DNA from: Mustelus asterias
Lineage: Eukaryota
Assembly (NCBI RefSeq): GCF_964213995.1
Contig: NC_135808.1
Span: forward strand, 90,334,001-90,398,000
Length of the DNA: 64,000 bases
Reading direction: 5' to 3'
The translations under genes and the position numbers were made by a program. The notes under the pieces are model-generated. The model searched no databases. It worked only from the letters and a program-made list of their open reading frames with translations, and was not told where the DNA came from. Shown here piece by piece: positions 1-64,000 of the stretch. Within the stretch, counting starts at the first letter, position 1; every line of letters begins with the position of its first letter.

Positions 1-89
1 TCAGATGTGTTGACACAGTCCTTAAAATGTTGGCAACTCAACGTCATCCCTACCCCAGAGGAATGTGGATGCTCAGTTGTTGAGTCTAT

Positions 90-214
90 TCAATACTGCG
101 GATGCTGGAATCTGAAACAAAAACAGAAAATGCTGGAAAATCTCAGCAAGTCTGACAGCATCTGCAGAGAGAGAATAGAGACAACGTTTCAGTCTGGATG
201 ACCCCTTCCTCAGC
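90..214 (-). mobile_element. Short Penelope-like terminal repeat, second family, with degenerate hammerhead
   Basis: Minus strand CUGAGGA-A-GGGGUC(AUCCA)GACU-GAAACGUU; related copies at ~2641-2772(+) and ~60924-61022(+). Confidence 0.55.
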
Positions 215-248
215 TTTGCAAGCTTTTCGAGGTTGGCATATATGACAT

Positions 249-1790
249 CCATAGAAACATAGAAAAAATACAGCACAAACAGGCCCTTCGGCCCACAAGT
301 TGTGCCGAACACATCCCTACCTTCTAGACCTACCTATAACCCTCCATCCTATTAAGCTCCATGTACTCATCCAGGGGTCTCTTAAAAGACCCTATTGAGT
401 TCGCCTCCACCACCACTGACGGCAGCCGATTCCACTCGCCCACCACCCTCTGTGTGAAAAACTTACCCCTAACATCTCCCCTGTACCTACCCCCCAGCAC
501 CTTAAACCTGTGTCCTCTCGTAGCAGACATTTCCACCCTGGGAAAAAGCCTCTGAGCGTCCACCCGATCTATGCCTCTCAACATCTTATATATCTCTATT
601 AGGTCTCCTCTCATCCTTCATCTCTCCAAGGAGAAAAGACCGAGCTCCCTCAGCCTATCCTCATAAGGCATGCCACTCAATCCAGGCAACATCTTTGTAA
701 ATCTCCTCTGCACCCTTTCAATCTTTTCCACATCCTTCCTATAGTGAGGCAACCAGAACTGACCACAGTACTCCAAGTGGGGTCTGACGAGGGTCTTATA
801 TAGCTGCATCATTATCCCCGGACTCCTAAACTCAATTCCTCGATTGATAAAGGCCAGCACACCACACGCCTTCTTAACCACCTCCTCCACCTGCGGGGCT
901 GCTTTTAGAGTCCTATGGACCCGGACCCCAAGATCCTTCTGATCCTCTACCGTACTAAGAGTCTTTCCCCTATATATTGTACTCCTTCATCCCATTTGTC
1001 CAACCAAAATGGACCACGACGCATTTATCTGGGTTGAAGTCCATCTGCCACTTCTCCACCCAGTCTTGCATCCTATCTATGTCCTTCTGTAACTTCTGAC
1101 ATCCCTCCAGACTATCCACAACCCCAGCAACCTTCGTGTCGTCGGCAAACTTACCAACCCATCCCTCCGCTTCCTCATCCAGGTCATTTATGAAAATGAC
1201 AAACAGCAAGGGTCCCAGAACAGATCCCTGGGGCACACCATTTAGAAAAAGACCCATCTATACCCACTCTCTGCCTCCTTTGGGCAAACACAGTAAGAAG
1301 TTTAACAACACCAGGTTAAACTTCTTACTGTGTTTACCCCAGTCCAACGCCGGCATCTCCACATCCTTTGGGCAAGCCAGTTCTGGATCCACCGGGCAGC
1401 AGCCCCTTGGATCCCATGCCCTCTCACTTTTTCTAGAAGCCTTGCATGGGGGACCTTATTGAACGCCTTGCTAAAATCCATATAAACCACATCTACCGCC
1501 TCCCCTTCATCAATGTGTTTAGTCACATTTTCGAAGAACTCCACCAGGCTCGTAAGGCACGATCTGCCCTTGACAAAGCCATGCTGAGTATTCTTGAGCA
1601 TACTAAACCTCTCTAAATGCTCATATATCCTGTCCCTCAGGATCTTCTCCATCAGTTTACCAACCACTGAGGTTAGACTCACCGGTCGGTAATTTCCTGG
1701 GCTATCCCTATTCCCTTTCTTGAAAATAGGAACCACATCCGCAATCCTCCAATCCTCCGGCACCTCTCCCGTCTCCATCGACGACGCAAG
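249..1790 (-). mobile_element. CR1 LINE, 5'-truncated
   Basis: ORF2 fragments [34 protein letters not shown]; TTTCTATG-type tail. Confidence 0.93.
1288..1363 (+). mobile_element. 76-bp Penelope tail micro-insertion with hairpin, inside CR1
   Basis: TSD TCCTTTGGGCAA at 1276-1287 and 1364-1375; tail CCAGTCCAACGCCGGCATCTCCACA matches the 51546 element. Confidence 0.85.
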
Positions 1791-2084
1791 TTTGGGCATT
1801 GAGAGGAACACATTCTATGTTTATCATTGCAGTGAACGGATTGTGAGCAGCAGCACAGGCTGTTAAGACTGATTCAGCCACACAAGTCATTATCTCTCAT
1901 GTGGCACACAGCTCCTGTTGCCTTTCCTTCTCCATTGTCATCATTTTCCCAACGGCCCTCCCCTTCACTGCCATAACATTTCCACTTCTTTCAATGACAT
2001 CCATTTCCCCCTCCACTTTCATTGCTGTCCTCACCGACACAGACAGGAGAATAAAGTCTCTTCCAGTGCACTAGTTTCCAACCA

Positions 2085-2261
2085 TAGGGTGACAGAGGCG
2101 CATGTGCTGCCCAGGGTAACGTCTGACTCAGAGGCGGCTGACGAGGTGACGTTCAATGCAAGAGGCGGGCCTGCCACTGACGGCGTGACGTATGACGCAG
2201 AGGTGGTCTGCCGCTTGCGCCGTGACGTACAACGCAGAGGCGGCCTGCCGGCGCGGGGACC
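2085..2261 (+). promoter_or_regulatory. MAGOH CpG-rich promoter/5'UTR with clustered CRE half-sites
   Basis: TGACG at 2139, 2147, 2178, 2186, 2193, 2223; TGACTCA at 2124; local CpG enrichment. Confidence 0.65.
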
Positions 2262-2349
2262 ATGTCGAGTGATTTCTATCTGCGGTATTATGTGGGGCAC
2301 AAGGGCAAGTTTGGCCACGAGTTCCTGGAGTTCGAGTTCAGGCCGGACG
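2262..2349 (+). CDS. MAGOH: MAGOH exon 1 (coding part)
   Basis: GACCATGT start; [30 protein letters not shown]; donor gtaagt. Confidence 0.97.
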
Positions 2350-5300
2350 GTAAGTGTTGACCGGAATGTCCGAAGCGGTGGTGAATCTAGAGCCTGGGAA
2401 AGCTAGGAGGCGGCGGAGGGGGGAAAGGCTGGGCCCAGGCTCCCGGGCCTCACGCTGGGCTGAGTGTCCGAATCAATGTGCACCAGCAGCAGTATCCATA
2501 TGGCTCCTTGTACCGCTCCCTGACTAAACAAATACACGCCTTACAGCTCCCCCCACACTGCTTTCTTGTTAACAGCCATTTCAGGGTCTTTGAAGCTCAG
2601 TGTTCCCGGGATTTGAAACAGCATTAATATCCCCAGAAGACTCAGAGGAAGGGTTATCCAGACTGAAACATTGACTCTAATCTCTCTCCACAAATGCTGT
2701 CGGACCTGCTGAGATTTTCCAGCATTTTCAGTTTTTGTTTCATATTTCAGCTTCCACAGTCATTTGCTTTTATCCCCAAGCACACTGTTGTGTTTGTCTA
2801 CTGAGCATTAATTCATTCACTGTGGTGGCCTGAGGATGTCCTGCTAGCAGCTTTACATGGAATTTACAGCACAGAAACAGGTCATTTGGTCCATCTCATC
2901 TGCTGTTTACATTGCACACAAGCCTCCTCTCACCCATTTTGGGCAGCATCGTGGCACAGTGCATTGCTGCCTCACAGTTCCAGGGACCCAGGTTCAATTC
3001 CAGTCTCGGGTCACTGTCTCTGTGGAATCTGCAATTTCTCCCTGTGTCTGCATGGGTTTCCTTCAGGTGCTCTGGTTTCCTCCCACAGTCCAAAAATGTG
3101 TAGGTTAGGTTGATTGGCCATGCTAAATTGCCCCTTAGTGTCAGGGCGATGCAGGGTAAATGTGTGGGGTTATGGGAATAGGGCCTGGGTAGGATTGTTG
3201 TCAGTACAGGCTTGATAGCCTCCTACACTCGGGATTCTGTGATTCTGATCACACTATCACAGTGGCCTTCAGCTTCTTCCTTGTGTGTTTATCAAATTCT
3301 TTGAATGTATCTGTGTTAGAATCATAGAATGGTTACAAGACAGAAGGAGGCCATTCCGCACATTGTCTCTGTCTGTTTTCTGCAATAGTAACTTAGCTAG
3401 TCTCACTCCCCTGCCTTTTCCCTGTAGCCCTTTAAAATCTTTTCTGATAATTATCCAATTCCCTTTTGAAAATTGCAACTTGAATCTGTTTGCACCACAC
3501 TCAGGAGTGAATTCCAGATCTAAACCACATGTTGCATAAAGAAGTTTTTCCTCATGTTGTCTTTGGTTCTTTTGTTAATCACCTTCGGATTCTCAATCTT
3601 CTGTTGATGGGAACAGTTTCTCCCTGTTCCTCTATCCAGACCCCACATGATTTTGGACAAGTATAACAAATCTTCTCTCAGCCTTCTTGTTGAGAGCAGC
3701 CCTAGTTTCGCTGATCTATTCACATAACTGAATTCTCTCATCCTCAGAACCATTCTTGTAAATCTTTTCTGCACCCTTTCTAAAACTTTCACATTCTTTC
3801 CGTTGAATCATGGTTTTATGCAGGTTCATAATGAACTTGCTTTTGTACTCTGTATCCCTTTTTAGAAAACCAGGGTTCGGTATCCTCAACCTGCCCTGCT
3901 GCCTTCAATGATTTATGCACATATACACCCAGGTCCCTCAGCTCCTGGATTCCCTTTAGAATTGTATCTTTTATTTTATGCCACCCCTCCTCATTCTTCA
4001 GACTGTATCACTTCACACTTCTCTATATTAAATTTTACCTGCCACATGTCCACCCACCCCACCACCCTGTCCATATCCTCTTGGGAGTCTCGCTTCATTC
4101 TCCTCACTGTTCACAATACTTCCAAGTTTCGCATCATTTGAAAATTTTGAAATTGTGCCCTGTACACCCAAATTTAGGTTATTAATATAAATCAATAAAT
4201 AAGTTTTCCCTCAATTACCACACTTTCTTTGCTGTCACTCAGCTAACTTCATAGTCATGCTGCCACTGTCCATTGTATTCCATGGACTTCAACTTTGTTG
4301 ACAAACCTGTTATGAGGCACTTTATCAAATTTTGGAAGTCCATATACACCACATCAACCATGTTAGCCTTATCTGTCTACTCTTTTTGTTACCTCATCGA
4401 AAAACCCCTCCAAATTAGTTCAATACAATTCGCCTTTGATGAATCCTGTGCTGGTTTTCTTTAATTAATCCACATATGTTCAAGTGGCTGTTAACTTTGC
4501 CTCAGCTAATCCTTGGGGTAGCAAGTTGGACATTCTAACCAGTGTCTGGGTAAAGGCATTTCTCCTGAATTTCCCAGCAGCACAGTGGAGTTATCACTGG
4601 ACTACCAATCCAGGGATTCAATGTAATGCTTCTGGGACCCAGGTTCGAATCCCACCATGGCAGATGGTGAAATTTGAATACGATAAAAAATATGGAATTA
4701 AAAGATGACCATGAAACCATTTTCGGAACAACCCATCTGGTTCACCTTTGGGGAAGGAAATCTGCCATCCTTACCTGGTCTGGTCTACATGTGATTCCAG
4801 ACCAATAGCAATGTAGTTGACTCAAATGAAACAGAGGGCAGTTAGGGATGGGCAATAAATGCTGGCCCAGGAAGTGACGGCCACATCCCGTAAAAATGAA
4901 TAAAAAAGATTAGTGCCTTCCAGTTTTTTTTTCTCTGCAAGTGAATTACATTTGATAATGATGCAGCTATATAAGACCCTCGTCAGACCCCACTTGGAGT
5001 ACTGTGCTCAGTTCTGGTCGCCTCATTACAGGAAGGATGTGGAAAAGATTGAAAGGGTGCAGAGGAGATTTACAAGGATGTTGCCTGGATTGAGTGGCAT
5101 GCCTTATGAGGATAGGCTGAGGAAGCTCGGTCTTTTCTCCTTGGAGAGACGCAGGATGAGAGGAGACCTAATAGAGGTATACAAGATGTTGAGAGGCATA
5201 GATCGGGTGGACTCTGAGGCTTTTTCCCAGGGTGGAAATGGCTGCTACGAGAGGACACAGGTTTAAGGTGCTGGGGGGTAGGTAGAGGGGAGATGTTAGG

Positions 5301-8300
5301 GGGAAGTTTTTCACACAGAGGGTGGTGGGCGAGTGGAATCGGCTGCCGTCAGTAGTGGTGGAGGCAAACTCAATAGGGTCTTTTAAGAGACCCCTGGATG
5401 AGTACATGGGACTTAATAGGATGGAGGGTTATTGGTAGGCCTAAAAGGTAGGGATATGTTCGGCACAACTTGTGGGGCTGAAGAGTCTGTTTTGTGCTGT
5501 AGTTTTTCTATGTTTCTATATGGCTCTCACTAGGTGTACCATCATTCTTCACTGCAGAGAAATGGAATATTTCTGTTCTGTACACTTTTTGCAAGTCCTT
5601 GTTTAATTCCTGGTCTGGCAGTGCCTTGATTTTAAAATTTTCATCCTGGTTTTCAAATTCCTCTGTGGTTTTGTTCCTCCCTATCTCTGTAACCTGCTCA
5701 AGTCCTACAACCTTTTTGGATCTCTGTGCTTTTCCAATCCTGGCCTCTTGTGCACCCCTGATTTTAATTGTTGCATCACTGGTGGCCGTGATTCAGCTAC
5801 CAAGGTCCTAAGCTCTGAAATTTCCTTCCTAAACATCTCTGCCTCACTAGTTTTCTCTCCTCCTTTAAGACACTCCTTAAAATCTACCTTCATTACCAGA
5901 TTTTTGATCACCTATCTCCTTATCGCTCCTTATCTGATGAGGTGTCAAATTTTGTTAACAGGTGTAGTGGGATGCTTTATATCAAAGGCGCCACATAATT
6001 GCAAATTGTCATTTTGCTGGCATGGGGTTCATTTGTATCTATATGCATATAGATGTATATTTTAAAAATCCAATATAAATAACATATATAATGTGTAGAA
6101 CTCGATCTAATATGTACTCATGCACACCTTTATTTATGAGGCGGCACAGTGGTTAGCACTGCTGCCTCACAGCATCAGGGACCTGGGTTCAATTCCCGGC
6201 TTGGGTCACTGTCTGTGTGGAGTCTGCATGTTCTCCCTGTGTCTGCGTGGGTTTCCTCCGGGTGCTCCGGTTTCCTCCCACAGTCTGAAAGACGTGCTGG
6301 TTAGGTGCATTGGCCATGCTAAATTCTCCCTCAGTGTACCCGAACAGGTGCCGGAGTGTGGCGACTAGATTTTCACAGTAAATGTAAATCTACTTGTGAC
6401 TAATAAATAAAGTTTAACTTTATTGCACACAAAAGCACCATGAAGGAAATAATTACAACATCCGTCCAACCCCATAACTCATCAACAGAGTCAACCCGGA
6501 AGTAATGAATCTACTGTTCCCTCCTCCCTGTATTCTACTTGTAGGTCTAGAAAGCATTTCCAACAAGTTATTACTTTTTAACCTGCTACGATATCAATTC
6601 TAGGTGCAAAAAACTTGAAAAATATCTTACAGGGGCAATCATAAATATAGAAAATCGAAGCAGGCGTAGGCCATTCAGCCCTTCGGCCTGCTCTGCCATT
6701 CATTTTGATCATTGCTGATCATCGAATTTAATATCCTGATTCTAATTTCTTCTTGAAATCACATAATTTAAGATGCTGTGTTTGTTCCCATATCCAAATA
6801 TCCAATATTGATAATGTATCAATTTAACAAATAAGTTATTGAATAGAACAAAAACCTAATGATTGTGTCACAAAATTGAATGTTATTTTCTTTGGCTTGA
6901 TATATATATATGCCTGCAGATTTGGGACAAGAGCACCTCGTGCATCCCTGATTTTAGTTGTTACATCACTAGTGGCTGTGGCTTCAGACGCAAAGGTCTG
7001 AAGCTCTAGAATTGCAGCCCCCGCCCCCCCACACACACACAAAAATCTTTAGGATCCAATCCTGAGACCGGAAGATGGTGTAAATCAGTGTATGAAACAC
7101 AAAAAAAACTTGAGGTCACTTGTGGCTCTTGGCAGACCTGCTGCTTTTGTTTCTGAACCTCATTTCTGGGATACATTGCCAGAGTTTTAACTCGGCCTTC
7201 CTCCTTCCCCATCCTTTTAAGGAATGGTCAGTTCTACAGTCAAGTTTCTTCCTTTCTGTGATGGTCTCTAAGTATGTTCCATTTCAGCAGTGAAGGGTGA
7301 TGGAGTCTTGGTGAGATGACCCTCATAAGAAGTTGTTTTGAATTGAAACTTTGAAGAAAACCTTGGTGAAACTGTTGAAATAAAACATAAATATACTCAA
7401 ATTAACAACGCAAACAGGTTACAGTGGTTAGCACTGCTGCCTCACAGCGCCAGGGACCCGGGTTCAATTCCGGCCTTGGGTCACTGTGTGGAGTTTGCAC
7501 ATTCTGCCTGGGTCTGCATGGGTTTCCTCTGGTTTCCTCCTACAGTCCAAAGATGTGCAGGTTAGGTTGATTGGCCATGCTAAATTGACCCTTAGTGTCA
7601 GGGGGATTGGCAGGATAAATATGTGTGGTTATGGGAATAGGGCGTGGGTGGGATTGTGGTCGGTGCAGACTCAATGGGCTGAATGGCCTCCTTCTGCACT
7701 GTAGGGATTCTATGATTACATGATGGTATCATTAGCAAGTTCAAGGAGTTGCCAAGTGTTGGGAATCTCAGAGGAGACTATCTGATTTAACAACTTGTCA
7801 TTGTCTGGTCAGAATTAAAACTAACATTTGTTTTTGAGAGGGCTTATTTTGAGAGGTGTTAATTTCTTACTCCGCTGCACTCTTTTTTAATCTATGTCAT
7901 GTATGTAAATCAGCTTTAAGCCATAACTAAGATTACCAAAATTTTGTTTCTTGGTCAGTGCGTCCACCAAAACAGAGCACGGGGATTTTCTTACAGTATC
8001 TTAATTTTTAACCTGTCTACCCCAAATCACCAAGATAATAGGTTTGGAATCAGCCCTTCAAACGGTTGAGCAATCCTGTCATGCAGCTTTTTTTATCAAA
8101 AAATTAATGGGTGGGTTTGCGCTGGAAGTTAGAAATTGTTGCAGTGCGATCTTAGTGGTGTCATGAAGTCCGGGAGTTTCCAAGCTCCAGATTTTCTGCC
8201 CACAGTTTTTAAAGCTCGAGCATTCTCCATCAATAGGATCCAATCTTCTCCATTATATGTATTTTTTTACATATAATTTTGTAATGCCTGAATGGACGCA

Positions 8301-11300
8301 TGACAGAATTGATTGATCATCCTGATTTCGGCTGAGTTACTTAGGCAACAAATTGTACTTGTCTTCAATATCCTTGAGTTAGGGAGGATGGAAGAGTCAA
8401 CGTTCCTGTTTTTAGTTGGTATTCACCTATCCCTGCAGTAAAGTGCATTTGTCTGCGTGTCTGATGCAGATGCCATCATGCTTGGCTGTGATGACTCTAT
8501 GGTCAAATAGTTTGCTGACATTCACTGTGCATACTGTGCATACTTCACTGGGCTTACTTGTGGAAGATGTCCCTTGAGATGAATGGGTGACCATCAACAA
8601 TGGAATATTACACCAACGAAGAGCGAACGTCTTCTGGCAAAGGTAGAAAAAAAGAGTGGAAGTGTGAGGGGAATAGATTGGAATTTCATCAGTTCATAGC
8701 TTCCAGGGCTAAGTGTGTCAAAGATTTTGGCCAGAATGTTATGGCCGTTCACGCCAATGGGATTTTCCCATTCAGCTGCAGTGAACAGAGATTTGTCTGG
8801 GAGCCAAATTCTCCAACCTCGCTGCAGCAAGAGTATGGCATGAACGGCCAGTAAGATCGCAGTTTTCTGCTGAAGGAACTACACGTTTCAGGTTTCTCCT
8901 TTTAAAATAAACCCATCACTGATGCAACATTACCGAGTAGCAGAATATTTTGTTTCAGCATTGACAGTCTGCCTTAAGTACAGGGACTGAATATTATGGG
9001 CATCAGAGAAAGAGAAAAAAGTGATAAATGAATTGGCAACTAGTGTTCCATTGTAATGCCTTTAGCTAATGATACAAATCAAACTTGTTTCTCATTTGCT
9101 TGACAGGTAAACTCAGATATGCAAATAACAGCAATTACAAAAATGACGTAATGATTAGGAAGGAGGTAAGCATGCTTGAAACTTCATCTTTATGTTGTGA
9201 GTTGGAAAGGCTCAATTAATTTTGAAGATTGAATTCAAAATGGATGTCATTTAGATAGTAAAATGGCTTCTGACCTGAGATTGGATTTAATTTAAACTTG
9301 TTTTGTAATTTATACAGTTTTATACTTTCTTTTTAAATGCCAGTTTGTGGTTGTATGATTGTTGTAGGCATATGTCCATAAAAGTGTTATGGAAGAACTA
9401 AAGAGGATCATAGAAGACAGTGAAATCACAAAGGAAGACGATGCTTTGTGGCCCCCACCTGACCGAGTTGGGCGACAGGTCAGTATTATACTCTTTATTT
9501 CTCATAAACAAAGACGAAGCAGGCATATCATAGAACGTTTCAGATAAACAATGCACTACTTGGGTAACAGTTCTTGAACTCATCAGAACACTGAAGGTAT
9601 CATGGGTAAAACATTTTGTAAATTATACAGTACGTTGAGATATTTTAACACTTTTTTTCTCTTGAAGGTTCTAACTACATTGGCACACAGTCCAAGGGGA
9701 CCAGCGTGGCCATTTTCTGTTACACCTTGAGTGTTGTATCTAGTAGAAATTGGTGACTAGCTATGGATGTGGCTACAGCGACACTGCTTTAATAAAATAT
9801 ATTAAAGTTTGTAGAAAATTCCTTGCATACATTCACATTGCTATTAAATGTATTACTTGTATCTTTATACAATATGTATTACAATTTAGTATGACATTTT
9901 ATGGTATTTCTCTTCAAAGTTTGGAATTCTGGCATGAATTTATGAGACATAGCACATTTTAATGTAGTTTTTGGTAAGTTGGCCCCTCAACCAATATTGT
10001 TTTTGGAAAGAAAACTCCGGCTATTTGTGGGCCCTTGCTGTACACAATTCATTGCTATGTCTCCTTCATTACAACAGGGGCTGCACTTAGAAAATGAAGA
10101 GTTTCTTTTTTATAAAGCACTTTAATTTAACTGCTGAGTACGTAGACTCGCATAATTTAATTTTACCAACTCAAAAAGATTCTAGTACACATGCATTCAC
10201 CATACAAAAATGAGTATTGTAATTACATGCCCAATCATGATTTTTGATTTGATTTATTATTGTCACATGTATTGGTATACAGTGAAAAACATTGTTTCTT
10301 GCGCGCTTTACAGACAAAGCATACCATTCATAGAGTACATGGGGGAGAAGGAAAGAGTGCAATCTATTAACCAGTTTACTTGCGAATTATAAATGCACTT
10401 GGGTTACCAATTTGCCACAATAGCGAATGTCTGATATAACATGCATTAGATATATCGCAGTAGTGAAATTCTCATCTTTAAAGCAGCAGATTGATGGTTC
10501 AAGTTCCACACCAGAGACATGAGCACAATATCTCAACTGAAACTCAAGTGCAGTACTGAGAGAGTGCTGCACTGTCAGAGGTGTCATTTTTTAAATGTAA
10601 AAGATCCCATGACATTAATTTGTGTCCTGGCCAATATTTATCTCTCAACCAACATTGTTTTTAAAAAAGAAAATCTGTCTATTTGTGGGCCTTTGCTGTA
10701 CACAATTCACTGCCAATCTCCTACATTACAGCAAGGACTGCACTTAGAAAATGAAAAGTTTTTAACAAAGCATTTTCGACTGTCCCAAGGTTGTGAAAGG
10801 TGTTATATAAATGTAAGCCTTCCTTTATTTACAGTGCTGTATTAAACACTATAAAGTGCCTATTTTCCAAGGGTCCATTGTTTGCCTTCCGCTTTTCCAC
10901 ACCTTTATGCTGGTCCTCAACAATATCATCCATCACATTCTATACATGTGCCAGTGAGACCCAGCTCGAGCTCCCTTCCACCTCACTGAACTTACATATG
11001 TGCATGCTGTTCAGTTGCATAGTTAGCAGATGCATGGGCCCTGTTATGGCCAGATCATTTGTTTTTAGCAATACTGGTTGGGAGTTTAATGTTGGTCAGG
11101 ATGCCGGAAGAGCTCTTCCGCTTCTCTTTAATAGGGCCGTGGGATCTTTTACATCTGCCTGAGAGAGCACACAGGTTCTCATAGAATCATAGAACCCTCA
11201 GTTTAATGTCTCCTCTGAGAAAGGATATGTTCAACAATCTGCACTCCATCAGCAGTGCACTGAACAATCAGCCTAGATTATATACTCAGATTGTTGGAAG

Positions 11301-14041
11301 TGGACTTGGTTTCAAGATCTTTTGATTCAAAACCCAATGCTACCGCTGAACCTTGGCTAATACCTATAAACTTCATTAGAAGTTATTAAGTCAGGTGCAT
11401 ACAGTTGTTGATGATTAATTGTGATGGAGTTAATACAAAATTTGTTTAAAAATCTGCGATCAGTCATCAGGAAATGTCAGTACAGAATGTATATTTTGTG
11501 TGGTGTGCTTGATTGTGGGACTTTAATATGTAGATAATCATCCTCTTCATATTTTGATTATAACAGGAGCTGGAGATTGTAATAGGAGATGAACATATTT
11601 CATTTACAACATCTAAGATTGGGTCTCTAATTGATGTAAATCAATCCAAGTAAGTGTTACTTTGGTAAGAGTGGAAAAGCTACAAAAATAAATCAGTGGA
11701 GAACAATATATTGCCCTAATGATTTGTTTTTTGTAAGTTTTGTGTTAATAACCAAATACTTATAAAAGTAAATTGTGTATACCTCTGATCAGCCAGAGTG
11801 ACAATTGAACTGTTGCAATTGGTGTCTTCCCAAAATGAGTCATTGTTTTTGAGTGGAAAGGAGTCCTACCCCATTAGGAGAAAAGATCGTGTTGTTAAGA
11901 TTTAAAATACAATTCTTTAATTCGTCATAGGCTGTGGAAAAGTCAACATTTATTACCTAATTCTGAATCTAAAGCTTTGGTATAACTGAATGGCCTGTTA
12001 GGTTATCTCAGAGGGCAGTTATGTCAATCACAATGTTGTTGATCACATATAAACCAGAGTGAGTAAGTACAGCAAGTTTCATTGCTCAAAGGCCATGACT
12101 ATACCAGGTTAGTTTTTAATGACAATCCAGGAGTTAAGTGGTCACCGGTTCTCTGCTTTAAATGCCACTTGCCATTTGCTTCTGATTTATTAGCTGAATT
12201 TAATTTCCCCAACTGAAAATTTTAATTATGGTTCCAGAGCATTAGTCCAGGCCTCTGGATTGTGAGTTCAGTAACGTAACCATTTACGCTACCATATTTT
12301 TGTGCAGGGAATCCCAATGGTTACAGATCAGAAGAGGGCCATTCAAACTGTCATGTCTGTGCAACCTCCGTGAAGGAGCAATTCACTCTGTGCCGATCCT
12401 TTGCCTTCTCCCTGGAGCCCTGCACATTCTTCATAATCCAATTTCCACTTGAATACCTCATTGAGCCTTCTTCTGCCACACTCACAGGCAGTGCATTCCG
12501 GATCCTAACTACTTGCTGTGTGAAAAAGCTTTCCCTCAATGCCTCCATTGCTTCTTTTGCTGATTAGCTTAAATCCGTACCTTCTGGTTCTCAATCCTTC
12601 CACCAATGGAAACAGCTTCTCCTAATCTACTCTGTCCAGATTCCTGAATACCTCTATTAAATCTCCTCTCCACCTTTTCTTCTCCAAGGAAGCAGTCGCA
12701 ACTCCTTCAGTCTAGCTACTTAACTGAAGCTTCTCATCCCTAGAACCATTCTTGTTCTGCACCCTCTCTAATGTCTTCATATCCTTCATGTCAAAGTGTG
12801 ATCCCAGAACGAGATGCAATACTCCAATTGAGGCTGAACCAATATTTTATACTGGTGTAACGTAACTCCCTTGCTTTTGTATCCTATGCTTTTATTTAAA
12901 AAGCCCAGGATGCTGTATGCTTTAACTGCTATCTCAAGCTGCGCCTCCACCTTCAATGATTTATGAACATTTGCACCCTGGTCCCTCTGCCCCCGCATCC
13001 CCTTTAGAATTGTATTTATATTGGTCCGTAACTTCCTGACTCCCCAGTGTCAGGGGGTACCCCAAAGATGCATTGGAAGTTCCAAGGTAAGGGCTTATGC
13101 GAAAATTGTCCAGAAGTGCTAACTTCCCCTGGACAATTGCACTGTGCTGGGAACCATCTGACAGTGATTTAAATCACTAACTTTGGATCCTTCTGCCAGT
13201 GTTACACCAATGGTTACTCTGAAAGAGTTAGAAATAAAACCACTTCTAACATCAATGTAACAATTTCAAATAAGCTGCATGGGATTACACCCCGACACGG
13301 CTGGACCTCCCCACCTGATGTCCAACCCTCTACCCCCCCCAAATCCCTTACTTTAGTCACTTACTGTTTCCCCGGCCTGTTATTTTCAGTATGACCTTTA
13401 AACTCACCTGCTTTACGGCAGCTGATGCATTTGAAAAGGGAGTGTACTCTACTGCAATTCCTTTGGACTCAGATGCTGGACCCAGGGACCCACTATGCTG
13501 CCTGAATCTCTCCCAACCTGAGTCAGGAAGGTCAGGTGATTTGGGCACTGAGGAAGTTTGGTGCAGGTAAGGGGGTATGGAGAGGCAATCCAACGCCGGT
13601 TGCCACTCAAAGGAAATTATGGATTGTCTCTCTGTTATTTCCACGAAAATGATTCACTTCAAACTTTTCTGCATTAAATTTCATTTGCATTTGTCTGCCT
13701 ATTCCACCAAGCGTCTATGTCCTTTTGGAGTTCAGCACTATCCTGCTCACAGCTCGCAATACTTCCAAGAGAATGCTGTGTCAATCCTGCTAACACTCAC
13801 ATGCAAAACGAGCACTCCACCATTCTAATGGGAGCTAATTCCCCAGCTCTATAAATAGAAATTTGGCTGATTTTTTTTTCAAACTATTGTAATTTTAACT
13901 GCTGTGCCTTTTCTAAATGGGAAAAAAATGTTTACATCTAGGGATCCAGAGGGTCTGCGAGTATTCTACTACCTTGTCCAGGACTTGAAATGTCTAGTTT
14001 TCAGTCTCATTGGACTGCACTTCAAGATCAAGCCTATCTAA
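2262..14041 (+). CDS. MAGOH: Protein mago nashi homolog (exon junction complex core), 5 coding exons, 146 aa
   Basis: join(2262..2349,9107..9165,9368..9478,11567..11649,13942..14041) = 441 nt; [30 protein letters not shown]...LHFKIKPI*; all introns GT-AG. Confidence 0.98.
2941..3248 (+). mobile_element. V-domain (HE1-like) SINE, CR1-type tail
   Basis: tRNA head, V domain GTGTCTGCATGGGTTTCC, tail GATTCTGTGATTCT. Confidence 0.85.
3317..4500 (-). mobile_element. Old CR1 LINE fragment
   Basis: [11 protein letters not shown] remnant; CR1 3' end near 3320. Confidence 0.7.
4577..4905 (+). mobile_element. tRNA-derived SINE (family B)
   Basis: B box GGTTCGAATCCC; other copies at ~48528-48910(+) and ~11940-12295(-). 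Confidence 0.75.
4954..5520 (+). mobile_element. CR1 LINE 3' fragment (same family as 249..1790, inverted)
   Basis: Near-identical reverse complement of ~256-815. Confidence 0.92.
6139..6421 (+). mobile_element. V-domain SINE, alternative tail
   Basis: Same head and V domain; tail CAGTGTACCCGAACAGG...AATAAATAAA. Confidence 0.88.
7418..7717 (+). mobile_element. V-domain SINE, CR1-type tail
   Basis: Ends GAATGGCCTCCTTCTGCACTGTAGGGATTCTATG. Confidence 0.88.
9107..9165 (+). CDS. MAGOH: MAGOH exon 2
   Basis: (G)[19 protein letters not shown]; acceptor gacag, donor gtaagc. Confidence 0.97.
9368..9478 (+). CDS. MAGOH: MAGOH exon 3
   Basis: [37 protein letters not shown]; tag/gtcagt. Confidence 0.97.
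10465..10815 (+). mobile_element. Deu-domain-like SINE (SacSINE1-like)
   Basis: GGTTCAAG head, GTGCAGTACTGAG.GAGTGCTGCACTGTC; similar copies at ~46125-46495, ~52100-52500, ~11100-11360(-). Confidence 0.55.
11567..11649 (+). CDS. MAGOH: MAGOH exon 4
   Basis: [27 protein letters not shown](K); cag/gtaagt. Confidence 0.97.
12320..13020 (-). mobile_element. Old CR1 fragment
   Basis: LVQPQLEYC and [11 protein letters not shown] remnants. Confidence 0.7.
13942..14041 (+). CDS. MAGOH: MAGOH exon 5 (coding part)
   Basis: [35 protein letters not shown]; candidate polyA signal AATAAA at 14241. Confidence 0.97.
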
Positions 14042-15286
14042 GAGTTTGGTGTTCGCACAAGGATAATGGATTTGGGATGGACTGGAGTGGGAAGAGAGGG
14101 GAGGGTTTGAGTTGATTTGGACTCTGTATGTGTTACAGCAACTAACTTTGTCTCGTGGATTGTGGATTTCGTAATTTTTGTATGTGAATATATGGCAATT
14201 TCATCTTGCTCACAATATTTGATTTCCTTTTTTATATTAAAATAAATTTCATTGGATAAATTTGTGTGGTTTATTTGCTGGAATTTCTTTATTAAAAAAT
14301 TAACAAAAAATATATGGATGGTCTTGCTGTTTCCTAATGTATTTGTATTACTAAATATTCTTTCAGTTATAAATTTAAACAAAAAGTGCAGTCCTCGTGA
14401 GACATAGAAAACAAACCTACATTCACTGTCCTGAGGTTTAAATATTTTGCAATATCCAGAAATCAAATTACTGCTTACTGGCATTTAAAAGTTCCTACTA
14501 ACCAGGTAAGAAACCAGTAAGAAGCCATATTAAAACTTTGCTGATATCATTTTAACAACAGGCAATAAATTTGAAGGCTTATTATTTCACAAACAGCTGG
14601 TTCCAGCTATTCATTATGAATAACTTATACCTCTTGGATTCTCTGTTCTCTTGCTACGTCTTCAGTATAGAAGCTGCTTTCCTGTGATGGCAGTGGAATG
14701 AATCATGGGCCACTATTTAACATTGCCTCCTTCTCGCATACACAGGGATGTGGAATAGCTGAAGTTGGTTTAGGCCTGGAGGAAATATGAAAGAAAATAG
14801 AATCATATTCTTGTGTCATAAAGGGAAGGTAGATACATGGTGTTAAATCTGTGAAGAAAAACCAACTCCAGTATTCAGGAGATTGGTGTATATCCCTGTT
14901 TAGTGGGCTAATGATTTTGAGCAGCATTTTACTTTTCAGAAACATATCCTCTCAGTTCAAAATCTCATCTTTTTGACAGCTTACAGAAGAAAGTATTGCT
15001 ACATTTATTTTCTAGATATTTGGCTTCATTGGAGACATTTCTATTTTCTGAGGAAGTGCTGAAAGTATCTAATCTCAAAGGGATATGTGGTAAGAGGCAG
15101 GGTTTATAACAAGAAACCTATTTCAAGGTTAGCTGATTTTAACCATATGCTGGCTGAGACAGAATAACTTTCTTCTGAGCTCCTCGGCTATGATTTGAAG
15201 AAATAGCCAGAGATTTTGTCCCTTGGATCTCCTGGCAGTCATTACCTTGTTTCCATTAGAAAATGGCACTTGGGTACAATAAGAGA

Positions 15287-15550
15287 CTGTCTTGTCTGGA
15301 GACAATACACATCTTTTTAGCCTGTCTTGATGCTCTCTACATTCACATTGTATCTTAAAGACTTGATTAGCTGTAAGTATTCGCATTCCAACCATTATTC
15401 GTGTAAATTGAGTCTGTGTCTTTATATGCCCTGTTTGTGAACAGAATTCCCACTCACCTGAAGAAGGGGCTTGGAGCTCCGAAAGCTTGCATGGCTTTTG
15501 CTGCCAAATAAACCTGTTGGACTTTAACCTGGTGTTGTTAAACTTCTTAC
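15287..15550 (+). mobile_element. Penelope-like 3'UTR/pLTR fragment
   Basis: Homologous to the 3' end of the 15657 element; TSD TACAATAAGAGA at 15275-15286 and 15551-15562. Confidence 0.85.
15455..15492 (+). ncRNA. Minimal hammerhead-like motif (stem I degenerate)
   Basis: CAC-CUGAAGA-A-GGGGCU(UGG)AGCUCC-GAA-AGCU-U. Confidence 0.6.
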
Positions 15551-15656
15551 TACAATAAGAGAGCCAGTAGTACCCAAGGAACGTAACGCCAATATAAATC
15601 AGACACCTTGGTAAAGAACACGGTGGCATAGTGGTTAGCACTGCTGCCTCACAGCA

Positions 15657-17555
15657 AGCAGTCTCACAACACCAGGTTAAAGTCCAACAGGTTTATTTGG
15701 TAGCAAATACCATAAGCTTTCGGAGCAATGCTCCTTCGTCAGATGGAGTGGTCTCTGTTCTCAAACAGGGCACAGACACAGAAATCAAATTACAGAATAC
15801 TGATTAGAATGCAAATCTCTACAGCCAGCCAGGTCTTAAATGCACAGACAATGTGGGTGGAGGGAGCATTCAACACAGGTTAAAGAGATGTGTATTGTCT
15901 CCAGACAGTACAGCTTGTGAAATTGTGCAAGTCCAGGAGTCAAGCTGTGGGGGTTACTGATAATGTGACATAAATCCAACATCCCGGTTTAGACCGTCCT
16001 CATGTGTGCGAAACTTGGCTATCAGTTTCTGCTCAGTGACTCTGCGCTGTCGTGTGTCGTGAAGGCCGCCTTGGAGAACGCTTACCTGAAGATCCAAGGC
16101 TGAATGCCCGTGACTGCTGAAGTGCTCCCCCACAGGAAGAGAACAGTCTTGCCTGGTGATTGTCGAGCGGTGTTCATTCATCCGTTGTCGTAGCGTCTGC
16201 ATGGTTTCCCCAATGTACCATGCCTCGGGACATCCTTTCTTGCAGCGTATCAGGTAGACAACGTTGGCCAAGTTGCAAGAGTAGGTACCATGTACCTGGT
16301 AGATGGTGTTCTCACGTGAGATGGCATCCGTGTTGATGATCCGGCACGTCTTGCAGAGGTTGCTGTGGCAGGGTTGTGTGGTGTCGTGGTCACTGTTCTC
16401 CTGAAGGCTGGGTAGTTTGCTGCAGACAATGGTCTGTTTGAGGTTGCGTGGTTGTTTGAAGGCAAGAAGTGGGGGTGTGGGGATGGCCTTGGCGAGATGT
16501 TCGTCTTCATCAATGACATGTTGAAGGCTCCGGAGGAGATGCCATAGCTTCTCCGCTCCGGGGAAGTACTGGACGACGAAGGGTACTCTGTCCACCGTGT
16601 CCCGTGTTTGTCTTCTGAGGAGGTCGGTGCGGTTTTTCGCTGTGGCACGTCGGAACTGTTGATCGATGAGTTGAGCGCCATATCCTGTTCTTATGAGGGC
16701 ATCTTTCAGCATCTGGAGGTGTCTGTTGCGATCCTCCTCATCCGAGCAGATCCTGTGTATTCGGAGGGCTTGTCCGTAGGGGATGGCTTCTTTTACGTGT
16801 TTAGGGTGGAAGCTGGAGAATTGGAGCATCATGAGGTTATCCGTGGGCTTGTGGTACAGTGAGGTGCTGAGGTGACCGTCCTTAATGGAGATGCGTGTGT
16901 CCAAGAATGCAACCGATTCCGGAGAGTAGTCCATGGTGAGTCTGATGGTGGGATGGAACTTGTTGATGTCATCATATAGTTGTTTCAGTGATTGCTCACC
17001 ATGACTCCAAAGGAAGAAAATGTCATCGATGTATCTAGTGTATAGCATCGGTTGAAGGTCCTGTGCGGTGAAGAAGTCTTGTTCGAACCTGTGCATGAAG
17101 ATGTTGGCATATTGAGGTGCGAATTTTGTCCCCATGGCTGTTCCGTGTGTCTGGATGAAGAACTGGTTGTTGAAGGTGAAGATATTGTGATCCAGGATGA
17201 AGCGGATGAGTTGTAAAATTGCATCTGGAAACTGGCAGTTGACGGCATTGAGTACTGAGGCCGTTGCAGCAATGCCATCATCGTGGGGGATGCTGGTGTA
17301 GAGTGCCGAGACGTCCATTGTGACGAGGAGTGCTCCTGGTTCAACTGCTCCATGTGTGTTGAGTTTCTGTAGGAAGTCCGTAGTGTCGCGACAAAAGCTG
17401 GGGGTTCTTTGTACAATGGGTTTCAAGATGCCCTCGACATAGCCGGAGAGGTTCTCGCACAGGGTTCCGTTTCCTGAAACGATGGGACGGCCGGGTGTGT
17501 TTGCCTTGTGTATTTTTGGGAGGCAGTAGAGATCTCCAACGCGTGGAGTACGTGG
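15657..17555 (-). mobile_element. 5'-truncated Penelope-like retroelement (Neptune-type: RT + Cys linker + GIY-YIG), inserted in a V-SINE
   Basis: Open frame 15954..~17553 with MDVSALYTSIP, GTAMG, RYIDD, PCHSNLCKTC, VVYLIRC..WYIGET; TSD TGCCTCACAGCA at 15645-15656 and 17556-17567. Confidence 0.93.
15710..15746 (-). ncRNA. Minimal type I hammerhead ribozyme in Penelope pLTR
   Basis: CCAU-CUGACGA-A-GGAGC(AUU)GCUCC-GAA-AGCU-U-AUGG on minus strand. Confidence 0.8.
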
Positions 17556-19491
17556 TGCCTCACAGCACCAGGGACTTGAGTTTGATTCCTGGCTTGGGTC
17601 TCTGCAGAGTCCGAACGTTCTCCCCATGTCTGCATGGGTTTCCTCCGGGTGCTCCAGTTTCCTCCCACAGTCCAAAAAATGTGCAGGTTAGGTGCATGCT
17701 AAATGTGCAAGTTAGGCCATACTAAATTCTCCCCTAGTGTTCCCAAACAGGCGGCAGAGTGTGGTGATGAGGGGATTTTCACAGTAACTTCATTGCAGTG
17801 TTAATGCAAGTTTACTTGTGACACTAATAAATAAACTTAAAAGAAGACAAAATACATGAGCACACGAGTAAAGAAGTTCTTGCTCCTTACGTTAGTCATC
17901 AGTCTGTCTCGGGAAACAATGGATGTGTCCAGTGTGTATGTCACTTCTGTATTGAGCATTGTCTATTATGGCTGTAGAGGTTCATTTGTGATGACTCCCT
18001 TCCGCAGCTGGCACATGAATAGCATTGGCCCTTGGTTAGTTGATGTTTTTTTCCTTCCGACAGGCTCTCTTTTCTACTAGATGGGCATTTCTTTTGCCTT
18101 CTGCTTTTTCTATGCCTTGCTGACTACTTGTCTCCAGTCTAGCCAGCAGCATAGGCTCCCCGTGCAACGATTCTGATCCCGATCAAAGTCTCACTTACAG
18201 ATATCCTTCTGTCACATACATGAGTGACCTGTTAATCTTGGGCTGATAGCAAGCTCACCATAGAGAATGTTTTTGTGGCTGTGGCCATCACTCATTTGGC
18301 TCACAACCTGGCGAACAGAGTCGCTGCGGACTCGAGGGCAAACATGCATGTTGGTGTAATTCCTCATTCAACATTCTGTCTTGCCAGGAAATGCTCAATA
18401 TTCATCTGAGGCAGCAGAAGTGGAAGCTGTTGTCACTTTTCTTAGCTTAAATAAGTTGTTTGTGCCTCGCCACTATAAAGGTGCTGAAACATGCAAGCCT
18501 GGTACACACAACTTTGTATTTTTCATTTTGTTTGCTGTTGGTCCACATTCAGCTTTTCAACTCTGATATGATAGCCTTCAGCCTTGGTCATGCTGAAGCT
18601 AATCAAGGGGCTGTTGATAATAATTGTTGATCTAAGGTATATGAAGCTGTCAGCGACCTCCAGAGTGGGATGTTCAATGTTGATAGAGTTATTTACATCC
18701 TGGCCTGTAACTTAGACAGTTATGCTCCTTATCCAGACACAATGTTTAGTTATTCTTCTTATCAGAGCTTTAACTTTCTCATGCCATGGCCTCATGTGCC
18801 TTTTCTTCAGTTTTTCTACTTTGCAGTGGTTTTGCATACCATTTTTCTTTTAACTCTCTTGCCAAATTGCTTCTCTGTTTCATCATGTGCTTTACTGATA
18901 TTCTGTCCCCGTTTTTCCATCATATCTAATATTTCATCAGCCAGTCATTCTTGATGTTTCAGCCTCTCTCTTCAGTTACTCCATGTTTCATACTCTGTTT
19001 CTTCCTCATCCATGCCTTTGTTATTTCTTCCTCAATAAGATCTTTATCTGTCACTTCCTGATGTAAAGCTTCAGAAGTGTTAGCACTCGCAACAGCATTC
19101 TATTTCTCTTTGAAAAAGAAAGTTGTTACAGTCAAGTCCAGAGGAATGAACCAATTACTCTCTTTTCCACCCTAGGTTGGCTATAACAGAGTTTGAATTT
19201 TTTTAGTCTACTTGAGTGGGTGTGAAGTTATATGAAGAAATAGGTCAGCCGCATCTTGAGTTAACAAGTAAGATATTATTGTTGAAAACTCACTTGGGTA
19301 AAAATATAAGACTTATTAAAAACATGTCCTAAATCCCATGACACACACTAGCATGCAAAACGGAACAAGTGACAGGGTGGAGGAGCGGGAACTGATAAGA
19401 GTTAAACTCCATAAGGAAAAAACAACGTTCTGACCTTCCTTTGGTAGTCTTGTGGGTTTGCCGCTAATGTAGGTTGGTTATTTTTCTGGAG

Positions 19492-19513
19492 TAACGCCGG
19501 CATCTCCACATCA
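19492..19513 (+). mobile_element. 22-bp Penelope tail micro-insertion
   Basis: TAACGCCGGCATCTCCACATCA between TATTTTTCTGGAG repeats (19479-19491, 19514-19526). Confidence 0.75.
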
Positions 19514-20829
19514 TATTTTTCTGGAGACAGGTTTTTCTTTTACACTGAAATCTCTTTTTCCAAAGCAAATGTTCAGACACTTGAAGATCCCTTCAATTAA
19601 AATTCTCTATCTCGCTGATGTATTCCAAAATATAACAGAGATAAGATCCAAACTTGAGAATAGCAGGGAGAGAGATGATACATTCTGCAAACTCTTCTGC
19701 TGTAACGAACAAACAAGCTTATAACCATAGTCTTTCACACAAAGGGTTTTGACCATGTCACAGCACACAATGGAGGGAAATCCATATTAACAAAGGAGTT
19801 TCGATCTCCCAAAGCTATCCATATGCCACAGAAACAGAAAGGGGGTCCCTGGCACCTTTCTAGCATAATGAGTTTTGGCAGCCCTTTGTTCCTGGCAGTT
19901 TCTGGAATCATGAAGTCCAGTGGCCTTTTGTCCCTATGTTTTTCAGACAATGGCAAGTGTGATGTCCATCAAGCAAACTGCCTAAACATGTCCCCTAGTA
20001 ATCTTCTTTCAGAGGCTGCTAGAAACTTCGCCAACTTGTCGCTCAGGTGACATCCGCAGTTATTTTAAAACAGTATCTTTGCAGTTCTGGGTGTTTCTTT
20101 TTCTTTATTTAAAAGCAATACCAGTTGATGAAACTAACAATGGTTCACATTGCACACAACACATTGTTGTGAAAAAGTCTAGAGAAATGATGAGTGAAGT
20201 ACCTCATTCAACTACACTTGAGAGTGATGAAGATGGAAGTGAATTGGTACCATCAGGGAGGAGAATGACCAGACATAATTGAGGCTAAAGTCAGTGTAGC
20301 AATCAAAAGGTTAGGTGGATTGGCCGTGATCAATTGCCTCTTAGTGTTCAAAGATGTTTAGGTTAGGGGGGATTAATTAGCTGGGTAAATGCGTGGAGTT
20401 AGATGGATAGGGTGGGGGATAGGCCTGGGTCAGATGCTTTGTCGGCGTGTCGGTGCAGACATGATCGGCCAAATGGCCTCCTTCTGCACTGTAGGGATTC
20501 TATGAGAACGTTGAAAGCAAGAAAAGCACCGAGAATCAATGAGAATTCCTGAAAGCTCTGAATGTTAACAGTGCAATACTAACAGACCGCTGCAACACAA
20601 TTTACAGAACAGTATGCCTACCCAACAATTGTAGGCAGTTAGCGTTCATTAAGAAACCAAAGGCACCAGAGTCTTCAGAGCACAGGACATGATGAAATAT
20701 TCCAAAATCATTTCGGAATGAAATGACCAGTCTGTAGAAACAGATACAGTAGATGATAAGCCAGTCAGGATTCAAAGCATAGAAAAGAACAAGTGTGCCA
20801 CTTAGACAAAGCAGAGAAAATGAAGCTGC

Positions 20830-21825
20830 ATTGCACCATAGGCAAAGGTGGAATGCTATTGTGGGGGCCCGTGTCATTATACCACCTTAGGGGTGGCAGC
20901 TCTGCTCCAAGAGTTACATGATGCCCATCTTGGCCAGAGCAGAAAGAACATGTTGGCCAGAAGCTATGTCTGGTAGCCTGGCATTCAAAGAGAAATTGAA
21001 TGAATGGTTGGGCAGTTATCAGACCCAGCAAACATCACTGCCACCAGTGAAGATACACCCCTGGGAGTGGCTTCTTGTAGATTTTGCTGGGAGTGGCTTC
21101 TTGTAGATTTTGCTGGGCCTTTTTTGGGGCAGATGTTTATAATCCTAGTAGGTGCCCATTCCAAGTGGTGGGACGTTCATGTGATCCACCACAGCTACAT
21201 CTGTTATTGAAAAACGGAGTCAGATCTTCACAATCCATAGTCTTCCCAATGTGTTGGCATCAGACAATGGAACGGCATTCGTGGCTGATGAATTTCAGAC
21301 TTTTGTCAAGTCTAATGGCATTCATCATGTTAGATCAGTCCCCTACTATCCTGTCTTAAATGGGTTGGTGGAGTGAGATGTACAGACATTTAAGGCTTCC
21401 GTGAAGAAGCAGGCTCGTAGGCCGTTGTCATTGCGATTGGTAAGATTTTTGCTATCCTACACTACGCCACTAGGGTCACGTCTGCAGAATTGCTAATGGG
21501 ACGGTGCCTGCCTACCTGTTTGAACTTAGTCTTCCCAAATTCGTTGGGGGGGGGGGGGGGGTGGGGGTGGAGGCTGGGCAAGCCTCTCGGAAAGATTAAC
21601 ATGACTCTCAGAAAGGGGACAGATCGTTTAAAGTTGATGACCTTGTTTTGGCAAGGAAATTTGGTGGCAACCTGCCTGGGTACCAGGAGGAGTTGTAGAG
21701 AAGACGGGGCTGGTCTTGTGGTGGAGACACAGGGTTGTCTAGTAAAGAAGCACTCAGTTTAGTGTTGGAGCTTGTAAATAAAGGAATTTTGGTGAAGGGG
21801 CTTCCACCTCCAAGGACTTATTACA
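20830..21825 (+). mobile_element. Degenerate Gypsy integrase/LTR fragment
   Basis: HPWEW, VDFAGPFLGQMFIILVGAHSKW, SDNGT remnants. Confidence 0.75.
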
Positions 21826-22644
21826 GTTTGTTACTTGTCACATCAAGTGGCCTCGAGTTACTACAGTGAGTAAACTAGCCCAGGAGAAAAGATTCAGGTG
21901 AGTAGCGGCAATCAGTAGCTCTGAGGAGCTGGGGGCACAGGAAAAGCCTGGATGCGTTGTCAGCTCTGTGAAGTTGAAGAGATATCTGCTCAGAGGAGCT
22001 GGAGCATGGGAGGAATCCTGTGAGGAGCAGTTGCCAGCTCAGTGAAGCTGGGAGTTGGAGAGACGCAAAGCAAATGGACAGTAGTTGCCTGCTCAGTGCT
22101 GCCAGGGATCTGGGATTGTAAAAGCCAGTAGGACGCAATATCAGAAGAGATTGAGGAGCTGGAATGTCAGTCATCGCAGCTGTCCTGGTGCTTGATAAAT
22201 CATTGCAGGCAGAAGCAAGAGGACTGCCAGGCTGAGTTACTGGAGCTGCTGTTGAAGGGAAATAGAATCCTCCAAAGAAAGGAGCTGAAATCCCTCAAGA
22301 AGAAGGCAGAGTTTGAAGATTCGTTATAACTCAGTGACTACTGACATCTGGGTGGGCTGCTGGAAAAATTTGTGGGATCTGTTGTGGTCCTGTCTGCTAT
22401 TTAAGTGCATGTTTCATATATATTTGATCACAGTTTGCTGGTTAATTTACGTTAAATGCATTAATTCCAATTGTTAGTTTATAGGACAGATAGGATTGAC
22501 TGTTTTATTTACTCTTGTATTTTAAAAAATCTTGTTTGTTTTAAAACCATGGAATCTAGTGGTTCTATTCTCTTGCTAAATATCTGGGATTTCACATCTC
22601 ATCTCCTTGTTAAAAAGGTTGCTGGCCTATAACCAGATCATAGC

Positions 22645-23610
22645 ATATGAAAACAAGGAGTGAGGAACATGGATTAAGAATGAATGTGAATAAGGCCGAG
22701 ACAATGGTGATAAGCAGAGACATTACCAAGGAAGTGAAAATTAAGTAAATAGACAAATCCTGGAATGAATGAAAAGATTCACATACCTTAGGCAGGTTAT
22801 CACAGACGATGGGAGATGTGATCATGAGATCTGAAAACGAACTGAGATAGCCAAGGCCAGCTTTATCAGAATGAAGAATGTGTTAACACAAAAGAAACTG
22901 AATCTGAATCTCAGGAAAAGAATGCTGAGGTGCTGTATTTTGTCATCTATGTTATGTACCTCAGAGACATGGATAACAAACAAAGAGACTATTCATAGAA
23001 TCCCTACAGTATAGAAGGAGGCCGTTCAGCCCATCAAGTCTGCTTCAACAATAATCCCACCCAGGCCCTATCCCCACGTATTTAGCCTGCTAGCCCCCTG
23101 ACACTAAGGAGCAATTTAGCATGGATTAGTCAAACCCACACATCTTTAAACAGTGGGAAGAAATCGGGGCACCCAGAAGAAACCCATGCAGACACGAGGA
23201 GAACGTGCAAGCTCCACGCAGACAGTGACCCAAGGCCAGAATTGAATCCGGGTCTCCGGTGCTGCGAGGCAGCAGTGCTAACCACTGTGCTACCACGCTG
23301 AATGCATTTGACATGTGGACATATCGGAGGAAGTTCCGCATATCCTATGCAGCCAGAAAGACTGATGAGGCAGTGCTGAAATGGATGGAAAAAAGAGGAA
23401 ATTAGTGCAGAACATCAAAGAGAATGATATAGTACTTGGGTCATATCACTTGAGCAGGCGATAGAGACAGTTATTGGAGGAGAAGATCGACAGAAAACAT
23501 AGGGGAAGCAGAGGAGAAAACGATTGCAGGTGACTTATGTGGAATGTGTTTGGGCAGCACAGGACATTCAGAGGTGGATGTCCACAGCAGTCAATCTTCT
23601 GGGAAGAAGA
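22645..23610 (+). mobile_element. Old RTE-like LINE fragment interrupted by a V-SINE
   Basis: FTYLG...RTEIAKASF.RMKNVLT..KLNLNLRKRMLRC...SETW; related remnant at ~20500-20810. Confidence 0.6.
22995..23297 (-). mobile_element. V-domain SINE
   Basis: Reverse complement of the family consensus. Confidence 0.85.
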
Positions 23611-24353
23611 TGACACCAATGAACCGACAAAAATTAAATTTTCCATCTGCCATTGAACTGAAAATTGAACTCGTGTAACATAAAATTACATAGTATCAAC
23701 AGCACAGAGACAGGCCACTTAGTCCAATTGTCAAAGCTCCACATGATCCTCCCCACCGTTCTACTTTGGATCCTATCAGCATATTCTGTTCCATTCCCCT
23801 CATATGTCATGTAGTTTCTCCTACATTAGTCACCATCAAATGTTTGGTCCATAGTTTTGATACAGAACTAGAAACCTTATGCCTACACCTTCAAACCCTT
23901 TTATGATTTAATGGTCTCAGTTATGTCACCCTTTAGCCTTGTCTTTTCTGGAGAAATGTGCCAGTCTTTCCTGCTATATTGGCATAGTTCTGGTACCATA
24001 CTTGTGAGAGTTTGGCACCTTTCCCAGTGTCGTTATAATATTGTATTCCAAACTCTGTCGATTATTAGCTCCGCATAATCACTACAGTAACAATGGGTAT
24101 CATTTATACAATGAAATTCAACTTCCTTTTTTAAATGGTAGGCGACTCTTTAATCGAAATGCATTAAATTCAATAACATATTCAATAACATTGAGGATAG
24201 TTCTGCCCACCCTGTAGGTGTTGCTTTAAGGAGTTTGTGTTCATCTCTCTGTAATATTGCTGCTACCTGTAGAGGGCGCGTCAGCACCAGGCGGCGGCTG
24301 TCGTGATTACTTCTGTAACGACAGGCCGTAAATTGGTTTGTGGGGAGTCTAAG

Positions 24354-24359
24354 ATGGTG
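24354..24359 (+). CDS. CZIB: CZIB exon 1 (ATG GTG)
   Basis: AAGATGG Kozak, then gtgagt donor; two-codon first exon. Confidence 0.85.
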
Positions 24360-27300
24360 GTGAGTGGTAGTTTAGAAGTTTATATTTTTATTGACATTTG
24401 ATTCCTTGTCCGCAGGGGTTCTGATTTTCACATTGCACTCTCCTGTTTGCAGAAATTTGGGCTGCAGTTTAAAGCGACTTTGGAGAATATCAGCAAAGTG
24501 CGGCCGGACGGAGAGGATTTCCGCTGGTTCCTGAAGGTGGAGCTGCTCATGGATGTGTCTGTGTTAGAGGAGCAGGGAGGCTGGTGCCTGAGCACTGAGC
24601 CAGCCTAACACTGATCTCAGACCCCATTAACACAGCTCTGCTCAAACCCTATTAACACTGATCTCAAACCCCATTAACACTGATCTCAAACCCTATTAAC
24701 ACTGATCTCAAACCCCATTAACACTGATCTCAAACCCTATTAACACTGATCTCAAACCCCATATTAACACACAGCTCTACTCAAACCCCATTAACACATG
24801 GCTCTGCTCAAACCCCACATTAACACACAGCTCTGCTCAAACCCCATTAACACACAGCTCTGCTCAAACCCCACATTAACACACAGCTCTGCTCAAACCC
24901 CATTAACACACAGCTCCACTCAAACCCCATTAACACACAGCTCCACTCAAACCCCATTAACACAGCTCCACTCAAACCCCATTAACACACAGCTCTGCTC
25001 AAACCCCATTAACACACAGCTCTGCTCAAACCCCATTAACACAGCTCTGCTCAAACCCCATTAACACACAGCTCTGCTCGAACCCCATTAACACACAGCT
25101 CTGCTCGAACCCCATTAACACACAGCTCTGCTCGAACCCCATTATCACTCAGCTCTGCTCGAACCCCATTATCACTCAGCTCTGCTCGAACCCCATTATC
25201 ACACAGCTCTGCTCGAACCCCATTATCACACAGCTCTGCTCAAACCCCATTAAAACAGTTCTGCTCAAACCCCATTAACAAACAACTCTGCTCAAACCCC
25301 ATTAACACACAGCTCTGCTCAAACCCCATTAACACACAGCTCTGCTCAAACCCCATTAAAACAGCTCTGCTCGAACCCCATTAACACAGTGATCTACTGA
25401 AACCCCACAGCCCATCACACTGATCACTCAGACCCCATTATCACACTGCTCAAATCCAACGATCACATTTATCCACTCAAACCCCATTATCATTGATCTG
25501 CTCAAACCCGACTGTCACACTGCTCTCACAGCCCATCAAACTAATCTGCGCAAACCCCCACAGCCCATCACACTGATCTACTTTAACCCTGCACCTATAC
25601 AATGCGCTATACTGATCCACTCAACTCCTGCACCCTGCCCTATGTACTTACTCACATCCTGCTCTTCATCCATCAAACTGACTTGCTCAAAACGTGCAGC
25701 TAGTCCATCATACTGATCTATTCAAATCTCCACTCAACCCAACATACTGCTCTTATTAAAATGCTGCACCCAGTCTAATAAATTTGATTTGATTTATTGT
25801 CATATGTATTAGTATACAATGAAAAGTATTGTTTCTTGCATGCTATACAGGCAAAGCATACTGTTCATAGAGAAGGAAAGGAGAGAGTGCAGAACGTAGT
25901 GTTACAGTCATAACTAGGCTGTAGAGAAAGATCAACTTAATGCAAGGTAGGTCCATTCAAAACTCTGATGGCAGCAGGGAAGAAGCTGTTCTTGAATCAG
26001 TTGGTACATGACTTCAGACTTTTGTATCTTTTACCCAATGGAAGAAGGTGGAAGAGAGTATGTCCGGGGTACGTGGGGTCCTTAATTATGCTGGCTGCTT
26101 TGCTGAGGCAGCGGGAAGTGTAGACAGAGTCAATGGATGGGAGGCTGATTTGAGTGATGGACTGGGCTTCATTCATGACCCTTTGTAGTTTCTTGCAGTC
26201 TTGGGCAGAGCAGGAGCCATACCAAGCTATGATACAACCAGAAAGAATGCTTTCTATAGTGCATCTGTAAAAGTTGGTGAGAGTCGCAGCTGACATACCA
26301 AATTAGTCTTCTGAGAAAATCAAGGTGTTGGTGGGCTTTCTTAACTATAGTGTCAGCATGGGGGGACCAGGATAGGTTGCTGGTGATCTGAAGACCTAAA
26401 AACTTGAAGCTCTCAACCATTTCTACTTCGTCCCCGTTGATGTTGACAGGGGCATGTTCTCCACTATGCTTCCCGAAGTCAATGACAATCTCCTTCATTT
26501 TGTTGACATTGAGGGAGATATTATTGTCATCGCACCAATTCACCAGATTCTCTATCTCATTCCTGTACTCTGTCTCATCATTGTTTGAGATCTGACCCAC
26601 TACGGTGGTGTCATCAGCAAACTTGAAAATCGAGTTGGAGGGGAATTTGGCCACACAGTCATAGGTATATAAGGACTATAGCAGGGGCAGAGGAGACAGC
26701 CTTGTGGGGTACCTGTGTTAAGGATGATCGTGGAGGAGGTGTTGTTGCCTATCTTTACTGATTGCAGTCTGTGGCTTAGGAAGTTGAGGATCCAGTTGCA
26801 GAGGGAGGAGTCGAGCCCCAGGCCACGGAGTTTGGAGACGAGTTTCGTAGGAATAGTGGTGTTGAAGGCTGAGCTGTAGTCAATAATTAGGAGTCTGACC
26901 TAGGTGTCTTTGTTATCTAAGTACTCCAGGGTTGAGTGCAGGGCCAGGGAGAAGGCATCTGTTGTGGACCAATTGCGGCGGTAGGCGAACTGTAGTGGAT
27001 CCAGGCAATCTTGTAGACTGGAAGTGATTCTTGCCATGACTAACCTTTTGAAGCACTGCTCTATTCAACACTAAACTAAAGCTATCTAAACGGCTCTATT
27101 CAACAGTGCACCAACTCCAACATACCACTGTATTCCAGTCCTGCAAAATTATCACTTACTGCAAAACTTCTGCCTTAAAATGCTGATTTTGAGAGCCTTT
27201 GATTCTATTAAACTCAAGCTGGATGGCAAAAGAGTTCAAAGTGGACAATGGACAGCATAGAGTGGGTTTGAGGTTTGATTTGTTAATGATGAGTGTTAAA

Positions 27301-30300
27301 TTAAATCTTCTAATAACAATATTCATTCTTGAGGCAGAAATATAAATAGAAACATCAACATTTTTTTCAAAAAAAGACAATTGCGTGTTGCTGACATTTA
27401 ACTTATGTCTGCACATCCCTGTAGAAACATCATCTGTAGAAACATCTCCACATCATCCCTGTAGAAACAGGACTGTAGGTTCAAAGTTAGGCTCATAGCA
27501 ACACACTATAAAGGATTCCCTGGGTTATTGCAATTACAGGGGAAGAGCAAATCTGATTATTTCAGAAAATTGTGCATTAGTGCAGTATCTGTAAGACTCA
27601 AACGGGCAGGTTTTTTGTTTCTACTTGGACTTGAGTGTAAAAATCACCTCGTCAGAGCTAATAGAAGAACATAAGGAAAGATGTATCACTTCTCGGATTT
27701 TTTTTTTGTCCACTAATCTCATTGGGCAGAAAATGCTGTTGCCTCAACATTTCTTAACCCCTTTCTCACACTAAGGTTTAGAAATGAAGGAAAATCCTGC
27801 AATAAAACATTAAAACTAGAGGACACAGCCTCAAAATAAAGGGGGGTTGGTTTAAGACAGAGTTGAGGAGGAACTTCTTCTCCCAGAGGGTGGTGAATCT
27901 CTGGAATTCTCTGCCCACTGAGGTGGTGGAGGCTACCTCGCTGAATATGTTTAAAGCGCGGATGGATGGATTCCTGATCGGTAAGGGAATTAAGGGTTAT
28001 GGGGATCAGGCGGGTAAGTGGTACTGATCCACGTCAGATCAGCCATGATCTTACTGAATGGCGGGGCAGGCTCGAGGGGCTAGATGGCCTACTCCTGCTC
28101 CTATTTCTTATGTTCTTATGTTCTTAAAAGCTTTTACATGGGGCTTCCTTTAATAACTCAAATGAATACTTCCATGGAGCTACTGTAGATCCTGACCCCA
28201 ATTCCTGGTATGTACCCTGTTAGATGATGTTAGAACAGTGGTGGGGCTCTATAATTAGGCTTCGTTGACTAGGCTGGGATGTACCAGGGTTTTTGTTTCT
28301 CATCACTGCCCATTCATGCCCATTGGAAAGTATGAGTGTGTGTATATCATACAAAGGCAAAATTGGTCTCAGCCTTGATACCCTTCATGATTGATCATTG
28401 AGTTATGGTCATTCGGGCAAAGTATTAGAGGGCTACTGATGCTTCTCAAATTGTGACTCTGACTGTGTACAATCTACAAGCAAGAAGGAGGAAATGAGGT
28501 TGAGGCGCCACAGGATTCCTAGTTACTAGCAAGTTCATGTAAAAACAAGTTTTCATTATGCACGCAATCCATTTATCTTATAAATATAACTTTAGATTTA
28601 ATGTTTTTGTTCTATGTAGTTAACTATGACAGTGTTTCTATTTGCAATGGAATTTGCTGATTGCCGATGGGATTGCAGAATGGAAATAAAATGGAGTTTT
28701 TAGTTGAAGTGTAGATAGACAGCAGGAGATTATTGAACCAGATGTTAGTACTGTTCTAGTTGTATCATAGATCAGTGACTTCTATTGCGTCAATCATAAG
28801 TGTTTAACTAATTTCTTTATGCTTTTGCATTAGTTGAAATGTCAGAATTGCGGAGAGATTTCTGATAAATGGCAGTATGTCACTTTAATGGTGAGTTGTA
28901 TTTTAAATGATTTTTCCATAATTCAATAAAATTAAGTGACTACATGTTCTATGTATTTGATCATAGTACCATATTTAGTTTGCTGTTTGAAAAAGTTTAC
29001 ACCCTGATGTGTTTCCCCCCCCCCCCCAATTCTAAATTTTCAGCCTGCTCCTTTTAATATGTTAGAAGGTGCCGCATTAATGTAAGCTGTTGTTATTTTG
29101 TACAGAACAGTACCCCACTCAAAGGTGGGAGAGGAAGTGCTAGTATGATACAAAAGTGCAAGCTGTGCTCAAGAGAAAACTCCATTGGTAGGTAATTCAT
29201 ACAGTGCAAGAGGACCTACGGCCCATCGAGTCAGTGGATAATTAGCAGAGGAATCTAATTATAGTGGTCATCAATGTTGTTTTAATTACACTTTTATGCA
29301 GAATTTTCAGATTCTTTAAATCATCGTTATTAATAAGAGATTATTTATGCCTATAGTGATAACTGTGGAAAGGGTTTTTTATTATTTTACAAACATATCA
29401 AGAGTTTGACACTTTTCTGATTTCTGTTTTTGGTTTGCATCTTACTAAGTTTGAAAACCACACCAAATCTTAAGCTTAATTTTCTTCAATGGTACGTTTA
29501 TGCTGGATAACAGCTACCATTAGAAGCAGTTCTGCATGCGGTGACGGTGTTTGTAGTGTCAGTTCATTTTTATTTTGAAAAGCAAAGTCAGAGCTCTGGC
29601 AACAACACTCAGGCAAACTATCAGTGTGTAAGGTTGTGAAAGTTCAATTGTCCAAAGTCACAGTCATAAAATGTAAATACTTTGCCATATCCTGTATCTC
29701 GTGGAGTTTTTTTAAATAAGTAATGCATGTTGATCCACAACAGTGGGCTTAGCCTGCCTCTGACAGAAATGACAGAAGTGTTAGTGAGGGATCACTTTGG
29801 GACCAGTGACCATAATTCTATTAGTTTTAAGATAACTATGGAGAAGGATAGGTTTAGTTAAAATTCTAAATTGGGGCAAGGCCAATTTTGATGGTATCAG
29901 GCAGGAACTTTCAAAAGTTAATTGGGGGAGTCTGTGGGAAGGCAAAGGGATGTCTGGTCAGTGGCAGGCTTTCAAAAGTGTGTTAACCAGGGTTCAGGGT
30001 AAACACATTCCTCTTAGAGTGAAGGGCAAGGCTGGCAGAAGTAGGGAACCCTGAATGACTCAGGATTTTGAGGCCCTGGGCAAGAAGAAAAAAGAGGCAC
30101 ATGACATGCATAGGCAGCTGGGATCAAGTGAATCCCTTGACGAGTATAGGGGGTGTAGGAGTAGAGTTAAGAGAGAAATTAGGAGGGCAAAAAGGGGACA
30201 CGAGATTGTTTTGGCAGACAAGGCAAAGGAGAATCCAAAGAGTTTCTACAAATACATAAAGGGCAAAAGAGTAACAAGGGAGAGAGTAGGGCCTCTTAAG

Positions 30301-33300
30301 GATCAACAAGGTCATCTATGTACGGATCCACAAGAGATGGGTGAGATCCTAAATGAATATTTCTCATCAGTATTTACTGTTGAGAAAAGCATGGATGTTA
30401 GGGAACTTGGGGAAATAAATAGTGATGTCTTGAGGAGTGTACATATTACAGAGAAGGAGGTGCTGGAAGTTTTAAAGCGCATCAAGGTAGATAAATCCCC
30501 GGGACCTGATGAAGTGTATCCCAGGACGTTGTGGGAGGCTAGGGAGGAAATTGCGGATCCCCTCGCCGAGATATTTGAATCATCGATAGTCACGGGTGAG
30601 GTGCCTGAAGATTGGAGAGTGGCAAATGTTGTGCCTTTGTTTAAAAAGGGCTGCAGGGAAAAGCCTGGGAACTACAGGCCAGTGAGCCTCACATCTGTGG
30701 TGGGTAAGTTGTTGGAAGGTATTTTGAGAGACAGGATCTACAGGCATTTAGAGACGCAAGGACTGATTAGGGACAGTCAGCATGGTTTTGTGAGTGGAAA
30801 ATCATATTTCACAAATTTGATTGAGTTTTTTGAAGGGGTAACCAAGAAGGTAGATGAGGGCAGTGCAGTTGATGTTGTCTACGTGGACTTTAGCAAGGTC
30901 TTTGACAAGGTACCGCATGGTAGGTTGTTGCATAAGGTTAAATCTCACGGGATCCAGGGTGAGATATCTAAATGGATACAAAATTGGCTTCTTGACAGAA
31001 GCCAGAGGGTGGTTGTAGAGGGTTGTTTTTCAAACTGGAGGCCTGTGACCAGCGGTGTGCCTCAGGGATCAATGCTGGGTCCACTGTTATTTGTCATTTA
31101 TATTAATGATTTGGACAAGAATATAGGAGGCATGGGGTTAGTAAGTTTGGAGATGACACCAAGATTGGTGGCATAGTGGACAGTGAAGAAAGTTATCTAG
31201 GATTGCAATGGGATTTTGATCAATTGGGCCAGTGGGCTGACAAATGAGAGGTGATGCATTTTGGTAGATTGAACCAGGACAGTTAATAGTAGAGTGTTGG
31301 GGAGAGTTACAGAACAAAGAGATCTAGGGGTACATGTTCTTTGAAAGTGGAGTCATAGGTAGACAGAGTGGTGAAGAAGGCATTCGGCATGCTTGGTTTC
31401 ATCGGTCAGAACATTGAATACAGGAATTGGGACGTCTTGTTGAAGTTGTACAAGACATTGGTAAGGCCACACTTGGAATACTGTGTACAGTTCTGGTCAC
31501 CCTATTATAGAAAGGATATTATTAAACTAGAAAGAGTGCAGAAAAGATTTACTAGGATGCTACCGGGACTTGATGGTTTGAGTTATAAGGAGAGGCTGAA
31601 TAGACTGGGACTTTTTTCTCTGGAGCGTAGAAGGCTGAGGGGTGATCTTATAGAGGTCTGTAAAATAATGAGGGTCACAGATCAGCTAGATAGTCAATAT
31701 CTTTTCCCAAAAGTAGGGGAGTCTAAATCCAGAGAGCATAGGTTTAAGGTGAGAGGGGAGAGATACAAAAGTGTCCAGAGGGGCAACTTTTTCACACAAA
31801 GGGTGGTGAGTGTCTGGAACAAGCTGCCAGAGGTAGTAGTAGAGGTGGGTACAATGGTGTCTTTTAAAAAGCATTTAGATAGTTACATGGGTACGATGGG
31901 GATAGAGGGATATGGGCCAAATGCAGGCAATTGGGATTAGTTTAGGGGTTTAAAAAAAGGGCGGCATGGACAAGTTGGGCCGAAGGGCCTGTTTCCATGC
32001 TGTAAACCTCTCTGACTCTATGACTATGATTCTGACCTGAGTGGTGACCAATGATGCCCCACGCTAATCACTGAGTGTGTCATGGAAATCTGTATCACAA
32101 GGTTCAGTATTTCTTCTAATTCCAACAAGAAATGAAGCGTCTTATCAATGGTAAAAGTGATTTAAGGGAAAATATACTAATTTTGATATTTTTTTCATTT
32201 TTATTAAATGCGTATGAACTTACCTTCTGCGATCCCTGCTGCGAGAGAACAAGTAACTTTGTAAAGGATTTTTGTAGAGTATTCTTAGATTTAGTTCTCT
32301 TTTACTTTCTGTGGAACCACTGAATTTCAGGGTGTTGAATATTAGCTTTGGAGCATTTTGAGCTTCCTCTGGGCATGTTTTTCAGTCTGACAAACTAGTT
32401 GCTGATGCGGAGATTTCTGTGGTGCATATGTTCAGTGCTAGCCCAGTGTTTAGCTGTAGTTGGGTTCCTTCTAATTACTGAGGCAGAACCAGATTGTTCA
32501 TAAACCCAGTATTCTGTTTCACCGTCCCTTATATCATCTCCATCACAAAGACTGCTACTTCAACCTCCATATAATTGCTTGTTTCCATCTTTATCACAGT
32601 GCATGTTACTGAGATTGTCACCTGTGGCTTCCTCACCTCCACACTCAACTATGCCAGTGCTCGCCTGTCATTCTGTAAATTCTGTAAACTTAAATTTGTC
32701 TAAAACTCAGCAAATACCCAAACTTGCACCAAATTCAAATCTCCCACCACCCCTCTGCTCACTAAACTACATTTGCTCCTGGTCCAACAATGTCTCAAAT
32801 TTAAGAGCCATATCCTTCAAGCCCCCACATAACCTTGCTCTTTTGTCTCTAATTTGCTCCAACCCTAGAACCCTCAGCATTCTCTGTTCCTCCATTCCTC
32901 ATTTAATTTGTACTTTCATTGATGTTTGCACTTTCAACTGTCTCGGCTTTAAGCTCTGGAATTTCCTCCGTGGAATTCCCTGCCTCTCTCCTCTTTAAGG
33001 TGCCCCTTAAAACCTACCATATCTCCATATGTGGCTTATTGTCAAATCTTGTCTGATTACCCTCGTGTGAAGTGTGCTGGCGTGTTTTACTGTATTAAAG
33101 TGGCTGTATGAATGTAAATAGTTGTTGTTATTCCAGGGCAAGAAATACAGCAGTTTGTGGACTTTCCTACGTAGCAGCTCACTGGCACCCTGATGTCAGC
33201 AAATTTACTCCCAAAATGAAATAAAATTGGAGATCACAGAATCCAACAGTGCAGAAGGAGGCCATTCGGCCCTTTGAATCTTCACCGACCACACTCCCAC

Positions 33301-36300
33301 CTAGGTCCTATCCCCATAACCCCGTGGCATTTACTCTAGCTATAATCCCACTGACACTAAGGGGCAATTGAGCATGGCCAATCCACCTAACCCGCACATC
33401 TTTGGACTGTGGGAGGAAACCGGAGCACCCAGAGGAAACTCACACAGACATGGAGAAAATGTGCAAACTCCACACAGACAGTGACTCAAGCTGGGAATTG
33501 AACACGGGTCCCTGGCACTGTGAGGCAGCAGTGCTAACCACTGTGCCACTGTGACGGGGCTCATTGGGTCAAAAAAGCAATAATAGATCTACGATTATGT
33601 CTTACTAGCTAGAAGATTCTTCAGTTTTGTTTTTATGGTACTTCTAATTGGGGCTTTTGAAATAACTGATTGTGTGTTTGGAATTATTGTTGTTGACACT
33701 TTGCTTCTTCTTTGATCACTTCTTACACTAATCTATGAGCAGATCAGTATTTTTTACAGTAGTGAGTAAATTATATTCACTTGTGAATTTGAATAGCAGA
33801 ATTCTGTTCAGGCCTCATCACCATATTAACTTGTTACTTGTGCTCATCTGGCAGTCGCAGTTGCTGCAGTCTGATTGCCAGATATACAATCTGGTAATTG
33901 TTCCTTTAAAATCTGTTGCTGCAGCTTCACATCATCATCCTTTTTGTTGAGGGAGAGCATTAATTATCCGGAACAAAAAGCAAAAACTCTGCTAATTATG
34001 CTTGTTGGCCACTATTTAATTAAATAATTGAAACTATAGAATTATCTGGCAGTCCAGTGCAGTGATATTTACCCAATGTACAACATGGAATTTACTGTTT
34101 AAGCACTTGTTAATTTGTGTATTATTTCACCTGCAGTGATTACAATTCTATTTTTGGATTTAAATGTTATTAAAATTTCAATCCTTGATGTGTACTTTTT
34201 CATTGGTTTTTAGATATTCTGAAGGACAGCATCAAACCATACAATGTAAGTTGGCGCTTGAGGGATACAAAGTGTTAACTGCTCAGTGATATTGTAAATT
34301 TGCTTTCTTGTGTGGGTAATTGGTCTGCTCAGTTATCTGCTGTTCTTCCCAAAACAATTTTACATGCAAGTTGATGCAACATAATGTATTAGCTTACAGA
34401 ATGATTCTGCAAATGCAGTGGATTATCATGCTGTGATTCTTTTTTACTAAGGCTGAAGACAGTGAAAAGTTTAAAACTATAGTACACTTCGAGTGTCGAG
34501 GATTAGAACCAGTGAACTTTCAACCACAGGTAAGTAACAGAGTACCTTAGGAATCTTGGTGCCTCCACCACTCTCTATGGAAGAGTGTTCTGCAGACTCA
34601 TCACCCTCCTAGAGAATAAATTTATCCTCTGCAGAGATTTATCTGGATTTTCTAAAAAAAGAATCTTCAGTAAGGTACCCCATAATAGAATAAGGTCAAA
34701 GAATGCAGGGTGAAGTGGTAGAATGAATTGTGAGCTGGCTTCAAGACAGAAAGTTAAGAGTGGGTGTAAATGGTAACTATTCAGTGCCAAATGGTGGCTA
34801 GTGCTTTTCCATAAGGATCAATGTTCAGACCACTGCTCTACAAATTACATTAATGATTTGGACTTTGGAGTCAAAAATACAATTTTGAAATTTGTAGGTG
34901 GATTGAGGCGGTTTTGAGCTGGGCTGCAAACAACTAAGGTGAACATTCATAAATTTGCAGAATGACAAATAATTGGCAAATGAATTTCAACATTGATAAA
35001 TGTGAGTAGGAAGAATAGGCAGGGGGCTTCACTTATTTCTTGGAAGGCGAGAGTCTAGATGGAGTAGAGGAACAAAGGGATTTTAGGAGTATAAATACAC
35101 CAATTGTGAAAGTTGTGTCACAGATTGACAAGATCCCAAAAAAGCAAACCAAGCACCAGGCTTTATTTCTAGAGAATTCAAAAGCAGGGAAGTTATGCTA
35201 AACCTGTACGGCTGTCTCACAGTGCCAGGGAGCCAGGTTCAATTCTGGCCTTGGGTGACTGTGTGGAGTTTGCACGTTCTCCCGTGTCTGCGTGGGTTTC
35301 CTCTGGGGAATCCGGTTCCCTCTCACACTCCAAAGATTTGCGGGTTAGGTTGATTGGCCATGCTAAATTGATGCTTAATGTCAGGGGATTAGCAGTGTAA
35401 ATACATTAGGTTACAGGGATGGGACTTGGGTGGGATTGTTGTCAGTGCAGGCTCAATGGGCCGAATGGCCTCCTTCTGCACTGTAGCGATTCTATGAACC
35501 TTGGTTAGACTGCATTTGGAGAACTTTTTGGACGGCACGGTGGCACAGTGGTTGCCTCACAGTATTGCCTCACAGCGTCAGGGACCGGGTTCAATTCCGG
35601 CCTCCGACTGTATGTGTGTAGGTTGCACGTTCTCCCCGTGTCTGCATGGGTTTCCTCCGGGTGCTCCGATTTCCTCCCGCAGTCTGAATGGCGAGCTGGT
35701 TAGGTGGATTGCCTATGCTAAATTGCTCCTTAGTGTCAGGGAGATTAGCAGCGTTTAGGGGAAAGGGCCATTGTGGGATTGTTGCCAGTGCAGGCTCAAT
35801 GGGCCGAATGGCCTCCTTCTGCACTGTAGGGATTCTATGATTCTAACTGTGTGCAGTCTGGTCACCATATTATATATAGGATTTTGAGATACCGGAGAGG
35901 GTGCAGAGAACATCAACAAGGGTGATACCTGAAATGTGGGTGTAAATATAAGATGAACAGATTAGATCACTTTCCTCTTGAAAACATAAGGCTGACGGTT
36001 GATAGAAGGGATACAAAAAGAATGCTTCCATTTGTGAGGAAGAGCATAATTAGAGGCCATCAATATCAGAAAGTCATCAAGAAGGGAATTCAGAAGAAAG
36101 TTCTGAATAAGAGGGACGTAGATTGTTATACTGATATTAGATGAGAAAAGACGGAAGGAGGCTTGAGTGGAGCATTAACACTGACTGGGCCGAGAGGCCT
36201 GTTTCTGTGTCATATGTCCTATGTAATATATAATCCTGAAGAATTTAATTGTTAGAAATTTTTAAAATGTGCAGTTTATTTTGCATTTTCTTTTCAGTCA

Positions 36301-36965
36301 CTTAACTAATCCAATCATTTTTCCTTCTCCATTTCATCTGATTTGATATTGAATATTCAAACTTACAATTCCTGGTTCAAATTGAATGCTCATCATTAAT
36401 AATTCTTCAGTCTGATTAAGGAGAGAGTTACTTGCCCTGTTCACAGACAAATAAGCCCCGTTGATTTTGTTTATTTGCTTAACCGAAAGAAGCAGAAATG
36501 AGCCCCAGATGCCCTGTAAAGGACGCTAATCACAGTAAGTTCCAGTAAAAAAATCCCCCCAAGAAAATCTGTGGGGAAGTGTAATAAGTAGCTGGAGCCA
36601 CGAGAGCGAAAGCTGCAGCATTGGTGTGTATCCTTTGCTCCTGTCAAAAAACTTAGTTGAACGTTAATCATTATATTGAAGTGCTGTTCTGCTGTTGACT
36701 GAAATTTGTTCTCCGCTTTTAGGCTGGATTTGCTGCAGAAGGGGCCGAATCCGGAACACAATTTGGTGAGATTAATCTGATGGAAAAGGTGAGTTCCCCA
36801 TGCATTCCATTCCATAGGAGTTAGAAAAGGTGTAAATAAGACTCACTAAACAAATATTTGAGTAACATATTGTTTCATTTTGTTTAGGATTGGAATGATT
36901 ATGATGAGAAAATCCGGGAATCAGTGGGAATCTATGAAGTTACTCATCAGTTTGTTAAAATTTGA
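24354..36965 (+). CDS. CZIB: CXXC motif containing zinc binding protein (C1orf123/UPF0587), 8 coding exons, 160 aa
   Basis: join(24354..24359,24453..24536,28834..28890,29106..29187,34214..34245,34452..34529,36723..36788,36888..36965) = 483 nt; CQNC and CKLC zinc motifs; GT-AG introns. Confidence 0.96.
24453..24536 (+). CDS. CZIB: CZIB exon 2
   Basis: [28 protein letters not shown]. Confidence 0.95.
24602..25560. repeat. Minisatellite in CZIB intron 2 (22-bp and ~25-28-bp units)
   Basis: Units CTGATCTCAAACCCCATTAACA and CACAGCTCTGCTCAAACCCCATTAACA, decaying after ~25390. Confidence 0.95.
25781..27057 (-). mobile_element. Rex1/Babar-type LINE, 5'-truncated
   Basis: [42 protein letters not shown]; (ATCAA)n tail; short 3' copy at ~10242-10362. 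Confidence 0.85.
27812..28125 (+). mobile_element. CR1 3' end
   Basis: TRGHSLK...[11 protein letters not shown]; (TTCTTATG)n tail. Confidence 0.85.
28834..28890 (+). CDS. CZIB: CZIB exon 3
   Basis: [19 protein letters not shown]; tag/gtgagt. Confidence 0.96.
29106..29187 (+). CDS. CZIB: CZIB exon 4
   Basis: [27 protein letters not shown](D). Confidence 0.96.
29765..32032 (+). mobile_element. CR1 LINE, 5'-truncated, in CZIB intron 4
   Basis: ORFs 30055..31176 and 31368..31940 with CR1 RT motifs; (CTATGA)n tail. Confidence 0.93.
33235..33553 (-). mobile_element. V-domain SINE
   Basis: Reverse complement of the family consensus. Confidence 0.85.
34214..34245 (+). CDS. CZIB: CZIB exon 5
   Basis: (D)[10 protein letters not shown]; tag/gtaagt. 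Confidence 0.93.
34452..34529 (+). CDS. CZIB: CZIB exon 6
   Basis: [26 protein letters not shown]. Confidence 0.96.
34650..36220 (+). mobile_element. Old CR1 interrupted by two V-SINEs
   Basis: Degenerate RT remnants flanking SINEs at ~35210 and ~35530. Confidence 0.6.
35210..35845 (+). mobile_element. Two adjacent V-domain SINEs (~35210-35497, ~35530-35845)
   Basis: Two heads, V domains and CR1-type tails. Confidence 0.82.
36723..36788 (+). CDS. CZIB: CZIB exon 7
   Basis: [22 protein letters not shown]. Confidence 0.96.
36888..36965 (+). CDS. CZIB: CZIB exon 8 (coding part)
   Basis: [28 protein letters not shown]; AATAAA at 37317. Confidence 0.96.
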   Translation, partial: DWNDYDEKIRESVGIYEVTHQFVKI

Positions 36966-37914
36966 ACTCGACTCTCATAGACATTTGCCAGTTGAAGATC
37001 CTCTTTTCCACTTAAATAACCCTGGGAAGAAAAGTGAACGCACACCGTTATTTGATCTGGCATTTATTTGCCAGTGAATCCTTTCTGCACATTGAAGGTT
37101 GAAGAAGTTTAATTATGCCCAATGAAAATGAACACTGGCCAGCTAAATTAGCATTAAAATGCTGCATGAGGGTCTGTCGTTATTCTTGTTCACCTGTGGA
37201 AGACCCCTTTTGATTCCTGTATTAGAACATGCTTCTTCAGCACTCTGAGGTTACTGACACCAAATCTGGATACTAAGTTACGAGTCATTCTTCCTGGAGT
37301 TTAAAAGTTAAATACTAATAAAACCTTCATGGTAATGATGAACTGTTCAATAAGGTAGTCAATGTACTTTATCTGCACCTGTTTGTTTATTTTTGTCAGT
37401 ACACAAGCTAATTTAGTAGAGACATATGTGCAGTTTAGCCCTCAAGGAGAGGACCATACCCAACAGTATATGGCCTTAACCAAAGGTAGGCAGGATGGTA
37501 AGTCAATCATCAGTGCAATCTGTGTTCATTATATAGATCAACCTTCATCTTGAAGATTGCCTGGGTTTGGGCTGAGTGCTCGTGCTAATATTGTTGTATT
37601 CTTCGTGTTCAACAGATCACTTCATATCTTGATCATGGTGATCGTCAAATGCTGTTTATGAAATTAGGTTTTAAAGGCAGATAACTAGCCTTCAATGTTA
37701 AAAATGGTGGAGGGAAGAAACATCAAAATTTTCTGTTTAGACAAATATTTATAATTTGACTATAGTCAAGTACATATCAAGATTTTGTTACATACAGCAG
37801 TGGAAACCATTGGTTCACAATGTCACAAGTACAGCTTCAGATAGTTATTAAAAATATGAAGCAACATGGATTAATGTGTGTTTTGGTATAATTCTGAAAA
37901 ATCTATATTTCATA

Positions 37915-39060
37915 CAATGGATACAGCACAGGAGGCCATTCTATCCATCATGTGTCAGCTCTCTGCAAGAACAACTTACCCAGATCTATTACTCTGTTTT
38001 TTCCCTGTAGCCCTTTAATTTTTCATGCTTCAGATTATCCAATTCTCTTTTGAAGGCCTAGATTGCAACTGCTTGTAACACACCAAGGCAGTGCATTCCA
38101 GATCCAAATCACTTGCTACGTAAAAGATGATTTTCCTCGTGTCACCATTGTTTCTTTTGACAGTCAGGATAAATGGGGGTCTTTCCGTCAATAAAAACAG
38201 TTTCTCCCTATCTACTCTATCCAGATCCCTTATAAATTTGAAAAGCTCTTCAAATATCCTCTTAATTCTCTTAGGGAAGATCTAGCTTCAACAGTACAAG
38301 TAACCTCATTCCTGGAACCATTCTAGTAAATCTTCTGTATACTGTCTCTAATGCCTTCACATTTTTCTGAAAGTGGGGTGCCCAGACCTGGGCACTATAC
38401 CCCAGCTGAGGCCGAACCTGTTTTTTTTGTTAAGTTTAATTATAATTTCCTTGCTTATATATTTTATGCCCCTGTTTATTAAAGCCCAGGATCCCATATA
38501 CTTTACTAACTTGATTTGTGCACACATACCCACTGTCTCTCTCTTTAGAATGGTATCCTCTATTTTGTACTGCTTTTTCTTGTCATTCCTACCAATATGA
38601 ATCACTAACTCTTCTCTACATTAAATTTCATCAACCAGATGTTCACCCATTTCACCAGTCTGTTTCTGTCCTCATGAAGTGCATCACTAACTTCCTCACA
38701 TACGTCCAAGTTTTGTCATCCATAAATTTTGAAATTGTGCAAACCCAAGTCTTGGTTATTAACATAGTTCATAGATTGTCCTAACCACCAAACTCTGAGC
38801 AACATCACTAAAACAAACAACGATTCACCACAACTCTTTCCTGTCACTCAGCCAAATTTGTACCCTTTATGCGAGTGTTTCTTTTATTCCATGGGCTTTA
38901 TCTTTCATGGGCTGATAAGTTTGTTACGAGCCCCTATATAAAAATATCCTTGAGATCCGTGTACACCACATCAATCCCGTTACCCACATCACTCCCCTCT
39001 ATTACCTCATGTCAAATTAGTCAATCACGATTTGTCTAACAAATCTGTGCTGGCTTAGGT
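37915..39060 (-). mobile_element. Old CR1 fragment
   Basis: INRGIKYISKEII remnant; CR1-like 3' end. Confidence 0.65.
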
Positions 39061-40453
39061 TTTCCATTAAACATTGGAAATTACAGTGCCTGATACTGAT
39101 CAGGCCTGAGGAAATTCCTAATAAATGTCTTTCTAATTATTTTCATGGGAGTCAAATCATAACCAAGCACAGGAGATAACTTTAGATTGAGAGAGACAAG
39201 GAAATCTGAATATAAATGTTAAGTGAGTCACTTTATTTTTGGTTTCATTTCAAAACTGATTAACATATTAAATTAGATCCTTTACATTCGTGCACTATAA
39301 ATGCCAAAGTTAGTCCAACTTCTTTTAAAGAATCATTTAGCTTAGTTTGAAACATGACAGTCTTTTGGTAAATGACTTACAGAATTAGATCATGGTTCTA
39401 CAGCTGATTCAAGTATAAAATAAACACAGTGCGAAGTACTCAAAAATTGCATTGAGGTTGCGTAATTAAACATCATTTCACTCAATGCTTAGTAACTGTT
39501 TTATTACCCCAATAAGTGACATTTGGTCAAACCTGCTGCATCAGAAAATTAATAAAAAGATCCTTCAAAGGAAGTGTTACATCCAAATATTTCCAATATT
39601 AATGCTATAGAATGCATAGTGAATTTAAAGTTTAAATCATATTAAGCAATGTTTCACAAAGCTTGCTCAAAACTCCCTGACACATAGCTATTGTAAGATT
39701 ACAGCACTGTGGTGATAGGAAAGGAATCAGTGAGTAAATGCTGTGTATAAAACAAAACCTAGATTTAAAATCATCTCTATTTCTTAAAGTTAAAACTTAT
39801 ATTGAAAACAAACTAGCTCTAATGTTTGCTGGTATCCTCCTTCCACTAAAAGGTAAAACTAGGATTTGAATAAAGTGTAATCGAAAATGCATGAAATGTT
39901 CACAGCTTGTGGCTGAATAGTATTTTCAGCTTTATAGCAATAAAACAATGATGGCTACGGATCTGTCGCAGGAGCAACTTGAGGTGATCAACTGGACAAG
40001 AATCGCATCACACAATTAAAATAACTAAATTTGTGCTCAGCAAGGCGAAAGATTTTATTGCTCAGGATTAAAACATTCCCAACTGCTTCCTCTAACTCCA
40101 AGACAGCACAAGATCTCTTGATTGAGAATAGCAAGTTAAGGTCATTAAGCACTTATTTAGTTTGGGCCCATACTCATTCCAGAGAGAACCTTATAGCCAG
40201 CAATCCTAGGAGATATTCATTTGATTAATCTTTCCAAATTTGACCCACAATAGAATGATAAATTGTTAGTGTCCAATCTGTACCCTACCACTCAATCACT
40301 GCATATTTATTCAAGTACCATTTTTACTCTTAATATAATGATCAACTTAGTGACAACATTATGCTAGTGTTTACCGATGCATGGGTTCAATAATTTCAGA
40401 ATGCTTTCATTACATTGCTACTGATCCATTTCCATTCCTTAAGCTATTGTAAC

Positions 40454-40785
40454 TCAGATGCTGATAGGTCGTCCTTCTAACACAGCAAAAATATCATCCA
40501 GGCTTTTGTGCACACATTTGAGGAATTCCTTGAGGTCGGGAGCAGAATAACTAGAGATGTTGTAGCCTATCCAGTTATCATGGATACCATAACCCACACC
40601 AAAGCCATCAGGAACGACAGGTGCAAAGCCCCCTAACTGGATGGCAGGACTGCTGAGAGTACTGGTAGAAATAATGTTATGGTTGATTTGAATATATGAT
40701 GGGTCTTGAAATAGTTCCGGTAAAGCCATTCCTTTGGATTCTGCTAGGTAACGCAAAGCAAACAAATGGCGGTCAAATCCCTGAG
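40454..40785 (-). CDS. CPT2: CPT2 exon 5 (coding part)
   Basis: (A)[11 protein letters not shown]...[11 protein letters not shown]. Confidence 0.97.
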
Positions 40786-43700
40786 CTGTTGAGAAAAGGA
40801 ACAAAAAATGAATGATGTTTCCAATAGGTATATTTGAAAATAGTCACCCTGTGATCTATCCAGTATAAAACTAAACATGCCATTTTGTCCTCGTACAAAA
40901 CTCGAAAACATGGAACCCACATTTGGAGTCTCACTGGGTAGGTGATTGTTGAGGCTTTGGAAAACATTTAGAGGACCACAAGAACGCTCCTCAGTTTAAC
41001 ATGTTGAACAAAGATCACACATTATTCATTTTGACCCAGAGAATGGTAAACCCATGGAACAAGTTGCTGGTGGGTTCAGTGGTATGTGTTGTATGGGCGA
41101 CACGGTGGCACACTACTGCCTCAGTGCCAGGGAACTGGGTTTGATTCCCAGCTTGGGTCACTGTGTGGAGTTTGCATGTTCTCCCCGTGTCTGCGTGGGT
41201 TTCCTCTGGGTGCTCCAGTTTCCTCCCACAGTTTGAAAGGCGTGCTGGTTAGGCGCATTGACCCGAACAGGCACTGGATTGTGGCAACTAGGGAAATTTC
41301 ACAGTAACTTCAATGCCGTGTTAATGTAAGCCTATTTGTGACTAATAAAATGAACTTTAATGAGCCTTGCACACACAGTTCCCATCCCACTGAACAGCCA
41401 CCAAATAACAGGGCTTGGATTTCTGTGTCTTCCATTGTGTTAATAGCCCCTACATCTTGTTTCTTGCAAATGGGTTAATTGTGAAAGTGGCAAAGTCAGC
41501 CTTAATGAAGATTAGAGATATTTAGGGAAATAAAGGGGAGCAATGATATGATCTGCTAGTTCAGGAGCATCATTTGTTCACAGAAGCCCGAGTCTACTGA
41601 TTGGGTGATTCTTTTTCTGACAGGGACACAACTAAATGTGCTCCCGTTTTTGTTTTCCCAGATCAGGGAGGCGCGGGTGACGTATTTTAATCAGTATCAC
41701 CCATGATTTCCTTAGTTATCAAAGTCACTGCATAAGTCAGAAAACAACTGCTGAGCTAGAGAAGGTAAAAATCACCCAACTTTTCGGTTTTTAATCACTA
41801 CCTTGTGAACCCTATTATAAAATAAAACAAAAAATTAAACGGAAAAGGAACTAGTTGATTCGCAATGTCAAAGAATCAGCACACACAGGATGAGCCAAAC
41901 ATCCTCCCTTGCAGCAGTAAAATTCGATGGAGAGAATTTGGTCTTTTTCTTATCCTTACATACAGGCTTTGTTGACTAGGTCAACATTTTTTGTCCGTTC
42001 GTCATTGCCCTCGAGACGGTCGCCTTCTTGAGCCACTGCAGTCCATGTGGTGCAGGTATATTAACAGTGCTGTTGGAGAGAGTTCCAAGACTTTGGCCAG
42101 GTGACAGTGAAGGAACGGTAGTATAGTTCCAAGTCAGGATGGTGTATGATTTGGAAGGAAACTTGCAGGTAGTGGTGTTCCCATGCATTTTCTGCCCTTG
42201 TCCTTTGCAGGTTGAAGTGATTCTGTCGAAAAAGCCATGGTGAGTTACTGCAGTGCATCTTGTAGATGATATGCACTGCTGCCACTGCATTGGTGGTAGA
42301 GGCAGTAAATGTTTAAGGTGGTGGACGGGATGCTAACCAAGCAGGCTGCTTTTTCCTGATGGTGTCAAACTTAGTGGGTGTTGTTGGAGCTGCATTCATG
42401 CAGGCAAGGGGAGAATATTGCATAACAGTACTGCCTTGTAAACGGTGGACAGACTTTAGGGAGTCAGGAGTTGAGGTACTCGTTGCAGAATCCCCAGCCT
42501 CTGACCTGCTCCTAACAGCCACAGTATATGGCTGCTCCAGTTTAGTTTCTGGTCACTGGTAACACCCAGGATGTTGATAGTGGGGAATTCAGCATTGGTA
42601 ATGCAATTGAATGTTAAGGAGAGATGGTTAGATCCTCTCTTGTTGGAAATAATGATTGCCACACAAGTTCCAGACACGAATGTTACTTGCTACTTAAAAG
42701 CCTAGGTCAGAATGTTGTCCAGGTCTTGCTGCGTAGACAGGGACTGCATATCCATGCCTATAATTATGAAAGGTCCGTGATTTGAATGCTAACGTGAGTA
42801 AAATAAGCCTGATATAAATCAACATCTTCACGGCAGGGAAAAATACAAGACAGAAAATAATAAGATAAAGCAATGAAAGGCTGTGGAGGGGACCCACGGA
42901 ATGTCTTGACTTACCCATTGCAGCCTCTTTGGTCAGCTGCCCATGATACTTAGAACACTCGTCTATCATTGTCCGCAAGTCCGAGATGCTGTGTTTCGAC
43001 GACTGCTTCACAAATGCCTCGCAGCACTTCTTTGTGTAAATAGTGGCAGGGCGGATGGTTTCTGTACGACCATGTTTAAATGCCGCAGTGCTACATGACT
43101 CGTAGGTGGCGACCGTTTTGTCATATTGTCTCAAGAACCCCATCTGAAAAGAGAGCTGTGTAACTGCATCAGGACTGAGGTTTTGCTTTTTCAGAAATTC
43201 CTTCCCACCTTTTCTGAACTCCTGCGCATCGATGGATAAGCTGCTCACCAGGGCATCAAACTTTTCACTGGCGGTTGAAATACCCGATTTCAGAACATCG
43301 TCAAGTTTAAAATCAAGCTTGTGCACAGCCTGAGAGGAGTCGACTGATGCAGGTAACGTAGTGGCTGAAATTGCAGGCCTCTGGGTCGTGTCTTTGAAAA
43401 CTTCATTAAGTAAACGCAAGACAGCCACACCATCACCCCACGAGTGCTCAAAATTCACAGCTGCGTTGCCATCTTGGGTTAGAATGATGCTGAAGGATTT
43501 ATCGAACCAACGATTGAAGCCATTGCCGTGAAGCATGTTGTGGGAGAGCTGTCGGTGGTCTTTCACAGTCATATCATCAAGGCAAATACAGAAGATAGCT
43601 GTATCTATTTTATTCAGCACCTCTGTATTCCCAGCCTCCAGCAGCCTCTGTCTTAGCGAGGACCAGGTGTCGCGATTTTCACTTGGCAAGTATCCAAGAC

Positions 43701-46700
43701 AGAAATTAGGAGGGGGCCTGGGGTCAGACAAAACATACTTGAAGTGGGCCTGGATTTCGGAAGCTTTTATGATTTTTCCATCTCTATCAATAACGTCAAA
43801 TGTATAGAAATGGCCATTTCTCATCACCAGCAAGTGTCTGCCACTGTCATCTGTAAGCAGCTCATCTCGAACTGGTTTGGGAATACGAGTGGAGTTGAAG
43901 AGTCTGTAGTACTGAGACATATCAAGTGGGTAGGCGTTAACCATGTAGGCTCCGTACCATGAAAGGGAAGCAGGAACAAAGCGAATTATGTTCTTAAAAC
44001 GAGATGTGTTGCTTTTCGCAGGATTGAGATGGAAAACTTCAGGTTCCAATAGGCCAGCTCGAAAGGTCTTCATGAAACGCAGTACAGACACAGTCATGTT
44101 GGTCGCTCTGATAAGCTGATTGTTGTTTGCGGGATTTGGATCAGGATTAAAAGACATAAAAGGGTTATAATTCAGGACGACTGGCTCACGTGCAGAGAGG
44201 TACATATCAAACCATGGTCCTGAAGAAATAAGGGAAAGGAAAGATTCTTAAAGCACTGACGATATCAAACATTGAAATATATATTTTATCTTTACATTGG
44301 TGTAACATGTCCCATAATGAACTTTTTATTTGCTTATCCAGATTATTTTCTTTCACCATCTTCTCCTTTCATGAAAATAGTGACAGATGCTGTGGCACTG
44401 TTGCACAGGTATTGTAATTCCCCCAGTGAGTCATGGATTTTCTCCTCCACAAGTTGATAAGTGTTGGCAGGAGATTTAATTGGCAAACTTCACACTTGAG
44501 TTTGATCCTGCCCTTGTTCACGGCCTACAAACACGATTCACCAGGGGGTCACTGACTGGTCAGAAGTAATGATCCTTGGCAGGGTATGCCAAGGTCAATT
44601 GTGGCACTTCTACCCAGAAGAGCAACAAACATAACACAGAGCAGAGGTTGAACATTTATTTGCATGACTCGGTACCACAACTTGGAATCATCCAATATAA
44701 AACTGGATGGATATAGGATGGAATTTTACCAGCACGTCCGCCCGAGGTTCATACGATCCCGCCCGAGGCCAACGGAGAATGCCGTTCTCCGAGCCTTGCC
44801 CGCCCCCGGAATCGGGGCGGGCGTGCCGGTAATATTCCGGCCATAGAGTAGCTACAATAATTCATGTAATTTAGCACAAAAATAAGGAGAATTACATGGA
44901 AAGATAAATGAAAAATAAATTAGTTGCATCACTTTACAAAATCAAATATTTTATACTTGGTTGGAGGCAACTTATTTCAACCAATGGATTTGCATCACAT
45001 TGCAAAAAGAACATGACAAATAGTAGAGCAAATAGACATTTAATTCTGTACGTATTTTTCCACATGATACTTGAGTAAAGGCACTGACAAGAGTCGTCTT
45101 TCCTGAACTAAGAAACTAGCCAGACTTTTTCTATGTGCTGATAGTGGAGTTTGGTATATTTTAGTTCTGTCTTTACCCTTAGTCTAGCAAGTCAGATAAA
45201 TGGCTTGTGGATCTCACCTGAAATGTAACTGGTGTGTTTGTTTCTTTTGTCTTGGGTCACGAGCTCTTCGTGCAGCTGATTACCAATTCCCTTTTCAAAA
45301 TCTTGAGCCAATTGTTCAGTTCTCCTGCGGTAGCAAAAAAAAAAGACCACGGAGCGTGAACAGACATATACATTGCCAACTTGACCAAGACGTCAATGCC
45401 ATTTAAGTGGAGATGAATTATTTAATTTGCCCAGAATTTTTAACCATCACCTTTGGCAAATCTAAAATCAGACAGAGGCAAGATCTGGACTCAGAGATTT
45501 GCGTGGCTGAAGAAAAGTCATAAACTTGATAACGGCTCCACTTCCAGAGTATTGATTGGAGTAGCAGCCTACAATATATGCTCAAGTGTGGCTTTAGTCC
45601 ATACCCTTCCAACTCAAGAGAAGAGAGTGGTAATGCCTACTTAGTGGCAAGACCTTCCTGAATGCTGATGGATTTATCATACCAATTATTGAAGCCATTT
45701 CCATGAAGCACGTTGAGGGACAGCTGTAGGTGATCTTTCACTGTCAAGGCAAATACAAAAGCTCCTGCAGTGGATTTTCCTCAGGTACTCCAGGTGCTGT
45801 CAATGGGCTATCGGAAATAGGTTTTTAAATTTTTAAATAAATTGTTTTATCCGAATGACTGAATAATGGTGCAATGAGTATCAGTCATTTTCATATTCTC
45901 TTAAACAGGTTAATCTTTTCTTACGTCCATTACTTTTATTAACAATGAAAACAAATATTATCACCCAATGCCCCTCCCACCTCCCCAAACAAAACATACT
46001 GGACAGGATTTTACAGCCTCACTCGGGCGAGACCGGAAATTCCCGCCCAAGGTCAATGGAGAATTCCATTGTCGGACCCTCGCCTGTGCTAATTCTGCGG
46101 ATGAAGTGGTAGAGTTCCGGACACTAAGTCAAGGTTGTCACTCCAGCACAGTACTGAGGGAACATTGCACAGATGGGGGCACTGTTTTTTAGACGAGGCA
46201 TTAAACTGGGGCCCCATCTGCTGGAGTGGATGTAAAATAAATCCCACAGCACTATTTCCTGGGAGAGCAGGGGTGCTAGACCCACTGTCTGACCAATATT
46301 TGTCCCTCACTCAACATCACAAAAAAGCAGATTATCTGCTCATTATCACATTGCTGTTAGTGGGAGTTCGCTCAGCTCATTCTGACCGCTGCGTTTCCTA
46401 CATGACAGCAGTGATCACATTTCAGAAGCGCTCCACTGGCTGTGGAAATTTTAAGATGTCTGGTGGTTGTGAAAAGCGTTATATAAATGCAAATTTTTTT
46501 CTCTCCTTTCATATTCCCTACATACACTGTGACCAAGCAGGCACTAGTTTTAAACCAGCTGCCAGAAAGCACATTCGAATGATCAGAATTTCTCTCTCCC
46601 CTGCAGGAAAGTCTCAATTCTTCTCAGCAATATCTGACTGTAATAGAGAAATCTGAAGTTATAATCTGCATTCTACCACTCCACAACACTAATCAATAAC

Positions 46701-49700
46701 TGGTGTTTTCGTAGAATTTTAGAATCCCTACAGCGCAGAAAGAGGCCATTTGGCCCATTGAGTCTGCACCAACTCTTTGACATTGCATCTTACCCAGGAC
46801 CACCCCATCCCCATAACCCTATGCATTTACCCAGCTAAACACCCTAAACTACACATCTTGGGACACTAAGGGGCAATTTAGCAATCCACCAATCCACCTA
46901 ACCTGCACATCTTTGGACTGTGGGAGGAAACTGGAGCGCCTGGAGGAAACCCACACAGACACGGGGAGAACGTGCAAACTCCACACAGACACCCAAGACT
47001 GGAATCGAACCGGAGTTCCTGGTGCTGTGAGGCAGCAGTACTAACCACTGTGCCACCAGAGCACGGTGGCACCCACTTTGTCCTAAGAGCAAAACGTACA
47101 CCAAAATATTAGATCAGACTGGTTGATAATTTCTTGCTGTTATATATTAAGAGTATTAGATAATAATACTAAAATATTAGCTACCTGACATTCAGTCCTA
47201 TTGTTTGCTTACCTATACTGGTCATTATCTAAAAGTGGTTTCTGTGCAGTCAGGTAACGCTGCATTGTTTCCTGCAGTTTTGGAATTGGTAACCTTTGGA
47301 TTAACAGAAAATGGGTTAGAAAATAGATTACCAGCACAGCCTAGACCTACAGGGTGACAAAAATGAATGATTTGGCAGACATAATTCGAAGGCAAATCTT
47401 GTCATTTACATCATTTACAAGTTTCATACAAACAGCTATATAAAACATTGCACTTTAACAACATTAATCTCACTAGTGATAGACTGGAGTTCTATCGCCA
47501 AAAATTCTCCCAAGTCATAACATATACAGGGGAATGCAATTTTTTGCTTTATGATACTGTTTGGTATTGCATCTGATACATCATGCCCCAGGGGTTATAA
47601 CTGTAAACAACAGTAAGTCTTCAGTTACATGAAATGCTCCATTTCATAGTTGAAATTTGATGGTCATAATATATACAGTAAGATAATTTAAAAATAAATC
47701 CAATTTATTTTAACTACTTATATAAGCAAACAATGAAAAAAAACTTACAATATTATTACATCCCAAATTGTGAATTCTTGTGCAAGCCTAAGTGTATCTG
47801 GAGGTCTTCAGTGTTATTAGACATCTTATAAATTAAAGGGGAAGAATAATAGATACGGAGAATGGAAGCCTCGCTGTTTCAAAAAGCAAATGTAAGCTAA
47901 TGCAGGATAGCGTGGCTGATGCAGGTTAATTCCTTGTATAGCTGTCAGTTTGCCTCAGCCACACCCTCACAATGGCATTCCCAACTATACCAATCCAACA
48001 TTTTCCCAATCCCCATAGTAGTCTTTCTCTCTTATACAGGACCCCCAACTAGTATAAAGACACAGGATTCCTCTCTTTCTCAGCTGAGAGTGTTAGATGT
48101 GCGGTGGTGGGGGATAGGGACACAGACAAGCAGGGTGGGGGGCATGCAAAAATTACTTAGAAGCTTAAAAGGTGTTCAGTCCGTGTAACCTGTACACGGA
48201 ACAGGAACTGCAGAATCCAGAGCAAAAGGATCTTTATCTCGGCCCACCAGAACCGAAAAGTGAGACTTTTTTTTTATATAGAGGAGGGAAGCAGTTTATA
48301 CTCCAGTTTTGGGATATACCACAAGGATTTAATTATGTAAATCGAATTTAATAAGAATTGAGAGACATCACCACTAACGGAATTGAGCCAAAAATATTCC
48401 TTGTATTTTCTTACTGTGGTAAATGGTGAATATCAGTAATGGTACCACGTGAATGCAATTAGTGCCCATTTTGTAGGAAGTAGATTAAAATGTTAAACCC
48501 AGCTTAAACTGGGTGCTTAGAGATTATGGGGAGGTGGCACAGTGGTGTTGTCACTGGACTAATAATCCAGTAAGTGTGCTCTGGGGACCCAGGTTCGAAT
48601 CCCGGCACAGCAGATGGTGAAATTTGAATTCAATATCAATCTGGAATTAAAAGTCTAATGATGACCATGAAAACGTTGTTGATTGTCATAAAAACCCATC
48701 TGGTTCATTAATGTCCTTTAGGGACGAAAATCTGCCTTCCTTACCTGGTCTGGCCTACATGTGAATTCAGACCCACAGCAATGTTGTTGACTTTTAAAAT
48801 ACCCTCTGAAATGGCCTAGCAAGCCACTCAGTTCAAGGGCAATTAGGGATGGGCAATAAATGCTGGCCTTGCCAGTGACACCCAGATCTCATGAACAAAT
48901 GAAACAAAATCACATTTTCCTGATTGGGTATGGCTCCAAACATCAAAAGGAAAGATAAATATCCTACCAATTTATAGCATCACTGAGTTTCCATGAAGAG
49001 CGACATTGTTTTCTGATAGCATCTTATATATTCCCAACATTGATTAACCAGAGCTTTTTGACACATTGCATCAAAATAAACTACCATTACTATACATTTC
49101 AAATAACATGATTTCTGATAATATTATATGCATAATCACATTGAGTGATAAATAGTGAGCGTCACATTAAGAAATAAGCACAGTAACAGGCCAGACAGTC
49201 CTGTGAGCTTACTCCACCGCGCAATATGATCATGGTTGATCTGATTGTGGCATTTACAATACTTCCCCGCCTCTTTCTGATAAAGTTTGACTCCCCTATA
49301 GTTCAAAACCATGTCTGTCTCAGCCTTGAATTTATTCGATGACTCAACTTCCACAGTCCTCAAGGGTAGAAAACGCACAACCCTCAGGAGAAATTCCTCA
49401 TCGTCTCAATACTCAATATCCTATTCAAAAACTCAATATCCTCAAAAACAACTTAAGAACCAGGCTGTAGATTGAGGTACTGTGAAGCTTCCCATTTATT
49501 CTGAACGAATCCCAGTCCACTGTAATTTTTCAGACAGGTGATACTTTCAATAATTGCTCACTGACAACTGGAAGACTAACAAGGACAGAAATTCTGTAGA
49601 AATTCTAAGTCAGGATCATAGACACCTAACCGTTTGTTTTGGGCTACAATAATTAAATGGGCAGCCCCCTCATCCTAAAAGCCCCTTCAGAATCTAATGT

Positions 49701-50902
49701 TTCAGTAAGATCACTTCTGATTCTTTTTTCAAGACACTCCTCAAAACCTACTTCTTTGATCTTGGAAGTAATATCAACATGAGGGAAGACTTATTCACCA
49801 TGAGTGGTTATGAACTAGAGTAAAATTCTCTAGCAGAGAGCCAGAGCAGACATGAGGGGCTGAATGGTGCCCATCTGTACTATAATAATTCTGTGAAGTA
49901 ATGTTGCTCAGTGTCTAATTTTGCTTTCTAGCACTCCCGTGTAGCACCTTGGGGCATTTTAATATCCTAAAGCTGCGACATAAATATAAGCTGTTGATAT
50001 AGAGATGCTTGCATTTAAAATTAGCAGCTTCAGGCCAAGTGAAATATACAACTAGCAAAATGACTCACTGGAAACCCAAGTCTGACCTGCAACCCCTGTC
50101 ATCTTGGCCAAGGGCAACGGGCACATCAGAACAACACCTGAAATTCTCACACCATCCTGACTTGAAAATATATCCCCCGTCCTTAATCATTGCAGGGTCA
50201 ATATCCTGGGACATCCTAACAGCAGTGTGTGCCTACAGAAGAACAACAAACTTGCATTTATGTGGTGCCTTTAGCAGAATTAAACACCCCAGGGCACTTC
50301 ACAGCGACATTATAAAAGAAAATATTCCGGAGATATTAGCTCATAATGGACAAAGAGGCAAGTCCTTAATCATTTCTTGCTCCAAAAAAACCCCAATTCA
50401 AATTGAATCCAATTCATGGTCCCCAGGTGAGAAACATTCTAGATCCAAGCTGACAAAGAACAGGCTTGATCCTACACTAGTTTGCAAATAGTTAACTGTT
50501 GTTAAATGTTAAAAGGGGCATCCAGCAATGTGAATGTGCCAGCAAGCCTCCATTCAAACTATAGCTGACTGCTGCAGGAAGCCAGGAATGAATCACTTTC
50601 TGTTCCTGTTTTGTAAACTCCTCCTGCCTTGGTGTGAAGAGTTAAGCAGCAGTTCTGCGAGCTGCACCCACAAGTTTACCAGACGATCTTTCACCCAGTG
50701 ACCTGCCAAGAGAACAAGGCAGGAGGGAGGTGGAGGTTTTGGACACTGACCGCGGCAGGCTCTTTTGGAAATGGTTGGTGGGCACGATGCTCCTGTGCAG
50801 ATACTCAGTGTCTGGGCTGGAGCTGCTGCTCCGGGTCAGCCGCAGCGCGCCGGCTCTGCCCAGCCCTCTACTGAACGTGGAAGCGACCCGCAGCACAGCC
50901 AT
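40454..50902 (-). CDS. CPT2: Carnitine O-palmitoyltransferase 2, mitochondrial, 5 exons, 658 aa
   Basis: complement(join(40454..40785,42915..44219,45218..45324,47213..47293,50751..50902)) = 1977 nt; Arg/Ser-rich presequence, SLPRLPIP, RWFDKS, catalytic [25 protein letters not shown]. Confidence 0.98.
41095..41360 (+). mobile_element. V-domain SINE, alternative tail
   Basis: Family consensus match. Confidence 0.85.
41976..42760 (-). mobile_element. Old non-LTR retrotransposon 3' fragment in CPT2 intron 4
   Basis: [17 protein letters not shown] and MQYSPLACM remnants; 3' end resembles the tail of the 4577-type SINE. Confidence 0.65.
42915..44219 (-). CDS. CPT2: CPT2 exon 4 (1305 nt)
   Basis: [19 protein letters not shown]...KEAAM; lies within ORF 42694..44205; donor gtaagt. 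Confidence 0.98.
44714..44845. mobile_element. ~130-bp MITE-like element
   Basis: Imperfect TIR TAGGATGGAATTTTACCAGCACGTCCGCCC / GGGCGGGCGTGCCGGTAATATTCCGGCCATA. Confidence 0.7.
45218..45324 (-). CDS. CPT2: CPT2 exon 3
   Basis: [35 protein letters not shown](G). Confidence 0.96.
46712..47070 (-). mobile_element. V-domain SINE
   Basis: Reverse complement of the family consensus. Confidence 0.85.
47213..47293 (-). CDS. CPT2: CPT2 exon 2
   Basis: [26 protein letters not shown](R). Confidence 0.96.
48528..48910 (+). mobile_element. tRNA-derived SINE (family B)
   Basis: A box GTGGCACAGTGG, B box GGTTCGAATCCC; tail GGGATGGGCAATAAATGCTGGCC. Confidence 0.8.
50751..50902 (-). CDS. CPT2: CPT2 exon 1 (coding part)
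   Basis: [15 protein letters not shown]...TNHFQKSLP(R); donor gtcagt. Confidence 0.93.
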
Positions 50903-51199
50903 CGCCACCCGCGGCTCCCAGCCAAATCCTTCCTCGCTAATCCGTCCGGGAAAGAGCCGCCCACTCAACATCCCATAATACTCCCGCTGCCGGGGGAAGT
51001 GAGGACACAGGGCTGGTGGCTGGCGGCAAGTTTAAAAGCAAAGAGCAGAGAGAGAGAGTGTGTGAGAGCTGGCAGCTTCACCATGATAAACCATTGTGAA
51101 GCACAGGCAAATCCCTCTCCCCACAGCCTGCAATTAGCCACAGGGGGAATCCATGTGCACCCAGTGATTTTAAAAATGGCCAGAACACAGACCCATTAG

Positions 51200-51500
51200 T
51201 TGTGGCACAGTGGCCACCATGGCCTCACAGCACCAGGGACGTGGGTTTGATTCCCGGCTTTGGGTCACTATCTGTGTGCAGTTTGCATGTTCTCCCCGTG
51301 TCTGCGTGGGTTTCCTCCGGGTGCTCCGGTTTCCTCCTGAGAGACATGCTGGTTAGGTGCATTGGCCGTGCTAAATTCTCCGTCAGTGTACCCGGACAGG
51401 CGCCGGAGTGTGGCGACACAGGGGATTTTCACAGTAACTTCATTGCAGTGTTAATGTAAGCCTACTTGTGACTAGTAAATAAACTTTAACTTCACTTTTA
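51200..51500 (+). mobile_element. V-domain SINE, alternative tail
   Basis: Family consensus match; partial copy also at ~51866-52085. Confidence 0.85.
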
Positions 51501-51638
51501 CAGGCAAATTGTTGGAAGTGACCTTTGTTTGTCTATTGAAACCTTCATGTGGAGATGCCGGCGTTGGACTGGGGTGAACACAGTAAGAGTTTTAACAACA
51601 CCAGGTTAAAGTCCAACAGGTTTATTTGGTAGCAAACA

Positions 51639-51673
51639 CCATTAGCTTTCGGAGCACTGCTCCTTCGTCAGAT
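51639..51673 (-). ncRNA. Minimal hammerhead motif, inverted partner (stem I truncated)
   Basis: AU-CUGACGA-A-GGAGC(AGU)GCUCC-GAA-AGCU-A-AUGG on minus strand. Confidence 0.65.
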
Positions 51674-51708
51674 ATTTCGATATTTCCACTCCATCTGACA
51701 TTTCCACT

Positions 51709-51745
51709 CCATCTGACGAAGGAGCAGCGCTCCGAAAGCTAATGG
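51709..51745 (+). ncRNA. Minimal type I hammerhead ribozyme
   Basis: CCAU-CUGACGA-A-GGAGC(AGC)GCUCC-GAA-AGCU-A-AUGG. Confidence 0.8.
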
Positions 51746-52799
51746 TGTTTGCTACCAAATAAACCTGTTGGACTTTAACCTGGTGTTGTTAAAACTCTTA
51801 CTGTATTGAAACCTTGCCAGCTGTGGTTCACTTCACTGAACATTCACCTCTTGAGGTTTCCTCATGTTTCCTCCGGGTGCTCCGATTGCCTTCCACAGTC
51901 CAAAGATGTGCGGGTTAGGTTGATTGGCCATGCTAAATTGCCCCTTAGCATCCCGGGATGCGTAGGTTAAAGGGACTAGCGGGTAAATATGAGGTTATGG
52001 GGATAGGGACTGGGTGGAATTGTTGTCGGTGCAGACCCGATGGGCCGAATGGCCTCCTTCTGCGCTGTAGGGTTTCTATGATTTTAGAAGGTAATGGGTT
52101 GAAGTCCCAATCCAGGGCTTGAGTACCGAAGTATAGACTGGTTCTCCAGTTCAGTAGCCTGGCAAGTGAGTGCTGCACTGTCACAGGTAACATCGTTCAG
52201 GCCAGTTGTTAAACCAAAGGCCTGTTTTCTCTCAGGTGAATGTAAAAGATCCCATTTCAAAGAGGTACTGGGGAATGAAGCCCTAGTGTCCTGGGCTTAT
52301 TAACATGTATCCCTTAATCAACATCACACAAAAAACATTATCAGGTAATTCTCCCATCCTTGTTTGCAAGGTTTGCTGTGTCCAAATTGTTGCACTTCCC
52401 ACATTACAACTGTGACTATCCCTCATAGATTCTACATTATAAAGCACTTTGGGATTCCTGAGGTCATGCAAAACACTACGTAAAAAATGCAAATATCTTT
52501 CACCTTGAAGCAAAAGGATCATTAGGAAACTTCAGCAACATTTTAGGAAAACAGGGTTGTGCCTCACCAATCTGATTGAATTTGTGAAGAAATTTTCTAA
52601 TTTGGTGGATCTTGTTGCCAAGTTGGCATATTTGTATCTTGATACAAGGTGCTGCACACAAAGTGATTCAGACTGAGCACTTGTGGTTCTATCGAGCAGG
52701 TTTTGGGGTGAATATAGAAATCAGTTGCATACTTCTGTTGCTCCTCCGATACGGGCTCAATTGAAGTTGCAGTCACAGATTCTCAAATTATCGTACAAC

Positions 52800-53155
52800 T
52801 GTGGCATAGTGGTTAGCACAGTTGCCTCACAGTGCCAGGGACCTGAGTTCAATTCCAGCTTTGGCTGACTGTCTATGTGGAGTTTGCACTTTCTCCCCGT
52901 GTCTGTGTGGGTTTCTTCCGGGTGCTCTGGTTTCTTTCCACTGTCCAAAGATGTGCAGGTTAGGCGAATTGCCATGCTATGTTGCCCTTTAGTGTCCTAA
53001 GATGTGTAGGTTAGAGAGGATTAGTGGGGTAAGTATGTGGGGTTAAGGGGATATGGCAAGGCTAAGGTGCTCTGTCGCAGAGTAGGTGCAGACCCGATGG
53101 GCAGAATGGCCTCCTTCTCCTCTGCACTGTAGGGATTCTATGAGGGATTCTATGC
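52800..53155 (+). mobile_element. V-domain SINE, CR1-type tail
   Basis: Family consensus match. Confidence 0.85.
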
Positions 53156-53598
53156 ATGCATTACTCGAGTTAACATTTGCTCTACACAGATAACACAAAG
53201 CAATACCAAATATTGGTTTCATATAAATTACCCCAAATTGACCTCATTAGTTGAGAATATATTTAAAAATATTTAATATTTATATTCACATTTAATATTT
53301 ATAGAATATATTTAAAAAACAACAACAAATTTTTTTATACACTTGAAAAACCATACAGACTATCTTTCCATTACCCTCCATCCGACAAAAAATTAAAAAT
53401 GTATTTATTCCCTAAAACTTTAGGTAACTTCCCCTTTTATATGAGTTGCTATTCTATACACTCAATTTATTCAATCTCAATTAAATATCACGAGCAATTA
53501 TATCCAGACATGGTAGTTTTAAAGGAAGAATCAAATTATCAGAAGCAGTAATGCCCACAAGTGGTATGGAAGTTAAGTGTAACTAATGACAAATACTT

Positions 53599-53729
53599 TA
53601 GGATGGGATTTTACGGCCTTGCTCGTCCCAAAACCGTAAAATCCCGCCCGAGGTCAATGGACCTTCCCATAGTCCGCCCCTCGCCCACTCCGATTCCCGT
53701 GGTAGGCGGGGTGGTAAAATTCCAGCCTA
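53599..53729. mobile_element. ~130-bp MITE-like element (same family)
   Basis: TAGGATGGGATTTTAC...GTAAAATTCCAGCCTA; core ATCCCGCCCGAGG shared with the 44714 copy and, with mismatches, the ~46000-46123 copy. Confidence 0.7.
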
Positions 53730-55180
53730 TAACTCAAAAGGTAACAGATAAGTCTGAATGAATTACCTTTTCCCCTGAAAGGTCCCAATTTTCACTGTGT
53801 TGTAATCAGCAAGCTTGAAGTTGCTTGTTGTCTGTGATTCATGGTCTACCTTTCAAAAAAAACACAAAAATACACTCGGCTTGGAGCCAAATGAATTAAT
53901 TTGGTCTGGATGTATCTTGTCAATTTCTCAATCAGCAAATTAGATACGTGATGAATTGAACAGAAAACAGTGAAATCTTTGCCAGTTGGAAAAACAGAAC
54001 AAAAGTTTTCAAATGTAATGACATCATCACTTGCCCTTAAAAATAACTATGGAATAAAGGAGGGAGCACATGCTCTTCTTCACTAAAGAGCACTGTCCTC
54101 AAATTCCAAGCTTAAGATCATCTTTTTATTTTCACCATTTGAACTAAGAACTAACCAAGCTCAAACTAGTTATTTCCAAATTATATACTTTTATTTTTTT
54201 AATTTCTATTTACTTTCTGAGAAGTTATGTACATATATATCTTGAGCAATGATTGTGGCCCAGCAACCATGCCCAAATTAAGGAATTTCAAACATTTGCC
54301 TTGTTTCAAATTACACCTTAAAACCAGCTCACAACTCCCATTTGATCTTAAAACATTAATGCTGGCAACACAACAAAGGAAAATCCACACAAATTAGACA
54401 CTCACTCACTTATGGAAGTTTCCCAACACATCACCTCCACAACTTTAAACTTTGCTTTCATTCAATCTCAACAGTTTAAAATTGAAATAAAAATAGAACA
54501 TTCAAAGAAAACAAAGGCAATAGATTAAGACAGTGTCTTCATTCTTCTTTCTTCAAAAATTGCAATTAAAACTCAAAGAAAAAGATAAACTCTCAACATC
54601 GCAAGTTTAATAATCAACTGTCACAGATAGCCTTTAAAGTGGAACCAAAGTGTCAAACATTGCATTTCATTGCCTAGAATCTTTATCTCCCGCCAGAGTA
54701 AAACAATTGCTTTAACAACTCTTCTTTCATTTTATCACAACTTATCCTACTCTTCACTTAACCCAATTCAAAATACAACTACATACATTGGACAAGCATT
54801 TTTAAAACAGCCATCAGGACCAGACCACAGAGGGTTAACTAATACAATTCAATGACACAGACATTAGACACAAACCCACAGACAAGAAAAGTCACACAGA
54901 CTCTGCAACACACAGACAACAATTTACTCAACACATGTTTTGCTTTCCTCGAATTCGACATTATGTTTTAAATGTGCACTTAGAATGCAGTAATTCAAAT
55001 CTTTTCCATATTGTTAGTTAACTTTTCCAAACTCATCTACCATTCCTCCCCAATCTATATCTCCATCCATCGGTTTGTCACTATCTCCATCCATCCCTCG
55101 ATCCCCAAAGGTGCACATCATACCCCTTTGGACTGAGAATAGAGACTTTAACTTGTCTATCTCCCTCTGACACATATCTG

Positions 55181-55401
55181 TGATGCTCCATTGATTCACG
55201 CAAAGACTAGAGGTTGCGGAACAACAGGCTTTTATTAACAAGAACAGAAGCACTCCCAAACCGATGGCCAACTCGAACTGAGGCAAAGGGGCGGAGAGCA
55301 GCCACCTTTATACCCCGAGGAGGGCGGAGCCCCGGACCAAGGCAGCAGGGGCGTGCCCAGGCACATCCCACACACAGACAGTGTTACAGTGGTTTACCAC
55401 A
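55181..55401 (-). repeat. Gypsy 3' LTR
   Basis: Direct repeat of 59353-59572, preceded by the PPT. Confidence 0.93.
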
Positions 55402-55474
55402 TTCACCCCCTGTTTAAAAAGCGTTCGGCGGGGGCGAGGTGGTGGAAACGACAGTCACAAGTTATTGATTCAAA

Positions 55475-58400
55475 TTACAAGTTCAGTCTCTCCGGGGGCT
55501 TGAACTGCCACTGCGACCGCCGCAGTGTCAGCCGTGGCGCCGGTTCAGGAGGCCACGGCGATGAGTCAGACGCATCGCTCTCCGTAGTGCCTTCAGACTG
55601 CCGGGTGTGTGGATGCTGCTCCTGGGGCTCAGGCGTGCCGTACACGGGGGTCAGATGCGCGTGCTGCGACACTGGTGCATCATGGACAACGTTTGGAGCT
55701 GGGGGTGAGGGGCAATGGGACATATTACCTGCAGGGGCCAGATCGCGAATGGAAACCGTGTCCTCCCGCCCGTCGTGATACGCCACATAGGCGTATTGGG
55801 GGTTGGCGTGGAGGAGCCGGACCGTTTCGACCAGGGGTCTGATTTATGGGTCCGCACGTGCTTCCGGAGCAGGACAGGGCCAGGAGACGTCAGCCACGAC
55901 GGTAGTGAGGTCCCCGAGGAGGACTTTCTGGGGAAAACAACCATTCGTTCATGAGGGGTGGAGTTGGTAGCCGTGCACAGTAGTGACCTAATTGAGTGTA
56001 GCGCATCAGGGAGGACCTCTTGCCAGCGGGAGACTGGAAGACCCTTAGACCGGAGAGCTAATAAAACGGACTTCCAGACTGTCGCATTCTCCCTCTCCAC
56101 CTGTCCGTTCCCCCTGGGGTTGTAGCTGGTGGTCCTACTCGAGGCTATGCCTTTGGAGAGTAGGTACTGGCGCAGCTCGTCACTCATAAAAGAGGAACCC
56201 CGGTCGCTATGAATATAGCTGGGGAAACCAAACAGGGTGAAGAGGCTGTGCAGGGCCCTGATGACCATGGCCGAGGTCATATCCAGGCAGGGGATAGCAA
56301 AGGGGAACCCCGAATATTCATCAACGACGTTGAGGAAGTAGACGTTGCGGTTAGAGGAGGGGAGGGGGCCTTTGAAGTCAACGCTCAGGCATTCGAAAGG
56401 GCGGGTGGCTTTGATGAGGTGCACTCTGTCCGGCCGGTAGAAGTGCGGCTTGCACTCTGCGCAGACTTGGCAGTGCCTGGTTACAGACCTGACTTCCTCG
56501 ATGGAATAGGGCAGGTTCCGGGCCTTGGTGAAATGGAAGAACCTGGTAACCCCCGGGTGGCAGAGGTCATCGTGGAGAGTCTGTAACCGGTCTAGGTTCG
56601 CGCTGGCACAGGTCCCCCGGGACAGGGCGTCTGGGGGCTCATTGAGCTTCCCAGACCGGTGTAAAATGTTGTAATTGTAGGTGGAGAGCTCGATCCTCCA
56701 CCTCAAAATCTTGTCGTTCTTGATTTTTCCCCGCTGCGCGTTACTGAACATAAAGGCAACGGACTGTTGGTCCGTGAGCAGGGTGAACCGTTCGCCAGCT
56801 AAGTAGTGGCGCCAGTGTCGCACAGCCTCCACGATGGCTTGTGCCTCTTTTTCGACAGAGGAGTGTCGAATTTCAGGGCCCTGGAGGGGGCGCGAGAAGA
56901 AGGCCACGGGTCTGCCCGCCTGGTTAAGAGTGGCGGCTAGGGCAAAATCAGACGCATCGCTCTCCACCTGGAATGGGGTGGATTCGTCTGCAGCGTGCAT
57001 CGTGGCCTTCGCGATATCCGCTTTGATGCGGTCAAAGGCCAGCCGGGCCTCCGCCGCTAGGGGAAAAGATGTGGATTTGATGAGCGGACGGGCTTTGTCC
57101 GCATAATTGGGGACCCACTGGGTGTAGTATGAGAAGAAGCCTAAGCATCTCCTCAGTGCTTTGAGGGTGGTGGGGAGGGGAAGTTCCAGGAGGGGACGCA
57201 TGCGGTCGGGGTCGGGGCCGATGACCCCATTCTCCACAACACAACCAAGGATGGCGAGGCGGCGCGTGCGGAATACACACTTCTCCTTATTGTAGGTCAG
57301 GTTAAGGAGTGCCGCAGTGTGGAGGAATTTTTGGAGGTTGGCGTCGTCGTCCTGCTGATCGTGGCCGCAGATGGTGACGTTATCCAGGTTACGGGAAGGT
57401 GGCCCGCAGCCCGTTCTGGTCCACCATTCGGTCCATCTCACGCTGGAAAACCGAGACCTCATTGGTGACGCCGAAGGGGACCCGAAGGAAGTGGTAGAGA
57501 TGGCCATCCGCCTCGAAGGCAGTGTATTGGCGGTCTTCCGGGCGGATAGGGAGCTGGTGGTATGCAGACTTCAAATCAATGGTGGAGAACACCTGATATT
57601 GCGCAATCTGATTGACTATGTCAGAGATGCGGGGAAGGGGATACACGTCCAACTGCGTGTATCGGTTGATGGTCTGACTGTAGTCAATGACCATGCGAAG
57701 TTTCTCCCCAGTCTTGACAACCACCACTTGGGCTCTCCAGGGGCTGGTACTGGCCTCAATGACCCCCTCCCCCAGGAGGCGTCGCACCTCGGACTTGATG
57801 AACGCTCTATCTCCAGCGCTGTACCGTCTGCTTTTGGTGGCAATGGGCTTGCAGTCGGGGGTGAGGTGTTCAAAGAGCGAGGGAGGGGCGACTTTGAGGG
57901 TCGAGAGACCACAGGTGGTGGGCGGTGGCTGGTCTGTTAGCTGTGGATTTTGGACGGAGATTGGGGGAAAAGGCCCATTATACACCATAGTGATGCTCCC
58001 GAGGTAGCACATGAAATCTAGCCCCAGTAGTACGGCCCGCGAGGAGCCTGCACTTGTTGTACACCGTGCCCCGTACAGTCAGATTTGCTACACAGTACCC
58101 GAGGACATTCACTGACCGGGACCTCGAAGCCATGGCGATTGATTGCTGCATTGGCAGTACTGGCAGTGCGTAGCGCCTCACCGTGTTAGGGTGGATGAAA
58201 CTCTCCGTACTCCCACTACCAAATAAGCAGTTAGTAGTGTGGCCGTTTACCTTGATGTCCATCATCGACCAGGCGAGCTGGTGAGGCCTGGACTGGTCCA
58301 ACGCGACCGAGGCCACTGTCGGATTAAGAGATGCGGTGGACGGTTCCCAAAATGGCGGCACCCGTGAGTCGGCTAACGTCACCCAAGATGGCGGCTCCCG

Positions 58401-59329
58401 TGGGTCGCACATGGCTGATGGCGTCCAAGATGGCGGCCTCCGTGGGTCGCACGCGGCCGCTGGTGTCCAAAATGGTGGCATCTGCGGACCGCACGCGGCC
58501 GATGGCATCAGCGACAGTCCCTCCCGCGGATCGCACGTGGCGCTGCTGGGCCTGGGGGCTGATTTTGCCCTGCAAACCTTCAGGTAGTGACCCTTCTTAC
58601 CGCAGCCAGAGCAGATCGCATCTTTCGCCAGGCAGCGTCGGCGTGGGTGCTTCTCCAGGCCACAGAAGTAGCTTCTCAGGCCTCCGCAGTGGTCAGTTTG
58701 GCTTCGGGACGGGGCGTGGCGTAGGTTTGCGGCCCTCCCGGGTACAGCGATGGCTGCGGTCGCGGTGTCCACGGTGCGCCCTCGTGGTCGGGGGTGTAGG
58801 CCTCGAGGTTCCGGAACACTACCTCCAGCGAGCTGGCAAGTTCCACAGTTTTCTTAAGGTCCAGCCCACCTTGTTCCAGCAGGCGCTGCTGGATATAAGT
58901 CGACCTGATGCCAGCGACAAAGGCATCTCTGATCAGGTCATCGGCGTTTTGGGCGGCTGAAACGGCCTTGCAGTTGCAGGCTCTGCCGAGTGCACGCAGT
59001 TCGCACAGGAATTGTTCAGTCGATTCCCCGGGCTGCTGTCTGTGGGTGACCAGCAGGTGTCTGGCGTAGACTTCGTTCAGTTGCCGGTTGTATTGGCTCT
59101 TGAGGAGATCGATTGCCTCCTGGTAAGTTTCCACGTCTCGGATCAGCGCGAAGACGTGAGCGCTGACGCGGGTGTGGAGAACGTGCAGTTTGTCGATGTC
59201 TGTTACGACGACGGAGGAGGAGGAGGCGATGATGGTATCAAAGCAGCGCAGCCAGTGATCAAAAGAATTAGAGGCACCAATTGCCTGCGGATCCAGATCC
59301 AATTTGTCAAGTTTCAGGAGTTGCTCCAT
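55475..59329 (-). pseudogene. Frameshifted Gypsy gag-pol
   Basis: ORF pieces 58676..59395 (gag), 57978..58772 (CSGCGKKGHYLKVC knuckle; PR motif LFGSGS), 57389..58012 (RT SPWRAQV), 55651..57507 (RT/RH DAS, IN HHCC, VDFKG, HSDRG, VER). Confidence 0.9.
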
Positions 59330-59352
59330 TTCAAAAATTTTGTTAATAAAAT

Positions 59353-59572
59353 TGATGCTCATTGATTCACGCAAAGACTCGTTGTTGCGAAACAACAGGC
59401 TTTTATTAACAAGAACAGAAGCACTCCCAAACCGATGGCCAACTCAAACTGAGGCAAAGGGACGGAGAGCAGCCAACTTTATACCCCGAGGAGGGCGGAG
59501 CCCCGGATTGAGGCAGCAGGGGCGTGCCCAGGCATATCCCATATACAGACAGTATTACAGTGGTTTACCACA
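59353..59572 (-). repeat. Gypsy 5' LTR
   Basis: TGTGG...CATCA on minus strand, with TATAAA and AATAAA; about 14 substitutions and 1 indel versus the other LTR. Confidence 0.93.
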
Positions 59573-62296
59573 ATCTGGTCAGTCGATCTCTGGTACTCCC
59601 GAAGCACCAATTCCCACACTGACTTGTACACTCACACACAGGCATCAAGACTCATGATTTTGATTTTTTTCCCTGGGGATAATCCCTGGCTATCCCAATA
59701 TTATTTGCTTAATCTCAACACGTCTCACATCTTTTACCCCCCTTTTAACACAAAGGGGTCCTTCAAGAAGCTTTTTGTCACTGGCCACCTTCCACACGAT
59801 GGTTCAAATAACCTTTCCCTACTCCTAGACCTCGTCAATGACATGAGAAGTGACTGGGTGTGGGGTCAGGAAGCTCTGTTCCATGGTGGGTTGCACTGAG
59901 GAGGTAGGTAGTCTCCTCACCAAACCTCATTATCAAACCTTCACAGACAGTCTTCCCTCACTAAATTCCCATCCGGTTCCTCCAAGTCATTCAAAGCAGA
60001 TGCGCTGAGCACCCCTCAAGGCTGACTATAGAGTTTATCCTTATCCACTGACCAGTCTACTTCTATGGGTCCTGGACCTCTGCTTAGGCATTACCAGAGT
60101 AACAAACTCACGTCCATAACTTTAAGGTTCGGCACAGTCTAAATTTTACACTTAGTCAACCTTGTTGAATAGCGAGTCCACCCAGGGACACCAAATATCA
60201 CTGGTGTCAACTGACATTATGGACAAAGGCACTCAAATTTTCAAATTATCATACAACAATCTCCTTGATTTTAACTTACAAAATTATCACAAAAATATCA
60301 AAACTCCACTACAAAGGTATCAAAACTTTGTTACACACAAAGTATTCAACCTCTGATCTACTTTGTTATACACAAAATATCTAACCTCTGACCTCCTTCA
60401 TTATGCACAAAATATTCACAAGGTACCAGAAGCTTCACAAAAGTATCCAAGCTCATGACTTGATCATAGATACTACCCATGGTGAGATGATCAGACTCTC
60501 CCCTGGTGGGTTTTGTTCCAGTGTCTTTGAGTCAGAGAATCGGGGTCTTGTTGCTTCTTCTGTGGTAGTTGATCCCAGGTTACCGCTGCCGATGTTTCTT
60601 TACTTCTTTTATACAGATTCTGGTGGCAGTAATGTGTCTTCAGTCACGTAGTCACAGGACAGTCACTAATAAATCCCTGTCTTTTGATCGCGAATGCTCA
60701 GGGAGTCATGTCTCTCTCAGGGGGTTGTATTTCTCTCAGGAGCATGACATACAGGAGTCTGTTCAATCACCTGTCTCTTCAAGGCATAGCAACAGCCACT
60801 GTCCAATCAACTCTTGTGCCCGTACTTCACGGCACATCCTGTTCTTTGCTGATACAGAGTTAGCCATTTTTAACATTAGGTTTTACTGGTGTCTTTATGG
60901 ATACCTATTAGGCTACATTTATTTCTGAGGAGTCATATTGAACTCATAACGTTAACTCTGTTTCTCTCTCCACAGATGCTGCTGGACCTGCCAATTTTCC
61001 AGCATTTTCTGTTTGTATTTCAGGAAAGATATTTGTCTATAACTAAATTCTGTGTGTGGCATGGTTCATTAGTGGAGTCTGGCAGGAATTTGTATGTGGA
61101 TTATTGCTTTTCACTATTGTTTTCAATAATCTCAAAAAAAATGCTAGCAGAGCAAGAAGGTAGCTAGGATATGGGTAATAAATGCCAGCAATACCCACAA
61201 CTCAATTAATCAATGTTATAAAGCAGACTTTCATGCTGTAGTCCTCTGTAGTATTCTATCTGAAAGCTCGTTACAGTGTCTCTCCTGTTATCCCAATTTA
61301 CATTATTGAGTTACAGAAATTTCAGCAGAGGAGGCCATTTACCTGCATCAATCCTAGTTTCCTATTGGAGATGATGACATTAATCCTCTTTCCTCGTTCT
61401 GCCGGCATTCTCTGATATTTTTGTTGTTGAAACAATTCCCTTTTAAGTACTATAACAACCAAATGAAGTAATACATTCCATATTCCAATAACCATTTGAA
61501 GGAAACAAAAACATGGTAAGCTCCCGTGTAGGCTTTTAGTACTAATCCCAATGCTTCAATTGTTATTGATTCATTCACCCAGTGGAAATAGTCATTCATT
61601 TTTGAACCCATTCAAACATTACCATTTGGCATTCTCTTAGCTTTCTGCGCCCACAATTGTGGCTTAATGTTTTCCACAGATTCATCAACACTCCATGTTT
61701 TTCTATTCAACCCACTTTATATGAAGCTCAGAATCAAATATGCCTTTTCCACTAATCCACATTCTTGCGCTCTATCGGCCAAGGTCTCTCCCTTCCTCTA
61801 CTGTGTTGTCCACAGATGGAACCTGGTCTGGGCATCTCATTACCAGGCTAATGTGTCACATTGTGATTCTAGTTTAATTTGTTAAAATTAACACTTTGAT
61901 TTTTTTTTTAAATTTGGGGGGTTGAAATGCAAGGGAAACTATTCTAGGAGTAACTGTTTTTAATCAATATTACGCTGTGTTTTTAATTAGTTTACATGTT
62001 CTCTAGAATCATTTGGAATATTTTACTCCTAAAACCGAGGCTCGCAGAACTCAAGCCTTCGTGTTCAATAATCGTCTTTGATTCTTAATGAATTCTCTGA
62101 TAATGGGATTAGAGTCATCAGTGTGGGATAATAATGACAGCTGGTGTGTGCTTTCTATTTGACGAAGTTTGGCTTGGAGATCAGCGGTAGCGGGTAAAGC
62201 GCAATGAAGGGACATTCGAGCTGAGCCCCTGTTTGCGAGCAGCCACACGACTGCTGCTATCTACATGGGACTAGCGGTCTCTTAAAGCCGGGCACG

Positions 62297-62437
62297 ATGG
62301 CGGTAGCATTTGCTGCAGTCTCCATTCAGATCAAGGGTGTCTTCAAAAAGAACGGTTTGCTCATTCTCTCGGTCTTGTCGGTCATTATCGGGTGCTCACT
62401 GGGATTCTTTCTTAGGACCAGGCATCTCTCCGAACAG
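62297..62437 (+). CDS. SLC1A7: Excitatory amino acid transporter 5, exon 1 (gene continues beyond window)
   Basis: MAVAFAAV...KNGLLILSVLSVIIGCSLGFFLRTRHLSEQ; donor gtaagt; synteny with CPT2. Confidence 0.92.
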
Positions 62438-62906
62438 GTAAGTAATTCCAAAAGTGCTCAACATCAGCTCACTGACGGGAATCTAATTAATCATCTATGC
62501 AAGTGACAATTGGTAATGGAGCAATTTTTTAAAAAAGCAGTGCATTCACAATTCCGTAATGACAAATGTACTAAGATTACTTTTTGGTCAAAAAGTGCCA
62601 TTTATTTACGTATAATACATTATATACAGGAATACATATATATATATAAAACATTAATATAAAAAAGCCGATTATTTGGGAATTTCTTGCACTGTTCTAA
62701 GTTTCTTTACTCTCTTAGTTTTCAGAAGTAATTGCATTTTCTCCTATATCCCAGCTAGACATACAATGGCATTTCTAAATGCGACCAAAGTCTGTTGACA
62801 TTTTATTTTCAAGTTATATTTCTGTAAAAACAAGTTCATCTTCAGTCTATTTAATTGTCAGTTTTTAATGGGTCCACCTGGCTCATTGTATTCTTTACTT
62901 TTTAAG

Positions 62907-62986
62907 GAGATCAAGTATTTCCAGTTCCCTGGCGAGCTACTGATGAGAATGCTGAAAATGTTAATTCTCCCGCTGGTGGTCTCCAG
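62907..62986 (+). CDS. SLC1A7: SLC1A7 exon 2
   Basis: [26 protein letters not shown](S), the SLC1 signature; aag/gtgagt. Confidence 0.95.
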
Positions 62987-63754
62987 GTGAGTGAAAGCTT
63001 GTCCCAGCAGTGAGTCTGTTCTTCGCACATATCTCACCATACCATCGAATACATATTCAGAAAAATCTATTTCTGATGGCACTTTTTCTAATCGCCTTTC
63101 ATGGTCTGTGTCAATCTAGCTGAGTGGATTGGCATTGGTCCCAGGCGCTGCTCTGCTTTTTGATAAAGTCATTTTAAAGAGGTTCTGTCTAACTGAGGGC
63201 AAGTGTGAAGGTCCCATGTCAACTTTATCATAGCAATTTCCAATCTAAATTAAAGTGTCTTGTCCTGTTCAATATGAATAACATCAAATGCATTGAGTAT
63301 ATGTGAGAATGGGTGTTAATGGCCCAAATATTCTGGTCTCCGTATTGACGGAGTTTGGAACGTCAAGACCTCACTGAAGTCATGATGCAGACACATGAGT
63401 GGAAGTTTCTCAGGAAATTTGAACTTCAAATGCGCTGAATTCCACTGCCCAGAACTTTCCACAAACTGAGCTCAGTGTAAGAGACGTAGGCCTGATAGGT
63501 GGAATTTAACTATATACAGTACTTACCCAGGAAGTATCACACTGGTTAACACCTGATCTAACTAGCAATCTGGCACTGTTACTCAACTATCCCCCTAATT
63601 GCACCCTCACCCAACCTGACTACTATCCCCAACCCAAACTAACTATCTTCCACCGCCAACTGCCACCATACAACTATCCCCTGTCTCAACCCAACTACTG
63701 CCCTCACCTGACTACCGCCAACACCACCTGACTACCCCACTCATCCACTCACCC

Positions 63755-64000
63755 TCGGTGGCACAGTGGTTAGCACCGTTGTCTCACAGCGCCAGGGATC
63801 TGGGTTCAATTCAATTCCTGTTTTTGGTCACTGTCTGTGCGGAGTTTGCACATTCTCCCCATGTCTGCGTGGGTTTCCTCTGGATGAACTGGCTTCCTCC
63901 CACAGTCCGGAAGACGTGCTGGTTAGGTGCATTGGTCATGTTAAATTCTCCCTCAGTGTACCTGAACAGGCACCGGAGTGTGGCGACTAGGGGATTTTCA
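63755..64000 (+). mobile_element. V-domain SINE, alternative tail (runs off window)
   Basis: Family consensus match. Confidence 0.85.

What the first reader, a model, noticed from the sequence alone, without database searches (positions are those of the whole stretch)
51534..51815. 258-bp palindromic mini-element with two opposed hammerhead ribozymes and a 12-bp TSD upstream of CPT2
Seen: ~94-bp inverted arms with 1 mismatch. Each carries CUGACGA-stem II-GAA-AGCU-A, with palindromic AGCU as stem III. The centre has stuttered micro-duplications (GATATTTC x2, ATTTCCACTCCATCTGAC x2). Known: Penelope-like elements carry minimal type I hammerheads thought to act as dimers and often have inverted pLTRs. 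Inference: either a template-switch product or a non-autonomous retrozyme-like unit. It places a ribozyme motif on each strand ~650 bp upstream of the CPT2 start.
Basis: partly seen in the sequence, partly recalled or inferred. Interest (0 to 1): 0.7.

Follow-up and report, generated by a model that had tools for sequence, protein, structure and literature searches.

The report
Back-to-back Penelope retrotransposon end stubs
This 258-base DNA palindrome upstream of the CPT2 gene is real but ordinary: two cut-off, ribozyme-bearing ends of a very abundant Penelope-type jumping gene lie back to back, a layout found thousands of times in this genome and likely made afresh at each insertion.

Summary
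In detail: 93-bp inverted arms (1 mismatch), a 12-bp target duplication, two hammerhead cores and a stuttered centre, 644 bp upstream of the CPT2 start. It is a short insertion of a high-copy Penelope-like element (60,244 exact tail matches; intact 892-aa copies exist). A tail-bearing arm is joined head-to-head to a tail-less arm, the textbook layout for this class. Of 96 tail sites taken in genome order, 66 have it, with arms of about 30 to over 1,000 bp; selected copies reach 2.6 kb. This exact junction occurs once, so it is not a replicating retrozyme. The minus-strand hammerhead has lost most of helix I, and a read-through RNA is predicted to bury the ribozyme in a 93-bp hairpin. Population features (correlated, symmetric arm lengths; microhomology at both target ends; stuttered centres) favour two target-primed cDNAs joined in the middle; this is inferred. 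Junctions pile up just upstream of the hammerhead (7,092 versus 4,375 and 1,162 in equal bins), which makes this size class common. The scan found the same layout before on other DNA (45 notes, at least 9 genomes). Low interest.

The parts
51534..51545 (.). Left copy of 12-bp target-site duplication
   Evidence: Identical to 51804-51815; 12 bp is the modal TSD of the family, 52 of 62 inverted insertions have a 7-14-bp TSD
51546..51580 (-). 35-bp Penelope 'tail', on one arm only; in full-length copies the ORF's ATG follows it directly
   Evidence: 29-mer of it has 60,244 exact matches; 892-aa ORF starts right after it in L147-L149
51581..51673 (-). Tail-bearing arm: 5'-truncated element end, cut 2 nt upstream of the hammerhead core
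   Evidence: 0 nt of native upstream sequence in the centre
51636..51675 (-). Minimal hammerhead with intact core and helix II but helix I reduced to 2 Watson-Crick pairs plus 1 wobble; predicted cut site between 51643 and 51642
   Evidence: Sequence; fold; numbering from established hammerhead convention
51674..51697 (.). 24-nt junction insertion made of stuttered copies of the neighbouring arm start
   Evidence: junction-spanning 26-mer occurs once in the genome
51698..51803 (+). Tail-less inverted arm (13 nt of native upstream sequence plus the 93-bp arm), ending at the internal site 35 nt before the tail end
   Evidence: 52 of 66 inverted arms end 29-37 nt before the tail end
51705..51748 (+). 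Complete minimal type I hammerhead (helix I CCAU/AUGG, core CUGACGA, extra A, 5-bp helix II, GAA, palindromic AGCU, A17); predicted cut site between 51741 and 51742
   Evidence: the 42-mer has 7,747 exact matches; helix I covariation across 79 copies
51804..51815 (.). Right copy of 12-bp target-site duplication
50753..50902 (-). CPT2 first coding exon (neighbour, not part of the element)
15660..17555 (-). Long 5'-truncated copy of the same element family (sister subfamily) with open RT and GIY-YIG frame

Best explanation
The palindrome is a single short insertion of an abundant Penelope-like retrotransposon, with two 5'-truncated copies of the element end lying head to head between a 12-bp target duplication, likely built during integration and likely inert since. 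Shown: identity with the family's end, the one-sided tail, the TSD, the unique junction, and that most copies in the genome share this layout. Inferred mechanism (about 0.55 on its own): the element's endonuclease cuts both target strands about 12 bp apart; each 3' end primes reverse transcription, one at the tail end and one at the internal site about 35 nt upstream; both cDNAs stop just past the hammerhead; end joining with abortive templated synthesis links them and leaves the stutter. The hammerheads are passengers: each RNA strand carries one sense copy, predicted to be paired with its own complement.
For: Family: 60,244 exact tail matches; RT (E 3e-10) and weak GIY-YIG (E 6e-4, below cut-off) in the window's long copy; 892-aa ORFs flanked by the same end. 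Layout: 66 of 96 tail sites have an adjacent inverted arm, 52 of 66 ending 29-37 nt short; TSD in 52 of 62; kb-scale versions with 1.9-2.6-kb arms; 4,375 palindromes joined downstream of the hammerhead core. One-off junction: 1 match; 45 distinct centres in 48. Twin priming: arm lengths correlate (rho 0.75, n=66; 0.60 and 0.71 within two subfamilies) and either arm may reach further in (20 inverted longer, 23 tail arm longer, 23 within 10 nt); target microhomology exceeds shuffles at the short-arm end (mean 1.7, n=30, shuffled 0.52) and tail end (1.18, n=44, shuffled 0.48). The anole element cuts and extends both strands in vitro from two start sites that bound the tail (PMC11167929). Ribozyme burial: core unpaired probability at most 0.001; forcing the hammerhead fold costs about 30 kcal/mol.
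Against: 30 of 96 sites had no adjacent inverted arm detected (long copies cut by the fetched flank, later insertions, or truly single-armed). One simple centre recurs 4 times among 48 and a perfect GATATC centre recurs in the listing, so occasional re-copying of some palindromes is not excluded. The microhomology test dropped 22 of 52 short-arm and 8 of 52 tail junctions that could not be mapped cleanly. Arms share subfamily in 25 of 26 classifiable cases, which fits one template molecule (fold-back) as well as two sister RNAs. The sample comes from the first 4.5 Mb of one contig and needs an exact tail match, so it favours young copies. The anole study reports no primer-template homology in vitro, whereas short microhomology is seen here. 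No empty site was seen.
Confidence: 0.86

Rival explanations
1. Same ordinary insertion, but the mirror is made by self-priming or fold-back of one nucleic-acid strand (as proposed for rotifer Penelope elements, on an antisense template), with the endonuclease then trimming the tail from one side.
For: Arm lengths correlate; both arms are of one subfamily in 25 of 26; some centres are perfect palindromes; model in PMC3846280 and 'EN-mediated resolution' in PMC8557442.
Against: In 20 of 66 the tail-less arm reaches more than 10 nt further in than the tail arm, by up to about 280 nt, which fold-back of a tail-first cDNA cannot give; microhomology at both target ends; many centres carry extra inserted sequence.
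Confidence: 0.3
2. A non-autonomous, retrozyme-like mini-element that is transcribed, self-cleaved or circularised and copied as a 258-bp unit.
For: Thousands of similar-sized palindromes; a size peak at this class; one simple centre recurs 4 times in 48; the plus-strand hammerhead is complete.
Against: This junction is unique; centres nearly all differ; continuum of arm lengths including palindromes joined downstream of the hammerhead core; retrozymes are tandem repeats with one hammerhead per unit (PMC7229834; bioRxiv 2026.07.22.740005), here the two are on opposite strands; hairpin buries the core.
Confidence: 0.04
3. The insertion now affects CPT2: as a promoter-proximal cruciform, a source of double-stranded RNA from upstream antisense transcripts, or a ribozyme.
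For: 644 bp from the ATG, beside a GC-rich first exon (GC 0.62, CpG o/e 0.63); a transcript running away from CPT2 would read the complete hammerhead strand.
Against: With about one exact tail match per 61 kb, proximity to some gene start is expected many times; near-identical arms suggest a young copy with no sign of retention by selection; folding predicts an inactive ribozyme.
Confidence: 0.05

Closest known systems
Complex insertions of endonuclease-bearing Penelope-like elements: inverted 5'-truncated copy plus one-sided 30-40-bp tail and TSD (PMC8557442, PMC3846280; passages read)
   Same: Head-to-head inverted end, tail on one side only (35 bp), TSD (12 bp; 8-10 bp in rotifer examples), palindromic junction.
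   Different: Both arms are extremely short, with no ORF between; centre has a 24-nt stutter; in this family the ATG follows the tail, whereas in the rotifer element the repeat includes the first codons.
Poseidon element of Anolis carolinensis, PAc (PMC11167929; main text read)
   Same: RT then GIY-YIG order, hammerhead in the terminal repeat, two RT start sites whose spacing matches a tail.
   Different: There the ORF starts at helix II and RT starts inside the ORF; here the ORF starts after the tail. Short target microhomology is seen here. Clade membership was not tested by a tree.
Minimal type I hammerheads of metazoan PLEs (PMC4209133; results and discussion read)
   Same: [quoted passage not shown]
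   Different: Helix II is 5 bp rather than 7-8; one of the two copies here is truncated in helix I.
Non-LTR retrozymes (PMC7229834, passages; bioRxiv 10.64898/2026.07.22.740005, first fifth)
   Same: Small, non-coding, hammerhead-bearing, related to PLE terminal repeats.
   Different: Retrozymes are tandem repeats with canonical hammerheads yielding circular RNA; this is a single inverted unit with a TSD and a unique junction.

Membership tests
EN+ Penelope-like element insertion | Sequence is the terminal repeat of an element encoding RT plus C-terminal GIY-YIG | tested here: met
   Arm matches the end of 892-aa ORF copies at 91-94%; RT E 3e-10, GIY-YIG E 6e-4 below cut-off; those long copies are a sister subfamily
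EN+ Penelope-like element insertion | Inverted 5'-truncated copy at the 5' end | tested here: met
   66 of 96 family sites
EN+ Penelope-like element insertion | 30-40-bp tail on one end only | tested here: met
   35 bp at 51546-51580; 52 of 66 inverted arms end 29-37 nt short
EN+ Penelope-like element insertion | Short target-site duplication | tested here: met
   12 bp; 52 of 62 in the family; empty site not observed
Penelope/Poseidon clade | Phylogenetic placement of RT | not tested
   No tree built; assignment rests on domain order and recalled motifs
Minimal type I hammerhead | Catalytic core, helix II, extra base after A9, palindromic helix III stub | tested here: met
   Both arms; no Rfam hammerhead model hit at E up to 10
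Minimal type I hammerhead | Helix I of 4-5 bp and non-G at position 17 | tested here: met
   Met for the plus-strand copy only. Across 79 copies the first pair is C-G in 44 and U-A in 33; position 17 is U 55, A 23, C 1, G 0 (copies fall in a few subfamilies, so not independent)
Minimal type I hammerhead | Helix I in the minus-strand copy | tested here: not met
   Native 5' strand replaced by junction sequence
Minimal type I hammerhead | Self-cleavage as monomer or dimer | not testable with these tools
   Needs in vitro assay; fold predicts burial in read-through RNA
Non-LTR retrozyme | Tandem units each with a same-strand hammerhead | tested here: not met
   Single inverted unit, opposite strands
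Non-LTR retrozyme | Multiple genomic copies of the same unit | tested here: not met
   Junction unique; 45 distinct centres in 48
Non-LTR retrozyme | Circular or monomeric RNA expressed | not testable with these tools
   Only assembled contigs were available; no raw RNA reads

The most novel reading that the evidence does not exclude
The ~250-bp double-hammerhead class is the run-off product of a dimeric Penelope ribonucleoprotein that primes both target strands at once from the two RT start sites, with both cDNAs ending at a preferred RNA 5' end 0-30 nt upstream of the hammerhead core. The tens of thousands of junctions in this genome would then map the element's transcript start and settle how the inverted-repeat-plus-tail layout of Penelope elements is made.
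Probability: 0.33. Interest if true: 0.5.

Novelty: new member of a known kind. Interest (0 to 1): 0.17.

Why it matters
This copy matters little: it is one of thousands and shows a layout already described. The population behind it is useful. How Penelope elements make inverted ends and tails is called unresolved in PMC8557442 and PMC3846280, and a genome with over 60,000 tail-bearing copies gives junction statistics (arm-length coupling, two-sided microhomology, a truncation hot zone) that can discriminate twin target priming from fold-back.

Tried and rejected
Rfam scan found no hammerhead family, only chance hits. A DNA search with the 80-bp tail end returned nothing because very common words are skipped; replaced by patterns. 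Run search: no RNA holder listed. Laying contigs of 4 runs was swamped by other family copies; no listed piece spans the locus, so neither an empty site nor polymorphism could be seen. (all-against-all arm extents) was invalid because palindromes aligned through their centres; redone against sense-only references. CPT2 translations were in the wrong frame; corrected. A sharp pile-up of junctions at the hammerhead cut site was looked for by eye in the 50 places listed and not seen; one search shows only a mild rise there (12 of 157 at risk). Dimer co-folding gave helix II cross-pairing, not the catalytic dimer. Arms from two different subfamilies were sought: 1 discordant in 26, itself doubtful. 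Look-ups of earlier notes by sequence and by place were empty. Paper searches for Penelope with shark palindromes, twin priming or self-priming listed only PMC3846280 as relevant; subscription papers and supplements were not seen, so absence from print is not established.

Full report
Observation. The sequence shows a 258-bp insert (51546-51803) between two copies of TATTGAAACCTT, with 93-bp inverted arms differing at one position and a 37-nt centre holding the two stutters described. Each arm has a hammerhead core, CUGACGA, an extra A, a 5-bp helix II, GAA, palindromic AGCU and A17. The CPT2 ATG is at 50902 on the minus strand, 644 bp away. Two things were missed: the left arm carries 35 extra bases (the tail), and the left arm is cut 2 nt upstream of its core, so its helix I is mostly lost.

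Identity. The arm is the end of a Penelope-like element. A long copy of a sister subfamily lies in the same window (15660-17555) with RT and a weak GIY-YIG hit. The genome holds at least 81 high-scoring matches to that protein; of 12 fetched, four have 891-892-aa ORFs whose ATG directly follows the tail. A 29-mer of the tail has 60,244 exact matches and the 42-nt hammerhead 7,747.

The layout is the family's normal product. I examined 96 of the first 100 listed tail matches, in genome order on one contig. Sixty-six have an inverted arm directly adjacent at the 5' end; 52 of these end 29-37 nt short of the tail end. Of the 62 with a normal outer end, 52 have a TSD of 7-14 bp, mode 12. Tail arms in the sample run from 30 to 1,072 bp and copies selected by their RT reach 2.6 kb. 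This matches the published description of PLE insertions: inverted 5'-truncated copy, 30-40-bp tail on one end (PMC8557442, passages), head-to-head with TSD (PMC3846280, passages). Opposite-strand hammerhead pairs from truncated PLEs were noted in PMC4209133 (results and discussion). PMC3846280 was a lead from earlier notes, which report the same layout in 45 findings from at least 9 genomes.

Not a replicating unit. The junction-spanning 26-mer occurs once. The 258-bp search returned about 40 loci at 88-93% with different flanks and centres. Among 48 of 49 parsed short palindromes, 45 centres are distinct; one simple blunt centre occurs 4 times in a set biased towards the query. Genome-wide there are 1,989 exact opposed-hammerhead junctions with 15-45-nt centres, but also 4,375 palindromes joined downstream of the hammerhead core. 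Retrozymes are tandem repeats with a hammerhead in each unit (PMC7229834, passages; bioRxiv 10.64898/2026.07.22.740005, first of five parts); that test is failed.

Ribozyme. The family's hammerhead looks selected in the source elements: in 79 copies the first helix I pair is C-G in 44 and U-A in 33, and position 17 is never G (few subfamilies, so few independent events). In this copy each strand has one sense motif. Either full transcript folds into the long hairpin (-181 and -191 kcal/mol); the core's unpaired probability is at most 0.001, and forcing the hammerhead on the plus strand costs about 30 kcal/mol. In vitro, minimal PLE hammerheads are inactive as monomers (PMC4209133) and the anole one needs protein and is dispensable for insertion (PMC11167929, first two of four parts). 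Activity here is unlikely but untested.

Mechanism (inferred). The anole protein cuts and extends both target strands, is predicted to dimerise, and starts RT at two sites bounding the tail (PMC11167929). The genomic pattern fits paired target priming. Arm lengths are coupled (rho 0.75, n=66; 0.72, n=62; 0.60 and 0.71 within two subfamilies) and symmetric: inverted arm longer in 20, tail arm longer in 23, within 10 nt in 23. Fold-back of a tail-first cDNA cannot make the tail-less arm the longer. Microhomology with the target exceeds shuffles at both ends: 1.7 versus 0.52 (30 of 52 junctions mappable) and 1.18 versus 0.48 (44 of 52). The 24-nt centre here is an iterated copy of the adjacent arm start, resembling templated insertions of polymerase-theta end joining (recalled; search listing only); RT template jumping would look similar. 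Against: arms share subfamily in 25 of 26 classifiable cases (36 of 62 unclassified), which a one-molecule model also predicts.

Why this size is common. With identical anchors and equal 31-nt bins, palindromes number 4,375 (gap 0-30), 7,092 (93-123) and 1,162 (186-216); only these three bins were counted, and this copy's gap is 125. Of 109 arms with a core, 44 end within 30 nt upstream of it, a several-fold higher stop rate than further upstream (missing references for old subfamilies may inflate this). Run-off at a transcript start in the terminal repeat is the simplest reading; stalling after the hammerhead helices is the rival. Neither was tested.

CPT2. Nothing links the insert to CPT2 beyond distance; at one exact tail per 61 kb such neighbours are expected. 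Public contigs could not show an empty site.

Verdict. Real, correctly described, but an ordinary short inverted Penelope insertion. Interest 0.17; the residual value lies in the population's junction statistics. Searches for a published twin-priming account found none, but subscription papers and supplements were not seen.

Noticed in passing
window 15660-17555 (-): 5'-truncated copy of the same family with a 533-aa open RT/GIY-YIG frame, 97% identical to an intact 892-aa copy; SINE-like sequence abuts both ends.
   Followed up: partly
window 15458-15551 (+): Another hammerhead-bearing arm of a different subfamily, pointing towards the long copy.
   Followed up: no
window 1287-1364: Tiny palindromic insertion of the same family (no hammerhead) with tail and an apparent 11-bp TSD.
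   Followed up: partly
window 19493-19511: Tail-only stub of about 20 bp between an apparent 13-bp duplication.
   Followed up: no
window 51546-51590 (-): The tail region reads like a 3' splice site (branch-point-like CTTAC, pyrimidine run, AG) just before the ORF's ATG; Penelope elements are known to keep 5' introns. Splicing not tested.
   Followed up: no
L153 834-6460, L154 811-5242, L155 777-4983: Kilobase-scale head-to-head insertions with arms of 2.6, 2.0 and 1.9 kb at 99.1-99.8% identity, tail on one side only.
   Followed up: partly
L031 and L118: Two different insertions share the same 13-bp TSD inside similar flanks, suggesting a preferred site within another repeat.
   Followed up: no
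window about 51.2-51.5 kb, 51.9-52.1 kb and 52.8-53.1 kb: Three related SINE-like repeats surround the insertion; their resemblance to shark HE1/V-SINE repeats is recalled, not tested.
   Followed up: no
L147 3192, L148 about 3125: Two full-length copies begin their 5' repeat 0-12 nt upstream of the arm start, in the same zone where short arms end.
   Followed up: partly

Follow-up and report, generated by a model that had tools for sequence, protein, structure and literature searches.

A candidate self-priming site complementary to its own LTR in a non-chromodomain Ty3/Gypsy clade from Mustelus asterias and other animals

In this study, we analysed a 64,000-nucleotide stretch of Mustelus asterias DNA (the window) and found on its minus strand a broken Ty3/Gypsy element of ~4.4 kb (59572-55181). 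The domain order, the paired TG...CA LTRs, the purine tract and the target duplication place it in Ty3/Gypsy. The two LTRs are identical in 206 of 221 aligned columns. Pfam domains follow one another as protease (a weak match), RT, RNase H and integrase, and because they are scattered over several frames this copy is dead. The initial annotation, made from the letters alone, had placed the element in a non-chromodomain lineage, which is borne out: none of the five proteins searched, the window's C-terminal frame included, matched the Chromo domain at E 0.1. Between gag and protease lie four imperfect 42-base repeats (58335-58538). About 4.3 kb downstream of the element, on the same strand, a 52-residue frame (50747-50902, minus strand) shows similarity (E 0.012) to exon 1 of carnitine palmitoyltransferase 2. 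The features of the element, from its 5' end, are as follows.

59573..59577, no strand: target-site duplication, upstream copy, 5 bp
59353..59572, minus strand: 5' LTR, 220 bp, TG...CA
59478..59483, minus strand: TATA box, promoter predicted from sequence, kept in 5/5 host families examined
59447..59452, minus strand: initiator-like motif, with the RNA start predicted at 59450, 38 bases before the arm
59401..59412, minus strand: LTR arm, predicted 3' end of the self-primer, with AATAAA at 59407-59402
At or within 2 bases of 59401/59400, minus strand: predicted cut, from the fold-back junctions of a sister family
59376..59400, minus strand: imperfect hairpin P2, which begins immediately behind the arm and takes in the small stem 59396-59391/59386-59381
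59352, minus strand: one-base spacer (A) that separates the primer site from the LTR-terminal CA
59340..59351, minus strand: predicted primer-binding site, a 12-mer exactly complementary to the arm, with no tRNA-type TGG
55475..59329, minus strand: gag-protease-RT-RNase H-integrase, broken into five reading-frame segments, no chromodomain found
55402..55411, minus strand: polypurine tract, directly before the 3' LTR
55181..55401, minus strand: 3' LTR, 221 bp, which carries the arm and has host DNA directly behind it, so that no local pairing is possible
55176..55180, no strand: target-site duplication, downstream copy, 5 bp

The initial annotation had described an element that lacks a tRNA-type primer-binding site, starts gag about 23 nt behind its LTR, and carries a perfect 12-bp complement to a part of that LTR which contains AATAAA. 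All of this holds in the window. The gag ATG lies at 59329, separated from the LTR by 23 bases; the only TGG in the 52 bases behind the 5' LTR is one overlapping this ATG; and 59351-59340 pairs without a mismatch to 59412-59401, AATAAA included. A match of 12 bases arose by chance in 5 of 20,000 dinucleotide-simulated LTRs. The local fold of the whole region is not unusually stable (z = -0.31 versus shuffles), so the signal is placed complementarity rather than folding energy, and an Rfam search at the junction for an RNA family or ribozyme gave one chance-level match only. The small stem that had also been described is present in the window, but its 3' half is often different in other copies.

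Complementarity is kept across the host genome, at 10-12 of 12 positions in all located copies among the 60 fetched. Searching by DNA gave 2,513 candidates, of which 40 were scored and the best 30 fetched, the window among them; 20 of these pair at 12/12, 8 at 11/12 and 2 at 10/12. Searching by Gag gave 150 matches, and the 30 further copies fetched fall into five LTR families, with 22 pairing at 12/12, 5 at 11/12 and 2 at 10/12, and one not located. Matched changes on both sides of the helix are found between the five host families and also within single copies (L149, L155 and L169). Three copies show mixed letters at arm positions 7-8: in L146 and L158 the arm and the site carry the letters of different variants, and in L186 the second LTR carries those of another variant. 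Co-packaged RNAs that primed or recombined with each other could account for this, as could mutation at a later time. With 2,513 (DNA) and 14,669 (Gag) first-look candidates in at least five LTR families, these elements are very abundant in the host, and since many copies also retain long open frames, the clade appears to be young there.

The pairing extends to the clade as a whole. We assembled 112 metagenome and genome-bin loci together with the window and anchored elements on Gag, not on pairing, by a Gag profile built with 10 seeds; this gave 31 starts, of which three near a contig end were dropped (n = 28). Among these 28 elements, several of which share a family with others and so are not independent cases, 23 have at least nine uninterrupted Watson-Crick pairs between the bases behind a CA and sequence further upstream, compared with 0/122 control positions, and 22 have at least 11; with the 10 seeds left out, 13 of 18 still reach at least nine. 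Three of the five unpaired elements are damaged copies of paired families (one or two changes), one keeps the site with a rearranged LTR, and L083, in which Gag is present, has neither.

Letters and register were compared in 23 family representatives, several of them related, which were chosen by a finder demanding nine pairs and a CA-A/T-TTT start, so that positions 1-9 pair by construction. The helix measures 11-18 bp, and its mean length is 14.0 with an element's own arm versus 4.2 with the arm of another family. Several pair types occur at positions 4-13, and there are ~20 different sites, each matching its own LTR and not those of others. The initial annotation had asked whether the pairing covaries in relatives; it does so clade-wide, with different letters at a fixed register, the one-base offset being present in 22 of the 23 paired elements of the Gag-anchored set. 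G-U pairs account for 2 of 324 pairs in the main helix versus 17 of 79 in the neighbouring hairpin, and such near absence would follow if every cycle renewed the site by copying the primer. GCCT or ACCT stands directly behind the arm in 18/23 families, and in 17/23, where 5.7 would be expected, a hairpin of at least four pairs begins immediately after the arm. The loop between arm and site is only 21-70 bases long. The pairing of site and arm is real, clade-wide and probably functional.

In a tree of RT-RNase H (66 rows, 8 low-coverage rows dropped, no Tf1/sushi reference among them), paired elements occur throughout a 47-tip clade with support 0.96. Three elements with a TGG site (L124, L128 and L197) fall outside this clade, and its sister or deepest branch, L110, pairs as well. 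The distant members L053, L055 and L110 pair over 14, 15 and 11 bp, with a two-base spacer and no RCCT motif. Among named proteins, those of sharks and rays are closest, followed by those of cnidarians, tunicates, echinoderms, molluscs and one nematode, and by a rotifer relative. Clade members L111-L121 lie in contigs filed as bacterial genome bins, most likely as host contamination. No relatives of the element were found in viral contigs, and the ESM Atlas returned only matches to unnamed Gag-like clusters.

Taken together, the 12-base site is likely where the primer binds in a retrotransposon that primes itself without a tRNA, a reading to which we assign a probability of about 0.85. In the proposed mechanism, the 5' region of the RNA would fold so that the arm lies on the site, the RNA would be cut right behind the arm, solely by analogy with Tf1 by the element's own RNase H, and the freed 3' end of the arm would prime minus-strand DNA. 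Judging from promoter motifs, the primer in the host families would be capped and ~50-65 bases long, with only its last 12-15 bases paired. Next, the ~50-base strong-stop DNA would be transferred to the RNA 3' end by means of the 15-25 bases that separate the cut from the poly(A) site. Self-priming had already been suggested by the initial annotation, and it is now supported by covariation at fixed register, the near absence of G-U and a set of fold-back insertions.

In the window's family, three loci consist of an LTR, then an A, then an inverted copy, which begins at the arm end and reaches back as far as the LTR start. A clean 5-bp duplication marks one of these loci, another is truncated, and the third lies behind a 3' LTR with pol upstream; allowing two mismatches added none to these three. 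A copy of the primer site behind a 3' LTR can derive only from a copied primer. Any plus-strand DNA with a primer-site copy at its end can nevertheless give rise to such long fold-backs, and they are silent on which LTR primes. A sister family in the same genome has one locus of this long type (L267) and five short fold-backs at five different sites (L268-L271 and L273). On one strand, the short type shows the LTR end followed by minus-strand sequence of 23 + 27 bases, which stops at the base behind the arm; a fold-back over the 23 comes next and continues through the spacer and the arm's complement into the remainder of the LTR. Target duplications flank all five: exact at three loci, with a single mismatch at the fourth and interrupted at the fifth. 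The inserted copies match the subfamily letters of their respective loci (0-2 mismatches), which requires no fewer than two separate events. In the simplest reading, minus-strand strong-stop DNA had run off a template cut at the arm boundary, within an ambiguity of 1-2 bases, had then folded on its own hairpin and had gone on to copy the arm that had primed it. The fold point is also the base of hairpin P2, and the hairpin alone could set it. Short fold-backs gave 0 matches in the window's family and in a third family, and in the third family no fold-back of any type was found. The fold-back element that includes internal sequence (L265:3960-4060 and 8050 onward) has a flanking duplication several tens of bases long, not 5, which suggests non-standard integration at one of its ends.

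From pairing, covariation, register, hairpin and fold-backs we infer two things: the arm serves as primer, and the arm boundary is where the template stops. The primer might instead be derived from the element and yet not be the 5' arm in cis, coming from the 3' LTR copy, from a co-packaged RNA or from short transcripts of solo LTRs. Long fold-backs that run through U3 to the LTR start would be the direct product of a 3' LTR primer, but plus-strand strong-stop DNA folding on itself explains them too; likewise, the few sites that match the arm of another variant (L146 and L158) may be later mutations. The short fold-backs, moreover, need a template ending at the arm boundary of the 5' copy, and the short loop favours pairing in cis. 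On balance, we consider an element-derived primer other than the 5' arm in cis improbable.

An initiator A lies at TATA+31 to +33 in 5/5 host families, and the RNA start is predicted 36-50 bases upstream of the arm in all five, which would place the arm inside the RNA. In L046, a TATA-like run lies 26-33 bases before the arm. An A/T-G-pyrimidine motif is seen at arm position -11, and helix position 10 is G-C in 21/23 representatives (G on the arm); an RNA start at -11, as in Tf1, is nevertheless unlikely, as pairing reaches positions 12 and 13 in 22/23 and 21/23. The long unpaired leader of the primer would produce a flap at second-strand transfer, which is unexplained and counts against self-priming in this form.

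The initial annotation had further proposed that the same helix hides the poly(A) site of the 5' LTR. This idea stands in part, since AATAAA or ATTAAA occurs at the arm end in 14/23 families; in the other nine the arm has neither, and in two of these the hexamer sits unpaired in the loop. Occlusion could even be the sole function of the helix, with something else as primer: a helix is predicted with a mean pair probability of 0.88-0.99, and asymmetry between the two ends is built in, as the complement exists behind the 5' LTR alone. Occlusion, however, requires neither a fixed one-base register nor avoidance of G-U, no other primer site is present, and, by the fold-backs, minus-strand DNA has the arm at its 5' end. 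Together with the nine arms lacking a signal, this makes poly(A) hiding as the only role very unlikely. Where the arm does have the signal, the helix of a self-primed element may hide it as well, in the 5' LTR only, at somewhat less than even odds in our estimate; hiding is at most a possible second role, not the conserved one.

Priming by a host tRNA, tRNA half or other small RNA, with an incidental LTR match, is the least credible reading: tRNA halves do prime some elements according to the available text of PMC6317226, and the 63 host tRNA sequences scanned cover 8 amino acids only, but the best anchored match among them to the site, a comparison proposed at the outset, was 4 bases, such a primer would need a 3' end of AAA instead of CCA, and covariation among ~20 sites largely refutes it.

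In the available portions of the literature found, Gypsy self-priming is tied to Tf1/sushi chromoviruses and proven for Tf1 only. If self-priming holds here, an abundant non-chromodomain clade with a different architecture, which by its protein relatives spans sharks, rays, cnidarians, tunicates, echinoderms, molluscs and nematodes, would imply that priming without a tRNA is common and has probably originated more than once. Regulation by tRNA fragments would presumably not reach self-primed elements, and they would be overlooked by LTR finders that require a tRNA site. Furthermore, the fold-back insertions predict the cut position to within two bases, so that the mechanism can be tested directly. 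Our search, outside which lay several older key papers and Repbase/GyDB, gave no account of self-priming in this clade.

Several known systems share single features with this element. In the 5' LTR context, retroviral poly(A) hairpins, for example that of HIV-1, keep AAUAAA within a helix; in the present clade the opposing strand is formed by the primer site, which lies outside the LTR, and 9/23 arms lack the signal. By size and layout, the clade may be Cigr-1, an element of ~4.2 kb with short LTRs, one frame and a sea-urchin-element-like Gag. A tunicate relative is among the protein matches. The Cigr-1 clade is recorded from Ciona and also from molluscs in the available text of PMC6238403, which, like that of PMC3670739, holds no primer data on it; PMC2774666 gave no text match. 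Identity with the CsRn1 clade was rejected, as those elements are described, in the part of PMC2582038 available, with a tRNA-Trp site and a 4-bp target duplication, in contrast to the absent TGG site and the 5-bp duplication found here. For Skipper, the accessible text of PMC5006619 mentions an unexplained primer site.

The closest comparison is with Tf1/Tf2 of Schizosaccharomyces pombe, Tj1 and the other Tf1/sushi chromoviruses, which, as far as the accessible portions of the papers tell, are likewise Ty3/Gypsy elements without a tRNA site (PMC7175516, PMC10085805, PMC4600332, PMC11042837) and likewise have an LTR segment of at least 11 bases complementary to a site behind the 5' LTR. In Tf1, the RNA's first 11 bases pair with the site and are then cut off (PMC7175516, available text), and about half of its cDNA keeps a copy of the site at the 3' end (PMC11042837, available text), which parallels the long fold-backs. 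Members of Tf1/sushi are described, in the excerpts available, with a chromodomain, a three-duplex pretzel and a primer at the 5' end of the RNA (PMC10085805, PMC4600332, PMC5341516). Here there is no chromodomain, and a local hairpin behind the arm takes the place of the pretzel duplexes. The pretzel structure was rejected across 23 families, with a downstream duplex of -4.4 versus -5.4 kcal/mol for shuffled sequence (p 1.0) and an upstream duplex of -4.3 versus -4.2 kcal/mol (p 0.32). The arm, unlike that of Tf1, is predicted to be internal to the RNA in the five host families and ends in AAA, often as part of a poly(A) signal; the helix is 11-18 bp, and the spacer is one base (two in L053, L055 and L110). 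A search of the host genome for chromoviruses with SH3_Tf2-1 gave other Gypsy types only, one with a TGG-type site, and a Chromo search gave 17 matches, the one examined being a host gene exon. The likeness to Tf1 drawn by the initial annotation therefore stands in the complementarity of the primer site to its own LTR, but not in the pretzel duplexes or, in the five host families, in the predicted position of the arm. By its sequence features the element seems to work like Tf1; we do not assign it to Tf1/sushi.

Self-priming has also been predicted, from complementarity of LTR and site, for plant Tcn1 chromoviruses and for the TAR copia elements Houba and Osr-1, which differ from the clade described here in their plant hosts and their chromovirus or copia backbone, and these cases indicate that the trait recurs in separate lineages (PMC6317226, available text). 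A separate origin from Tf1/sushi, marked by an internal arm ending in a poly(A) signal, a cut at a hairpin junction, a long capped primer, a helix that also silences the 5' poly(A) site, and fold-backs that preserve both the primer-DNA junction and the cut position, is a tentative proposal that we hold to be slightly less probable than its opposite.
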